A stretch of DNA of 64,000 nt from Octopus bimaculoides (taxonomy: Eukaryota). How positions within the stretch are numbered: the stretch's first letter is position 1; each line of letters opens with the position of its first letter. Location: contig NC_068993.1 in assembly GCF_001194135.2 (NCBI RefSeq), forward strand, positions 17,188,073 through 17,252,072, read 5' to 3'. The notes below the pieces were generated by a model. The model had not been told where the DNA came from and ran no database searches. It saw nothing but the letters and a program-made list of their open reading frames with translations. A program made the translations under genes and the position numbers. Below, piece by piece: positions 1-64,000 of the stretch.

Positions 1-291
1 TATAAAATAATAGCAAAAAATACACAGAACTAAACAAAATCACTGGGAAAAACACAACAGTGATGCTGCCACAACAAGATAAAGATAAACATGTAAACTG
101 ACTGACCAGAGACTGCACTTGTTCAGAGAGCTTGTGCGAGCTCAGCACTGACTAGCAGTCAGTCGCTTGTATGAAACATACTCATGCTGTGGATTTCCGC
201 TCGCACTTCAAGACAAAAATTCACACGAGCCTTGGCTTGTACAGCAAATTACTTATACAATGGTGTGCTCATACTGCGAGGTTCTACTGTA
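1..291. mobile_element. Right end of a pogo/Tigger-like DNA transposon (truncated by window start)
   Basis: Ends ...CGAGGTTCTACTG|TA at 289-291; the reverse complement CAGTAGAACCTCG followed by TA matches the typical pogo/Tigger TIR start and TA target site. The left end is not in the window. Confidence 0.45.
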
Positions 292-339
292 CTAGAAATC
301 AAGTGCTGATATAGTAATATACCATCTCCAGCATTTGAT

Positions 340-580
340 CCTCAGAGGAAGAGAAGTTGGTAAAGAAGCCAAAGTCATTATCTTAAATTCAGTTTTCTAA
401 TCCAAGGTCGTGAATGTTGGATAATAACCAAAAGAGGATGATTGCGAATTCAAGCAGCCAAAATGAGGTTCATCCAAAAGATCTACTTGACAAGGTGTGT
501 AACTCAGAAATCCGGGAGTCTCTCCAGGTTGAGTCAAAACTTCTCTACAATGAGAGGTCATCATTCCAGTACTATGGACA
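340..580 (+). mobile_element. Degenerate RTE-clade LINE, C-terminal ORF fragment (left of LTR insertion)
   Basis: Frameshifted translation ECWIITK...RIQAAKMRF...LLDKVCNSEIRESLQVESKLLYNERSSFQYYGH matches the RTE post-RT region (EXW...AAEMRF...LRYYGHV). Confidence 0.75.
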
Positions 581-925
581 TGTAGTAACGCCGTGCGCAT
601 GTGTGGAATTAAACAAGCAAGCATTCCCGCTTTAATCTTTCTCTTTTACGGTCGGCCAACCATGAGCATGGACGTGCTAAGCTGTCTCTCTCCATCTTTC
701 GGACTTACACTCGACAGCTCGCTTACAACTACATACCCACGTCCCAACAACTATGCTCACACACACAGAAGCTGTAACAACAAGAACTAAAGATGTATAT
801 ATTTACCACCTAAATAAATGTTGTTTAAGTTGATAGTCTGGAGTTCAGCGTTCCGTTATATTCTAATTTTATAGTAGGAAAGTCAGGTATACATCTAAAG
901 ATGTATAACCCTTCTTTCTACTAAA
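581..925 (+). repeat. 5' LTR (345 bp)
   Basis: Starts TGTAGTA, ends TACTAAA, followed by G and the PBS; direct repeat of 2363-2723. Confidence 0.92.
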
Positions 926-926
926 G

Positions 927-938
927 TGGTGACCACGA
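927..938 (+). other. Primer-binding site
   Basis: TGGTGACCACGA, 1 nt after the 5' LTR, is complementary to a tRNA 3' end ...UCGUGGUCA-CCA (acceptor stem GACCACG, consistent with a tRNA-Arg; tRNA identity inferred). Confidence 0.75.
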
Positions 939-1550
939 CGAAGAAAAAACGCAGCATGGACTCTGGACTACCAACTTATAACTGGTGAACCCGACTAAAG
1001 AACAAATATGGCCATGGAGACTGAATTATGTATTACCAACACCAACAAGCGCGGTTTTTATTCTCGCCTCTGTTAGAGTGGATGTTTCCACTCACGATAA
1101 AACAGACAAGAATTACAGCCTGCGACTTTCCAATTGTGTACTCAAAAAAAAGAACTTGGTATAAATCTCTCACATGTTCTGACTTTCTTTCTCCTGTGAT
1201 ATCTCACATAAATATAGACGGCCTGCTTTTTATCATGTTATATGTCGCATTCACACTCTCACATATACATACATCTTTTATGCCACACAATAACTCTTGT
1301 TATTCATTTCATACGGTTGTCTTTTCTATCGTTTCATTACTGGTATTTACGAATTCACTAATGTTCGTAGTATAATGTAATTACTTGTATATCATCTTTG
1401 ATATATATTTTGGTGTTCGACCGTGTGACACGTTTAAATAAAAGGAGTCCTCTGTTATTCCATTTGTGACCATTTCTCTTTTTTGAGTTCGCACGGTCGT
1501 TCTTTCATCTTGGGTTAAGAAAATTTTTCTTCGAGGTTTTCGCTAATGGT

Positions 1551-2327
1551 NNNNNNNNNNNNNNNNNNNNNNNNNNNNNNNNNNNNNNNNNNNNNNNNNN
1601 NNNNNNNNNNNNNNNNNNNNNNNNNNNNNNNNNNNNNNNNNNNNNNNNNNNNNNNNNNNNNNNNNNNNNNNNNNNNNNNNNNNNNNNNNNNNNNNNNNNN
1701 NNNNNNNNNNNNNNNNNNNNNNNNNNNNNNNNNNNNNNNNNNNNNNNNNNNNNNNNNNNNNNNNNNNNNNNNNNNNNNNNNNNNNNNNNNNNNNNNNNNN
1801 NNNNNNNNNNNNNNNNNNNNNNNNNNNNNNNNNNNNNNNNNNNNNNNNNNNNNNNNNNNNNNNNNNNNNNNNNNNNNNNNNNNNNNNNNNNNNNNNNNNN
1901 NNNNNNNNNNNNNNNNNNNNNNNNNNNNNNNNNNNNNNNNNNNNNNNNNNNNNNNNNNNNNNNNNNNNNNNNNNNNNNNNNNNNNNNNNNNNNNNNNNNN
2001 NNNNNNNNNNNNNNNNNNNNNNNNNNNNNNNNNNNNNNNNNNNNNNNNNNNNNNNNNNNNNNNNNNNNNNNNNNNNNNNNNNNNNNNNNNNNNNNNNNNN
2101 NNNNNNNNNNNNNNNNNNNNNNNNNNNNNNNNNNNNNNNNNNNNNNNNNNNNNNNNNNNNNNNNNNNNNNNNNNNNNNNNNNNNNNNNNNNNNNNNNNNN
2201 NNNNNNNNNNNNNNNNNNNNNNNNNNNNNNNNNNNNNNNNNNNNNNNNNNNNNNNNNNNNNNNNNNNNNNNNNNNNNNNNNNNNNNNNNNNNNNNNNNNN
2301 NNNNNNNNNNNNNNNNAACAGATTTCA
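1551..2327. other. Assembly gap (others at 12887-13347, 21160-21260, 34249-34258, 46352-46625, 58022-58137)
   Basis: Runs of N; true lengths are uncertain. Confidence 0.99.
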
Positions 2328-2362
2328 TTTCTCGTGCGTTTCTCGCACTGGCGAGGGAGCCC

Positions 2363-2723
2363 TGTAGTAACGCCATGCGCATGCGTAGTCTCACGCATGC
2401 GTGAAATTAAACAAGCAAGCATTCCCGCTTTAATCTTTCTCTTTTACGGTCGGCCAACCATGAGCATGGACGTGCTAAGCTGTCTCTCTACATCTTTCGG
2501 ACTTACACTCGACAGCTCGCTTACAACTACATACCCACGTCCCAACAACTATGCTCACACACACAGAAGCTGTAACAACAAGAACTAAAGATGTATATAT
2601 TTACCACCTAAATAAATGTTGTTTAAGTTGATAGTCTGGAGTTCAGCGTTCCGTTATATTCTAATTTTATAGTAGGAAACTCATGTATACATCTAAAGAT
2701 GTATAACCCTTCTTTCTACTAAA
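2363..2723 (+). repeat. 3' LTR (361 bp)
   Basis: Preceded by a purine-rich PPT-like tract; carries an extra 16 bp (AGTCTCACGCATGCGT) between short direct repeats relative to the 5' LTR. Confidence 0.92.
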
Positions 2724-2966
2724 GACATATGATTACAACATCACAGAAAAGAATCGTAAAATGCATTCTTCAAGTCCAGATAATCAAAAGACCTAGGAGT
2801 GGACCAAGAATGAGACAGTTGGGTGATATCCATAGTCTCAGTTGATTACTCTGAGAATCCAGCTGGAAGGTACTTCTGATAGGACAATATGAAGGAGGTC
2901 CCTGAAGACTCTTGTGCTATGACCTTGCCTGGAATAGTGGGCGGATAAAAATTAATGAATGAATGA
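2724..2966 (+). mobile_element. Degenerate RTE LINE 3' end (right of LTR insertion)
   Basis: Resumes the frame interrupted at 580 (GH|MITTSQKRIVKCILQVQIIKRPRSGPRMRQLGDI, RTE GRP-type motif) and ends in an (AATG)n tail. Confidence 0.75.
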
Positions 2967-3399
2967 CAGACCATCAAAGACCTAATTGATCAAAAACATA
3001 GTGTAAATGTAAATATTTTTTGAATGTTTAATCTCGAAAGACAATGGGAATTGTCCAGAAAATTATAATCATGTTAACAATTAACTTAGAATAACAATTT
3101 GGATAATACTTGTAATGTCTATGTAAACACAGAGCAGCACCAGCTATAATGTTTTGTCTCAGTGAAACTTTTTAAAGAGACTTGTGTGTGAACAGACATG
3201 GAGCTCACTCAGAATGTTGTTGTTGCAGATTGTCTGACATTCTGAACAAAGCTAAAATAGTGCTGGCATGGCTGTATAGTTAAGAAGCTCACCTTGCAAT
3301 CACATGGTTTCAGGTTCAGTCCCTGTGAGCAACACCTTAGGTAAGTAGCCCTGGGCCAGCCAATGCTTTGTGAGTGAACTTGGTAGATGGCTCAGATAT

Positions 3400-3660
3400 A
3401 AGGACAAGCTGAAGAGTAATCTCTCAGCAGTCAATATAGCTCACAACACCTTTGAGCAGACGGCCTTGGGACGAACAAAATGGTGTAAGAGACTTTGTTT
3501 CAACTACTATTAACAGGCTAAGGGGTGCAAGGCAAAGGGAAAAATAGCTGCAATTATACTGGTCTGCACTAACCCATAATCTTCATGCTTGCAACATCTG
3601 TGGGCTGCTTTGCAAATCGTTGGCGGGACTCAAATGTCACATTCGACATAAGCATTATTA
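3400..3660 (+). mobile_element. RTE (BovB-like) LINE C-terminal remnant
   Basis: Encodes CNICGLLCKSLAGLKCHIRH, the C2H2-like terminal motif of BovB-type RTE proteins, preceded by a degenerate ALGRTKW motif. Confidence 0.65.
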
Positions 3661-4189
3661 CTGACAAAGATAATGTAGGTTGTCAGACCCTCATATGTTA
3701 AAACCAACAGAGAAGTCCATCGTCATATATATCTTTTTTCAGAATAGTATATCTTGAAAAACACGCATAAAACTATAAACAATATCATGTAAATATTGGA
3801 TTGAGAAACACTTTGGGATAGAAAAAGTCAAAGGCTGCTCACAGAACGTGTGTGTGTGTGTATTTCTCCCCCACCTCCACCATTTGACAACTTGTATTGG
3901 TTTGTTTACATCCCCAGTACTTAGCAGTTCAGTGAAAGTTACTGACAGAATATGGCAGTGTTCTAGCATGGCTGTAATTCAATGGTTGGAACAAATGAAA
4001 GATATATAATTTTATATTCTGTTCCTAGTTTCATCTATTGGCCTGGTTACACCTTTAAAGGTTTTAGTCAATTAATATCCACCCTAATACTTATTGAATT
4101 CAGAGATGTAACACATCTGGAAGTAAATACTGCTTAGATAGTTTTCTTTATCCCACACCAGTTGACTCACATAGGGTAACAGATAGTGA

Positions 4190-4224
<35 letters not shown>

Positions 4225-4227
<3 letters not shown>

Positions 4228-5062
4228 TCATCATCATTATTTAACGTCCGCTTTCCATGCTAGCATGGGTTGGACGATTTGACTGAGGACTGGTGAACCA
4301 GATGGCTACACCAGGCTCCAATCTGATTTGGCAGAGTTTCTACAGCTGGATGCCCTTCCTAACGCCAACCACTCCGAGAGTGTAGTGGGTGCTTTTACGT
4401 GCCACCAGCACAATGGCCAGTCAGGCGGTACTGGCAGCGGCCACACTCAAAATGGTGTATTTTATGTGCCACCTGTACAGGAGTCAGTCCGGTGGCACTG
4501 GCAACAATCTCACTCGAATGTTTTTTTCACGTGCCAGTAAGGCGACGCTGGTAACGATCGCGCTCAAATGGTGCTATTTACGTGCCACTGGCATGGAAGT
4601 CAAACAGCTGCTCTGGCAATGATCACGCTCAGACAATGCTCTTAGCGCTCTACTGGTACAGGTGCCAACACGATTTCGAATTCACTTGCCCCAACAGGTC
4701 TTCGCAAGCCGAGTTTAGTGTCCAATGAAGGAGAGGTTGGCTTGGGTGCCAGTCGTCAAATTTGGTTCGATTTTGATTTCACTTGCCTCAACAGGTCTTC
4801 ACAAGCAGAGTTTAGTGTCCAATGAAGGAAAGGTACGCATAAGTGGGCTGGCTACACTCCTGGCAGAGGCCTCGGATTATGGTCTCACTTGGCTTGCCGT
4901 GTCTTCTTAAGCACAGCATATTTCCAAAGGTCTCAGTCACAAGTCATTGCCTCGGTGAGGCCTAATGTTCGAAGGTAGTGCTTCACCACCTCATCCCAGG
5001 TCTTCCTGGGTCTACCTCTTCCACGGGTTCCCTCAACCGCTAGGGTGTGGCACTTTTTCACA
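4225..5062 (-). mobile_element. 5'-truncated RTE LINE (ORF C-terminus, 3' UTR, (GAT)n tail)
   Basis: Minus strand reads VKKCHTLAVEGTRGRGRPRKTWDEVVK...DLWKYAVLKKT, then a UTR with internal repeats ending GGACGTTAAA-TAATGATGATGA. Confidence 0.85.
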
Positions 5063-5119
5063 TATAGAAATATTATAATGTTAGGGAATGTTCTGTGAGC
5101 AGCCTTTGACTTGCACCGT

Positions 5120-5270
<151 letters not shown>

Positions 5271-5419
5271 CACATGTGTAGCTGTGTGGTAAGAAGTTGC
5301 TTCCCAACTACATAGTTTGAGGTTCAGTCACACTGTGTGGCACCTTGGCAAGTGTTTTCTGAGTGGATTCAGTTAACAGAAACTGAAAGAAGCCCTCACC
5401 ATGATAGATCACTAGCCAC

Positions 5420-5530
5420 TAAACCTTTTTCGTTTTTTCTCTCCCTGTTTATTTCAGTGTTCCTTTCTGTTGAAGAGCATAGGCTCGAAACATAAAATAC
5501 TTTCTCACTTTCCGAGCATTAGACTAATAC
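5420..5530 (+). mobile_element. Penelope-like terminal-repeat fragment with a decayed hammerhead motif
   Basis: Same family as 54020-54185; CTGTTGA-A-GAGC-atag-GCTC-GAAAC-ATA (stem III G lost). Confidence 0.55.
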
Positions 5531-5827
5531 AGCAGTTATACATTTCCCAGATGCCTTCACTAAGCAGAATAATGTCCTTGCCTCTCGCCAACTTCCAACA
5601 ACCTCTGTCACCAACCTGACAATCTTTCTTGCTATCCTCCGAAAATGTCTCTCGCCAACCTGCAACAATCTCTCCCTCCTCCAGCTGACAGTTTTTTGTA
5701 TTTTTTCGTTATGGAAAATACACCTTTTGTGGCAGTTATAATGGGCATTTCAATAGAACATATTTACCCAGGTAGTATATATATAAATATAAATGCAAAC
5801 GTGTGTGTATTCATATACATCAGTGTA

Positions 5828-5863
<36 letters not shown>

Positions 5864-5923
5864 ATCAGTCGGTTGTCCATAAATTAGAAAAAGTACACTC
5901 TAAAAGAAATTCTGTACAGTCCT

Positions 5924-6437
5924 ATTTTATGTAATCAAGTAATAAATCTTTGGTTATGCCATACAATCAGTCAAAAAGTTACTCTTGGTTTCATGTCTAC
6001 AATTGCACTTGGCAATACAGGCACCTCATCAGACTTGCTAGCCAGAACCACACGTCTTTACTAATGGAGGTAAAAATACAGTCTTGGTCAGTTTGGAGTG
6101 AAAAAAAACATTCAGAGGGAAAAGAGCTGCCTTCCCTTGAGCAATGTTAGCTGTCCAAAATGAATCAGTTTGTGTACTTTTTTCATTCCCTAGTCTGCCA
6201 ACGGGCAGGCAAGACTATGTTTCCAAAACAAATTTTCTGTCATGAAGGTTTTTTTCACCACCAAACTGACCAATACTGTATTTTTATCTCCACTAGTAAA
6301 GTGGCCATGTGCTTCCGGTCAGCATTTCTGATGAGTCTCCTATTTTCCCCAGTACAATAGTAGACATGAAACCAATGGTAACTTTCTGACTGGTTTTATA
6401 CCATAACCAAGGATATACTACTTCATAACATAAAATA
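5924..6437. mobile_element. Old foldback/MITE with ~200-bp imperfect inverted arms
   Basis: 5924-6125 aligns to the reverse complement of 6230-6437 (e.g. TTGGTTTCATGTCTAC and TAAAAATACAGTNTTGGTCAGTTTGG in both arms); ~100-bp spacer. Confidence 0.75.
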
Positions 6438-6619
6438 CATATATGTGTGTGTGTGTGTATGACACAATAATATCAGGTAGTGAGAATGAGTGCTCAACAC
6501 TATATTTGGTGAATAACTATTCTTTATTTGTGGATTGACATGTTACCAATGATTTCATGTGGAAATTTTGAATTTGTCGAACACCCCACTTTAGAATGTT
6601 GGTAATTGCATCCAAGTCA

Positions 6620-6789
6620 GATGAGACTACATGAGATTACACAAGATAATATGAGATTTCAAAATTACTTTTTTGATTAATGGCAACATAACTAAGAGGT
6701 GGTAAGTCATTTAGGGACACTTTTGTTATTTCCCAAAAAAGTAATTTTGAAGTCTCATTTAATACCATATAATCTCATGTTTTCTCATC
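6620..6789. mobile_element. Small MITE with ~55-bp imperfect TIRs
   Basis: GATGAGACTACATGAGATTA...TTCAAAATTACTTTTTT (6620-6674) is inverted at 6735-6789. Confidence 0.7.
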
Positions 6790-6829
6790 CAATATGGATA
6801 CTATTACTGACTTTCTCAAGTGGAGCACC

Positions 6830-8640
6830 AGATAAATCCAAAATTTCCACATGAAACCATTGGTGCATAAATAAAGTACATATATAAGAGTGAACTATTA
6901 TGAGTGGCTGCTGAATGTGGAAAACACATGGAATAAAGAGGGGCTATCTCAACCTCACCCAACAGAGAGACCAGCAACATAGTATATAAAGTGATCATGG
7001 ATATGAAGAGAGAGAAAGCTGCAGGTCCATCAAGAATAGTAGGATACTTAATAAAGTAATATAGGAAGATGTTATATGCTATGACTGGCAGTATCATCAT
7101 TAACTGCTACAAAGGCAAAGCGAATGCCTTACAGAGAAGAAATTATGGAAGAATCAAGCTACTAGATCAGGTTATGAGAATCACTGAAAGAGTCATAACA
7201 AAGATTGATCTGTGACAGAGTAGACCTAGATGAGATGCAGTTTGCCTTCATGCTCAGAAGAGGTATTATGGATGCAATCGTCTTAGTGAAACAACTGCAG
7301 GAGAAATACTTGGCTATGAGTAAACCACTACTCCTGGCCCTTGTTGAGATAGAGAAGGCATTTGGCAGGGAACTGCATTTAGTAATTTGGTGGTCACTAA
7401 AGAATTAAGGTGTAGAAGAATAACTTGTGAGGACTTTACAAGCTATGTACAAAGATGTAGTAAGTAAAGTGAGTCAACAACGATTTTCGGGACAAATGTT
7501 ACATGAGGGAAGGAGTACAGCAAAACTCAATCTTCAGATTTCTATTCATTATAGTTCTACAGTCCATTACAGAAGAATTTAAGGCTGACTATTCAAGAGA
7601 ACTCCTATATGCTGATGCTCTAGTTTTTATAACTGAATTAATAGGGTAACTAGAGAGGAAATTCCAGGTATGGAAGCTAAACCTTGAATCAAACAACTTT
7701 AGCAAAGATAATGGTTATAGCAAGTAGGAAAGAAAAAAAGACCCTGGTGCCTTCAGGGAAATTGCCTTACTTCATATGCAGAAAAGGAGCAGGAATAAAC
7801 TCCACACACTATATCCAATGAAGCTATGGTGTTGTGGAATTGCAGGGAAACTAACAAAGAAAATAAGCATTGCATGTGTTAGATGTCTTGGAGTAATATG
7901 TATTATGAGTACACAGGAAATAGATTCTCTTAAATGCCCAGTTGGCTCACAAGAAGTAGTACCTTGAAGATGTAACTAGTATGAAGGTGGTTGCTCTGAA
8001 AGCATAGCACCCAGGGTGATTTGGGAAAAGTTCAAGGAGCTACTATTGATGCTGGCAGCAGAGTTCTCATCCTATGTATTAGAACTGTAAAGCTGCATGG
8101 TAAGGAGATATGAGCCTTGAATGTAAAGGGCTTAAGAAGACTGGAAAGTAATAAAGCAAGCATGCATAATTTAATGTGAATGGACAATGAAAGAAGCCCG
8201 TCGTATATATGTATATATATATATATGTTTGTGTGTCTGTGTTTGTCCCCCCACCATCGCTTGACAACCGATGCTGGTGTGTTTACGTCCCCGTAACTTA
8301 GCGGTTCGGCAAAAAGAGACCAATAGAATAAGTACTAGGCTTACAAAGAATATGTCCTGGGGTTGATTTGATTCGAATAAAGGCGGTGCTCCAGCATGGC
8401 CGCAGTCAAATGACTGAAACAAGTAAAAGAGTAAAAGAATGTAGTAAAAATGTGCTGAGAGAATGTGGGCAAGAAAAAAAGATAGCTCTAGTTTTCACAT
8501 GTGATACTCATGGATGATGACAGCTGTATAAAAAATTCCAATCACTTAATGTGGATGGAATTTGTGGGAAAAGGAGACACAGGACAGCAAGCTGAAGGCT
8601 GATCTTAAAATTTTAAACTTCACAGAGATGACAAAGTAAG
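6830..8640 (+). mobile_element. Degenerate RTE LINE reverse-transcriptase region
   Basis: DEMQFAFMLRRGIMDAIVLVKQLQEKYLAMSKPL...EIEKAF...VIWWSL matches RTE RT motifs (QFGF, TTDAIF, DLEKAFD); multiple stops and frameshifts; interrupted by a SINE at 8185-8437. Confidence 0.85.
8185..8437 (+). mobile_element. tRNA-derived SINE family A, 3' half
   Basis: TGAAAGAAGCCCGTCG...microsatellite...GACTGAAACAAGTAAAAGAGTAAAAG, the same family as 9955-10383. Confidence 0.85.
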
Positions 8641-8764
8641 TGTTCTGTGAGTACATGCGGGCCCTTTATCCAATTTCCTTGCCAAGATACTACACCACCC
8701 ATCATCTCTCAAACTGAAGCTTTTCATGGATACCATTAATTTTTCTCATTATGTGTGCGTGTGT

Positions 8765-9020
8765 GATAGTGCATGGTCTAGTGGTTAGGATATGGTGCTC
8801 ATGTTTGCTAGATCATGAGTTCAATTCCCAGACTGAGCAGTGTGTTCTTGAGCAAAACACTTCGCTGTACGTTGTTCAGTCCACTCAGCTGTAAATGGGT
8901 AACCCTCTAAAGGAATAGCCTTCTGATCAGGGGGAATTTTAGTCTGCTTACCTAGCCAGCAGATGGCATCATTCAAAAACTAAGACAGTGTAAAGCGCAT
9001 TGTCACCAGCAATGTATAAC
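8765..9020 (+). mobile_element. tRNA-derived SINE family B
   Basis: A-box/B-box-like head (TGGTCTAGTGG...GAGTTCAATTCC) followed by TTCTTGAGCAAAACACTT...CACTCAGCTG central domain; related copies at 41650-41900 and 56230-56622. Confidence 0.7.
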
Positions 9021-9047
9021 AAAATCCAATAATCTGGTTGATATTGT

Positions 9048-9094
<47 letters not shown>

Positions 9095-9095
<1 letters not shown>

Positions 9096-9385
9096 CATCA
9101 TCATCGTCGTCGTTTAACGTCCGCTTTCCATGCTAGCATGGGTTGGACGATTTGACTGAGGACTGGTGAAACCAGATGGCTACACCAGGCTCCAATCTGT
9201 TTTGGCAGAGTTTCTACAGCTGGATGCCCTTCCTAACGCCAACCACTCAGAGAGTGTAGAGGGTGCTTTTACGTGCCACCAGCACGAAGGCCAGTCAGGT
9301 GGTACTGGCAACGATCTCGCTCGAAAGTCCTTAGACATGCCGCGGGCACAAGTGCCAGAAAGGCGATGCTGGGCACAGGTGCCAT
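9095..9385 (-). mobile_element. RTE 3' UTR-only insertion
   Basis: Near-identical to 4225-4480 including the (GAT)n tail; further copies near 45573, 49703, 54230 and 58890. Confidence 0.85.
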
Positions 9386-9396
9386 ATATATATATC

Positions 9397-9429
<33 letters not shown>

Positions 9430-9519
9430 ATATATATATACTTTCGTGCATTTCAGCCTAAAGGCTGTGGCTATGCTGGGGCAATGCCAATATTCTGCCT
9501 CCCAGCCTCCATCAATAAC

Positions 9520-9900
9520 ACCATTGCTAAAGCTTGTTTTGCCATGCTTGCATAGGTGAACTAGTCTTCTCAAGTACTTCCTGTCAGTAGTCATCACAAT
9601 CCCCTTTCATTTCTTCTGTGAGGCTCAGAGTCCTGAGATCATTCTTCACCACTTCATCCCATGTCTTCATTGGTCTCTCTCCCTTCCACAACTTCCAAAC
9701 GATTGATGCACCTTATACTTCTTTATACAATTGCATACTCCATGCACATCATATGTGCAGTTTTCTATCTTTCACACTATATATGACATCTCTTATATCC
9801 TGTTTCCTTCTCAGCTCATTTGTCTTCTAGCATTCATAGACACTAATACTACACATCAACTGGAGCCTGCTGGAATGATTTCTTTTTAGTCTATGTAAGT
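9520..9900 (-). mobile_element. Degenerate RTE LINE C-terminal fragment
   Basis: Minus strand shows decayed GR.RPMKTWDEVVKNDLRTLSL similarity to 4900-5060. Confidence 0.7.
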
Positions 9901-9954
9901 TTTCTGAATTCAGGGCTCCTGAATATAAAATGCTTATATTCATTATCAACTACT

Positions 9955-10172
9955 CTTTACTCTTTTTACTCTTTTACTTGTTTCAGTCATTTGACTGTGG
10001 CCATGCTGGAGCACCGCCTTTAGTCAAGCAAATCGATCCCAGGACTTATTCTTTGGAAGCCTAGTACTTATTCTATCAGTCTCTTTTGCCGAACCGCTAA
10101 GTTACGGGGACGTAAACACATCAGCATCAGTTGTCAAGCGATGTTGGGGGGGACAAACACAGACACACAAAC

Positions 10173-10205
<33 letters not shown>

Positions 10206-10383
10206 CATATATATATATACGACGGGCTTCTTTCAGTTTCCATCTACCAAATCCACTCACAAGGCTTTGGTTGGCCCAAGGCTATAGTAGAAAACACTTG
10301 CCCAAGGTGCCACGCAGTGGGACTGAACCTGGAACCATGTGGCTGGTAAGCAAGCTACTTACTACACAGCCACTCCTACGCCT
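9955..10383 (-). mobile_element. Full-length tRNA-derived SINE family A (octopus OK-type, inferred)
   Basis: Head AGGCGTAGGAGTGGCTGTG...GGTTCAGTCCCAC, internal (TA)/(TG) microsatellite, tail AACAAGTAAAAGAGTA; about 15 copies in the window. Confidence 0.9.
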
Positions 10384-10842
10384 AGATATTTTTTTTTTTT
10401 TAAAGTATACAATGAATGTATGCAGAATAGATTATTTTATAAAGTGTTTTGTAAAGTGGTTGGCATTAAAAGCACATCCAACTATAGAAACAATGCCAAA
10501 GCTGATATTAGAGTTCAATGCAACCCTGTGGCTTGTTGGATACTACTGTCACATCATCTAACCTATGCAAGTATGGGAAATGGATGTTAAATGATGATGA
10601 TTACACACACACACACACACACACACACATGTGGCACAGGCATGGCTATAGATGCAGTTGTTGGGAACTAAAGGAAGCCCATTGTGTGTGTCCACTAGCC
10701 TTCACATTGCATGGTAACTGTCAGTGTCATTCATTTCAAGTATTCAGTATAAACATTGTACAGCTATGGATAAAATATAAACTTTCTTGGAAACAAGTAA
10801 GTGCATCATTTTCCTTAGCTTTTTCTGGGACATGACTGTATC

Positions 10843-11180
10843 ATGAACAGCAAATGGTTGATTGAGACACTCAAAAAGCTTAGAGAAGCCATTAGAAGAA
10901 TGACAAAACGATCCCCAGAACAATGCATAACCACAGACATGTTTAGCAACGAATCAGACAATCAACAAACTGAGATAGTTAGAGTCCCCCCCCATCCAAA
11001 TTATGACCTGGATCTGGCATCTTCCAACTCCTACTTGTTTGATCCAATGAAGTTTACTCTTTGGGGAGAATGATTTGATCACATAGATGAGGTTAAAATG
11101 GCTGTACATACATTAGTGCACACCTGAATTTTTCTGAAAGTAGATTCCTGGATTGGCTTCAGTAATGGCATGACGGCATT
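10843..11180 (+). pseudogene. Highly decayed mariner transposase C-terminal remnant
   Basis: TLKKLREAIRR...PPHPNYDLDLASSNSYLFDPMK...F.HIDEVKMAV corresponds to HPPYSPDLAPSDFYLF..LK; contains stops. Confidence 0.7.
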
Positions 11181-11637
11181 TCTCATTGTCAGAGCATGCA
11201 CTGTCTCCTCTCTGTGCTTTTTCTGCAACTCCTTGTAGCTGGGTGGTCTCTTGCAAACTTTACTTCAACACCCCTGACTCACTCGTCTCTCCTTCTCATA
11301 TTGGACATTCTCTAATGACTGTCTTGGAGGGATATTCTGCCTCCCAACCTCCATCACCAATCTCCACTCACTAACCACTACTTCAGTCCTTCTTCCCTAG
11401 AATGTTGACCTTCTATAATTCCAGTACTTTGTAAAATGTTGAATTTAGCTTAATTTATTCATCTCAAGTTATGCTGTGCTGGTGATTCCAAAGAAGAATG
11501 AAATAGCACTATACATGGCTACTAATGACTTGAAATTTTAAGAACTTTATGTGTCTCACGAAAAAATTAAATGTATGTGTTATATACACTTTTATAACTA
11601 TTTGATATAAATTCCAAACTCTTAGATCTGCCTCAAC

Positions 11638-11865
11638 TTAACTCCTTAGCATTTAAACTGACCATATCAAGTCCAAATATTCTACCAATTTAATGTTCAA
11701 ACCAGCCAGATCTAGCCTCTCATGCCTACCGTACAATATCATTCTAAAAATATACAATCATATCATTGGAATCTAGAAGCTACAATATAATGCATGATTG
11801 ATCCAAAGCAATGTGAATAAACAAACATCACATTTGACAGAGCAATGTGAATGCTAAAGGGTTGT
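11638..11865. mobile_element. piggyBac-type MITE
   Basis: TTAA|CTCCTTAGCATT ... AATGCTAAAGGG|TTGT: ~12-bp TIR with CCC-like terminus and a TTAA target site (right copy mutated). Confidence 0.6.
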
Positions 11866-12572
11866 CTCCCCTATAATATTTAACTACGGGCGTTCACCAT
11901 ATGTTTGAGACACTGATCATGTTATTTCAATACTGCTGTTGACTTCCATCAGTTCAGCAGAAATATTAATTACATCATCCTCATCAGTTTCAAATAGTTT
12001 GTGATAGCCATGGACACAGCTGCTTCCACCATACTAACAGCAATAAAATAAATATAAAAAAAAAAAAGAAACAAAAAACTGCAACATTTAGAAAAACTTT
12101 GAAGGGAGAAAAACTTTGCAGCTGCTCAACTTGCTAGAAATAATACTCAAATCTCCTTCAAATTATTTCCCATCATATTATAAAAGGAAGGACAAACTGA
12201 TAACCATACTGAAAACAGGATATGATGGTCATGGTTGGAATTCCTTTGAACATAAGATTCTGCTCAGTCAGAGACAATCTTGGACTAAATAATATTACCT
12301 ATGTAATAATAGTGGTTCTTATTTTTTCTTTTCTTTTCTGACAATACAAAGACCCCACCACCTTTTCTGTTATAAAAATGTGACACTCCTGTCTTATAGT
12401 AAACTCATTAGCAACTTGATAACGTGAAAGTGAAAAGGAGAGATTGAAATGACATGACAATCAGAGCTCACTGACACTTTCCTCTCTACTCTGAAAAATC
12501 ATCATATTGTCAATGTCATCTTGGTTTACTAATGGCTTCTCTGTTACTCTGTGACATCATCTTCGATCATTC

Positions 12573-12886
12573 TTTTACTCTTTTACTTGTTTCAGTCATT
12601 TGGCTGTGGCCATGGTGGAGCACTGCCTTTAGTCGAGCAAATTGACCCCAGGACTTATTCTTTGTAAGCCTAGTACTTATTCTATCAGTCTCTTAATGCT
12701 GAACCACTAAGTTACGGGGACGTAAACACACCAGCATCGGTTGTCAAGCAATGTTGGGGGGACAAACACAGACGCACAAACATATACACACACATACATA
12801 TATACAACAGGCTTCTTTCAGTTTCCGTCTACCAAATCCACTCACAAGGCTTTGGTCGGCCCGAGGATATAATAGAAGACACTTGT
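12573..12886 (-). mobile_element. SINE family A (5' end lost in gap)
   Basis: Sequence identity to 9955-10290. Confidence 0.88.
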
Positions 12887-13372
12887 NNNNNNNNNNNNNN
12901 NNNNNNNNNNNNNNNNNNNNNNNNNNNNNNNNNNNNNNNNNNNNNNNNNNNNNNNNNNNNNNNNNNNNNNNNNNNNNNNNNNNNNNNNNNNNNNNNNNNN
13001 NNNNNNNNNNNNNNNNNNNNNNNNNNNNNNNNNNNNNNNNNNNNNNNNNNNNNNNNNNNNNNNNNNNNNNNNNNNNNNNNNNNNNNNNNNNNNNNNNNNN
13101 NNNNNNNNNNNNNNNNNNNNNNNNNNNNNNNNNNNNNNNNNNNNNNNNNNNNNNNNNNNNNNNNNNNNNNNNNNNNNNNNNNNNNNNNNNNNNNNNNNNN
13201 NNNNNNNNNNNNNNNNNNNNNNNNNNNNNNNNNNNNNNNNNNNNNNNNNNNNNNNNNNNNNNNNNNNNNNNNNNNNNNNNNNNNNNNNNNNNNNNNNNNN
13301 NNNNNNNNNNNNNNNNNNNNNNNNNNNNNNNNNNNNNNNNNNNNNNNACCGGAGTAAGCACATAAAATGTGC

Positions 13373-13428
13373 TAACAAAACTGTCCGATGAACGGGAACG
13401 TGAAACTCAGAGTAACAGTCTTTTGTTA
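13373..13428 (+). ncRNA. Minimal type I hammerhead ribozyme motif (U4C variant) in a Penelope-like terminal fragment
   Basis: ACTGT-CCGATGA-ACG ggaa CGT-GAAAC-tcaga-GTA-ACAGT: stem I 5 bp (extendable by 7 bp across a 2-nt bulge), stem II 3 bp, stem III 3 bp, GUA site. Confidence 0.7.
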
Positions 13429-13452
13429 TATTTCTGCTGCTTTTAAATAAAG

Positions 13453-13485
<33 letters not shown>

Positions 13486-14649
13486 GTGTGTGTGTGTGTG
13501 TGTGGTTGTAAAATTTTTTTCATAACATAATAGGTTAGATAGGATGATGTCTACATTACAATATTACAATAACCATCATGGTGTGTATGTATAGTAATAT
13601 TATGATCATGAAATTAGCATTAGCTTATCTCACCCTTTCTCATGGAACCCTTTTGCGGAACCCTAGGGGTTCTGGGGAACCCTGGTTGAGAAACTCTGCC
13701 CTGGAGGATGGCAAGGGAACTGCACCTGAACAACCACTCTGACTCATGGAGCTCACATTTGCAGATAGCCATCTCCACCCCACTAGCAGTGAGCAAAAAT
13801 GTGGTCCAAAGGACAAGAACGCTGAAGGTAATCACTGTTTAAGTTCAAAAAGATGAATACTAGTTGAGCACTGGAGTCGATGTAATCAACTTAGCTACTA
13901 CCTGGGTAGGCATACAAGAAAACTGCATCCCTTTGCCAAACTGTCAAGCCAGTGTGGCCGAGTAGGCTCATGAAACTAGTATGGTCTCAAGCGCAAATTC
14001 ACAGCCTCCACATCAGACTGTGGTTGGTGAAGAGAACATCCTGAAGCCTTCAACCTGCAATCCACATATATACACACACACACACACATATGTATACACA
14101 TGGACACATACACGCATTTATATACACCCCTTAGTACGTATATACACACGGTAGTTGTGTGGTGATTGATATTAAAGCAGTACTATATGTATAGAAAAAT
14201 GATGCTTATATTAATTAGTAAGATACTAAATGATTGACAATTAATAAAGGTAATGGGTTGTCTATTAATCTACAGAGATAAGGAGCAAGAAGAAGGGGTT
14301 GAATGAGTAAAAATTACTTGTAAAAACTAAGTTAATATTATTACCTAAGTTTACTTAGGTAATCACGTTCTATATCTGTTGGTGCAAGGGTTTTTTCCAA
14401 GAGATGAAATAAAATGTTATATTGTTCAGTAATTTATACGTCATAGAGCAGAGAGAGGAGAATATTTAAATGTTTTGGATTCATCTTTAATTCCAATTAC
14501 GAAACTGATACCCGTAATGATATAGATATTAATATTGACAGCAACGATAAATACAATGATCATTCTCATCATAAAACTATTGACGATAACAAACAATCAA
14601 ACATTTCTTGACATTATAGGGGAAGTAACCGACAGTTTAAACCCTTTTT

Positions 14650-14880
14650 CAATAATAATAATAATAAATTGAAGTTCTTTAGAAATAATAATAACACACA
14701 TTCTAAACCCGAGTCTGATAAAAGTATCTGGCTGATAATTCCATTTGGAAAACATTTAAAATCAAATCTGGTTTCCCAGTTCGGAAATGCTGTTAATAAG
14801 AATTTTCCAAGACATTCTCACTATTTCCCAGTCATAAACACGCACAAGGTTAGATTCGGAGTAGCATCTATTTGACATGG
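14650..14880 (+). pseudogene. Penelope-like element ORF remnant (post-RT region)
   Basis: KSIWLIIPFGKHLKSNLVSQFGNAVNKNFPRHSHYFPVINTHKV keeps the spacing of the PLE motif IWFNPPF.K.VKTNIG..FL.LI..HFP..H.Y.KIFN (motif recalled from memory). Confidence 0.5.
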
Positions 14881-14984
14881 ATTTGCTGTAACGTAGGTTA
14901 TCTCCCTTATGTTTATGTAAAATGTCGTGCTGAATTCCCCAAAATAAAAAGCCAAAATTGACCCCTATTGAAGGAAAAAATGAA

Positions 14985-15500
14985 AAAATAAATAGCCGAT
15001 TCCAGGTATTTTCGACCATAAGGAATCTATTGTTGCGAGTCCCAGATTGCTATCTTGTAAGGTGTGGATTTCTATAGATGCAACACACACACACAAACTC
15101 ACCTATACAATATGTACTGATATTGATACGGATAATTGGAAAACGAAGTTTCGTAACATTGTTTACAAAATAATAGGGGAGCAGTAAAAAGAGGAAATTT
15201 TATAAAAATCTGTTATCTCTGTCGCTCTCACTCTCTCTCTCTCTCTTTGCAACGTCGCTAGAAGGGGACTTAACTCATGTTTGCAAATAATGGCGACTTT
15301 AAAATTGTTAGAATTTATGGTTTAAAATTATTTTTAATGCAAAAATTCACGTGTTAGGAAGCAACCAAAACAAAAAAACAAATGGCCGATTTCGGGAATT
15401 TTCGACCATGAGAAATCCATTGGTGCGACTCCCAAATTGCTATCTTGTAAGGTGTGGTTTTCTATAGATGTAACACACACACACACACACTCACCTATAC
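14985..15500. repeat. Pair of ~125-bp direct repeats (14985-15110, 15372-15500)
   Basis: Both contain GCCGATT...TTTTCGACCAT...ATTGCTATCTTGTAAGGTGTGG.TTTCTATAGATG.AACACACAC...CTCACCTATAC; roughly 85% identical by eye. Confidence 0.85.
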
Positions 15501-15824
15501 TATACTATACTATATATATATATAAATATTAGTTATAGAATAAAAACACTGGGTTAACGACTCAACATATCACACACCCCTCAATAAACATATATAAGAA
15601 ATACAACATAATCCATCAAAACATAAGGAATAAGAAGATACAACGCAAGAAGAAATAATAAATAAAAAATATAGCATATATAGTATAAAATTTTATACAC
15701 GAATATACTTACTGAAATTGCAAATTATTTAAAATATAAAAATATAATTTTCAACGGAGAGAATACAAATGAAGTTTGAAGTTAAGTTTAAAAATAAATG
15801 TGATACTTACGCTCCGTAGATATT

Positions 15825-16523
15825 TTATACTCTGTAATGTTTCAAACGCATGGATATAAGGTGTCGAATTTGTTCCAATAACTTACCGAAGATTTCGGCC
15901 TTAAATTCATAACACCACATGAATTCAATGAGATGTGATTGAAGTAAATTTCGGGCTGTTCCATTTTCTCTTTTGTTGCGATTCTTTACATGCTTCCATA
16001 AGCATTCTATGTGGTTGGTTGTGGCAAATGTTACCGGATCAACAAAATTTATGGAATGATTTACAGTCAAATGTCTACATCCTAGCTGATTGAGCGTATT
16101 ATATGAACGCCAGAGGTCAGAAATTATAGTCGTACCAGGCAATATACGCTCTTGTATAATTTCTAAAAGAGTGTCTGCCACCAAAACACATCTTGTATCC
16201 CTTTCCAAAGCACCAAACACCCATTGCGTTTTAACCCGATGGCCAACATTGTATTTTCTTCTGACAAATGCACTTTCATGTATCTCCACAATTCGGTTTG
16301 GCCCTCCGAGCTTAATGTTTTGTGCAACATAATATTCTCCACATATATCACGGCAAACATTTCGGTACTACTAAAGAAGAGTGGTCCGCGACCGCGCTAG
16401 CTAGTCGTGAGTAGTCGATCCTACAAGTGCGAATGCGCGTTTGCAAATGAAAACATTTACGCGTGCGCGCAAGCGCGCTCTTTTTACGGCTGAAATGACT
16501 GAATATATATAAAAAATACCGGC
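15825..16523 (-). mobile_element. Merlin (IS1016/ISXO2-like) DNA transposon, internally deleted, inactive
   Basis: CRDIC...KLGGPNRIVEIHES...RKYNVGHRVKTQWVFG...TIISDLWRSY...VNHS.NFVDP...TTNHIECLW is the Merlin DDE core; first Asp is His (VEIDES to VEIHES) and the N-terminal half is missing. Confidence 0.88.
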
Positions 16524-16657
16524 CTAGCTAAAGGCATCTGGAAAATGTAAAACTGGTGTCAGAGAAAAACCATTGTTCCAACGTGGGAAAAGTCCTGTTG
16601 TAGTGTTAATTCAAATTTGGCTATGGTGGATCGAATCTTCTTCATGCATGCAAGATC

Positions 16658-16701
<44 letters not shown>

Positions 16702-16778
16702 GAAGTGTAATGATGCTTAACAAGCATCTACCTGCTAGAAATAAGAGCTAACTTCAAATCTCAGTGTTTGAATGTTTC

Positions 16779-16826
<48 letters not shown>

Positions 16827-17244
16827 ATCCATCAACATTTGTGTCTTAAACACAGCCTTAGTTTGACCTTGTGAGTGAAATCTGGTAAATGGAAACAGCA
16901 CAGAGTGCTGTCGTGCACATTGCATGTATGTGTATCTCAGCAAAAATATAGAGAAAATTGCTGATAGGTGTCTCAAAGAAAGATACCTTACAATATTTAT
17001 GACTCCCTCGAGTTGGTGACACTCACCTTTCATTGTTCCCTGCAATTGATTGGAAACCAACAATGCTTCACAAATGCCTATTATAAAAATATAGACATAA
17101 GTACCATTGATGATGCCTTCGTTAATTATATTTCAGACTTTTGGTACCGAGATGATTACTCACAAAATGCATGTTAAGAAACAAAATAACTGCAACAGTG
17201 ACTTTTTAGTCAAGCAGAGTTAAGGCCCTTGCCTTGAGATATTT

Positions 17245-17626
17245 TACTCTTTTACTTGTTTCAGTCATTTGACTGCGGCCATGCTGGAGCACCGTCTTTA
17301 GTCGAGCAAATCAACCCCAGGACTTATTCTTTGGATGCCTAGTACTTATTCTATCGGTATCTTTTGCCGAACCGCTAAGTTACGGGGACCTAAACACACC
17401 ACCATCGGTTGTCAAGCGATGTTGGGGGGACAAACACAAACATATACATATATATATATACATATATACGACAGGCTTCTTTCAGTTTCCGTCTACCAAA
17501 TCCACTCACAAGGCTTTGGTCGGCCCGAGACTAAAGTAGAAGACACTTACCCAAGGTGCCACGCAATGGGAATGAAACCGGAACCATGTGGTTGGTAACA
17601 AGCTACTTACTACACAGCCACTCCTG
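17245..17626 (-). mobile_element. Full-length SINE family A
   Basis: Identity to 9955-10383. Confidence 0.9.
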
Positions 17627-18025
17627 TTGTTTTTTTGTAATGGTCTGAAGGCAATTGTAAAGGAATATAACGAGAAGTTCAGTATTTCATTGAATAACTA
17701 ATTAGAGTTGTGTAAAAAGTAATTATTGCATATAAAACCGATGCGCTCGTGTTTGTACTAACAGAACATGGGCTGGTTACCAAAAAAAAAAAAAAAAAAA
17801 AAATTAAGGTGGGCTCCATTGTCAGTTGCTTAACTGTTCAAAACCACAACCAAATTTGCCTCATATTACAACCCTGTGATTTAGAAAAGAAAGAAAGCAT
17901 ACAACAGGGAGTGTAGTCCTAGATAATATTATACTTCAGATTGATAAAAAATGTGATAGCCACATCACAGGTCTGGTCGATCAAAGGCTGACCTGAGGTT
18001 AAACATTAAACAACTAACTGAAGAG

Positions 18026-19386
18026 TGGAGGGGAGACCAAAAGTTCTTGACAGAGGTTATTAGATGTCCTTAAGTGCTGTATCATGTTTCTGGTCAAGTC
18101 CACCTTGGACAATATTATTGCTGTGAATGACTAAGTGTATCTCATAGCACGTGGCTACTAGGTAGCTGAAACAATTTTTTCTGGTAAGTACAGTCTTTTT
18201 GGAGTATTCTTGCTCATTTTCATGATTCTGATATTTTAATTTTTTTTGTTGCAAATTTTTGAAAAAACAAGTGTCAAGGTTACAAGGAAAATGGAGAAAA
18301 CTGAGTATCGTGCTGTCATAAAGTACCTTCATTTGAAAATCCATGAAGATATGGTGAGAACCTTAACAGACAATGCTCCTTCATATGCAACAATCAAACG
18401 CTGGGTAAATAAATTCCAGCGTGGCAGGAAGAGTGTGGAAGATGATCCCACACCAAGGAGACCTCCAACTGCAACCACCGAGGACAACACTGACCTTGCT
18501 CTTGGTATGATAATGCAAGATCGTCGAATATCATGTCGTCAGATAGCCGAGAGACTGGGCATCTCAACTGAAAGAGCAGACAACATTGTGACAAAAGAAC
18601 TTGTGTTCTCGAAGGTTTCTGCAAGGTGGGTCCCTCGCCTTTTGACTCCTGAACAGAAATGCACCAGGTGCACTTTGTCCACGAGCAATCTGGAACTGTT
18701 TGAAGCTGATGAAGAGAATTTTCTTGCTCGTTTCATTACTATGGATGAAAGTTGGGTTCATCACTACCAGCCTGAAACCAAAGAACAAGCAAAGCAGTGG
18801 AAGCACACATCTTCTCCTAGCCCAAAGAAGACCAGGTTCATTCCTTCAGCTGGCAAGGTCATGGTGTCAATTTGTTTGGATTCTCAAGGTGTCTTGCTGA
18901 TCGATTACCTTGAAAAGGGTCGCACCGTGACAGGGATGTATTATTCTCAGCTACTGAAATGCCTCCAAGAAGCAATCAAAGAAAAATGGCCGGGAATGCT
19001 CACCAGAGGTGTCCTTTTTCATCACGACAATCCTCCAGCCCACACCTCAGTGGTTGCCATGGCAACAATTCGTGATTGTGGATACAAACTTGTTCCCCAT
19101 CCACCTTATTCACCAGACTTAGCTCCCTCTGACTTTCATCTATTCCCAAAAATGAAAAAAGCCCTGGCTGGTCACCATTTTGCCAGTGACAATGATGTCA
19201 TAGATACTGTAGGAAGTTTCTTGGAGTCTCAAACAAAAGAGTTCCTCCACGCCAGGATAATGGTGCTTCAGCACCGCTGGAGAAAGTGTTCAGCCATCGA
19301 GGGGGACTATGTTCAAAGATAAATCATCAGAAGTCTTGTACTACGTTTTGTTTTTTTGAGGCTCAAGACTTCATACACCCCTCGTA
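18026..19386 (+). mobile_element. mariner (DD34D) transposon, ~1.36 kb
   Basis: Right end ...CACCCCTCG|TA (reverse complement TACGAGGGG, typical mariner TIR start); degenerate left TIR TGGAGGGGAGACC at ~18026; encloses the transposase ORF. Confidence 0.85.
18291..19322 (+). CDS. mariner transposase, 343 aa, uninterrupted ORF
   Basis: MEKTEYRAVIKYL start, WVPRLL, TMDESW, HHDNPPAH, YSPDLAPSD; exactly 34 residues between the 2nd and 3rd Asp. Apparently lacks ~6 aa after YLHLK in the first HTH. Confidence 0.93.
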   Translation: MEKTEYRAVIKYLHLKIHEDMVRTLTDNAPSYATIKRWVNKFQRGRKSVEDDPTPRRPPTATTEDNTDLALGMIMQDRRISCRQIAERLGISTERADNIVTKELVFSKVSARWVPRLLTPEQKCTRCTLSTSNLELFEADEENFLARFITMDESWVHHYQPETKEQAKQWKHTSSPSPKKTRFIPSAGKVMVSICLDSQGVLLIDYLEKGRTVTGMYYSQLLKCLQEAIKEKWPGMLTRGVLFHHDNPPAHTSVVAMATIRDCGYKLVPHPPYSPDLAPSDFHLFPKMKKALAGHHFASDNDVIDTVGSFLESQTKEFLHARIMVLQHRWRKCSAIEGDYVQR

Positions 19387-19914
19387 ATTACATATCTATG
19401 AAATGACATTGTAGGATGAGAGGCCAGTTCTAGCCAGCTTGAACATAAAACAGGTAAAATATCTGGGCTGGTTTAAATGCTTAGAATTCACATAAAATGA
19501 TTTATTTGTAAAAATCATTTCCATCTTGTACTGGAGATCAAGAACATTATTCATGTACATATTGTAGGTACAGGAGTGGCTGTGTGGTTAAGAAGTTTGC
19601 TTCCCTACCTTGTAGTTTCATGTTCAGTCCCACAGTATGGCACCATATGCAAGTGTTTTTTACTATAGCTTCAGACCTTGTAACTAGATTTGGTAGACGG
19701 AAATCGAAAGAAGCCAGTTTTATGCGTACATGTGAGTTTATGCATAATTTTATCTTGATGTCATGTGATGATTGCAAATGTGCACCATCCTCATACACGT
19801 GAGGTTGTTTGTTTCCAGTCTTCCATGAAAAACCTGTCTGGCCAAGGGAAAATATCTTGTTTGGAAACAGGTGAGGGTTGGCAAGAGGAAGGACATCCAG
19901 TTGTAGAAACACTA

Positions 19915-20130
19915 TTCTTTTACTCTTTTACTTGTTTCAGTCTTTTGACTGTAGCCATGCTGGAGCACCGCCTTTAGTCGAGCAAATCGACCCCAGGACT
20001 TATTCTTTAGAAACCTAGTACTTATTCTATCGGTCTCTTTTGCCGAACCGCTAAGTTACGGGGGACATAAACACACCAGCATCGGTTGTCAAGCGATGTT
20101 GGGGGGACAAACACAGACACACAAACACAT

Positions 20131-20163
<33 letters not shown>

Positions 20164-20328
20164 CGATGGGCTTCTTTTCAGTTTCCGTCTACCAAATCCA
20201 CTCACAAGGCTTTGGTCGGCCCGAGGCTATAGTAGAAGACACTTGCCCAAGATGCCACGCAGTGGGACTGAACCCGGAACCATGTGGTTGGTAAGCAAGC
20301 TACTTACCACACAGCCACTCCTACGCCT
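19915..20328 (-). mobile_element. Full-length SINE family A (young copy)
   Basis: Most CpGs intact; head-to-tail match to the family. Confidence 0.92.
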
Positions 20329-22149
20329 GTGTCAACAAATTCCATCTGACTAAAGCAAGCATGGAAAAGTGGATGTTAAATGATGATGATTCATTAACCA
20401 ACATTAAAAAGAAATTAATTGCATTCTCTCTTCTCTCCATAACTGAGGCATTTTTCATTAGTGATGAAAATAAAGCAAAGATTAATTGAACAGAACCAAC
20501 TTTGGGAAGAAAAAAAAAAAAAAAGAAAGCAATTTGGCTTTTGAAATAAGAGCCTGTCAAAATTCTATTAATAAGGGAAATTCATTTGAAGAATTTGACT
20601 TAAATAAATAACTTTTATGACAGGAAGTAAGAAAATACGGGCTTGCTGTAGAAAATAAATGAATTTATGGTACAAATGTAATTTTAAACAAGAAATGAAA
20701 ATTATTCAAATGTGATATGATTTATTTTCTTAGAATACACACATCTACTTACAATGGTTATCTTTTTGTTTTGTTTGCTGTGGTGCTTTTTCTTGCTTTT
20801 TTTTTTTAATACATTTTTTTTGAACTTTTTTTAAAAATAAAATTGATTTTAAAGATCTCATCAATGCATATGTCACTGTATAACATTTTGGTTGTGACCT
20901 TTCAATTTTCTACATAACAAAAACAACTTCTCAACTTTCTCTCTCTCTCTCTCTCTCCCATTCTCACCTTTTTCATTTTAACATTGAAGTACACACTATC
21001 ATTCTTGCTTTACAGTTTTTTTTTGTTCTTTTTTGTTTGTTTTTTTCTTTTGAGGGGTGGGGGAATAACAAAAAAGATGAAAATGCCAACATTATAACAG
21101 CAGATGATATTTTAGAAAATAAATTTACGTGATTTCTCTTTAAGGGGGAGCGGGGGGGGNNNNNNNNNNNNNNNNNNNNNNNNNNNNNNNNNNNNNNNNN
21201 NNNNNNNNNNNNNNNNNNNNNNNNNNNNNNNNNNNNNNNNNNNNNNNNNNNNNNNNNNNACACATATATATACATACACATATATATACATACACATATA
21301 TATACACACGTATATATATATATACATACATATATATATATACATATACAATAGTTCTACTTAACTGCACAAGCTGATTTGGAAAATGATAAACAAGTAG
21401 GGACAATATAAAACAAAACCTATGTCGACTAATTAAATGCTAACAGATTTTGGTTTGATATGACTAGGCCCAAAGTTCCATGAATTTTGAAAATGAGATA
21501 TTGTAATGTCTGTTTTTCTGAAAAGATTAACAACGTAGGTGAATGGAATTAAAACTGGATTGCAATCTTGAATTTTTAAGGAGCACATCTCTCATTCCGT
21601 TGTGATTGACAGGAAAGGAAGGTTTGTACAGCAGAAGCTCTTGCTATGTTCTTTCGGGAACATGTCATCCATCTTTGGTCTCCATTTGGAACCAAGCTGG
21701 CTACATCATGATGAAACACAGATGAGAGTAGTCACAGCATCTCTGACCCTCAGTGAAGATTGACTCCACAGAACACAAAACACTTTAGAAATTCTGCTCA
21801 GCCTCTGTATACTGATACACTGTAAGCAGTCTTCCTCCCTAATCAAAACAGGTTTGGAGAAGAGGGAGGTTAATTTTGTGCAACTCTCCCACACTTAAAT
21901 CCAATTTCTGTGTAAATCAGCAGATGAAGATGTACTGAAAGCTGTGGTCACAAAATGCACAGTTGTCTATCGTCATATGATCATCCTTTACTGATATTGA
22001 ATTAGTGATGGAGTCCAGCAGCCCCTTGGTAACTAAGTAGAGACTTCAGAGACTAAATAAACTGCGTATCTCCACAGTCCAAGGAAGAGTCTAGTAAAAG
22101 TGGCCTACACACCTTTACACTTATGTTTCTTAGCTTACTAGATGTCAAA

Positions 22150-23160
22150 GATACCAAACACATAAATGTAAAAACAAAAAACAACGCTCAGTCACATGGA
22201 ATGTGCTAATGCTCATGGACAGCACCAAAGCAGAAAAACTGAAGAGAATGGTCCTGATTGCTAGGGAGCCAGGTCACAGAAACAAGAGCTTCACTGGTTC
22301 ATGCCACAACCACCAGCAACGCTAACACACTGACAAACCCTGAGGAAGTCAAGGTAACGCTATTAGATGAATTGAACTTCTTTGTCAAGTTTATGTGAAA
22401 TCAAGACAAATTTATTGCTCTTAGTGATTTCAATGCCAGGGTTAGATGTGACTATGAAAACCAGTGAGTGATCAATGACAATACTGAAATCAGAAGATAC
22501 AACAGTTACAGTCTTAAGTAGAGAACATGTGCAGAGTCTCCTACTCACAAATACAATTTTTGCCTGCTTCACTACAAGACATAAAGGATGCAGTCTCACT
22601 TGGAATGGCTACACACATCAAATCCAGATTCAGTGTCTGTATACAGCCTCAGACAAGGAAACCCTTAATCAGGAAGCTGAATGTCTTGATGCAGCTCTGT
22701 CTCTATCAAAGTGACAATCTAGAGACCAAATGCGAAAAGCTTCACCTCACTTCTGCTGGTGTCAAAGACCAACTCTATTAAATGACACTGGAATAACTTG
22801 GTGCCAAATTGTACAAGTGCAAGGTTAAGTACTATAAACCTGAGAAACAGGCCTTCCTAGACCAGAGGCAGTCTTCTCAGAGCTCGTCACAATCCAAGGT
22901 GCTTTTATTACGATATGCAAGATAATCTAAGGAGAATTTCAAATGCAGGACTCAGAGTCAACAAGAGAGTGGATATTCAGTTGTATACAGATAGCGAGAA
23001 TATGAGATGCTTTGCGAGCTATCTACAGCCCATAGCCAGCGTATTTCTGCTGCTGAGTACAGATAGATCAGCAGTGATGATGAACAAGAAGACCTCTGGC
23101 AAAAATTAACTGAGCAGGTCCACTCTCCTGAAATGTCCCTTCACTGACAATGGAGGCAAT
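22150..23160 (+). mobile_element. Degenerate RTE-BovB-like LINE, endonuclease region
   Basis: TWNVLML...PEEVKVTLLDEL...DKFIALSDFNARV (APE motifs TWNV, GDFNARVG) and IQLYTDSENMRCF downstream; many stops. Confidence 0.7.
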
Positions 23161-25476
23161 AAGTTACTTCAACAAGAGAGGAAAAATATATTAATCGTTA
23201 GTCATTCACAGACACAGCCATGTGTGATATTATGGTCATTATCCCTAAGCATGAATATTTCACGATTATTATTAGAGATGTGATGTGAAATGCTTACAAT
23301 TAAGAATTGAAACCAAATTGCAGATTCAGTTTTTTTTAGAATTCACCTCTACATACAATGGTATTCCGAATGTTATTACTAATTTGTTCATTTTAATATC
23401 TCCAATTTAAAAGAATAGCCTATATAAATATCTTATAAAACTAACTTGACTGAAAAGAACATAAAAAAAAAAATGCATTTTTAAAAATAGTTTCCAACGA
23501 GGTCGCTATTTGTCAATTCATTCATGAGTGGATATGAAGAAGGAAAAAAACCAAGAGTTATTATTCCTTGACAGAAAGGAAGAGTAATGACAATTTGACT
23601 TCACTGACACAGCCACAACCTTGACTAGGATGATAAGAGGGTTTAACCAAATGAAGTGATGCAGCTTAAAAAAAAAAAAAAGACTTATGCTGATGACTGG
23701 TTGGAAAACAAAGTGATCTACTTGAAGGACTTAATTGGCACCCTTTAAGGAAATACTCTTTATAAAAAAATTTTTTTTAATTTCCAATTAGCGCTTCTGA
23801 GTAAAAATTTTTTAATTTTTTGGTAGTGTAAGACAGTTACGAAAAAATTCTAGCAAACTGAAATTTGCACTGAAGATAATTCTAAGAATTAATATAAGAC
23901 AAACATTCTATCAACCTTTAATGCTGCCTATAAGTATTTTATATAGGGGCAAAAATAACATCACTTTATAACAGTATGCAGGCACCTCTTGATAGTTGTA
24001 AGTGGAAACTCTTAGCTCAAAGTTGGATGATAAATACTATCTTTGTAGTTAATAATTTCTTTCTTAGATACAAAGCAAGTTTAGTAGTAGAGAAATATAG
24101 TTGAGTCAATCTCAGCATATTTCTGTTATTTATTTTTTTAACCAACATAGATTTTTTTCAAGTTCATTACATTTTATGGCCAAATTAAATATTTTGTTCA
24201 AAATAAACACCAGTTTTAAAGATGGAATGAAGAAAACAAACTACAAATACTGTTCATGTCCTCTTGAGTATAAATGAAGACAAAATTAAAAACATAAATA
24301 AAATAATTAGTGTTGGACCATTTCTCCACACAATGAGATGATAAAATTATACTTTACTACTAACTTACACTTTGCTGGAAATTTTCCCAGTAACTTTTTT
24401 TTTTCCACAATATATATTTTTTGTATTGTTCCCCATTAATGTTTGTTTTTTTTTAATATTTTTAAAATTTTTTTTTTCTTTTATACTAAATAAACAAATA
24501 TTATTCCTAACAACTGGACTTGAAAAAACTTCAGGTTAAAAAAATATTTGAGAGAAAACTCACCGGGTGTTTAATATCTATAGATAAAAACGAAACACAT
24601 AATTGACATGCATGGCAAAGACTAATTCGAATAGCCAATGTTGTCACACATGAAAGGAAAGGGATGGGGGAAAGCTGGAACCAATAGAAAAGCAACAAGC
24701 ATGTGAGGAAGCTAGCTATATGGTAATTGCAGACAAGACAAGCTGTGGAGTTGGTTAAACAAAACAGTAACCAAATCTCAATAATTTCCAAAAAAAAAAC
24801 AAAAATGTAAGTTAAAAGTAAGCCCTGATTCTTATTGGTTAAAGAAACAACAACGAAAAAAAAAAAACTTGATTTCCTAATAAGAAGAGTTAAATAGATA
24901 TTCATGCCCTAGCAAAAGTCATAAAGTTATGTTAAATGGTTATGATAGACAATTGAAACTTGGTCAGATTCAAATCCCCTGGATGTACTATTGAACCAAG
25001 GTTGTAGTAACTAAGAGTATATTATAAATGCATGAAGCAAAGCATTTTGACATAACAAAAGCTGTGTGTGCTTTCAGTGAACAGGCAATGTAACAAAGTA
25101 GTTGAAACTGGAACTAAAAACCAAATTCAGTTTGCAGAGGAGAGAACATAGTGTCATATTACACAGAACTCGCTCACACCATAACAATAAGGCTTATCTC
25201 TTCAAGAAACAAAAAAAAAAGGAAAAAGAAAAGAAAAAAAACATGAGAAAAGAAACAAATGACTTTTTTTTTTTTTTATCAATATAAATATTGATGTACC
25301 CTAATAGTCAGTCTGCTGAAGAACAAGATTACAAGATTATATGTAATGCCCAATATGTAAACCAAATAAATTGATCTGAATAGAACAACCATGTAGATAT
25401 ACCTAAATGTGTGTGTGTGTGTGTGTATAAAATGCATTATGTATACGTGTATATATACACAAACACAAATGTGTAT

Positions 25477-25533
<57 letters not shown>

Positions 25534-28163
25534 TGTACATACACAGACGAAAAGTCCTATAAATAAGGCAGAGTATAAACTAAAATGGTGACTTATTTAT
25601 AGGACACATGGTATATGTGCATGTGAGGGCATAAAATAAAATAAATATGTTAATATTTTGATTGCAAATTGAAGTTTAGAAAGGCCTAATGTTAACATGT
25701 ATGTGTACATGTGTAAAGTTTTTGTTTTATGTTGTACAAAAACATAAATGCTCAATACTCCTTTGTGTTAAAAGAGTGTGTGTGTGTGTGTGTGTGTAGC
25801 AATAGTAGTTTCATTTGGTTTATACAAGTAACAAATTCATCAAACAGCAAAGAAAAATGTTCTGCTGATAGATACAAAACCATACAGAAACACAAGAACA
25901 AATGGATTTTTGTACCAAGATGGAAGAAGAGGGGAGGAGAAATAACAAAGAGGGTAAAAAATAAAACAATGATGAAACATCTTAAAACTAGATTTTTGCA
26001 ATTGTACACCTGTTCCTATTAATGACTGAAATGCTTCACTATGTGGCATTTTTCCTCGATTGCTTGATACAAATTGTCTATGGTAATTAGAAGTGGCTCT
26101 GAAGCTTTATTTTTCATTTTTATTTAGTATAGTTTCATATAATTTTCCTTTGTTTACAGTATTTTGCTGTGGACATTTTAACCACCCACTACATTTTTAT
26201 TATTATACCTTAAAAGAAAAATCTTCAATTTTTTTTGTTTTAAATATCAGCTTAAGTATCAATCAAAAGATTTTTGAAATTACAAAACGAAAATATTTTA
26301 ATCATAAACCAATTTAGAGTAAGGATATTTACAAATGCAGTACATTTTTCTGCATACAAATCTAATTTGCATATTAAATATTTTGTTTGCATTTGTAATT
26401 ATATTTTTGTCCTTTAAAATTTTTGAACAAAACAATGCTTTCAAGTGTAAAGAAAATATATGTATAATTAAAACTTAAACTGCAAACACAAAACATTTAT
26501 ATAGATAGAAACAAGTACTGCAGTTATAAATTATCTAACCCTAATCAGTTTTTGATTTTTAAAAATTAATTATTTTTCTGCAAATTCTGAATACCTGGTG
26601 TTCAAAGTATAAAAGACTGAAGAGTATAATAAAAAAATAGTTAGTGGTGTGGGAGTAATCCACACTGAAATGAATAAGTGCTTAAGTTTCTCAATAACAA
26701 TATCTGTCCCTATATATTTGATCAATTGTGACCTTATAAGAAGCCAAAAAAATCGACGTAGTTATGTCCCTTTATTTGGATTCCTTGGTTACCCATATTT
26801 GAACTCGAAGCTTTAAAACTGTACTGAATTCACCACACACACACATGTCAAGCACAAAATACTGACATATATTATGTATCAATGGAAAAGAGTGTGATAT
26901 TAGTTTTTGCTTATCCCCAAAGCCAGCTATGACTGAGGAGATATATGTATGGTCAATGCATATCTATCTAATCTTTTTGTAGTTGTATACTCAGAGTATT
27001 CTCTCCAATATGTCATTTTTGTTTAAGATAACAGTATGTGTTCGTGTGTGTGTATGTGTGGGTAAGCCTCATATTTATTACTGAACTGAAAACTCATTAA
27101 AAATGGATAGAAGTTTTGTAATAAATATTGATCCACCTGACAAAAAGATGTCATAAGGTCATTACAATTCTTAAACCTACATCGAGCTGTACAAGTTTGT
27201 CTCCAGGCAAAGTCGAGCATCTACGATCAGCAAATCAAGCAGATTGAAGGTTCATTTGCATATTCTTCAGTCTCTTGGACAGTACATTGAAGAAAAAAAG
27301 TCTTAGTAGACTGCAACTACATAGTGTCTCTCTCTTTCTCTCATTTTTATCCCACCATCTCAACTGTTCTCCATTAACATGTACTTTCAGATCTAATCAA
27401 GATTATTCCACTTCGGATACAAAAAAAAAAAAAGACAATGTTAAATGAAACGCTACTTGTTTGCTTTATAGGTTTTATTGTTGTTGGTGATGATGGTGTT
27501 GATGTCATAAAATTCTAATAATAATTCTCCAGTTTGAATGATAACAATATCTTTTATTTTATTATTTTAATAGTCCTCTTTTGGGTTTATTATAGCCTTT
27601 CAGAGATAAAATACTTCGACGACATACAAAACAAATGGGTTTAAAAAAAAACATAACCAAGCACAAGTGAACCAGCTTTACCTTGTTTGTTTGTTATCTA
27701 AAAATGTCAATTATCCCCAGTTACTCGTTGAATATGCTACGCTAACATCCCTGATAGAACTACAAATACACTAATTGATGGGAAGTGTCTCTCCGTTCCA
27801 TCCCTCTTTCTTTTCTACAATTACAAAAGTAATAATAGAACAGGAAGAGGGAAACAAAACAAAGAGAGATAGGGAAGATATAAGGATGCAGAAAGAGGGG
27901 GGAAAAAAAGGGAGTAAGAAGGAAAAGAGAGAGAAAGAGAGATTTTTTTTTCTCTAGAGACAAATGAGGTAAGTTTTTCTTCAGGTAAAAAATACTGCCA
28001 AAAATAATGTTTTGTGTTTGCTTGTTTTTTGCTTCATTTGAACTAACAATGTGAAAGAAAACAGAAGAATGAAATGAAAAAAAAAAGAAAAATAAAAAAA
28101 AAAAAACGAAAGTGAAATAAAAATAAATGCATATATCACAGTCATCAAGAATGTTGAAGTTTA

Positions 28164-30497
28164 TCAAAGATTTGAAGGTGCTGTGCCTTGGTTGCTGCTA
28201 ACAATAAGATCAAGCATATATTCAAGGTGCTCAGAAGATATCTGATGAAAAACTTCCTGGTGAAATGGGACGTTGGGTAGCAACACTTTGAGAAAGGTCA
28301 TTGTCTTTTGCTGCAAGGATAAGAGACACTTCTCTGGTGACTTACACAAACTTACTTTCATGTCCAGCAACATGGCTTGACCCTGTAAGGTATTAATGTT
28401 TATTTTATCCACACTGGTATTGTCTGCACCCATGGAACATAAAGAAGTGGGTAATGATGATGACGATGAAGACGACGACGAAGAAGATGATGATGATGAT
28501 AATGATGAAGATGACAGAGGTAATGAAGTTTTTTCAGATGACACTGGTTTACCTGTCTCCACCAGAGAAATAGCTTCACTGATTAAAACGTCCACATCCT
28601 CTGAGTCAGTTCGAATAGACTCCAGAAATGGATACAGTTTTGGAAATAATACTGAAAACAGCAAATGTAACTTGTTACGCAATGAGATTAGTCTTAATGT
28701 ATTCTGAACAAAAGGCTGGGAGTTACCAGGCAACTTATAAGCACACGACCGTGATCGCCGCCGCCTCTTTTTCTCTGGTGACGAAGACATACAGCATGGA
28801 CACATACGCCTTCGCCGTATCCGAGGACCTTCCTGTTCGCAGTTGGTAAAATAGTTATAGGTATAAGACGGTCGTTTATTGGCCTTGCGTCGTGTCTCTT
28901 GCACTTTAGTAATTTTGTTTACGTGTTCTAGGGGGTCAACACTACAGTTGCTGCCACTGCTAAAGGCAGAGTCTTCAGAAAAACAACCCTGATGGGAGTT
29001 CTTGTCATAAGAATTACCAACAGGGTCGCTATCTAACTCGGATTTAAGTGTTTCAGAGTACATACTATGCTTTAAGCAATCAATGGACTGGTCAGCCAAG
29101 TTGACACAGATCTTAGAGTCAGTTGAATTTGCTACCTTCTCTTGATGCAATAAAAGGCTACCTGTGGTGGTCTTTGGACATTTTTTACTAGGGTCAACTG
29201 AGGATTCACTAGAGGCAACGTCATGTTTTTCATTCGCAACAGAAGTGTTTAGACGGTTTTTTACAGTCTCTGAGTTCTTAAACAGAGAGAATATATTTTT
29301 TTCTTCGGACTTCCAATGAACATCACCAGATTGTTGGTTTTCAGGAATGCAATGTTCATTTTCAGAAATGGAATTATTATTATTATTATTGGTGCAAGAA
29401 GATTTTTTAGAACAAGAATCAGGAATAATTAAGTTTTCAGGTAATTGACCATGTTGACATTTATCAGAACCTGGCTTGAAAACATCGCACAATCGCACAT
29501 TTTTCAGAATGCGACGTTCCCCAGTGGATCCAGTAGACACAGGACATTCAAGAGGTTTACGCCAAAAGCGAACATACTTTCGCCTAACAAGGCTGCAGGC
29601 AAGTTGTTGTAGTGACTTACTATTTGCTGAGTTGAGGTTTTCTGCAGATATAGAGTGTGTTGAGTTATCATTACATTCATCATGGCTAACTTCCACGGAA
29701 GAATGGTCTTCCTCCATGTGTCCATTCAGTAATTTTTCTTTCAGTGTATTGTCAAGTATGCTGTCGCTGGATTGCGTCACAGAGAAAGGAGTGGGCGATT
29801 GTTCAGGTGAGTCAGCAGAATACACAAACAACTTCCGTTTAAATTCAGTGCTTGGAGACTTTTTCAACTGGGAGTATTTTTTAACAACTCGTTTACAAGT
29901 CAATTGTTTGGGTGAGGTCTTACAGGGCACACGGGTCAGTTTCTTGTGTATGCCCTCTGATAGTTGCCACTCATCAAAACACTCACTAAGACGTTTGATA
30001 CAGACAGTGGGACGGGCAGAGTTTAGGACACTATTAAAAGGCCCCCGGATGGTAGAAGTTTCAACAGCCATCACTGATAAAGGAGATCTGTCAGAATTAT
30101 GGCCACATACAGACTCCTTCAAAGCACAGCTAACATGTCGGCTAACTTCAGCAGTTAAAGAGTAAACATCATATCGAAGGTGTTCTCCAGATCTTTGTAA
30201 TTTCGTTATCCAAATTGTAAGATACAGCACAGGACTATACAGAACCTGAAGGATCAGGTGTTCATGTGCAATACCATGTAGATATTGCACAAGATTGTAA
30301 AAAGATGAACAATTTTGTAGTGATTCGTTTGAGTTTGTAACTGGAACCAATAATGCTGCCACTTGTGCAAGCCAATGGAAACATGGCAACAGGAATTCAT
30401 CAATAACAGAAGACAGATAAGCGAAATGGCAACAAGAATGTTGAGAAAGTTGTTTACAAGGCCATAAAGAGAAATGTTTTACACTTTGAATAGTCAT
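28164..30497 (-). CDS. Uncharacterised ~777-aa protein, single coding exon; probable nuclear protein with a duplicated C-terminal helical module
   Basis: 2.3-kb stop-free ORF in a genome where random ORFs are short; first in-frame ATG at 30497; splice acceptor TTTTCAG|G just upstream (30526/30525); basic clusters RIRRRR and KKRRRRSRS; Ser-rich middle; poly-Asn and poly-Ser tracts. Confidence 0.88.
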   Translation of the reverse strand: MTIQSVKHFSLWPCKQLSQHSCCHFAYLSSVIDEFLLPCFHWLAQVAALLVPVTNSNESLQNCSSFYNLVQYLHGIAHEHLILQVLYSPVLYLTIWITKLQRSGEHLRYDVYSLTAEVSRHVSCALKESVCGHNSDRSPLSVMAVETSTIRGPFNSVLNSARPTVCIKRLSECFDEWQLSEGIHKKLTRVPCKTSPKQLTCKRVVKKYSQLKKSPSTEFKRKLFVYSADSPEQSPTPFSVTQSSDSILDNTLKEKLLNGHMEEDHSSVEVSHDECNDNSTHSISAENLNSANSKSLQQLACSLVRRKYVRFWRKPLECPVSTGSTGERRILKNVRLCDVFKPGSDKCQHGQLPENLIIPDSCSKKSSCTNNNNNNSISENEHCIPENQQSGDVHWKSEEKNIFSLFKNSETVKNRLNTSVANEKHDVASSESSVDPSKKCPKTTTGSLLLHQEKVANSTDSKICVNLADQSIDCLKHSMYSETLKSELDSDPVGNSYDKNSHQGCFSEDSAFSSGSNCSVDPLEHVNKITKVQETRRKANKRPSYTYNYFTNCEQEGPRIRRRRMCPCCMSSSPEKKRRRRSRSCAYKLPGNSQPFVQNTLRLISLRNKLHLLFSVLFPKLYPFLESIRTDSEDVDVLISEAISLVETGKPVSSEKTSLPLSSSSLSSSSSSSSSSSSSSSLPTSLCSMGADNTSVDKININTLQGQAMLLDMKVSLCKSPEKCLLSLQQKTMTFLKVLLPNVPFHQEVFHQISSEHLEYMLDLIVSSNQGTAPSNL

Positions 30498-30705
30498 ATG
30501 AAGATGCAATCATGTCTAAAAAGACCTGAAAATAGAAAAAAAAAAGGAGAGGAATGTAAAACACCAATAGCAATAGAAAATAAAAACTTTATTTAGCAAA
30601 CTAAATAAAGCTTAAACAAAATCAACAATTTTTTTTGTCATGGAAAAGAAGACTGTGTAAATTAATGTTCTTCCACCTTAGTATGTTATAGCTTACTTTC
30701 TGCAC

Positions 30706-30782
<77 letters not shown>

Positions 30783-30804
30783 CTTTTGTGAAAAACAATA
30801 CACA

Positions 30805-31108
30805 CGTTGCTTGTTTTCACTTTTTCGAGATCAGTGAATAATTTCACTGGAAAAAGCTAAATATATATTTGCAAAGAAATATCTTTTGCATCGAAGGTCG
30901 GCGATTGTCGTACGCTGAGGACGGGAAAATACCCAGAAACTTGAGTCCGTACGTATCGCAGATCAAGATGGGAAAGATAACTTCCCTTTGCAAATATAGA
31001 CAGGACACAGATGTGTGTCGATAGCCAGCTGGAGGAGATGTTCTCCTGGGGCTAAAAGCAACAGTAACATCCACCCTTAGGGGTCAGCCACATTTAAGTG
31101 GCAAATAT
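30805..31108 (+). mobile_element. ~304-nt structured, hammerhead-containing insertion (retrozyme-like)
   Basis: Six stem-loops plus a long-range closing stem; flanked by the 8-bp direct repeat AATACACA (30797-30804 / 31109-31116); CpG-rich in a CpG-poor intron. Confidence 0.6.
30901..30959 (+). ncRNA. Type I hammerhead ribozyme
   Basis: GCGAT-tgt-CGTACG | CTGAGGA | C-GGG aaaata CCC-A | GAAAC-TTGA-GTC | CGTACG-t-ATCGC: full catalytic core, GUC site (cleavage after 30947), bulged stem I and a 6-nt loop II. Confidence 0.85.
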
Positions 31109-33114
31109 AATACACAAGAGTTTACTCATTAATTTGATGCTAAAGTTTTGATCATAATTTTTTCTGTAAGCATTTGTGATGCTGTAACCTTCCTACACCT
31201 GGGTCACTGTGTCTAACTTTACTCTCTGTCTGGGCTCCCAAGCAATAAAGTAAACAATTGCATATACAGTTCAAGAGTAAGGATTTCTGGCAAACTAATC
31301 GACAGAATCTGCTGCATCTTTTTTTCTATGTGCCAGTAATCCAGCAGAGATGGCATTTAACTTATTCCCACTATAGCAGGAAAATGGCATGACTGGATTA
31401 ACTTTCAATACAAGCAGGAGTGTGTGTATGCATGTGTGTGTTAAGCAATGCTCTACCCTTTGTCTTTTACTAGTTTCAGCCAGCACTGGTTTTTAACCAA
31501 TTGTAGCAATCCCAGTATTTTTTATAGTTCTATATTTACTGATTGGTAAAGTTACCATTATGATTTAACACTGATTTTCTTACTAAGAAGATACCAACTA
31601 AACCAGGACTATAGTAAAAGACATTTATCCAATGCGCCACACACTGGGAATGAACCCAGAACCACTTGGTTACAAAGTGAACTTATTGACCACAGCCATG
31701 TTGGTATTAAAGTTATTTTGTAATATTTGTATTGCTTGTAGGTTCTGATAAGTTATAACATACTAACAAGTTACTCTTTACTACTTCTTCATTATACATT
31801 CCTTATGATTTCAAGAAAATCTTAGCATAGAGGTATGGCTATGTGGTTATGAAATTCATTTCATAAATTTGTGATTGGGTTCAATCCCACTGTACTGCAC
31901 TTGAGGCACATGTCTTCTATTATGACTCAGAACTTTGTGATTCTAAAACTTAAACATTTGGCTATGTGTATGATATCTTAATATAAAGTACTTTGTCTTT
32001 TAGAGCTGCAGCTGACATAAGTATCCATACTTTGTATCCTATAAGTACATATCATAATTACAGTCTTAACTAACTCATAATCACAATTACACTTAACTCA
32101 CTTATAACCCAGCCCACGGAAAGTGGAATTTGGGAAATAGAAACTGCGCAAAAGCTGTTGCATGTGTTTACATCTAAAAGCTTGTGCTGTTTATGCCCTG
32201 TAACTTAGCTGTTCAGTAAACAGTGGTCAATGAAATAAGTTACATAAAAAGTTGGCTCAAAGACATTGCCTCAGTATGGGCACATTCCAGTAACAGGCTT
32301 TCAATGACAAGTGCTCCAGTTGTTCAACCAACAAAATTATCTATTCATTGGATTACTATGTAATCAGCCGAGTATTTCAGATGCTCAAACATCTGGTCAT
32401 GAGAAATATTACTTTACTTGGAAAACAGGTAAGAGTTGGTGACAGGAAGGGCATCTTGCTGTGAAAAATCTGCCTCAACAAAATCTGATTGATGCAAGCA
32501 TGGGAAAGTGGACATTAAAATAATATATGTATGTATGTATATATGTGGTGATATCACGTAAAAAGCATTCTGTACATTCTGTGAAGTGGTTGGAGTTAGG
32601 AAGAGCACCCAGCTGTTGAAACTATGTCTAAAAAGAATATGGAACCTGGTGTGACTCCTGTCAAACTGTCCAACTCATGCCAGCATGGAAAACGGACATT
32701 AAATGATGATGATGAAACTCTTAACATAATCCTCAAGCAGAATCAATACGAAAGTATTACAAGGCTGGACCTTTCAGTTAGATTTCCAGTGCATTCAATG
32801 GGCTTCGGACAGCTTACATTCATCCCACCACTTTAGCAGAAAGCATATGCCCAAGGTGCCACACGGGGATCCAATACAGGACCCTGTAATTCTAAACAAA
32901 CTTCTTTATCATTTAGCAACACACATACAATCTTAGGTAAAAGTAAATATTTTCTCTTTTAGAGCTGCAGCTGATGTAAGTGTCCACATTTTGATCCTGT
33001 CACAAGTGCATTTCACACTCACAGTCAACACTTAACATCCAGCCCACATAACTGTATATAGAAACCCACATCATGTTAAGTAACATTTGTACAGTGTAGC
33101 TGATGAGTGTTTCT

Positions 33115-33345
33115 CATTTCTTTATTGCCCACAAGGGGCTAAACATAGAGGGGACAAACGGGGACAGACAAGGGGATTAAGTCAATTACATTGACCCCGG
33201 TGCGTAACTGGTACTTAATTTATCATCACCCGAAAGGATGAAAGGCAAAGTCGACCTCGTTGGAATTTGAACTCAGAACCTAACAGCCGACGAAATACCG
33301 CTAAGCATTTCATCCAGCGTGCTAACATTTCTGCCAGTTCACCAC
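33115..33345 (-). mobile_element. tRNA-derived SINE family C (Nin/Deu-like central domain)
   Basis: Minus strand GTCGACTTTGCCTTTCATCCTTTCGGG...TAAATTAAGTACCAG; 15-bp TSD CTGATGAGTG(T/C)TTCT at 33100-33114 and 33346-33360. Confidence 0.85.
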
Positions 33346-34163
33346 CTGATGAGTGCTTCTGTCAAGTGAAATGCTTGAGTTGAAACTCATGTGATAGGAG
33401 ATGTAAACTAACTAACTTTCAATACACCAAGATATTAAAAGTTCAAGAAACTCTTGCATTCCAGTTTCTAATGGGACTTGTTCATCTCTTGATCTTCAGT
33501 AGAAATTTTATGAAGTTACTGTGTGGGATTCTTTGTATATGTCATGCTATCAAATTATATACAATCTAAAACAGTTTAAATGTTGATCCACTTCTCGATT
33601 ACACTAAAATATCTGGAAGTCAGCCAACTGCTTTTGTAGAATTTTGCTCGGAAAAGGTCTTATATGCACACAATTGTAGAAGAAACATTATACACGGTGG
33701 TGCACCAGCATGACCGCAGCCACTTGGCTGAAACACATAAATAAATAAATAAATATAATAGGTGCAAACATTGCTATGTATTTAAGAAGTTTGCGTCTTA
33801 ACCATGTTTCTGGGTTCAGTCCCACTGCATTGCACCTTGGGCCAACCAAAGTCTTATGAATGGATTTGGTTGATAGAAATTGAAAAGAAGCCTGTTGTGT
33901 ATGTCTGTGTGAGAGAGAGAGAGAATGTTTGCATCCTCTTGTCTTGGTATCACATGATAATTGTAAATGGGTGTCACTGTCTTTCATTTTCAATATTCAA
34001 AGAGGACATGTCCAGCCATGGGGAAATATTACCTTGCTGGGAACACCTATGGGTAGGCAACAGAAAGGAAATCCAGTTGTAGAAAATTTACGTCAGTTAT
34101 CTCCATCTGACCCATGCAAGGATGGAAAAGTGGACGTTAAAACAATGACAACGATTTTATATG

Positions 34164-34195
<32 letters not shown>

Positions 34196-34376
34196 TGATG
34201 CCTTTTGCTTTTAAACTCAGTGACTCATCATTACATAATACTAATAAANNNNNNNNNNCCATCCTTGTTAACTTTGTATCGTCTGTTTGGATGGTTTTTT
34301 TTTGTCCCTTTTTTGTATCACTTGACTGTCTGGATGTTTTGCGTTCTTGTCCCATTTTTGTATTTTTTATATATAA

Positions 34377-34407
<31 letters not shown>

Positions 34408-35163
34408 TGATGCCTTTTGCTTTTAAACTCAGTGACTCATCATTACATAATACTAATAAAATTGTGGAACAGGTATCATAGGTAAGGTCCTAACGAGCTT
34501 AGTCAATGATAGTTTCAATTCCCAAGTGTGGACGTTTTACTTCATTTGACTGTGTGTATGGCAATACATAGAAGTGTGTAATGCCCTACACACATATAAC
34601 GGGGTTCTGATATGAGAGTTCCAGTGTTTTGAGAAATGTGGAATTACCAGGTTCTCAGGTTTGCCCTGTCACAGAGTAGGAGCACCTGTGAATGTCCCAG
34701 CTAAGGGTTAATTAGCACGATTCACTAAGTGTGCGGGATCCCTACTTCTCGTTAGAACTTCCTTCTAAAAAAACGTCAAGTGCTATTTCTAGCAGTCTCA
34801 ACCTCTGCTGTGCCACTGGCTTTATAGCTGATTGCCCTAAAAATGGATTCAGTGCTGTGCAACACTTTCTCCACTCACAACAGATTCACACACAAGGACT
34901 TCCTAGACATTTGCACAGACTTACTGGGTTGAGGAACTGGTCTTGCTCAGTCGCAAGTTGACGTCCACCATATGCATGCATGTACATCAGAAAGTAAAAG
35001 TATTTCAAATTTCATGTCAATTAAGGATTTTTCATTTGGATGAACCCTAATTCAAGCCCTCTCTCTCTCTCTCTCGCTCTCAGTGAACATTCTCATCAAA
35101 TCACACAAATCAAATTATCGAATCAGTATTAAAGAAAGAAAAGATAACGAATTAATTTTTTAC

Positions 35164-35216
35164 CTTGGTGAATACCAAAGACGTTCAGAGCAGCAACAAC
35201 ACTGAAATTTAATTTC
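35164..35216 (-). other. Non-coding (5' UTR) exon of the minus-strand gene, 53 bp
   Basis: Strong acceptor TCTTTTTTTCTCTCTTTCCTTTTACAG| and donor AAG|GTAAAA; cannot be joined in frame to the main ORF (stops at 30518 and 30512). Confidence 0.65.
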
Positions 35217-35594
35217 CTGTAAAAGGAAAGAGAGAAAAAAAGACAACCACATGAGAAGCAATTCAAATTTTAATCGGATATTTTTATCCGACGAAATAAC
35301 GTGATGAAGAGGGAATGATTGACAGACAATATTAATTTAAGAGATATATGAACCACGTGGTATTCAATAATTATTGCATTAATAAAAATATATATATATA
35401 TATAACCTAATGTATGTCAGAGAAACAGAATTTATCCGTTACATGTTCAAGTTTAAAGACCAGTGAGGTGTCCCCATCGTAGATAGAACAAAATACAATC
35501 ATTGGATATATGAGCGGTTTTCTTAGCATTCAATGAGATTGGTTTACAGCTGTTTGTCCATTCTTAATGCAGATAACGTGGACGCACACACACA

Positions 35595-35637
<43 letters not shown>

Positions 35638-35975
35638 TACTATTCATATATATATGAAATACATACGCATGCACGATACATATACACATAAGCACGTTTA
35701 TACAAACACACACGATTCACTGATCTGTTAAAACACTGAAATAAGATTTCATTCACTTCCTCCGCCAGCATCCAAGTGTTTGCAACATTTCACGTGTTTG
35801 TCCCACCTAGTCCCACAGAATCCCGCTCTTGGACCAGTGTCATGCGTGGTCTTACCCAAATGCAGTAATTGCAGTCTCTATAGTAAGCTTTAAAAGCCCA
35901 CCCGAGGCTACAATGTATATGTATATATATATATATATATGGAAAGAGTAAGCAGAATATGAAAGGAAACCTTAC

Positions 35976-36047
35976 CTAGACTGTGTAAATTTTCGGTAAT
36001 GTTGGATGGGAAACTACGGAAAATGAAAGGTCTCCTTTGCGAAGTAC
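35976..36047 (-). other. Non-coding (5' UTR) exon of the minus-strand gene, 72 bp
   Basis: Acceptor CTTCTTTGCATATCCTTCCAG| and donor TAG|GTAAGG. Confidence 0.65.
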
Positions 36048-36379
36048 CTGGAAGGATATGCAAAGAAGATTATTTACAGAAAATACCTTCAATATCTCGA
36101 ATTGAAACATACAGAAATCATAACATTTCTAAAGAGAAATAAATAACTATACATATATATAAGCACCAAGGTAAACGGGATCGAAGGATGTGGACTTCTG
36201 TTGCGGTATATAAATAAAATTTAAATGAAAAAAAAATCCGAGCATCGTGATAGTACCGGGCTTCTATATACATATATATTTTTTTATAAATATCTATAAT
36301 ACTGCAGAAATTTAAACTCCTATAACATATATATATACATACATGAGTTCTTATTGATCGTCTTCTAGCAGGTGATAAT

Positions 36380-36600
36380 GAATGCCACGGCTGAAATTAG
36401 CCGTCATTTTAAAAATAAAAAGACACCTTCGTCATCATTAGAATAAATATTACAAAATGACGTTACTGTTCAAATCTGAAATTTAGCGACTTCCTGTAGA
36501 CACGAAAACAAACAGGAGTTATTCCCCTTGCTGACAGCGCACCCCCTACCTCTCTCTCCACATAAAGTACTGTGTATATGTGCGCGCGCGAGTTTTAGGG
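36380..36600 (-). promoter_or_regulatory. Candidate core promoter of the minus-strand gene
   Basis: CpG-retaining unique sequence upstream of the first recognisable exons, with ETS-like ACTTCCTG and YY1-like GCCGTCATTTT motifs; TSS not determinable. Confidence 0.35.
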
Positions 36601-39567
36601 GATGTCCTGAAAATCGAAGAGGCTGTATGGTAAGACCTCCCAACTACATAGTTCTGAGTTCAGTCGTACTTCATGGCAACTTGGGCGTCTAATCTTTTAC
36701 TATAACCCTGAGCCGACCAAGCCATGTGATGGATTTCAAACAGAAACTGAAAAAAAGCCCGCCATATATATGTATGTATACATCTATGTGTGTATCTTAG
36801 TGTTTTTCTCATCACCACCGCTTGACAATCGGAGTTAGTTTGTTCACAGCAATTCGGCAAAAAGAGACCCACAGAATAAGTACAGGTGTCGATTCTTCTA
36901 CGAAAGCATTGCACGGTCAGAGCCCCAGTCGAAAGACTAAAACCAGTGAAAGATAAAAGACAACTGTACCCTGTATTGAGTCAACAGACTGTTTTTGAAA
37001 TTGGCTAATTTGCATAAGGTGTTAAAAATAGTTTCCCTCATTTTTTAAAGTTGATTGCTAAAAATTAAACATACTGTTTTAGAAGTGTATTAATTTTTGT
37101 ACCTATATCTTTTATATAAAATATATTCTTTGCTTTTCTTCGTTAATTTTCATCCTGTAAACGCTATATATGGTACAATATGATACATTTTAAGAATTTT
37201 AGGTGGATTAATAAATATCAAACAGACTTTGCAACAGAAGTTAATTTGAATCTGTTAAATACAATTTAGTTCTTTAATTTTCATAGTTTATTTTATATTT
37301 TAGGTATATATATTTAGACTGCTTCCAGAAGTCTGGTCCTATAGTACCGGATAATTGGTCCGGTACTGTTGATAGAGCCGCAACGTCAAGGGAGAGCAGT
37401 AGTATCTAGGTCTATTTTTGTTGGTTCTTTTCGTCTATTACGTTTTAAAGAATGTCAGATTAGCAAAAAAGGGAAAGAAAGAAACTGAAACCATATCTTT
37501 TATATTTTACTTGTTTCAATCATTGGACTGCAACCATACTGGAAAATCATCTAGAAGGGTTTTAGTCCAACAGATAAACCCCCAATATTTCTTTTCTCTA
37601 AAGTCTGATGATACTTATTCTGTCGGTTTCTTCGCCAAGTCACTAAGTTATGGGGACGTAAACAAAACGGTACTGAGGGACTAACAAAGACAAGCATATC
37701 TCTCTCTTTCTCTCTCTCTCAGATTAGATAAATAGATATGCGCGCGTGACAAGCTTCTTTCAGTTTCGGCCATCCAAATCCACTCAAAGATTTCGTCGGC
37801 CCGGGGCAACGGAAGACACTTGTCGAAGATGTTACGCTGTGAGACTGAACCCGGAATCACGTGGTTTAGAAAACAAACAGCATATCACCCCCACCCCCCC
37901 ACGTGTATAATATAATTTATAAAAAAAATTAGACAAATCACTCGGGGATGCCATAAGTAGTTGAGGTAGTATAACAATATTTAATTGCAGGGAGGCTCAC
38001 CGCATTAAATGTCTGAAACACACACATGGATCTATCTGTGTGTGTGTCCCCTTTCATTCTTTTATTTGCTTCGGCCATTGGACACTGGTCACGCTGGGGC
38101 ACCGCTTTGAAGGGTTTTAAGCCAACCAAATCGAATCTAGTATATATTTTAAAGTCTGGTGATACTTATCGTAACAGTATATTTTAACCGAGTCGTTAAG
38201 TTAGCGGGGCGTAAACAAACCAACACCCGTTGTTAAGTGGTGATACACACACATATAGAACAGACGTACATTATTATTACTTGTCATTTAAACCACCAAA
38301 AATTAACACTGAAAATAATAACAATCAAGTGTATGTATGTGTATATATATATATATATATATATAGCGTTCCTACATAAAGTCGGAAATTATTTAGTGCG
38401 TCGTATGTCTTTAGCATTGTAAATGACGGTTCTCAAAAAAAAAAATAATAATAATAAATGTGGGTGTGAGAGAGCGACAGATTTGCCCCACACGCGTTTT
38501 CATATTTTTATCATTTTCGATTTCTTTTAAAAACGAAAAGAATTACGTTTTAAACGTCCGAACTTATGATTCTTGAAAAACATGCGAAACTTTTGACCGG
38601 CAACATCAATATCCCCACAACCACACAGAATCGTAATCTGCGATGTTTAAAATGTATCTAAAGAAATGGTTTTTGACACAAGTTAATTTCTTTAGGAATA
38701 CGTGTGTGTGTGTGTGTGTGTGTGCGTGCATTCATATACACATACATACACACACACACGGGTGTCTACTCTTTTCGTCTACCAAAGTCATTCACAGGGC
38801 ATTTAGATGGTTCAGAACTATAACAGAAAACACTTGCCCCCAAGTGTCGTGCAGCAGAATGAATCCATGTGATTGCGAAGCAAACTCGTTGACCACAATG
38901 CCATAATAGCATCATATATTTTTCTCATAATTATAGTGTGTGTGGAATAGTGTGAAACACTGTGCCACCGTACAATGAAAAATATACACTCCTTAACTAA
39001 CATTGTCAAAATGTAGATATTCTATATCTTTTTATTTATTGTTAGCGTACTAAATGCTACAGCTGGCCAGACAAATAGATGTCATTTGTGTGACATTAGT
39101 ATCCCAAGAAAAGACACTGAACACCTGCTGGTTCTATCCACATGCCTAACAGAGAGCTCACATAAGGTCATAACAACTGCTTTAGTAATGAGAGTAATGA
39201 CATATAACAGAGAGAGGTTTGTACCTCAAAAACTAGATAAGTCGCAGCTGTTTCAAACTGCAATATCATCCAGTTGTTTGTTGCATTTTGGAAATGTCTT
39301 CTTTACCGCTAATTAAACATGTAAGCTGATCACAATTATTTTCACTCTTTTATCATTATTTACTTTAGAGTATCTAGATAGGCACAGGCGTAACTGTAAT
39401 GTTAAGAAGCTTGCTTTCCAACTATGTGGTTTCAGGTTCAGTCCCACTGTGTGGCACCTTGGGCATGTCGTTTAATATAACCCCTGGCTGTGAGTGGATT
39501 TGGTAGATGGAGACTGAAGGAAGCTTGTATATGTACATACATGTGTGTGTGTATATGTATATATGTG

Positions 39568-39945
39568 GAGGCGCAATGGCCCAGTGATTAGGGCAACGGA
39601 CTCGTGGTTTCAATTCCCAGACCGGGTGTTAGTGTTTATTGAACAAAAACACCCAAAGCTCCACGAGGCTCTGGCAGTGGGGGGAGGAACCCTGCTGTAC
39701 TCTTTCACCACAACTTTCTCTCACTCTTACTTCCTGTTTCTGTTGTACCTGGATTTCAAAGGGCCAGCCTTGTCACACTCTGTGTCATGTTGAATCTCCC
39801 CCAAGAACTACGTTAAGGATACACGTGTCTGTGGAGTGCTCAGCCACTTGCATGTTAATTTCACGAGCAGGCTGTTCCGTTGATCGGATCAACTCAACTG
39901 GAACCTTCATCGTCGTAACCAACGGAGTGCCACAATTATATATAT
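39568..39945 (+). mobile_element. tRNA-derived SINE family D
   Basis: Head GGAGGCGCAATGGCCCAGTG...TTCAATTCCCAGACCGGG, long body ending GTCGTAACCAACGGAGTGCCAC plus (TA)n; inserted into a family A SINE. Confidence 0.7.
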
Positions 39946-41649
39946 ATATATATATATATATATGAGTGCATGTTTAAGTGTGCGCATCTCCTGTTCTTAA
40001 CATTGCAAGACAGATGTAAATGAGTGTCACTATAAAAGCATTGTCGTTCATTTCTAATCTTCTACAAAAACATATCTGACCATGAGAGAATATTACCTTA
40101 CAAGGAAACAGGTGAGGATTGGCAACAGGAAGGGTATCCAACCAATGAAAATCTGCCTCGACAGCCTGTCTGACCCATGCAAACATGGGAAAGAGGATGT
40201 TAAAAGTGATGATGATGATATCAAAATCTTTCATCAAACACCTGTAATTTCAGCACTAAATTGTATATGACATCTATTGGAGCTTTATCGTCTAAGTTGG
40301 TCAACAATTTATATAGGACAATGATGATGCTGCCTCATGCACATGACCTAGACGCTAAATTCTTGCTAATTCAGCCTACCTAACTCCATGAATAGATGTC
40401 ATCATCATTTTAATATCTTAATTTTCCAAGCTTGCATAGGTCAGATGAATTTGTTGAGGCAGATTCTCTACAGCTGGATACCTTTCCTGTCACTAACACT
40501 CACCTATTTTCAAGCAAAGTAATATTTTCCCATGGCCAGACACATTTTTCATGGAAGACTGGAAATGAACAGCCTTGCTTGTATAATGATGATGCACATT
40601 TACAACCATCACATGATGTCTAGAATGTGGTACAAATACACACACACACACAAATGCATGCAGAACAATCTTCTTTCAGCTCCTGTCTACCAAATCACCC
40701 ACAAGGCTTTGGGTGATCCAGTACTATAGTAGAAGACACTTGGCCAAAGTGCTGCAGAGCTGGACTGAGCCAGAGACCACATGGTTGGGAAGCAAGCTTC
40801 TTAAACAACACAGTCTTATCTGCATTGTAAATCATGTTTCATGAACTGGCAGTAAATGGATTTCATATAGGTTTTTGACAATAAATAGTCGAGTTGTTAG
40901 ATCAACAAAACTATCTTCTCGTCAAATTACTACTGTACAAGACATTGAGTAATTCACAGACACTTGTACTCTTAACCTTTCTGACAACATGTTTTAAAGT
41001 GATCTAAATTAGAACTTTCTATCTTTTATCTTTCACTTGTTTCAGTTGTTGGACTGTGGCCATGCTGGGGCACCAACCTGAAGGATTTAGTCGAACAAAT
41101 CGATCCAGTATTTTTGTTTTTGAAGTCTGGTACTTGTTCTGTCAATCTCGTCTGTCAAATCACAAATCTACAAGGATATAAACAAACCAACACTGGTTGT
41201 GAAGTAGTGGGGGAGGGGGACAAACACAAAGATACATAACACACAATGGGCTTCCACACAGTTTCCATCTACCAAATTCACTCACAAGGCTATATAGTAG
41301 AAGACACTTGCCTCAAAGTGCCATGCAGTGAGACTGAACCCAAAACCACAAGGTAGCAAAGCAAGCTTCTTAACCACTAAGACACCATGTTAATTTCATG
41401 TAGAATAGAAGTTATTTTACTAATTTCATTATCTTCAAAATTAAATGAAATAAAGGCAATGTATTTCAACAGAAATATGGCAACAAAAGGGTTAATGATT
41501 CCTCAAAGAGGAGAATCAAAGTGTGACATTGTGCAACAAGGCTGTCCATTCAAATTATAGGCATACTCCAACCAATAAGCTTCCACAGTTTCCCTCAACC
41601 CAATTTCGCTAATCAGAAAGGTTTGTATCAATCAGAAGGTGCAGTAGAA

Positions 41650-41900
41650 GAAACTTGGCTGAGGCACAAGTCCCTTAACCCCTTGGGGGTTGTTGCAGCC
41701 ATGCAGCATATGTAGAACAAGAGAGCCTGGCAGAGCCCATCCCTCTCCAGGCTAAACTCATTTCTACAGCTGAGAGGACTAGAGCAACATGAAATGAAGT
41801 GTTTTGCTCAAGAACACAATGCGTTGCTCTGTCCAGGGACTGAGACCACAATCTTACGATTGTGAGTCCAACACCCTAACCACTAAGCCATATACCTCCA
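41650..41900 (-). mobile_element. SINE family B
   Basis: Reverse complement of the 8765-9020 head and central domain. Confidence 0.7.
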
Positions 41901-42786
41901 CTTACATTACAGAGATAGAAATATTGTTTCTTACTGTACTCTTCCCTATATAGAATCTCAACACAAAAAAGACCAATAAGTCCAGTCTTCTTCACAATAC
42001 CTTCAATAGTATGAAAGAGAAGAAAAAAAATTCAGGTTTAGATATTGACTTAACAGTGCTTTTAGTTCAATTAAAGTTGACAGTCAAGTTCATATTTCAT
42101 GGAGTTGATAATATTATTTCACATTCTCCAACCTACAAACTCCAGAATAAATGTTTACTCTTACAAGGTTGTGCTGACATCATTTCAAATGCCCAAAAAT
42201 TAGCAGTACTATATAAATATATCTACACACACACATGCCCACACACACTATACACAAGTATAAATACATATACCCTATATGCGTGTGTGTGTGTAATATC
42301 TATATAATACCTCCAAACAAGCAGGCATGCACACACACACACTTATATAAAAACACACACACACACCTACATACATGCACACACATACATTTGTATGATA
42401 CAGTTGGCCAGTTTTCATTATTAGTATCTTAGTATTATTAATAAACAACTCACACAGATGACACAGTTTAATGACAAAGCACGGTTGCTAAGCTACTGTC
42501 CACACAGAGTAATTAGATACAATACAATTAAATATAGATCCTTTGTGGATGCTCAGACATAATAAAGCTGCAGTGAATGATGAGGAAAAAAGGAGAAAAA
42601 AAATCACCAGAAACGAAAATAGCAACTAAGAATTGATGATTATAACCATTTCTCTAGTAGCCACATGATTATTAAACCACAGGATGTCCATCTTGCATAC
42701 ACACCTGTCCTAATATAAAAGCTTAATAGGCAAGGAATTAAAATACCAAACTGTTAAAGCTTAAACCAAACTGGTGATATTTCATT

Positions 42787-42819
<33 letters not shown>

Positions 42820-43051
42820 GAAAACTTACTTGAGCTAATCATAGACCATCTACGTGGCCGTTCAACTTGCTAGATACAGAAGCCAAATGTCTGTCAAATA
42901 ACACCCAAGCATCTTGGAAAAAAAAGAACAGATTGAAGAATGAAGTCTTAGATATACTAGGTCTTAAAATTAGAAGAGATAGTCACAGCTGGAAGGCTTT
43001 TGACAAGAGATTTACACAGTCAGAACTGACCTGGGCTATCTCTGAATAATG

Positions 43052-43097
<46 letters not shown>

Positions 43098-43969
43098 TTT
43101 ATCTTTTACTTGTTTCAGTCATTGAACTGCAGATATGCTAGAGTATCACCTAGAAGGGCCTAGTTCAGGGGTGGGGAAACCCCTGCCCGTGGGCACAATT
43201 GCGCCCACAAGCCCATTTTATTTCACCCGCAGGCTGATATACTCGTATGTACAAAATATAGTAAATTTTTCAATTATAAAATTTATACAATATTCGTATG
43301 TCTATTTCCGATATAGATCACATTTCTACTACGGCTTAAAACGGTTAGACTTGCATAGAGAATCGTCTGGTAGTTGCCATTTGAATGGAAATTTTGTTTT
43401 CCCTATAAAACATATAAATATAGAAACCTCATAAGTAGTATAAATGTCCTGAAGTCAGTGGCGGCGTTAATGAAGATTTACACAGATATAAGAGTTAAAA
43501 CTTGTGATCTGCCTGTGGACAGTTTTTTGGGGGAGGGGAGGGATTTTTGACCACTGCACTAAAAAGTTTTCCTACTCTTGGTCTAGTTGAATAAATCAAC
43601 CTTTGTACTTAATATTTTTAAGTCTGGTGCTTATTCTATCGGATTCTTTTGCTGAACCATTAAGTTGCATGGACGGAAACAAACCAACACTACACTGGTT
43701 GTCAAGCAGTGGAAGGATAAATATAAACATATAAACATAAAAACATACAAGCACAAACACACACACACACATGTGACAAAGATTTTGTCCACCAAATTCA
43801 CTCACTTGGCCCAGGGCTACAATAGAAGATAAACAAGATTTCATTAAATATGAAGATTTAAATTAAAACAAGTTGTTAAGAAGCTGTGTGCAGCACATGG
43901 GACAAATGAATTCTACCAAAGCCTTGTGAGTCGATTTGGTAGACAGACAGACACTGAAAGAAGCTAATA

Positions 43970-44000
<31 letters not shown>

Positions 44001-45572
44001 TATATATATATATATATATATCATCATCATCATTTAACATCTACTTTTCCAAGGTTACAGGGGTCAGATTTTCTACAGCAGGATACCTTTCCTGTTGCCA
44101 ACCTTCGTCTGTGTCCAAGCAAAGAAATAGACGTTTTTCATAGAAGACTGGGAATGAACAACCTTACTTGTATGACAGTGATGCTCATTTGCGATGTCTA
44201 AACAGGAGAACATACAAACACACACACGGAGAAAGAGAGAGAGGTAGATAGGTTTCTTTCAGTTTTCATCTACTAAATCCACTCACAAGGCTGCCCGAAG
44301 AGTATTTTACAAGGCACTTGCCCAAGGTGCCATGCAGCAAGACGAAGCCCAAGACCACATGGTTGGAAAGCAAACTTCTTAAGCACAGAGCCACACACAC
44401 ATATATATGTATGTGGGGGGGAGGCAATCCCTTTGTTTTGATATTGCAGGATGGTTGTAAATGGGCACCATACATTTTCAATCTTTGATGAAAAATATAT
44501 TTGGAATCAGGTGAGGATTGGTAAGAGGAAGGGTCTCTACCCACAGAAAATCTGCCTTGACAATTCCATCTGACCCATACAAGTACAGAAAAGTGAACAT
44601 TAAAACAATGAGGATGGTAAATGAATAACGAATAGACAGACAAGCAGATTGACAGAGATATAACCAAACAGAGACTAATGTATAATAATTTCTTTACTAT
44701 AGGCAGAAGGCCTAACATTTTAAGGGAGGGGGCTAGTTAATTACAGCAACCCCAGTGCTTCACTGGTACTTATTTCATTGACCCCGAAATGATAAAAGGC
44801 AAAGTCAACCTCAGCGAAATTAGAACTCAAAAAGTAATGATAGATGAAATGCCAAAACTTATGTATAATTTATTTGCTATTTATTGTAACCAGAACTAAA
44901 TTATTGAAATAATTCCAGACTTATTTTCCTTCGTATATCACAACATCTGAAAGTAAAGTTCCTATGTGATTGCTTAACCTTCCAGATGTAGTAACAAATT
45001 CTTCAACTCAAACCCATAATTATTTTTAAATGGAAGCAAAAAAACAAACATGGGACAATCATCACCAGAAACCCCTTCCTCAAATGTCTACTCAATCAAA
45101 CAACCCTGAGGTAAAAAACAATATCCGAAAGAGTTAGACAGACAGAGAGATGGATAAAAAAAAAAGAGTGAAATAAAAAGAAGTGAGATTAAAAAGTGCA
45201 AAAGATTGAAAAGGGAGAAAAACTAGGGAAAGAATGAAGAGAAATTGCAAAGAGAGAACAATGAAGTAAAAATAGTAACAACAAAAAACACTTTTAAATT
45301 TATGTTTTCAAATCCTGATGAGAAATTTTGAATGTTATTTTAGTAAGTGTCAATGAGAACAGGATAATACAAATAAACAATGATGGTGTGAGAGTATGCG
45401 TGTGTGTGTGTGTGTGTAGTTGTCCAACCGATGTCTACAAGGATATTAAATGATGATGATGAGATATATATATCCAAGTACTGCAGAAAGGAAGAAGGAA
45501 ATACATTAAATAGCGCTGGTGCAATAAGGAACCCAGACAGAGGTAGTCATTAAAAACTACTGATATATATAT

Positions 45573-45760
45573 CATCATCATCATCATCATCGTTTAACGT
45601 CCGCTTTCCATGCTTGCATGGGTTGGACGATTTGACTGAGGACTGGTGAAACCAGATGGCTACACCAGGCTCCAATCTGATTTGGCAGAGTTTCTACAGC
45701 TGGATGCCCTTCCTAATGCCAACCACTCCAAGAGTGTAGTGGGTGCTTTTACGTGCCACC
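45573..45760 (-). mobile_element. RTE 3' UTR-only insertion
   Basis: Near-identical to 4225-4405. Confidence 0.88.
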
Positions 45761-46063
45761 CAATATAAATAATATATATATACATATAATGCAGATTAAC
45801 ACTATCCCTCCATGTGATCAACTTGAAAAAAAATTGTTAAAATATTTTTCTTAATATGAAACTAATAGTAGCCTTAATACACAAATAAAGAAATTTTATC
45901 CACCAATGTGGTGTTGGGCACTCATTCGTTTACATCACATTCACTCAGAAGACATTGTTTGACCCAGAGCTATTGTAGAAAACATTTCCCTAATGTCCCA
46001 CACAGTGAGAATGAAATCAAAACCACATGGTTGGAAAGTGACCTTCTTAAAACCACACAGCTA

Positions 46064-46104
<41 letters not shown>

Positions 46105-46891
46105 TATTAATGAGGGTAGAAATTGATATTGATCAATTAAAACCAGTGGTCTAGCATATTAAAAAATCCGAAGATTAAAATTATATTACATACAAGAATA
46201 AGAGGAATGACCAGCAAATGTGGATTCCTGAATGCTAGAAATAGATGCCGAATCATCCGACCACGAAAAAGTATGCTCTCAGTAGAAAAATCAGCGACAC
46301 AACAGACTGTCTTACTCATTTACAGTCTGTTGTGTCGCTGATTTTTCTACTNNNNNNNNNNNNNNNNNNNNNNNNNNNNNNNNNNNNNNNNNNNNNNNNN
46401 NNNNNNNNNNNNNNNNNNNNNNNNNNNNNNNNNNNNNNNNNNNNNNNNNNNNNNNNNNNNNNNNNNNNNNNNNNNNNNNNNNNNNNNNNNNNNNNNNNNN
46501 NNNNNNNNNNNNNNNNNNNNNNNNNNNNNNNNNNNNNNNNNNNNNNNNNNNNNNNNNNNNNNNNNNNNNNNNNNNNNNNNNNNNNNNNNNNNNNNNNNNN
46601 NNNNNNNNNNNNNNNNNNNNNNNNNGGGGGGGGGGCTCTGAACAACACCATTTAAGCAGCATTTTGTTTGCAATGACTGCTGAGGTGGATAGATCATCCC
46701 AAAACCTCATATGCCAGACATCCTGGTCCTCTGTCATCTCCTCTGTTGAGGTTCCGGGTCTTGCGGCCAGTCTAAATTAAATAATTACCAGACTCAGTAC
46801 CAAGGTCGATATAATTGCCTAAAACCATGAAGCCAGTACACCAGTGTGGCTTGAGCCTGAAGGCTGAAACCAGTAAAAGAAGGATGGATGG

Positions 46892-46935
<44 letters not shown>

Positions 46936-47913
46936 GAACACAAAGAATGAGAGAGATGTTCACAATTATATAGTTTTCAATTCACTTGGGCAAGTATCTT
47001 GAACTATAGCCCTGGTTTGACCAATATCTTGTGAATAGAATGCAGATGGGAAACTGTACAGAAGCTTGTTACACTTATTATGTGTTTGTATGCATTTATA
47101 TCTCCATCAGCCTGGTGTGTGGGTGTTTTGTTTTGTTGCTATTTGTTCAGTCACAACACAACAGCAGTAGTATGAGATAACCTGATGACAATGTAGTCAG
47201 AAAGTAATCCAGTAACTTCAGTCACATCTGTTATAATATAGAGATATACCACCCATACCAGATAATAGAACAATGAGATCTAAACAATAAGTCTTAATGC
47301 CCACACACTTTCCAAGGTTTTAATTTATTTGCTGTGTGTGTTTTATGGCCTACATTGGCAGGAAGACATTTCATTGGAGATGCTTTTATTGTTTATCTCC
47401 TTATCAACCCTGATCCAGTAGACTTTGGTAAAAGGTACTGAAGCATCTGGCCATATTCTCTGACATAGTATATCTAAGATTAATGTGTCCATTTTTTCAA
47501 GTAGGTAAGGTATTGAGAAAGATTTCACAGTTGTTTCTAGCAAGTTCGGAAACCCTATAGAAGTCATTTAGTTGGCTTTAAAATTAGCTTTCTATGCTAT
47601 GAATTGATCTCTGGCTGTATGGAGCTGTTATTTTTTCAACTGGAGACCCCTCCTATCATTTCCCAATGTTTATAAGAATGACTGAAGCAAGCAGAGTTAT
47701 GTGCCTTGCCCAATAGCATAACACAGTAGAGATATCTTAATATCTACACATGGTGACAGCTTTACAAGCTCATATTTTCGCTTAATACATTTATGTACGC
47801 ATGCATGTGCACACAGACTGATAGGTGTGAGCATTGTAGAGTTGTGGTAGATTAAAACTGACAAAACTTCATTTTCAGATGAAGTACTCTGGTGCCTATA
47901 TATATATATATAT

Positions 47914-48130
47914 TATCTTCGAAACGTCTAGATAGAATAGAGACAGCTGATGAAGGGATATTCCAAGTGGCTTTCCGTTTTCCTATATGTTCGTTCCGTT
48001 GTCTGTAGTTTATTGTTCTAACGTCCTGTACCCTGATATGCATGTATATACACATGTAGATGTAAGTATGTACATATATGTGTGTATACATGTATATATA
48101 TTCTTTGTATTATATATATATATATATATA
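47914..48130 (+). mobile_element. Penelope-like terminal-repeat fragment with permuted hammerhead core boxes
   Basis: TATCTTC-GAAAC-GTC...CTGATGA-AGGGATA followed by a T-rich body and a (TA)n end. Confidence 0.55.
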
Positions 48131-48699
48131 TTTCGTATGTGTATTTCGTGTGCAAGATTCTTGATGTGGATACGTGTGTTGAAAGATCATATATTCAAAA
48201 TAAATGGAAGTGGAGAGACAAGTTACTGAAGAGATTGCAAGAGTGCAATGAAATAATTTAACAAAAAACTATATAAATTAATAAAGGACTAAACCAGTGC
48301 GTGTGTTTATTACCGGCATAATGCCTCTCCCAAGGTTTAATTGTATATATATATATATATATATATATAATTATATGTATTTATTTTCTCTTAGTTAACA
48401 ATTAACTCTGACAAAATAAATTGGTTAATAGTTACCAGGGTAGCAAAGTTCACAAAATAACTTTGGTGCAGCTCCTGTTTACGAGGTAGAAACTCCCTGT
48501 TAATTTGAGGTATTTTGAATAAATATAAAATTTACATGCGTATAACTCCATTTATTAAATAAATATATATCATCTTAGCATCTACTTTTCCATGCTTGCA
48601 TGGCTCAGTACTCTGGTACCTATAATTCCCCAACCACTGTCAATAATCTGGGTGAAGATGGACTCCTTCAAACATTCCAGTTTATGGTTCAGTCTAAAG

Positions 48700-48948
48700 C
48701 AGTGGCTCTTAACCAGGGTCCATATGACCATTGGAGGTCCATTCTAAGATTTTGCTGTTAAATTTTATGTGTAATAAATTGGTTATACTTCTACAATATA
48801 CAAAATATTTTTTTCATACAATTCCTAATATTTAATTATAAAAATATAAATAGGATTTTTTTAAACATAGAATGGTTATGAGAGTCCACCTGAGTGAAAT
48901 AAGGATAAAAGGAGTCCATAAGCAAAAAAACAGTTGAGAAAACCATTA
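48700..48948. mobile_element. hAT (Charlie-type) MITE 1
   Basis: CAGTGGCTCTTAAC...GTTGAGAAAACCATTA between 8-bp sites GTCTAAAG and GTCTAGAA (NTCTAGAN target preference). Confidence 0.7.
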
Positions 48949-48956
48949 GTCTAGAA

Positions 48957-49237
48957 CATGGATTTTCAAAGTGGGTGCTCCCCCCCCCCTTGGGTTGGCC
49001 TTGAGACAGTCCAGGTGGGCACTGGTGCCTAAGGGGGCGGTAGAGAAAAAGGAAGCAGTGGATTGGGGGACACAATGAATTTATTATATTATTATAGTAT
49101 TGTATAGAAATTATATAATATATTAAATATCAAATTAGTAAAATATAAAATATTTATTAATACATAAAAATAAGGGGAGCTGGGGGTATTATGTGGCCAT
49201 GAGGAGGGGGGTGGCCCAAAAAGTTTGAGAACCTCTA
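48957..49237. mobile_element. hAT (Charlie-type) MITE 2
   Basis: CATGGATTTTCAAA...TTTGAGAACCTCTA between GTCTAGAA and GTCTAGAG. Confidence 0.7.
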
Positions 49238-49702
49238 GTCTAGAGGGAGTAATTTATCCCCAACAAACCCTTTTACTGACAACTCAACAATCTTTTAAGG
49301 GCTAAGGGGACATATTTATGCACAGATAAATAGTGAAATTGTGTAAATTATCCACAGAATATGCTCAGTATTTGTATTTAAGTTTGTATATATTGTTTAA
49401 ACATAAATCATTACATCATCATTACTTTTAGTTTCTGAAAAAGCAAAATAGATGTGTTACTGGATATTGTTGTTGTTATTGTTTTGTAAATGTAGTGAGC
49501 TAGTGAAATCTTTAGCAAGTTAAGACAAAACACTTGGTGGCATTTCTCCTGGCTCTTTACGGTCTGAATTTACATCCCACTATGGTCTTATGGTCAACTT
49601 CGCCTTTCACCCTTCCAGAGTCAATAAAATAAGTACCAGTCAAGTACTGGAGTTAACGCCTTCTCCTCTCAAGACTGCTGGCTTTGTGTTAGAATTCATC
49701 AT

Positions 49703-50120
49703 CATCATCATTTAAGGTCCATTTCCCATGCTGGTATGGACTGGACAGCTTGACAGGAGCTGGCAAGACGAGGGGTCACACCAGGTTTTACAGTCTGTTT
49801 TGGCTTGGTTCCTACAGCTGGATGCCCTTCCTAATGGCAACCACTTTACAGAGTGTACTGAGTGCTTTTTACATTGCGGCACCATCAGTACTTTTTATGT
49901 GTTGCCAGCACCAGCGCTTTTAACATGGAACCAGTGCCAGTGTTCTTAATGTGGAACCACCATCAGTGCCTTTTATGTGACACCACCATCAGTGTTTTTA
50001 ACATGGCACTAACTCCAGTACTTTTAACATGGAACCAGCACCAGTGTTCTTCATGTGGCACCACCATCAGTGCCTTTAATGTCACACCAGCACCAGCACC
50101 AGTGCTTTTAACATGGCACC
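49703..50120 (-). repeat. RTE-type 3' UTR with expanded ~24-nt minisatellite
   Basis: About 9 imperfect units of (C)ACCAGCACCAGTGCTTTTAATGTGG after the shared UTR core. Confidence 0.75.
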
Positions 50121-50439
50121 AGAAGTATTATAATCATTATTTAATAAATGTGGGTGAGCTGGCAGAATCATTAGAGTATCAAAAAGTGCCTTGTAGCATT
50201 TCTTCCAGTACTTTACATTTTGGCTTCAAATCCAGCTGAGATCAACCTTACCTTCTACCCTTTCAAGGTCAATAAAATAAAAGTACCAGTCAAATATTGA
50301 GGTTGATGGAACTGAATAACACACTCCTCTCAAAAACTGTTGGCCTTCTGTCTAAATCAAAAACTATGATTATTGTTAAGGGATAGTGCCAATAACCATT
50401 TCAGTACCACCCAAAATGGTGAGTTCAACGTATTTGTAT

Positions 50440-50880
50440 GTTGATATACAATTTCATATTCAGTTTTCCCAGTAGATGTCAACATCTACAGGGAAAACAC
50501 AAGTCAGAAGAAATTTCAGAGGATCATAGTTCTGAGAGTGAGAAATGATTGGGTAAAACGTTGAGAGAGTTGTGGTTTGAGGCAGGGGAGAGCAGTATGC
50601 AGTTTGTTAATTCAGAAAACCAGAGATTGTTGCAGTAGGAGAAACAGAGAGAAGAAACAGTGCAGCTGAGTCCAGTAAACTGTAGCATGTTGTTGAGTGA
50701 GTCATTGCCAATCAGCCAAAATGGCCTTATTTTAGATGCAGTCTAGGATATGTGTGTGTGTAGCAGCAGCAGTACTGTCTCAGATATGTCAGCAGCACTT
50801 TAATATGGGTCATACACGAGCTTTGTAGTGGGTCAGCAACTGACTGAAGCTGAAGTATTTTATGTGAAGCTGCCATGAAA
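50440..50880 (-). mobile_element. Degenerate CR1/L2-group LINE 3' region
   Basis: Minus strand resembles QLLT.YKA.V.PILK...LDCI.NKAI.LIGN; a related plus-strand remnant lies at 58310-58570. Confidence 0.55.
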
Positions 50881-52695
50881 GAAAAACAGAGAGAAAGAGA
50901 AACCTAATATGCATGTTATTTAATGTTGTTAACGTTTAGCTTCCATTTTGAGTGATCAAGCAAAGGCATTCCAACCATGACTGTCATGTCCTTTTAAGGA
51001 TAACTAGGACTAAATTATCATTTATTTTTAAAGTTTCTAAAGACAATAGTGGAGTTGAAAGGTCTGGCTGTTATTTCTAGCAGGTCAACCAACCACCTTG
51101 TAGGCTTATGCTGTCCATGCACAGAGAGGGTGTGGTACAAGATTATTCCATTGATATGAGATTCTTTTGATACTGTTCAAGGAGATTGTATTGTCATGCT
51201 CATATTTTTACCAAACACACACAAATTCAATCAATGCAACATATTTTATATTTGTTTTTGTTTTTTAAACCTTATATTATTACTTTTAAATGTCTTAGAC
51301 TAAGTGGTTTTTTACTTTGTGTTTTTCTTTTCTTCCCTGTAAATTCAGCTTTATTCCATAGTTTGTGCTATTTTATATTACTCATATGATATTATTTCAA
51401 CTTAGAAACTAAACGCTATATAGCCACTAAATCCTGTCCACAAACTCAGTAATAATTACAACAAAAGGCACTGGAGTGGTGAGTTCAAATCCTATTGAGT
51501 TGAAACAATTTCATCACCTATACCTCTCTTCCTCGTAATATAGCTTTTTTAAATTCAACTAATATAAACGTTTTTGCATTACATTATAGCTGATAATAGT
51601 CAAAATATAATATTTAAATCAAAACAATTCTTACTCCTGGGCAAGGCACATAACTCTTGTTACCTCAGTTCCTGGATCACGCTAAATACGTCTCCTAATG
51701 GTTAGCAAGCAGTATTCCAATATTCAAATGGAAACTTTTTGCACCCTTCTTTCTGTGTATTATATATAATACACACACACATCCCTTTTTCTATGATTGT
51801 GTAAACTAGATGAATATATCATAGAGGTATCATTTTACAGCCAGATGCTCATTTTGTTGCTAACTCTTACTTGTTTACCAAGTAAGGGATCTCTTATTCC
51901 ACCTCTTCAAGGGTGAAAAGCCTGCAGATGATTTATAGACAGGAGAAATGACAATACCACTGTTAGTAGCTCAGGGATTTTCAGTGCAAATGCAAACAAA
52001 CACAACAGGCTTCTTTCAAATTTCCATTAATCAAATTCACTCACAATGCTTTGGTTGATCCTGGACAACAGTAGAATACATTTAACCCAAAGCACCATGC
52101 AGTGGGAGCTTAGTGATCACGCACACGTGTGTGTGTGTGTGTGCAAGTGGTTGCTTTCTGAGTGTCTTCACATCTGTAAGTAATATGTTCTGTAGCTCAA
52201 TGATGTCAATATGTGAAGGCTAGTGCAATAAAAATACCTTATAGTTCTAAAACAAGGGTTGGCAACAAAAAGGGCATCCAGCCATAGAATATTAACTTGA
52301 TATGTCTTGCTCAATACAGTACAGTAACAATAAAAGGCAAGATATTACCAGCAACGGTAATATCAGATATTACCAGCAACTGATACATGGGTCGAGTCCC
52401 AAAGGTAGATTGGTTTGTTTTTTCCATAAAATTGCTGCTTATAATGTTTAATAATACTTATGGTCCAAAATCTTATCAGTTATTTCATTCACATATATTA
52501 TTTTAATGCTCGCAAAAGCCAGGACAGATTTTCTACAGCATGATGCCTTTCCTGTCACTAACTCTTACCCGTTTTCAAGCAAGGTGGTATTAGCCCATAG
52601 CCAGACATGTTGCAGAATATTAGAAATGAATGACATTCATTTACCACATGTGATGCTAAGACAAGGAAACACACACACACATGCTTGTGTGTGAT

Positions 52696-52789
<94 letters not shown>

Positions 52790-54019
52790 CAAAAGGCTTC
52801 TTTCTACCAAATTCACTCACAACAGTTTGGGCAGTCTAGGGCTATAGTAGTAAACAGATACACACGGTGCTAAGCAGTGGGACTGAACCCTAAACCATGT
52901 GATTAGGCAAGCTTGGAATATGGACACTAAATGATGATGATCATCACCAGCAGAAATAATGGGTAATATTACCCCTCTGGTTTAACAGCAATGCTGCGTT
53001 CAAAAAAACATCACCTTGTTTGTATCATACAATACACATTCGACACTCCTAGTAAAAATAAATATAAGTTAGTTTATGTGTGTGTGTGTGTTTTAATTAA
53101 ATATGGCTTTATTGTAAAGCAGACTAATGATTGTTGCAGCTGTCATCATTAACAGAGTGCCACTGGTGCAGCAGTGTCGCAGCAAAGAGACTCAACACAT
53201 GCTGGCTGTACCCTCACACATTGCATATTTGCATATTTTCTATTTTTGTTTTCTAAAGAGATGAACCTTGATCTAACTTCAGTGAGATTTAAATTTATGA
53301 ATGATTTTTACAAGATAAAATAAATTATGTAGGAAATTGACCCTACCGAATTTCTAGACAGTCACTCAGTCTGCTAGAAACAGCAGTCCTTCAAATTACA
53401 CACTATTGTCTAAAAAAGAAGGAACATAATAGATGATGTGATCCTGGATACAAAATGTCAGAGAGAAAAAAATGTAATAGTCATGACTGGAATGCTTTTG
53501 ACCATGTCAGCTCAGTCAAACCAAATATCCTGGGCTCAACAACAAGTGGAACAACAGGCCAACGAAAGAACCTCTACCTGATATGCTAAAAATAACAGCC
53601 AAATTCCGCATGAATCACATCTTTTCATCTTAAAAAGGAAGGACTTTTGAATATCACAATCCTAGTTATAGTTTGTGAATGAAATTTGATAGTTAAAAAC
53701 TGTGCCCCTCATATATACAAGTGTGTGTGTGTGTGTGTGCATGCATACCATAATCATCATTTAATATCTGTTTCCCATGGTGTCATGTACTGAACAGTGA
53801 CAGGATCTCATGAGCTGCAGCGCCAACCACTTTACAGTGTAAATTGGATGCTTTTTTCGATGCCAATGGAACTAGTAAGGCTGTAAGAACTAGTATGACA
53901 AAAAGAACTGAAAAAGAAAAACATCCCCACTAACGGTGGGGGTGGGAAGCTTTATGTTAGATGCTGAGAGGCTGAAGAATGAGATATGTATGCGTTTGAC
54001 CGTTGACTGAACACTATTC

Positions 54020-54184
54020 AAATTTTTTTTCTCCGTGTTTTTCTCCTTGTCTCCGTATTCTTTCTGTTGAAGAGCGTAGCTCGAAACGTTAAAGACTTTC
54101 CGTATTCCCGAGCGTCAAACTAATACATGCTTTTGTTGTTTACACCACCTGTCCTCGTCTGTTGTTGTTTTTTCGTACATTCTC

Positions 54185-54185
<1 letters not shown>
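54020..54185 (+). mobile_element. Penelope-like terminal-repeat fragment
   Basis: T-rich body with an embedded minimal hammerhead and a (TA)n end; second copy at 5420-5530. Confidence 0.6.
54059..54095 (+). ncRNA. Minimal type I hammerhead motif (A6U variant, palindromic stem III)
   Basis: TCTTT-CTGTTGA-A-GAGC gta GCTC-GAAAC-GTT-AAAGA: 5-bp stem I, 4-bp stem II, loop-less ACGT stem III. Confidence 0.65.
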
Positions 54186-54224
<39 letters not shown>

Positions 54225-54825
54225 TCATAATCATCCTCATCATTTAATATCCGTTCTCCATGCTGGCATGGGTTGAATGCTTTGAAAGGAGCTGGCCAGT
54301 CACCATTTGTCTGTTTTGGCATGGTTTCTATGGTGAGATGCCCTCTCTAGTGCCAACCACTTTACAGTGCACTGGATGCTTTTACGTGAGACTAGTACAG
54401 GCACATTTATGTCACACCAGCATTGGTGCTTTTATGTGGAACCAGCGTCCAGGATCTCTTGACTGAGAGAGGGATGTAGAGGACATGCTTGTATGCATGA
54501 ACAGCCGTGATCTTACTTAAGTTGACATATCTTCTCAAGCACAGCAAACCACCAGAGAGATTTGTGTGTCTGTATCCATGTTTATGTTGTTATTTGAGTT
54601 ATGTCCCTTTGTGTTCTATAATTTAGTAGTTTGACAAATAGAGATCAATAAATTAAGTACCAGCCTGGAACAATACTGAAATCAATATGATCAACTGAAA
54701 CCTTTAATAAAATAGTGCAACTAACAAAACTTTAGGTTTTACAGAAGAGAAAATAAACGGGATTGTGGGACATTCATACTTTTCCTAAAATGAGCCAAAG
54801 AATCAAGCATGCATCATATGAGTGA

Positions 54826-54877
<52 letters not shown>

Positions 54878-55097
54878 CTTCCTCCTTGCCTTGACATCAT
54901 GTGATAATTGTAAATGAGTATCACCCTTTGCAATTGGTGTCCTTCATATCTAATCTTTTGTGAAAAATGCATCTGGTCATTGAGAACTATTGCCTTACTT
55001 AGAAACATGCAAAGGTTGGTAACAGGAAGGGCATCTAGCCTTAGAAAATCCACCTCAACAAATTCTGCCTGGCCTCCCGTGAGCATGGAAAAATGGA

Positions 55098-55131
<34 letters not shown>

Positions 55132-55973
55132 GTGATTGTGAATATTAGAAACATAATCATGAACATGACCTTTCTCCCAGTAAACCAAATCCATCTAATT
55201 CAGAAAATAAATTACAATAACTGCTTTACAGTAGGATGTAGTCTTAAAGACTAGTTATCCAGCTGTAGTTAATAATCTCAATGATTGCTGCTGCACCTCA
55301 AATATAGGATTAGAAATTTCACAGTGATTTTTCTCTCTGAAGCACAAGGCCCTGTTTTTGTAAGTGGGAGGGAGAAAATATTGATTTCTCACACTGGTGC
55401 AAAGCTGAAGGTTTACAGAGGTGTGGTGAGTGGGGTATAGCCAATTAAACTGGCTCAAGTGCATGACTTGAGTTATTTTATCAATCCTGAAACACAGAAG
55501 AACAAGTCTAGGTACTGAAAAGCACTTAGTTTGCACAACTGTTCCTGCCAACTGTCAGTCATGTTAGTAATAAACATGATGATGATTACTGAGATTGGCA
55601 CAAAGCCATACATTTGTGGAGAGGTGGAGGGTGAGGAGAACAAAGATGTGGTCAATCTAATCAATGCAAGTACTTGATTGGCATTTAATCATGGAAGGAT
55701 CAAACCAATGAACTAGTTTCTATGAAGTTGTTAGACCTGCAGCCAAATTCCTTTAAATCGCACCCTGCTGTTTTAAAAATAGACATATTAGACAATATTA
55801 ATTGAAGGGTCAGTCAATACATTTGAGTATCAAATATATGAGGGAAAAGATTGACAGTGACTTCAAAGTCTCACCACTGTTGGCATCATTAGATTGTCTG
55901 ATGAAGTCAACGGATAGCAAAACTTCGAAGTTACTATCAACCCTTTCCTTGTAATAATATATTAGATGCCGAA

Positions 55974-56190
55974 GGTGGCGAGCTGGCAAAATCGTTAGCA
56001 CGCCGGGCGAAATGCTTAGCAGTATTTCGTCTGTCTTTATGTTCAGAGTTCAAATTTCACCGAGGTCGACTTTGCCTTTCATCCTTTCAGGGTCAATAAA
56101 AGTACCAGTTGCATGCTGGGGACGATCTAATAAACTGGCCCCCTCCCCAAAAATTTCAGGCCTTGTGCCTAGAGTAGAAAAGAATATATT
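55974..56190 (+). mobile_element. SINE family C
   Basis: GGTGGCGAGCTGGCA head and GTCGACTTTGCCTTTCATCCTTTC domain as at 33115-33345. Confidence 0.85.
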
Positions 56191-56229
56191 AAATACCGAA
56201 GTGTTTGATATACCATACTTGAACAGAGA

Positions 56230-56622
56230 TGGGATGGTCATAACTGGAGTAACTCTGATCATTCGTCTGTCTCATCAATCAGGATTGAGAGATCTCCTTC
56301 GGTCATGACTGACCATGGGATTGCACCTAGAAAGTTACCCTCCCAGGCACAAGTCCAGGCAAGGTTGTTTATGGAAGACCAGCACTCGCCCATGCATACC
56401 AGCTTCCCTTCTCCACGCCACCAGTGTTATCCAAGGGAAAGGTAAAGGCCGATACAGCTTGGCACCAGTGACGTCGCAACTTGTTTTTACAGCTGAGTGA
56501 ACAGGAGCAACGTGAAATAAAGTGTCTTGCTCAAGAACACAACATGCAGCCTGGTCCGGGATTCGAACTCACAACCTCATGATCGTAAGCTCGACGCTCT
56601 AACCACTGAACCATGCACCTTC
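56230..56622 (-). mobile_element. SINE family B, near full length
   Basis: tRNA-like head (GGTTAGAGCG...GAGTTCGAATCCC on the minus strand) and the TTCTTGAGCAAGACACTT domain. Confidence 0.8.
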
Positions 56623-57957
56623 ACAATCAAGACTAACCCAGGACTAAATAAGAAGAACCAAGAAAGGATAGAAAACACAGCTGAGCCTGGCAGAAATTGA
56701 AATCACAATGTAAAGGAGTATACAATAGAGCATTTATGGTCACCTTAAGACAAATGACAAACAGTTAAGCTCAGTATCAATATAACAAAACCCTTTTAGC
56801 AAACACTGCAGAAAAATTTATCAACTGAATGACCTAATGCAATATATTCTATGGATGATGATCAAATGCTAGTGTTATATAAATTCTTAATTCTTTGTTT
56901 AACCCCCATACCAACTCCTACTGAATCAAAAACTATATACAAAAGGATCATTCTGACTTTGTTTCAGAGATAATGCTTCTTTCTCTTTATAAGCTTGTAA
57001 GGTCTGAATTGGAGATTTAGTGTCTATTTCTAACTGGTTGGACCATCCTGTAGAGGTCCCTCTCCCACTATCATGAACTGTTGCATTATAGCTTAATTTC
57101 CTTAATTACATATTTATTATGCTGAATGCCTGCAGAAGAGGGAGAGGGCTTTCAGAATGTTTAAGTGGGTGTAGTTAGAAATTTACATTACACATCTCTA
57201 TGAATTTCTTTCTCACTCCAGACAACGAAAATATTCCAATGCAATAGTTACAATTATAGTTCCACATCATATTTCAAACCTTGTGCCTATAGTAAAAAGG
57301 ATTATTATTATTGTTGTTGTTGTTGTTAATGTAGTGATTTATGTGTCCCATTAAATAATTAGATTCACAATACTAACTATTGAAAACATTAGTAATATAC
57401 AAAATAGATTTTTAAAATTCCTATAAAGAAAATTAAACCAGGGTTCCTAAAAGTGAAATAGAATATATGACCAGAGCTGCAAGGAATGGATGGGAAGAAA
57501 GATTTACCATAATTGAAAAGAAAAATGTTATTGAAAGGCCCATGTTGCTACGTACAAACAAATCATTTGAATTAGTAGGCAAGAAAGAAACTGGTTTAGT
57601 CTTTTATATTTGTATCGTAGAAAAGATTTGCAAAACTGCAGAAATAAATATTGCTGCTTAAAAACCAGGTCAATCTAAATCAAATAATCTTTTGATGAAG
57701 ACATTCCAGTGGTGACCATTCCATATATTTTTAATGTCCAATAAGTCCTTCCATTTTTTTCATAATGGTTGAATGGGAGAGCTATATCAGGAAGATTTGG
57801 CTGCCATTTCTAGCAAATTAACTGAACACATAAAAGCTCCTTCCTTAGCTTGGTGTAGATTCATTAAGTCATAATTAATTTCCAACCTTAGGAATAATAA
57901 TGTGGAGTTTAATTCTATAAGATGGCTCCCAAAAGAGCAAAATAAAATAATAAATAT

Positions 57958-58003
<46 letters not shown>

Positions 58004-58252
58004 AGCAAGCTGGCAGGATCGNNNNNNNNNNNNNNNNNNNNNNNNNNNNNNNNNNNNNNNNNNNNNNNNNNNNNNNNNNNNNNNNNNNNNNNNNNNNNNN
58101 NNNNNNNNNNNNNNNNNNNNNNNNNNNNNNNNNNNNNCCTTTCATCCTTCTGAGATCAGTTAAAAAAAAAAAGGACCAGTCAAACACTGGGATCAATGTA
58201 ATTAACTAATCCCCTTCCTCAAATGTCAGGTCTTGTGCCTATATCAGAAACA

Positions 58253-58296
<44 letters not shown>

Positions 58297-58309
58297 AGCA
58301 AGCTGGCAG

Positions 58310-58570
58310 GATCGTTGCCTATTCTGTTACTACTACAACTGTCTCTGTCCCATGGAACTAGCTGCATGTAGATGCATACCACCTCCATCCAGGACCACCC
58401 AAAACAAACCTGCCTTCTCTTGTCAGCTGACATTGTGAATTACTTTCTCAGGTACTACATTAATCGCTTTAGTCAAACCTCCCACCTCAGAGAGTCTCGC
58501 CCACTGGAATTCTTTTTCCCCAGACATCAACTGAACATCAACCTACTTAATCAATAATCTCACCTGTCAT
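58310..58570 (+). mobile_element. Degenerate CR1/L2-group LINE 3' end
   Basis: LFCYYYNCLCPMELAA...PPPSRTT resembles the LFYRYY.G.CS.EL...RSTR terminal motif. Confidence 0.55.
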
Positions 58571-59076
58571 AGAGGCCTGTGAAGGTCAAGGTTACTGGTT
58601 CGTTATTTCTGACTAAACAGTAAAAAGAAAATGCTGCTTGAGGATGACATCCTCATACTATCACCATCATCATCATCGTTTTAATGTCAACATTTTCCAT
58701 GCTTGCATGAGTCAGGTGGAGTTGTATTGAGGCAGATTTTCTATGGATGGATGCCCTTCCTCACCTGTTTCAAAGCAAGGGGGTCAGACATTTCACATTG
58801 AATACTGGAAATAAATGACACTATTTGTATGAAAGTGACACTGGTTTACAACTATCATGTGATGTTTAGACAATGACACCACACATATCATCATCATCAT
58901 CAGCATCATTTAATGTCCGTTTTCCATGCTGGCATGGTTTGGACAGTTTGACTAGGCTCCCTTGTCTGTTTCGGTTTTAGTTTCTACTGCTGGATGCCCT
59001 TCCTAAGACCAACTACTCTACAGAGAGTACAGGTGCTTTTTATGTGGCATCAGTGCTCTTAACCTGGCACCAGTAA

Positions 59077-59107
<31 letters not shown>

Positions 59108-59819
59108 ACAGGCTTCTTTCAGTTTCTCTTTGCCAGATTTACTCATAAGGCATTGGTCAACCCAAAGCTATTATAGTACAAGACACTTGCTCGAGGTTCC
59201 ATGCAATAGGACTGAATTTGTAATCATATGGTTGAGAAGCAAACTTCATAATTATATGGCGCTGCTTAGATATGATATTATCATAATGTGGCCACATATT
59301 CATACTTTAAACAATGTGTTATTCAGGCCACATTGGAGATATGCCTACACCATACTCTTATGTAGTGGAGTAACCAGGAAAAGAAATATCTATCATGAAA
59401 ACCCCTTTTTTTGAGAGCAACTTGTTTGAGATCTCATAATATAAATGCTGTCCTTGCATGCAGGCATGTCCCCTACAGCCTTCCTTAGCTGAGTGATACA
59501 AACCTTGCAGGTTCATGGGTGCTGGTGCCATGTAAAAAGCACCCATGTCAATGCTGCAAAAAGGGCACCTGTGCCAATGCTATGTAAAAGCCCCCTGCCA
59601 TTGCCACATAAAAGCACCCAGTACACTCTGTAGAGTGGTTGGTGTTAGGAATAGCATCCAGCTATAGAAACCATGCTAAAACAGATATAGAGCCCAGGCA
59701 GTTCTTCATCAGGCTAGCTTCTGTCAAGTTGTTCAATCCATGGAAAACAGAGGATGAATGATGATGGTGTGAAATTTCAGTTGATAATGCCAATATTACA
59801 CACACACACACATTATGTA

Positions 59820-60120
59820 TATGTATATAAAGTTCCAAAAGTTAGCGAGAAGATCAGGCAAAGACGGATGTGACTATCTGGTAACTGCATGCACCACCCT
59901 GAACTGGAAGCACCCAAATTAGTCTTGTGGCACCCACTTCATAATGATGTAAGAAGAGGAAAATGTCATCACACTTACATCGACAACTTAATTGCAGACA
60001 CTGGCCTGGCCTGGAATGTATCCAAGATCTTGAGGCAGTGATGATGAACCGAGAAGTGTGGACTTCGTTGCTGTGGCCCGGGTTGGAACCTGGCCATAAT
60101 AATAATAATAATAATTGAAA
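59820..60120 (+). mobile_element. Degenerate RTE LINE 3' end with (TAA)n tail
   Basis: HHPELEAPKLVLW.P...RRG...TYIDNLIADTGL...MNREVW. Confidence 0.6.
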
Positions 60121-61666
60121 ATTAATTGAAACACATAGGCTTGGCTTGTTAGAAATATAGTTATGAAAGAATTACCAAAAACAATTTTAAAAAAAGAACA
60201 TAGAATTGGCAACAATGGTGGCTTGTATCAAGGAAATCCTATAAGAAACCCATTTTATTCTAATGTCCTGAGAGAGAAGTTAATAACTTTAGCCTAGCCA
60301 ATCCAACACTCAGTCACATAGAAGTATGTAAATGCTTTCATAAAACAAAAGCACACAGCATACAGGATTTTAAAGTCAGTGACTATTCATTACTCATTAG
60401 GAAAATCAACCGAATTTTCAGTGTTGTGTTATTCCCTGAATGGTAGGATTATTATACATAGATAGTTTAAATGTTTATAAAATAAACAAATTTCCCCCTA
60501 TTTTTTTTTTTATATTATTTCTTTTTCTTTATTTTATTCATTTCAGTCACTGGACTTCAGCCATGCTGGGACACCATCCAGAGGGTTTTAGTCAAACAAA
60601 TTGCCCCACAGGACTTACTTTTTTTTTTTAAAGGCTGGTACTATTCTATTGGTCTTTTTTACCAAACCATTAAGCTATGGGGACATAAACAAACCAACAA
60701 CAGTTGTCACTTGGTGGGAGGAGGATATCAAACACAGAACACACACACACACACACACACACATGGTGGGCTTCCACAAAGCTTCTGTCTACCAAATTCA
60801 CTCCAGAACATTGACCGGCCTTGCTTCAGTAGAAGACACATGCTCGACATGCCACATTTTGAGATTGAACCCACACAGCCCTGCCTCCATCTATGTTACA
60901 ATTTTTCTTTTTCAATCTGCCATGTCCAATCATGCTGGCACCATGTTAAAAGCACTGGAGTTAATGCCACATTAAAAGCACTGTGCTGGTGCCAGTTTAT
61001 GTGGCACCAGCACAGTGCACTCAATAAAGTTAGGAAGGACATCCAGCTGTATAAACCATGCCAAAACAGACAACAGAACCTGGTGCAGACCCTGGTCTTA
61101 CTAGCTCCTGTCAAACTGTCTAACCCATGTCAACATGGAAAATGAACCTTGAATGATGATGTTTGATCCAGGCATTAATTACACAAATCTGGATTTTTGG
61201 AGCACATGTTGTCATTTCACTCCAAGACTGCCCTGTTTCAACAAAATTATGATCAAAGGTGTTCCAACAAAGAGAGCATTTTATCTCTTTGTATATTTAG
61301 GTCTACACTGTCCAATGTGTTCTTGTTATTTTAAAGACAGCATGATGTGATTTGATAAGATTTATCTGTTATTTCTAGCAAGTTGTGTGACTATATAAAA
61401 GTTCCTTTGTTGGCTGACAATTCCTAGATTTTATTACAACCATGAAGTAACAACAATGTTGGCTATTGCAGAAATAAATTAACGAAGAAAGCTTAACCAG
61501 GCAAGGCTGTATGGTAATAAGCTTGATTCCCAGTCACACGGTTCTGGGTTCAGTCCCACAGTGTGGCACCTTGGGCAAGCATCTTCTACTATAGCTTCAG
61601 GCCAATCAAAACCTTTTGTGAGTAGATGTGGTAGGCAGAAATTGAAAGAAGCCCATTGTATATCTA

Positions 61667-61778
61667 AAGGGTGGGCCAGAATTCATGACTCACTTATTAT
61701 ATTTATTAATACATTAATATTTATTAATAAGCATATTAAGAAATATAACTAATGAGTCATGAATTCTGGCCCACCCTA
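61667..61778. mobile_element. 112-bp Tc1/mariner-type MITE inside a family A SINE
   Basis: Perfect 25-bp TIR AGGGTGGGCCAGAATTCATGACTCA (61668-61692 / 61753-61777), TA on both sides, AT-only spacer; the host SINE spans ~61495-61990 (+). Confidence 0.85.
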
Positions 61779-62304
61779 TATATATATCTGTGTGCGCCTT
61801 TGTGTCTGTTTGTCCACCACCACTTGACAACTGGTGTTAGTTTGTTTACATTCCCGTAACTTAATTATTTGGTAGAAGAGACTGATAGAATAAGTTACCA
61901 GACTTAAAAAGAAAATGAAAGGACTGGGGTCGATTTATTTGACTAAAAATTCTTCAAGGCTGTAGTCTAGTGACAGAAACAAGTAAAAGAAAAAACATAA
62001 ATAAAACAAAGAAAGAAATATTAGTGCTTAGGTATGTTTGGAATTATCGACATCATGTTACATTTGCCTTCCATGCTGATGTAGGTTATACAGGTCATCA
62101 CACACCGAGTCAGCCCTTATTCAGAGTTACTGTCCTCCTTTAAGGGTCAAGGGACTACATCTCACTCATACATTCCATTCTGCCATGGTTTCTACACCTT
62201 AATGTCCTTCTTGATTCTAACCACTTTACAACATGCACAGCATGCATTTTATCATGGCACATGAAGAGGATGTCATGTCATCATCACTATCATCATCGTT
62301 TTAA

Positions 62305-62766
62305 TTTATTCTTTTGTTTCAGTCATTTGGCTGTGGCTATGCTGGAGCACTGCCTTTAGTTGAACAAATTGACCCCAGGACTTATTTTTTGTAAGCCTAG
62401 TGCTTATTCTACTGGTCTCTTTTGCTGAACCACTAAGTTACGGGGACGTAAACACCAACATCAGTTGTCAAGTGATGGTGAGGGTGACAAACACACACAC
62501 ATATTTATATATATATATATATATATACCACGGGCTTCTTTCAGTTTCCAAACACAGACACACAAACATATACACACACATACATATATATATACATATA
62601 TACGACAGGCTTCTTTCAGTTTCCATCTGCTAAATCCACTCACAAGGCTTTGGTTGGCCCGAGGCTATAGTAGAATACACTTGCCCAAGGTGCCATGTAG
62701 TGGGACTGAAGCCGGCACCATGTGGTTGATAAGCAAATTACTTACCACACAGCCACACCTGCGCCT
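62305..62766 (-). mobile_element. Full-length SINE family A with an internal tandem duplication
   Basis: GGGCTTCTTTCAGTTTCC and the flanking microsatellite block occur twice (62495-62550, 62551-62625). Confidence 0.88.
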
Positions 62767-63168
62767 GTCCACTTTTCCATACTTGTATGAGTTGGACAAA
62801 GTTTATCGAGGCAGATTTTCTGGAGCCAAATGGTCTTCCCGTCACCAAATTCAAGTGTTTTCAAGCAGGGTAATATTTCTGTGTTTTCACAGAATATTGG
62901 ACATGAACACACACTGCATGTGTGTGTGTGTGTGTGTGTAACAGGCTTCTGTTTCCATTGACTAAATTCATTTACAAGGCTTTGGTCAGCCTGGGGCTAT
63001 AGTAGAAGACACTTGCCCAAGGTGCTACCACAGAAGGATTTAACCCAGGGCCACACAGTTACGAAGCAAGCTTCTCAACCATACAGCTATGTCACAATCT
63101 TGATTAAATTAAAGAATCCTCTCCACTCTACATCAACTTTATTTATTCACCAACCTCTTTACAAAGCA

Positions 63169-63218
63169 TAGGGTTAGGGTTAGGTTTACCCTAACCCTAA
63201 CCCTAGCGTTAGGGTTAG
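63169..63218. repeat. Short interstitial telomeric-type repeats in inverted arrangement
   Basis: TAGGGTTAGGGTTAGG-tttac-CCTAACCCTAACCCTA-gcg-TTAGGGTTAG. Confidence 0.8.
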
Positions 63219-64000
63219 AGTATTAGATGATTTCTGTTTCACTCCTGTGACCGGACGTTGAGATTTAGTGCTCGGGTTGTGTGAATTTTCCGAGCCCTCT
63301 CCCCACCCCCCACCCCGTTTGCCAGCGTGCATTTTTTTCCTTCATATTTATTTCATATAAGGTGCACTTCAACTACTACACTATTTTTCTTTCAATTTTT
63401 CCACCGGGTGTGGATCTATATAAAAACCAGAAACTTACATTTGATTGGCCAACCAACATCCTATCCAGAAAGAATAGGGTCTATTTCACCTTATTCCACA
63501 ATATAAAACAAAAACTACGCACAGGACTGGCTCTTTAAAGTTCTAAGAGATTACTATAGCTGTTAGAGTTACTTGAGTACAGAATGCTCTTCAGAAATGT
63601 ACAAACATCACAGGGAGACTGAAAAGATGGTCTGAGTTTAGTCCACTATTATTAATGATGGTTACAGATTATTCTTTATCAGGACATTACTTAATAAACT
63701 CGTCAGTGCTATTGAGTTACTTTTGGCTTGATATGATGCTGAATAGACTTATATAAAGCAATGGCTGTTGTGCTGCCTTGCATAATATGTATGTAGGAGG
63801 CCTTTTTTTTTTTGTTGCAGAAGCCATCCTGTATTCATTGAGAGTTGTGTAATGTTTGAATATAGTGGTTTGCATCCATAATCTGATTTAGAAAAGGGAA
63901 TATGTGGACTGGCGCTACCAAGAATGAGTGTTTCTAGGAAAGAGATAGATGAGTCTGTGTGATGTTGTCTTGTTTTAATTCTGCATATTTACTAGATAAC

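What the first reader, a model, noticed from the sequence alone, without database searches (positions are those of the whole stretch)
30901..30959. Near-canonical type I hammerhead ribozyme in the last intron, antisense to the host gene
Seen: stem I GCGAT-ugu-CGUACG pairs with CGUACG-u-AUCGC; core CUGAGGA; stem II GGG/CCC with loop AAAAUA; GAAAC; GUC site with predicted cleavage after 30947. The stem III strand ACUUGAGU has only a 2-nt loop but is fully self-complementary using two G-U pairs. Established: this layout (bulged stem I contacting a ..AAAUA loop II) matches tertiary-stabilised Schistosoma-type hammerheads, and self-complementary stem III is the hallmark of hammerheads that cleave as dimers. 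One defect: the base of stem II is C-A; a G at 30935 would restore C-G, and G-to-A is the expected CpG transition. It lies about 375-435 nt into the intron but on the opposite strand, so it cannot cut the host pre-mRNA; the reverse-complement rod could still form there (inference).
Basis: partly seen in the sequence, partly recalled or inferred. Interest (0 to 1): 0.9.

Follow-up and report, generated by a model that had tools for sequence, protein, structure and literature searches.

The report
Hammerhead motif inside an octopus retroelement
The hammerhead self-cleaving RNA motif is really in the sequence, but it sits inside a 304-base mobile element that is missing from the same site in Octopus vulgaris, so it is most likely a transposon's own, probably idle, processing tool and not a ribozyme of the host gene.

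Summary
The motif at 30901-30959(+) is exactly as described. It has the core CUGAGGA...GAAA...GUC, a 6-bp helix I followed by an internal loop and 5 more pairs, helix II GGG/CCC with loop AAAAUA over a C·A base, and a 2-bp helix III whose strand is self-complementary.

A loose descriptor expects 0.003 such motifs per shuffled 64-kb window. A covariance model built only from four experimentally cleaving animal retrozyme hammerheads ranks it first in the window (20.2 bits, E about 0.002). Rfam's hammerhead models do not report it, even at E<=10.

The main new result is the context. The motif lies in a 304-bp insertion (30805-31108) flanked by an 8-bp duplication, AATACACA. The insertion is absent from the orthologous Octopus vulgaris site. 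It is the most strongly folding 304-nt stretch of the window (z = -7.5).

O. vulgaris carries its own separate insertion of the same family in the same intron: inverted 5'-truncated copies, a tail and a 10-bp duplication.

Best reading: a solo copy of a hammerhead-bearing non-autonomous retroelement (non-LTR "retrozyme", Schistosoma Smα-like), antisense to the host gene and probably inert here. It is a new member of a known kind. No second hammerhead-bearing copy could be fetched, and activity is untested.

The parts
30797..30804 (.). Left copy of the 8-bp target-site duplication AATACACA
   Evidence: Deleting 30805-31116 restores a gapless alignment to the O. vulgaris empty site (...CAATACATAAGAG...).
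30805..31108 (+). 304-bp mobile-element insertion (42% GC) that carries the hammerhead in its sense orientation. It is absent at the orthologous O. vulgaris site.
   Evidence: absence and empty site. (MFE -110.7 kcal/mol, z = -7.5 on both strands). (lowest MFE of 393 other 304-nt windows: mean -64.2, minimum -102.5). Sense strand inferred from the 5'-truncated O. vulgaris copies, which keep this end.
31109..31116 (.). Right copy of the target-site duplication AATACACA
30864..30998 (+). Long imperfect hairpin (arm helices of 13, 8, 4, 4, 5 and 6 bp) with the hammerhead core at its tip. It amounts to a 40-bp extension of helix I.
30901..30959 (+).
30915..30921 (+). Core box C3-A9, CUGAGGA (N7 = G, as in axolotl Ax330)
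30922..30935 (+). Helix II: C·A at 10.1/11.1, GGG/CCC, loop 2 AAAAUA. An alternative reading is G30923-C30934 as the 10.1-11.1 pair with one unpaired base on each side.
   Evidence: The extra base between positions 9 and 10.1 is a known trait of PLE hammerheads (PMC4209133).
30936..30946 (+). G12 A13 A14 followed by the helix III strand ACUUGAGU. As a hairpin it is only 2 bp plus a 4-nt loop. As a duplex with a second copy it is 8 bp.
   Evidence: double-hammerhead fold -36.6 kcal/mol against -25.0 for two monomer hammerhead folds
30947..30948 (+). Predicted scissile bond, after C17 (GUC|C)
   Evidence: Read from the sequence. No cleavage was tested.
31013..31108 (+). 3' domain of the element, about 80% identical to both arms of an independent O. 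vulgaris-only insertion in the same intron
30706..30779 (.). (TA)37 microsatellite 25 bp upstream of the insertion point (context only)
28164..30497 (-). Host coding exon on the opposite strand, orthologue of the octopus 'uncharacterized protein LOC106884327'. The first Met is at 30497 and the coordinates include the stop codon.

Best explanation
The motif is the hammerhead ribozyme of a small non-autonomous retroelement. The element resembles an animal non-LTR 'retrozyme' or the Schistosoma Smα element. One 304-bp copy was inserted, antisense, into the intron just upstream of the large coding exon of an octopus gene. Because the orthologous O. vulgaris site is empty, the insertion probably happened after this lineage split from O. 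vulgaris.

Inferred life cycle, taken from the known family: tandem source copies are transcribed into multimers. Two hammerheads pair through their self-complementary helix III strands to form a double hammerhead and cut after GUC. The unit-length RNAs, highly self-paired and possibly circularised, are then copied into DNA by a reverse transcriptase/endonuclease supplied in trans, most plausibly by a Penelope-like element.

At this locus the copy is solo and lies on the strand opposite to host transcription. Its helix III is too weak to fold on its own, and the base of helix II is unpaired. It is therefore most likely a silent relic that does nothing to the host pre-mRNA.

Shown here: the motif, the insertion and its duplication, the empty site, the second family insertion, and the strong fold. 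Inferred: ribozyme activity, the dimer mechanism, circular RNA, and which element mobilises it.
For: - Motif and architecture. It matches the literature description of canonical animal type I hammerheads (PMC4209133).
- Descriptor expectation is 0.003 per window. The independent CM from four cleaving retrozyme hammerheads gives 20.2 bits, E about 0.002, top of the window.
- U30954 directly follows the 6-bp helix I, and loop 2 ends in A. The same is true of the coral and both axolotl ribozymes in that paper's supplement (my reading of those sequences).
- Insertion: the region is missing in O. vulgaris, an 8-bp duplication flanks it, and removing it restores a gapless empty site.
- Family mobility: an O. 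vulgaris-only insertion has a 10-bp duplication (AACCAATTAT) and consists of two inverted 5'-truncated copies of the same 3' domain plus a 45-nt tail. The window has the empty site for it. This is the arrangement described for Penelope-like insertions (PMC8557442).
- The truncated copies keep the right-hand end, so the element's sense strand is the hammerhead's strand.
- Retrozyme-like properties: 304 nt, 42% GC, duplication longer than 4 bp, and very strong self-pairing. The described family is 170-400 nt, below 50% GC and highly self-paired (PMC7229834).
- The double-hammerhead fold is 11.6 kcal/mol better than two monomer folds.
- Cephalopod genomes are known to hold type I hammerheads: 235 Rfam Hammerhead_1 hits in the giant squid (PMC6962438).
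Against: - No Rfam hammerhead model reports the motif, even at E<=10.
- Only one hammerhead-bearing copy was seen. The two O. vulgaris copies are truncated before the ribozyme, so conservation or covariation of the hammerhead within the family could not be shown.
- Animal retrozymes are described as tandem repeats. This is a single unit with no second copy in the window or in about 150 kb of other fetched loci, about 66 kb of which is octopod sequence (L001-L003).
- C10.1·A11.1 replaces the highly conserved G10.1-C11.1 pair.
- The thermodynamic MFE of the 59-mer is not the hammerhead fold (-18.1 against -12.5 kcal/mol).
- There are no expression or cleavage data.
Confidence: 0.68

Rival explanations
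1. The 304 bp are the 5'-truncated 3' end (pseudo-LTR) of an autonomous Penelope-like element and not a separate non-autonomous retrozyme. On this view the hammerhead is the element's own pLTR ribozyme.
For: - 5' truncation, inverted truncated pairs, a 45-nt tail and variable 8-10 bp duplications are typical of Penelope-like insertions (PMC8557442).
- Hammerheads lie near the 3' ends of such elements.
- Most genomic PLE hammerheads occur as single motifs from truncated copies (PMC4209133).
Against: - Animal PLE hammerheads are described as minimal. They lack helix III and the loop-loop contacts, and they have a long helix II and a short helix I. This motif has the canonical 6-bp / 4-position / 2-bp layout.
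- There is no RT or GIY-YIG reading frame next to it.
- The 5' end of the insert pairs with 31056-31062 and closes a compact fold, which suggests a complete unit.
Confidence: 0.18
2. It is a chance look-alike. A hairpin-rich transposon happens to have hammerhead-like boxes at the tip of one hairpin, and no ribozyme ancestry is involved.
For: - Rfam is negative.
- There is a mismatch at the base of helix II.
- Bare-descriptor matches are expected about 100 times per 2-3 Gb genome (extrapolated).
- There is no second copy to show conservation.
Against: - Several features that the descriptor does not require also fit natural type I hammerheads: helix I of exactly 6 bp followed by U, a 6-nt loop 2 ending in A and one base away from the Schistosoma loop, a GAAAC...GUC frame, and a self-complementary helix III strand.
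- The motif is on the sense strand of a retroelement, the setting in which such ribozymes are known to occur.
- The independent CM places it top of the window.
Confidence: 0.1
3. It is a ribozyme or structured element that matters to the host gene: an intronic regulatory ribozyme, an antisense transcript processor, or a rod that affects splicing.
For: - It lies about 390-460 nt upstream of the acceptor-like site of the big exon.
- The reverse complement also folds strongly.
Against: - It is on the wrong strand to cut the pre-mRNA.
- It is absent from the orthologous O. vulgaris intron, and nothing alignable is present in Argonauta.
- It is flanked by a target duplication, so it is a lineage-specific insertion and not a conserved element. 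Rfam HH9/HH10 give no hit.
Confidence: 0.04

Closest known systems
Animal non-LTR retrozymes with canonical type I hammerheads (Cervera & de la Peña 2020, PMC7229834; coral, mussel and axolotl examples)
   Same: - Unit size: 304 nt here, 170-400 nt in the family.
- GC below 50%, strong self-pairing, and a type I hammerhead with a 6-bp helix I, a 4-position helix II and a short palindromic helix III.
- Target duplications longer than 4 bp, and no LTR, PBS or poly(A).
- Shares CUGAGGA with axolotl Ax330 and a mismatch at the base of helix II with Ax353.
   Different: - It is a solo copy, not a tandem array.
- C·A replaces the G-C or U·U pair at 10.1/11.1.
- Circular RNA and expression are untested.
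- No cephalopod example turned up in the searched literature.
Schistosoma mansoni Smα element and its hammerhead
   Same: - A short (about 300 nt) interspersed non-autonomous retroelement that carries a type I hammerhead.
- Loop 2 is CAAAUA there and AAAAUA here.
- GAAAC...GUC frame with a short palindromic helix III (CGCG there) (PMC6155905).
   Different: - The Schistosoma ribozyme has a fully paired helix II (GUCC/GGAC) and is very fast.
- The internal loop of helix I is different.
- No sequence similarity outside the ribozyme was examined.
Newt/salamander satellite 2 hammerheads (double-hammerhead mechanism)
   Same: Helix III is too weak for efficient monomer cleavage, and its self-complementary strand allows an extended helix III between two copies. 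N7 = G occurs in the axolotl Amex1 type.
   Different: Those occur in huge tandem arrays, so the dimer forms within one transcript. Here there is no neighbouring copy.
Minimal hammerheads of Penelope-like elements (Cervera & de la Peña 2014, PMC4209133)
   Same: - Retroelement context, type I topology and palindromic positions around helix III.
- An unpaired base at the 5' end of helix II is a known trait.
- Many copies are solo and derive from truncated insertions.
- The insertion architecture of the O. vulgaris copy is PLE-like.
   Different: PLE motifs have a long helix II (7-8 bp), a short helix I (4-5 bp), usually no helix III and no loop-loop contacts. This motif has the canonical proportions.
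Amniote intronic hammerheads HH9/HH10 (RECK, CTCL)
   Same: A type I hammerhead located in an intron.
   Different: Those are in the sense orientation, ultraconserved across species and detected by Rfam. This one is antisense, species-specific, flanked by a target duplication and not detected by Rfam.

Membership tests
Hammerhead ribozyme, type I | Conserved core boxes CUGANGA ... GAAA ... UH (H not G) | tested here: met
   CUGAGGA 30915-21, GAAA 30936-39, U30946-C30947
Hammerhead ribozyme, type I | Three helices around the core, with helix I open (the 5' and 3' ends lie in helix I) | tested here: met
   Helix I 6+5 bp, helix II 3 bp plus a mismatch, helix III 2 bp
Hammerhead ribozyme, type I | Closed G10.1-C11.1 pair at the base of helix II | tested here: not met
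   C30922·A30935. The pair is called highly conserved in PMC4209133. However, the self-cleaving axolotl Ax353 has U·U at this position.
Hammerhead ribozyme, type I | Match to the curated covariance model (Rfam RF00163 and related hammerhead families) | tested here: not met
   No hammerhead hit at gathering threshold or at E<=10
Hammerhead ribozyme, type I | Match to a covariance model built from experimentally cleaving animal type I hammerheads | tested here: met
   Model R1 (4 sequences, 12 pairs): 20.2 bits, rough E 0.0017, best hit in the window. The model is small, so the support is modest.
Hammerhead ribozyme, type I | Loop 1 / loop 2 tertiary-contact nucleotides | tested here: inconclusive
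   U at 1.7 and a terminal A in loop 2 are present, as in the coral and axolotl ribozymes, and loop 2 is one base away from the Schistosoma loop. The contacts themselves cannot be tested from sequence.
Hammerhead ribozyme, type I | Site-specific self-cleavage after H17 | not testable with these tools
   Needs in vitro transcription of the monomer and the tandem dimer
Animal non-LTR retrozyme | Unit of about 170-400 nt, below 50% GC, carrying a type I hammerhead, with no LTR, PBS or PPT | tested here: met
   304 nt, 42% GC. No terminal repeats within the insert.
Animal non-LTR retrozyme | Highly self-paired RNA | tested here: met
   MFE -110.7 kcal/mol, z = -7.5. Lowest of all 304-nt windows in the 64 kb.
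Animal non-LTR retrozyme | Occurs as head-to-tail tandem repeats | tested here: not met
   Single unit, with no other copy in the window. Source arrays elsewhere in the genome could not be searched.
Animal non-LTR retrozyme | Target-site duplications longer than 4 bp, when present | tested here: met
   8 bp here and 10 bp at the O. vulgaris family insertion
Animal non-LTR retrozyme | Expressed as linear and circular RNA of unit length | not testable with these tools
   No transcript data were available
Penelope-like element (autonomous) | ORF with a telomerase-like RT and a GIY-YIG endonuclease between pseudo-LTRs | tested here: not met
   The only ORFs of 50 aa or more overlapping the insert are short spurious frames of 51 and 76 aa; no RT or endonuclease-sized ORF lies in or next to it. 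A distant parent element cannot be excluded.
Penelope-like element (autonomous) | Insertion architecture: 5'-truncated copies, inverted pairs, a 30-40 bp tail, variable duplications | tested here: met
   Seen in the O. vulgaris copy of the same family and compared with the description in PMC8557442. This speaks to the integration machinery, not to the identity of this element.
tRNA-derived SINE | tRNA-like head with pol III boxes and an A-rich or simple-repeat tail | tested here: not met
   ARAGORN finds no tRNA-like sequence in the window. The insert ends ...GGCAAATAT without a poly(A) tail.
Amniote-type intronic hammerhead (HH9/HH10) | Sense orientation in the intron and conservation at the orthologous site | tested here: not met
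   Antisense and absent in O. vulgaris

The most novel reading that the evidence does not exclude
Octopuses harbour a recently active family of canonical-hammerhead retrozymes. Its fresh insertions show 8-10 bp duplications, 5'-truncated inverted pairs and a tail, which is the signature of Penelope-like integration. If so, this would be direct genomic evidence for the proposed but unproven idea that Penelope-like elements mobilise animal retrozymes. The family's hammerhead would also work with an unpaired C·A at the 10.1/11.1 position.
Probability: 0.25. Interest if true: 0.5.

Novelty: new member of a known kind. Interest (0 to 1): 0.33.

Why it matters
If this is confirmed genome-wide, four things follow.
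- It would add cephalopods to the animals that carry hammerhead-bearing small retroelements.
- It would provide dated, polymorphic insertions: filled in one octopus species and empty in the other, in both directions.
- It would give a way to ask which reverse transcriptase moves these elements.
- It would offer a natural hammerhead variant with a non-paired base of helix II to test.

For annotation of this locus the message is more modest. The ribozyme-like motif is transposon cargo on the non-transcribed strand and is not a regulator of the host gene.

Tried and rejected
1. Rfam at the gathering threshold on the window and on three related loci, and at E<=10 on 701, 91 and 63 nt around the motif. 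No hammerhead family was reported.
2. A loose IUPAC pattern for hammerhead boxes gave 29 matches against 12.7 expected. It was uninformative.
3. Looked for other copies of the 26-nt core (3 mismatches allowed) and of the whole insert in the window. Only the motif itself was found.
4. Tried to fish family copies through spurious ORFs by searching a six-frame translation of the insert against the protein collection. There were no hits at E<=10.
5. Two exact-pattern scans of metagenome contigs, one with the hammerhead core and one with the 3' domain, gave 0 hits.
6. Used the window's mariner transposase to fetch more octopus DNA. There was no exact-protein record. The homologue search gave only one Octopus sinensis locus, plus two unidentified ENA contigs and six short Logan contigs. 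None holds the element.
7. Tested whether the 45-nt tail of the O. vulgaris insertion matches the 5' end of the window element, which would indicate a circular or tandem template. The score of 20 is no better than shuffles (mean 18), so the idea was dropped.
8. MITE/DNA-transposon reading: rejected. The insert has no terminal inverted repeats, and the two family insertions have duplications of different length.
9. tRNA-SINE reading: rejected.
10. The Argonauta orthologous intron is too diverged to be informative.

Full report
**1. The observation**

- Helix I is GCGAU (30901-05) / AUCGC (30955-59) and CGUACG (30909-14) / CGUACG (30948-53). The two parts are separated by UGU (30906-08) opposite a single U (30954).
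- The core is CUGAGGA (30915-21).
- Helix II is GGG/CCC (30923-25 / 30932-34) over an unpaired C30922·A30935. Its loop is AAAAUA.
- GAAA lies at 30936-39.
- The helix III strand ACUUGAGU (30939-46) can form only A-U and C-G around a 4-nt loop.
- C17 is at 30947, so the predicted cut is 30947|30948.
- ACUUGAGU pairs with a second copy of itself over 8 bp, including two G·U pairs (-5.8 kcal/mol).

**2. Is it more than chance?**

A relaxed hammerhead descriptor has these requirements: core boxes, helix II of at least 3 bp with one base mismatch allowed, the 15.2-16.2 pair, and helix I of at least 4 bp.
- It finds this site and nothing else in the window.
- In 300 dinucleotide shuffles of the window the mean count was 0.033 for helix I >= 4 bp and 0.003 for >= 6 bp.
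- Extrapolated to a genome of 2-3 Gb, that is on the order of a hundred bare matches. The descriptor alone therefore does not settle the matter.

Rfam 15 gives no hammerhead hit. This holds at the gathering threshold and at E<=10 on 701, 91 or 63 nt. I could not run a positive control through that tool.

As an independent test I took four retrozyme hammerheads shown to self-cleave: coral Amil224, mussel Mg353, and axolotl Ax353 and Ax330. Their sequences are in the supplement of PMC7229834. I aligned them and built a covariance model without the octopus sequence.
- With filters off, the top hit in the window is 30909-30953 at 20.2 bits, rough E 0.0017.
- The runner-up scores 14.5 bits and has a broken core.

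The same four sequences give precedents for the two oddities. Ax330 has CUGAGGA. Ax353 has a U·U at the base of helix II and still cleaves: 22% in 1 h as a monomer, and better as a dimer.

Several features outside any descriptor also fit natural type I hammerheads:
- Helix I is exactly 6 bp and is followed by U.
- Loop 2 has 6 nt and ends in A. It is one base away from the Schistosoma loop CAAAUA (AF036740 as printed in PMC5666329).
- The frame is GAAAC...GUC.
- The helix III strand is self-complementary.

PMC4209133 describes canonical animal hammerheads in just these terms: helix I 6 bp, helix II 4 bp, and helix III 1-2 bp capped by a small palindromic loop that acts as a dimer.

**3. The context, which changes the interpretation**

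The large minus-strand ORF 28164-30509 has octopod homologues: 95% identity to an Octopus vulgaris protein and 65% to Argonauta hians 'LOC106884327'. All of them start at Met 30497, just after acceptor-like ttttcag/ctttttag. The O. vulgaris annotation has an upstream gene model ending at about window 30494. The flanking region is therefore plausibly an intron, but one upstream of the start codon.

I fetched the O. vulgaris locus (L001) and compared it with the window.
- Window 30401-30779 and 31103-31476 align at about 93% identity, but the stretch between them does not.
- Reading both sequences and joining the flanks shows a clean 304-bp insertion, 30805-31108. It is flanked by the 8-bp direct repeat AATACACA (30797-30804 and 31109-31116).
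- After removing it, the window aligns without gaps to the O. vulgaris empty site.

The hammerhead is therefore cargo of a mobile element that is filled in this species and empty in O. vulgaris.

**4. The element**

- The insert is 42% GC. It folds to -110.7 kcal/mol, with z = -7.5 against shuffles on either strand.
- That is lower than any of 393 other 304-nt windows of the 64 kb (mean -64.2, minimum -102.5).
- The hammerhead core sits at the tip of a long imperfect hairpin, 30864-30998. The arm helices are 13, 8, 4, 4, 5 and 6 bp.
- The 5' end (30806-12) pairs with 31056-62 and closes a compact multi-hairpin body.
- It has no terminal inverted repeats, no LTRs, no poly(A), no tRNA-like part and no ORF of RT or endonuclease size.

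**5. A second, independent insertion of the same family**

The last 96 nt or so of the insert (31013-31108) are about 80% identical to two stretches of L001. Those stretches form an O. vulgaris-only insertion in the same intron.
- It consists of two inverted, 5'-truncated copies of this 3' domain joined head-to-head.
- A 45-nt tail follows them.
- The whole is flanked by a 10-bp duplication, AACCAATTAT.
- The window has the corresponding empty site, AACCAATTGT, near 31495.

Three conclusions follow.
- The family probably moved in both lineages after they split, the alternative being a precise loss of each insertion in the other species.
- Copies are truncated from the left, so the right end is the 3' end. 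The sense strand of the element is therefore the strand that carries the hammerhead.
- The arrangement is the one described for Penelope-like element insertions: an inverted 5'-truncated copy, a tail at one end, and duplications of variable length (PMC8557442).

**6. Mechanism**

Shown:
- The monomer cannot form a stable helix III; the hairpin alone has 0 kcal/mol.
- The monomer's MFE is not the hammerhead fold (-18.1 against -12.5 kcal/mol).
- A double hammerhead between two copies scores -36.6 kcal/mol, against -25.0 for two monomer hammerhead folds.

Inferred from the known family: tandem source copies are transcribed, dimers cleave after GUC, unit RNAs may be circularised, and a reverse transcriptase supplied in trans integrates them. 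Penelope-like elements are the candidate proposed in the literature, and that fits the insertion architecture seen here.

At this locus there is only one copy, on the strand opposite to host transcription. I therefore expect it to be inert. It cannot cut the host pre-mRNA.

**7. Rivals**

- A truncated 3' end of an autonomous Penelope-like element is the main alternative (0.18). Animal PLE hammerheads are described as minimal, without helix III or loop contacts, and that does not fit. Without more copies it cannot be excluded.
- A chance motif in a hairpin-rich transposon (0.10) is kept alive by the Rfam negative and by the lack of a second ribozyme-bearing copy.
- A host function (0.04) is contradicted by strand, by absence in the sister species, and by the target duplication.

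**8. Limits**

No tool here searches octopus genomes at the nucleotide level. I tried the following without finding another ribozyme-bearing copy:
- a six-frame protein search of the insert;
- two metagenome pattern scans;
- fishing further loci through the window's mariner transposase.

As a result, the family consensus, copy number, presence of tandem arrays, covariation and the ancestral base at 30935 are all unknown. An alternative reading takes G30923-C30934 as the conserved 10.1-11.1 pair, with one unpaired base on each side. An unpaired base between positions 9 and 10.1 is a known trait of PLE hammerheads.

**9. Comparison and verdict**

The element works like, and most probably is, a member of the hammerhead-bearing small retroelements of animals: non-LTR retrozymes, Smα, and the newt/axolotl satellite 2 type. 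It is not of the amniote intronic HH9/HH10 kind.
- It meets the retrozyme criteria for size, composition, structure, ribozyme type and duplication length.
- It fails the tandem-repeat criterion at this locus.
- Expression could not be tested.

No paper in the searched library reports hammerheads in Octopus. The giant squid genome paper lists 235 Rfam Hammerhead_1 hits, so type I hammerheads in cephalopods are not new.

Rating: a new member of a known kind. The interest is modest. It rises somewhat if the family proves active and tied to Penelope-like integration.

Noticed in passing
L001 (O. vulgaris) about 8235-8492, read on the minus strand; empty site in the window near 31490-31500: An O. 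vulgaris-only insertion in the same intron. It consists of two inverted 5'-truncated copies of the 3' domain of the hammerhead element plus a 45-nt tail, flanked by the 10-bp duplication AACCAATTAT.
   Followed up: yes
L003 (O. sinensis) 3887-3929 (+): A second hammerhead-like motif: CUGAAGA / UUGUC-GAUCAA-GACAA / GAAA / CAAUUG-U-A. Helix I is only 4 bp and the helix III strand ACAAUUGU is a perfect palindrome. It starts a segment of about 230 nt lying between two (TA)n runs. It looks like the minimal Penelope-type hammerhead (15.5 bits, E 0.044 with model R1). No other copy was found in the fetched DNA.
   Followed up: partly
window 18291-19322 (+); element roughly 18195-19389: An intact 343-aa mariner/Mos1-type transposase ORF (Pfam Transposase_1, HTH_48). 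The closest relatives are 88% identical Logan contigs and an 84% identical O. sinensis 'GVQW3-like' protein.
   Followed up: partly
window 15825-16289 (-): A 154-aa ORF with an ISXO2/IS1595-like DDE transposase domain (Pfam PF12762, E 5.6e-13). It is probably a transposon fragment.
   Followed up: no
window 1551-2316, 12887-13347, 21160-21259, 34249-34258, 46352-46625, 58022-58137: Runs of N (assembly gaps). The long 'ORFs' listed over the first, second and fifth gaps are artefacts of translating N.
   Followed up: yes
L001 (O. vulgaris) about 8957-9158: A near-perfect palindrome of about 200 nt (MITE-like) inside the TA/TG microsatellite. It is absent from the window, where a plain (TA)37 lies at 30706-30779.
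   Followed up: no
window 49880-50122: A tandem repeat with nested periods of 26, 52 and 78 nt (consensus CACCA.CAGTGCTTTTAA.ATGG...), 67-77% matches.
   Followed up: no
window 30497-30520 (-): The host CDS appears to begin at Met 30497, directly after two acceptor-like sites (ttttcag, ctttttag) and an in-frame TGA. The O. vulgaris annotation splits the locus into a 110-aa upstream model and a 462-aa model. The gene structure here is uncertain.
   Followed up: partly
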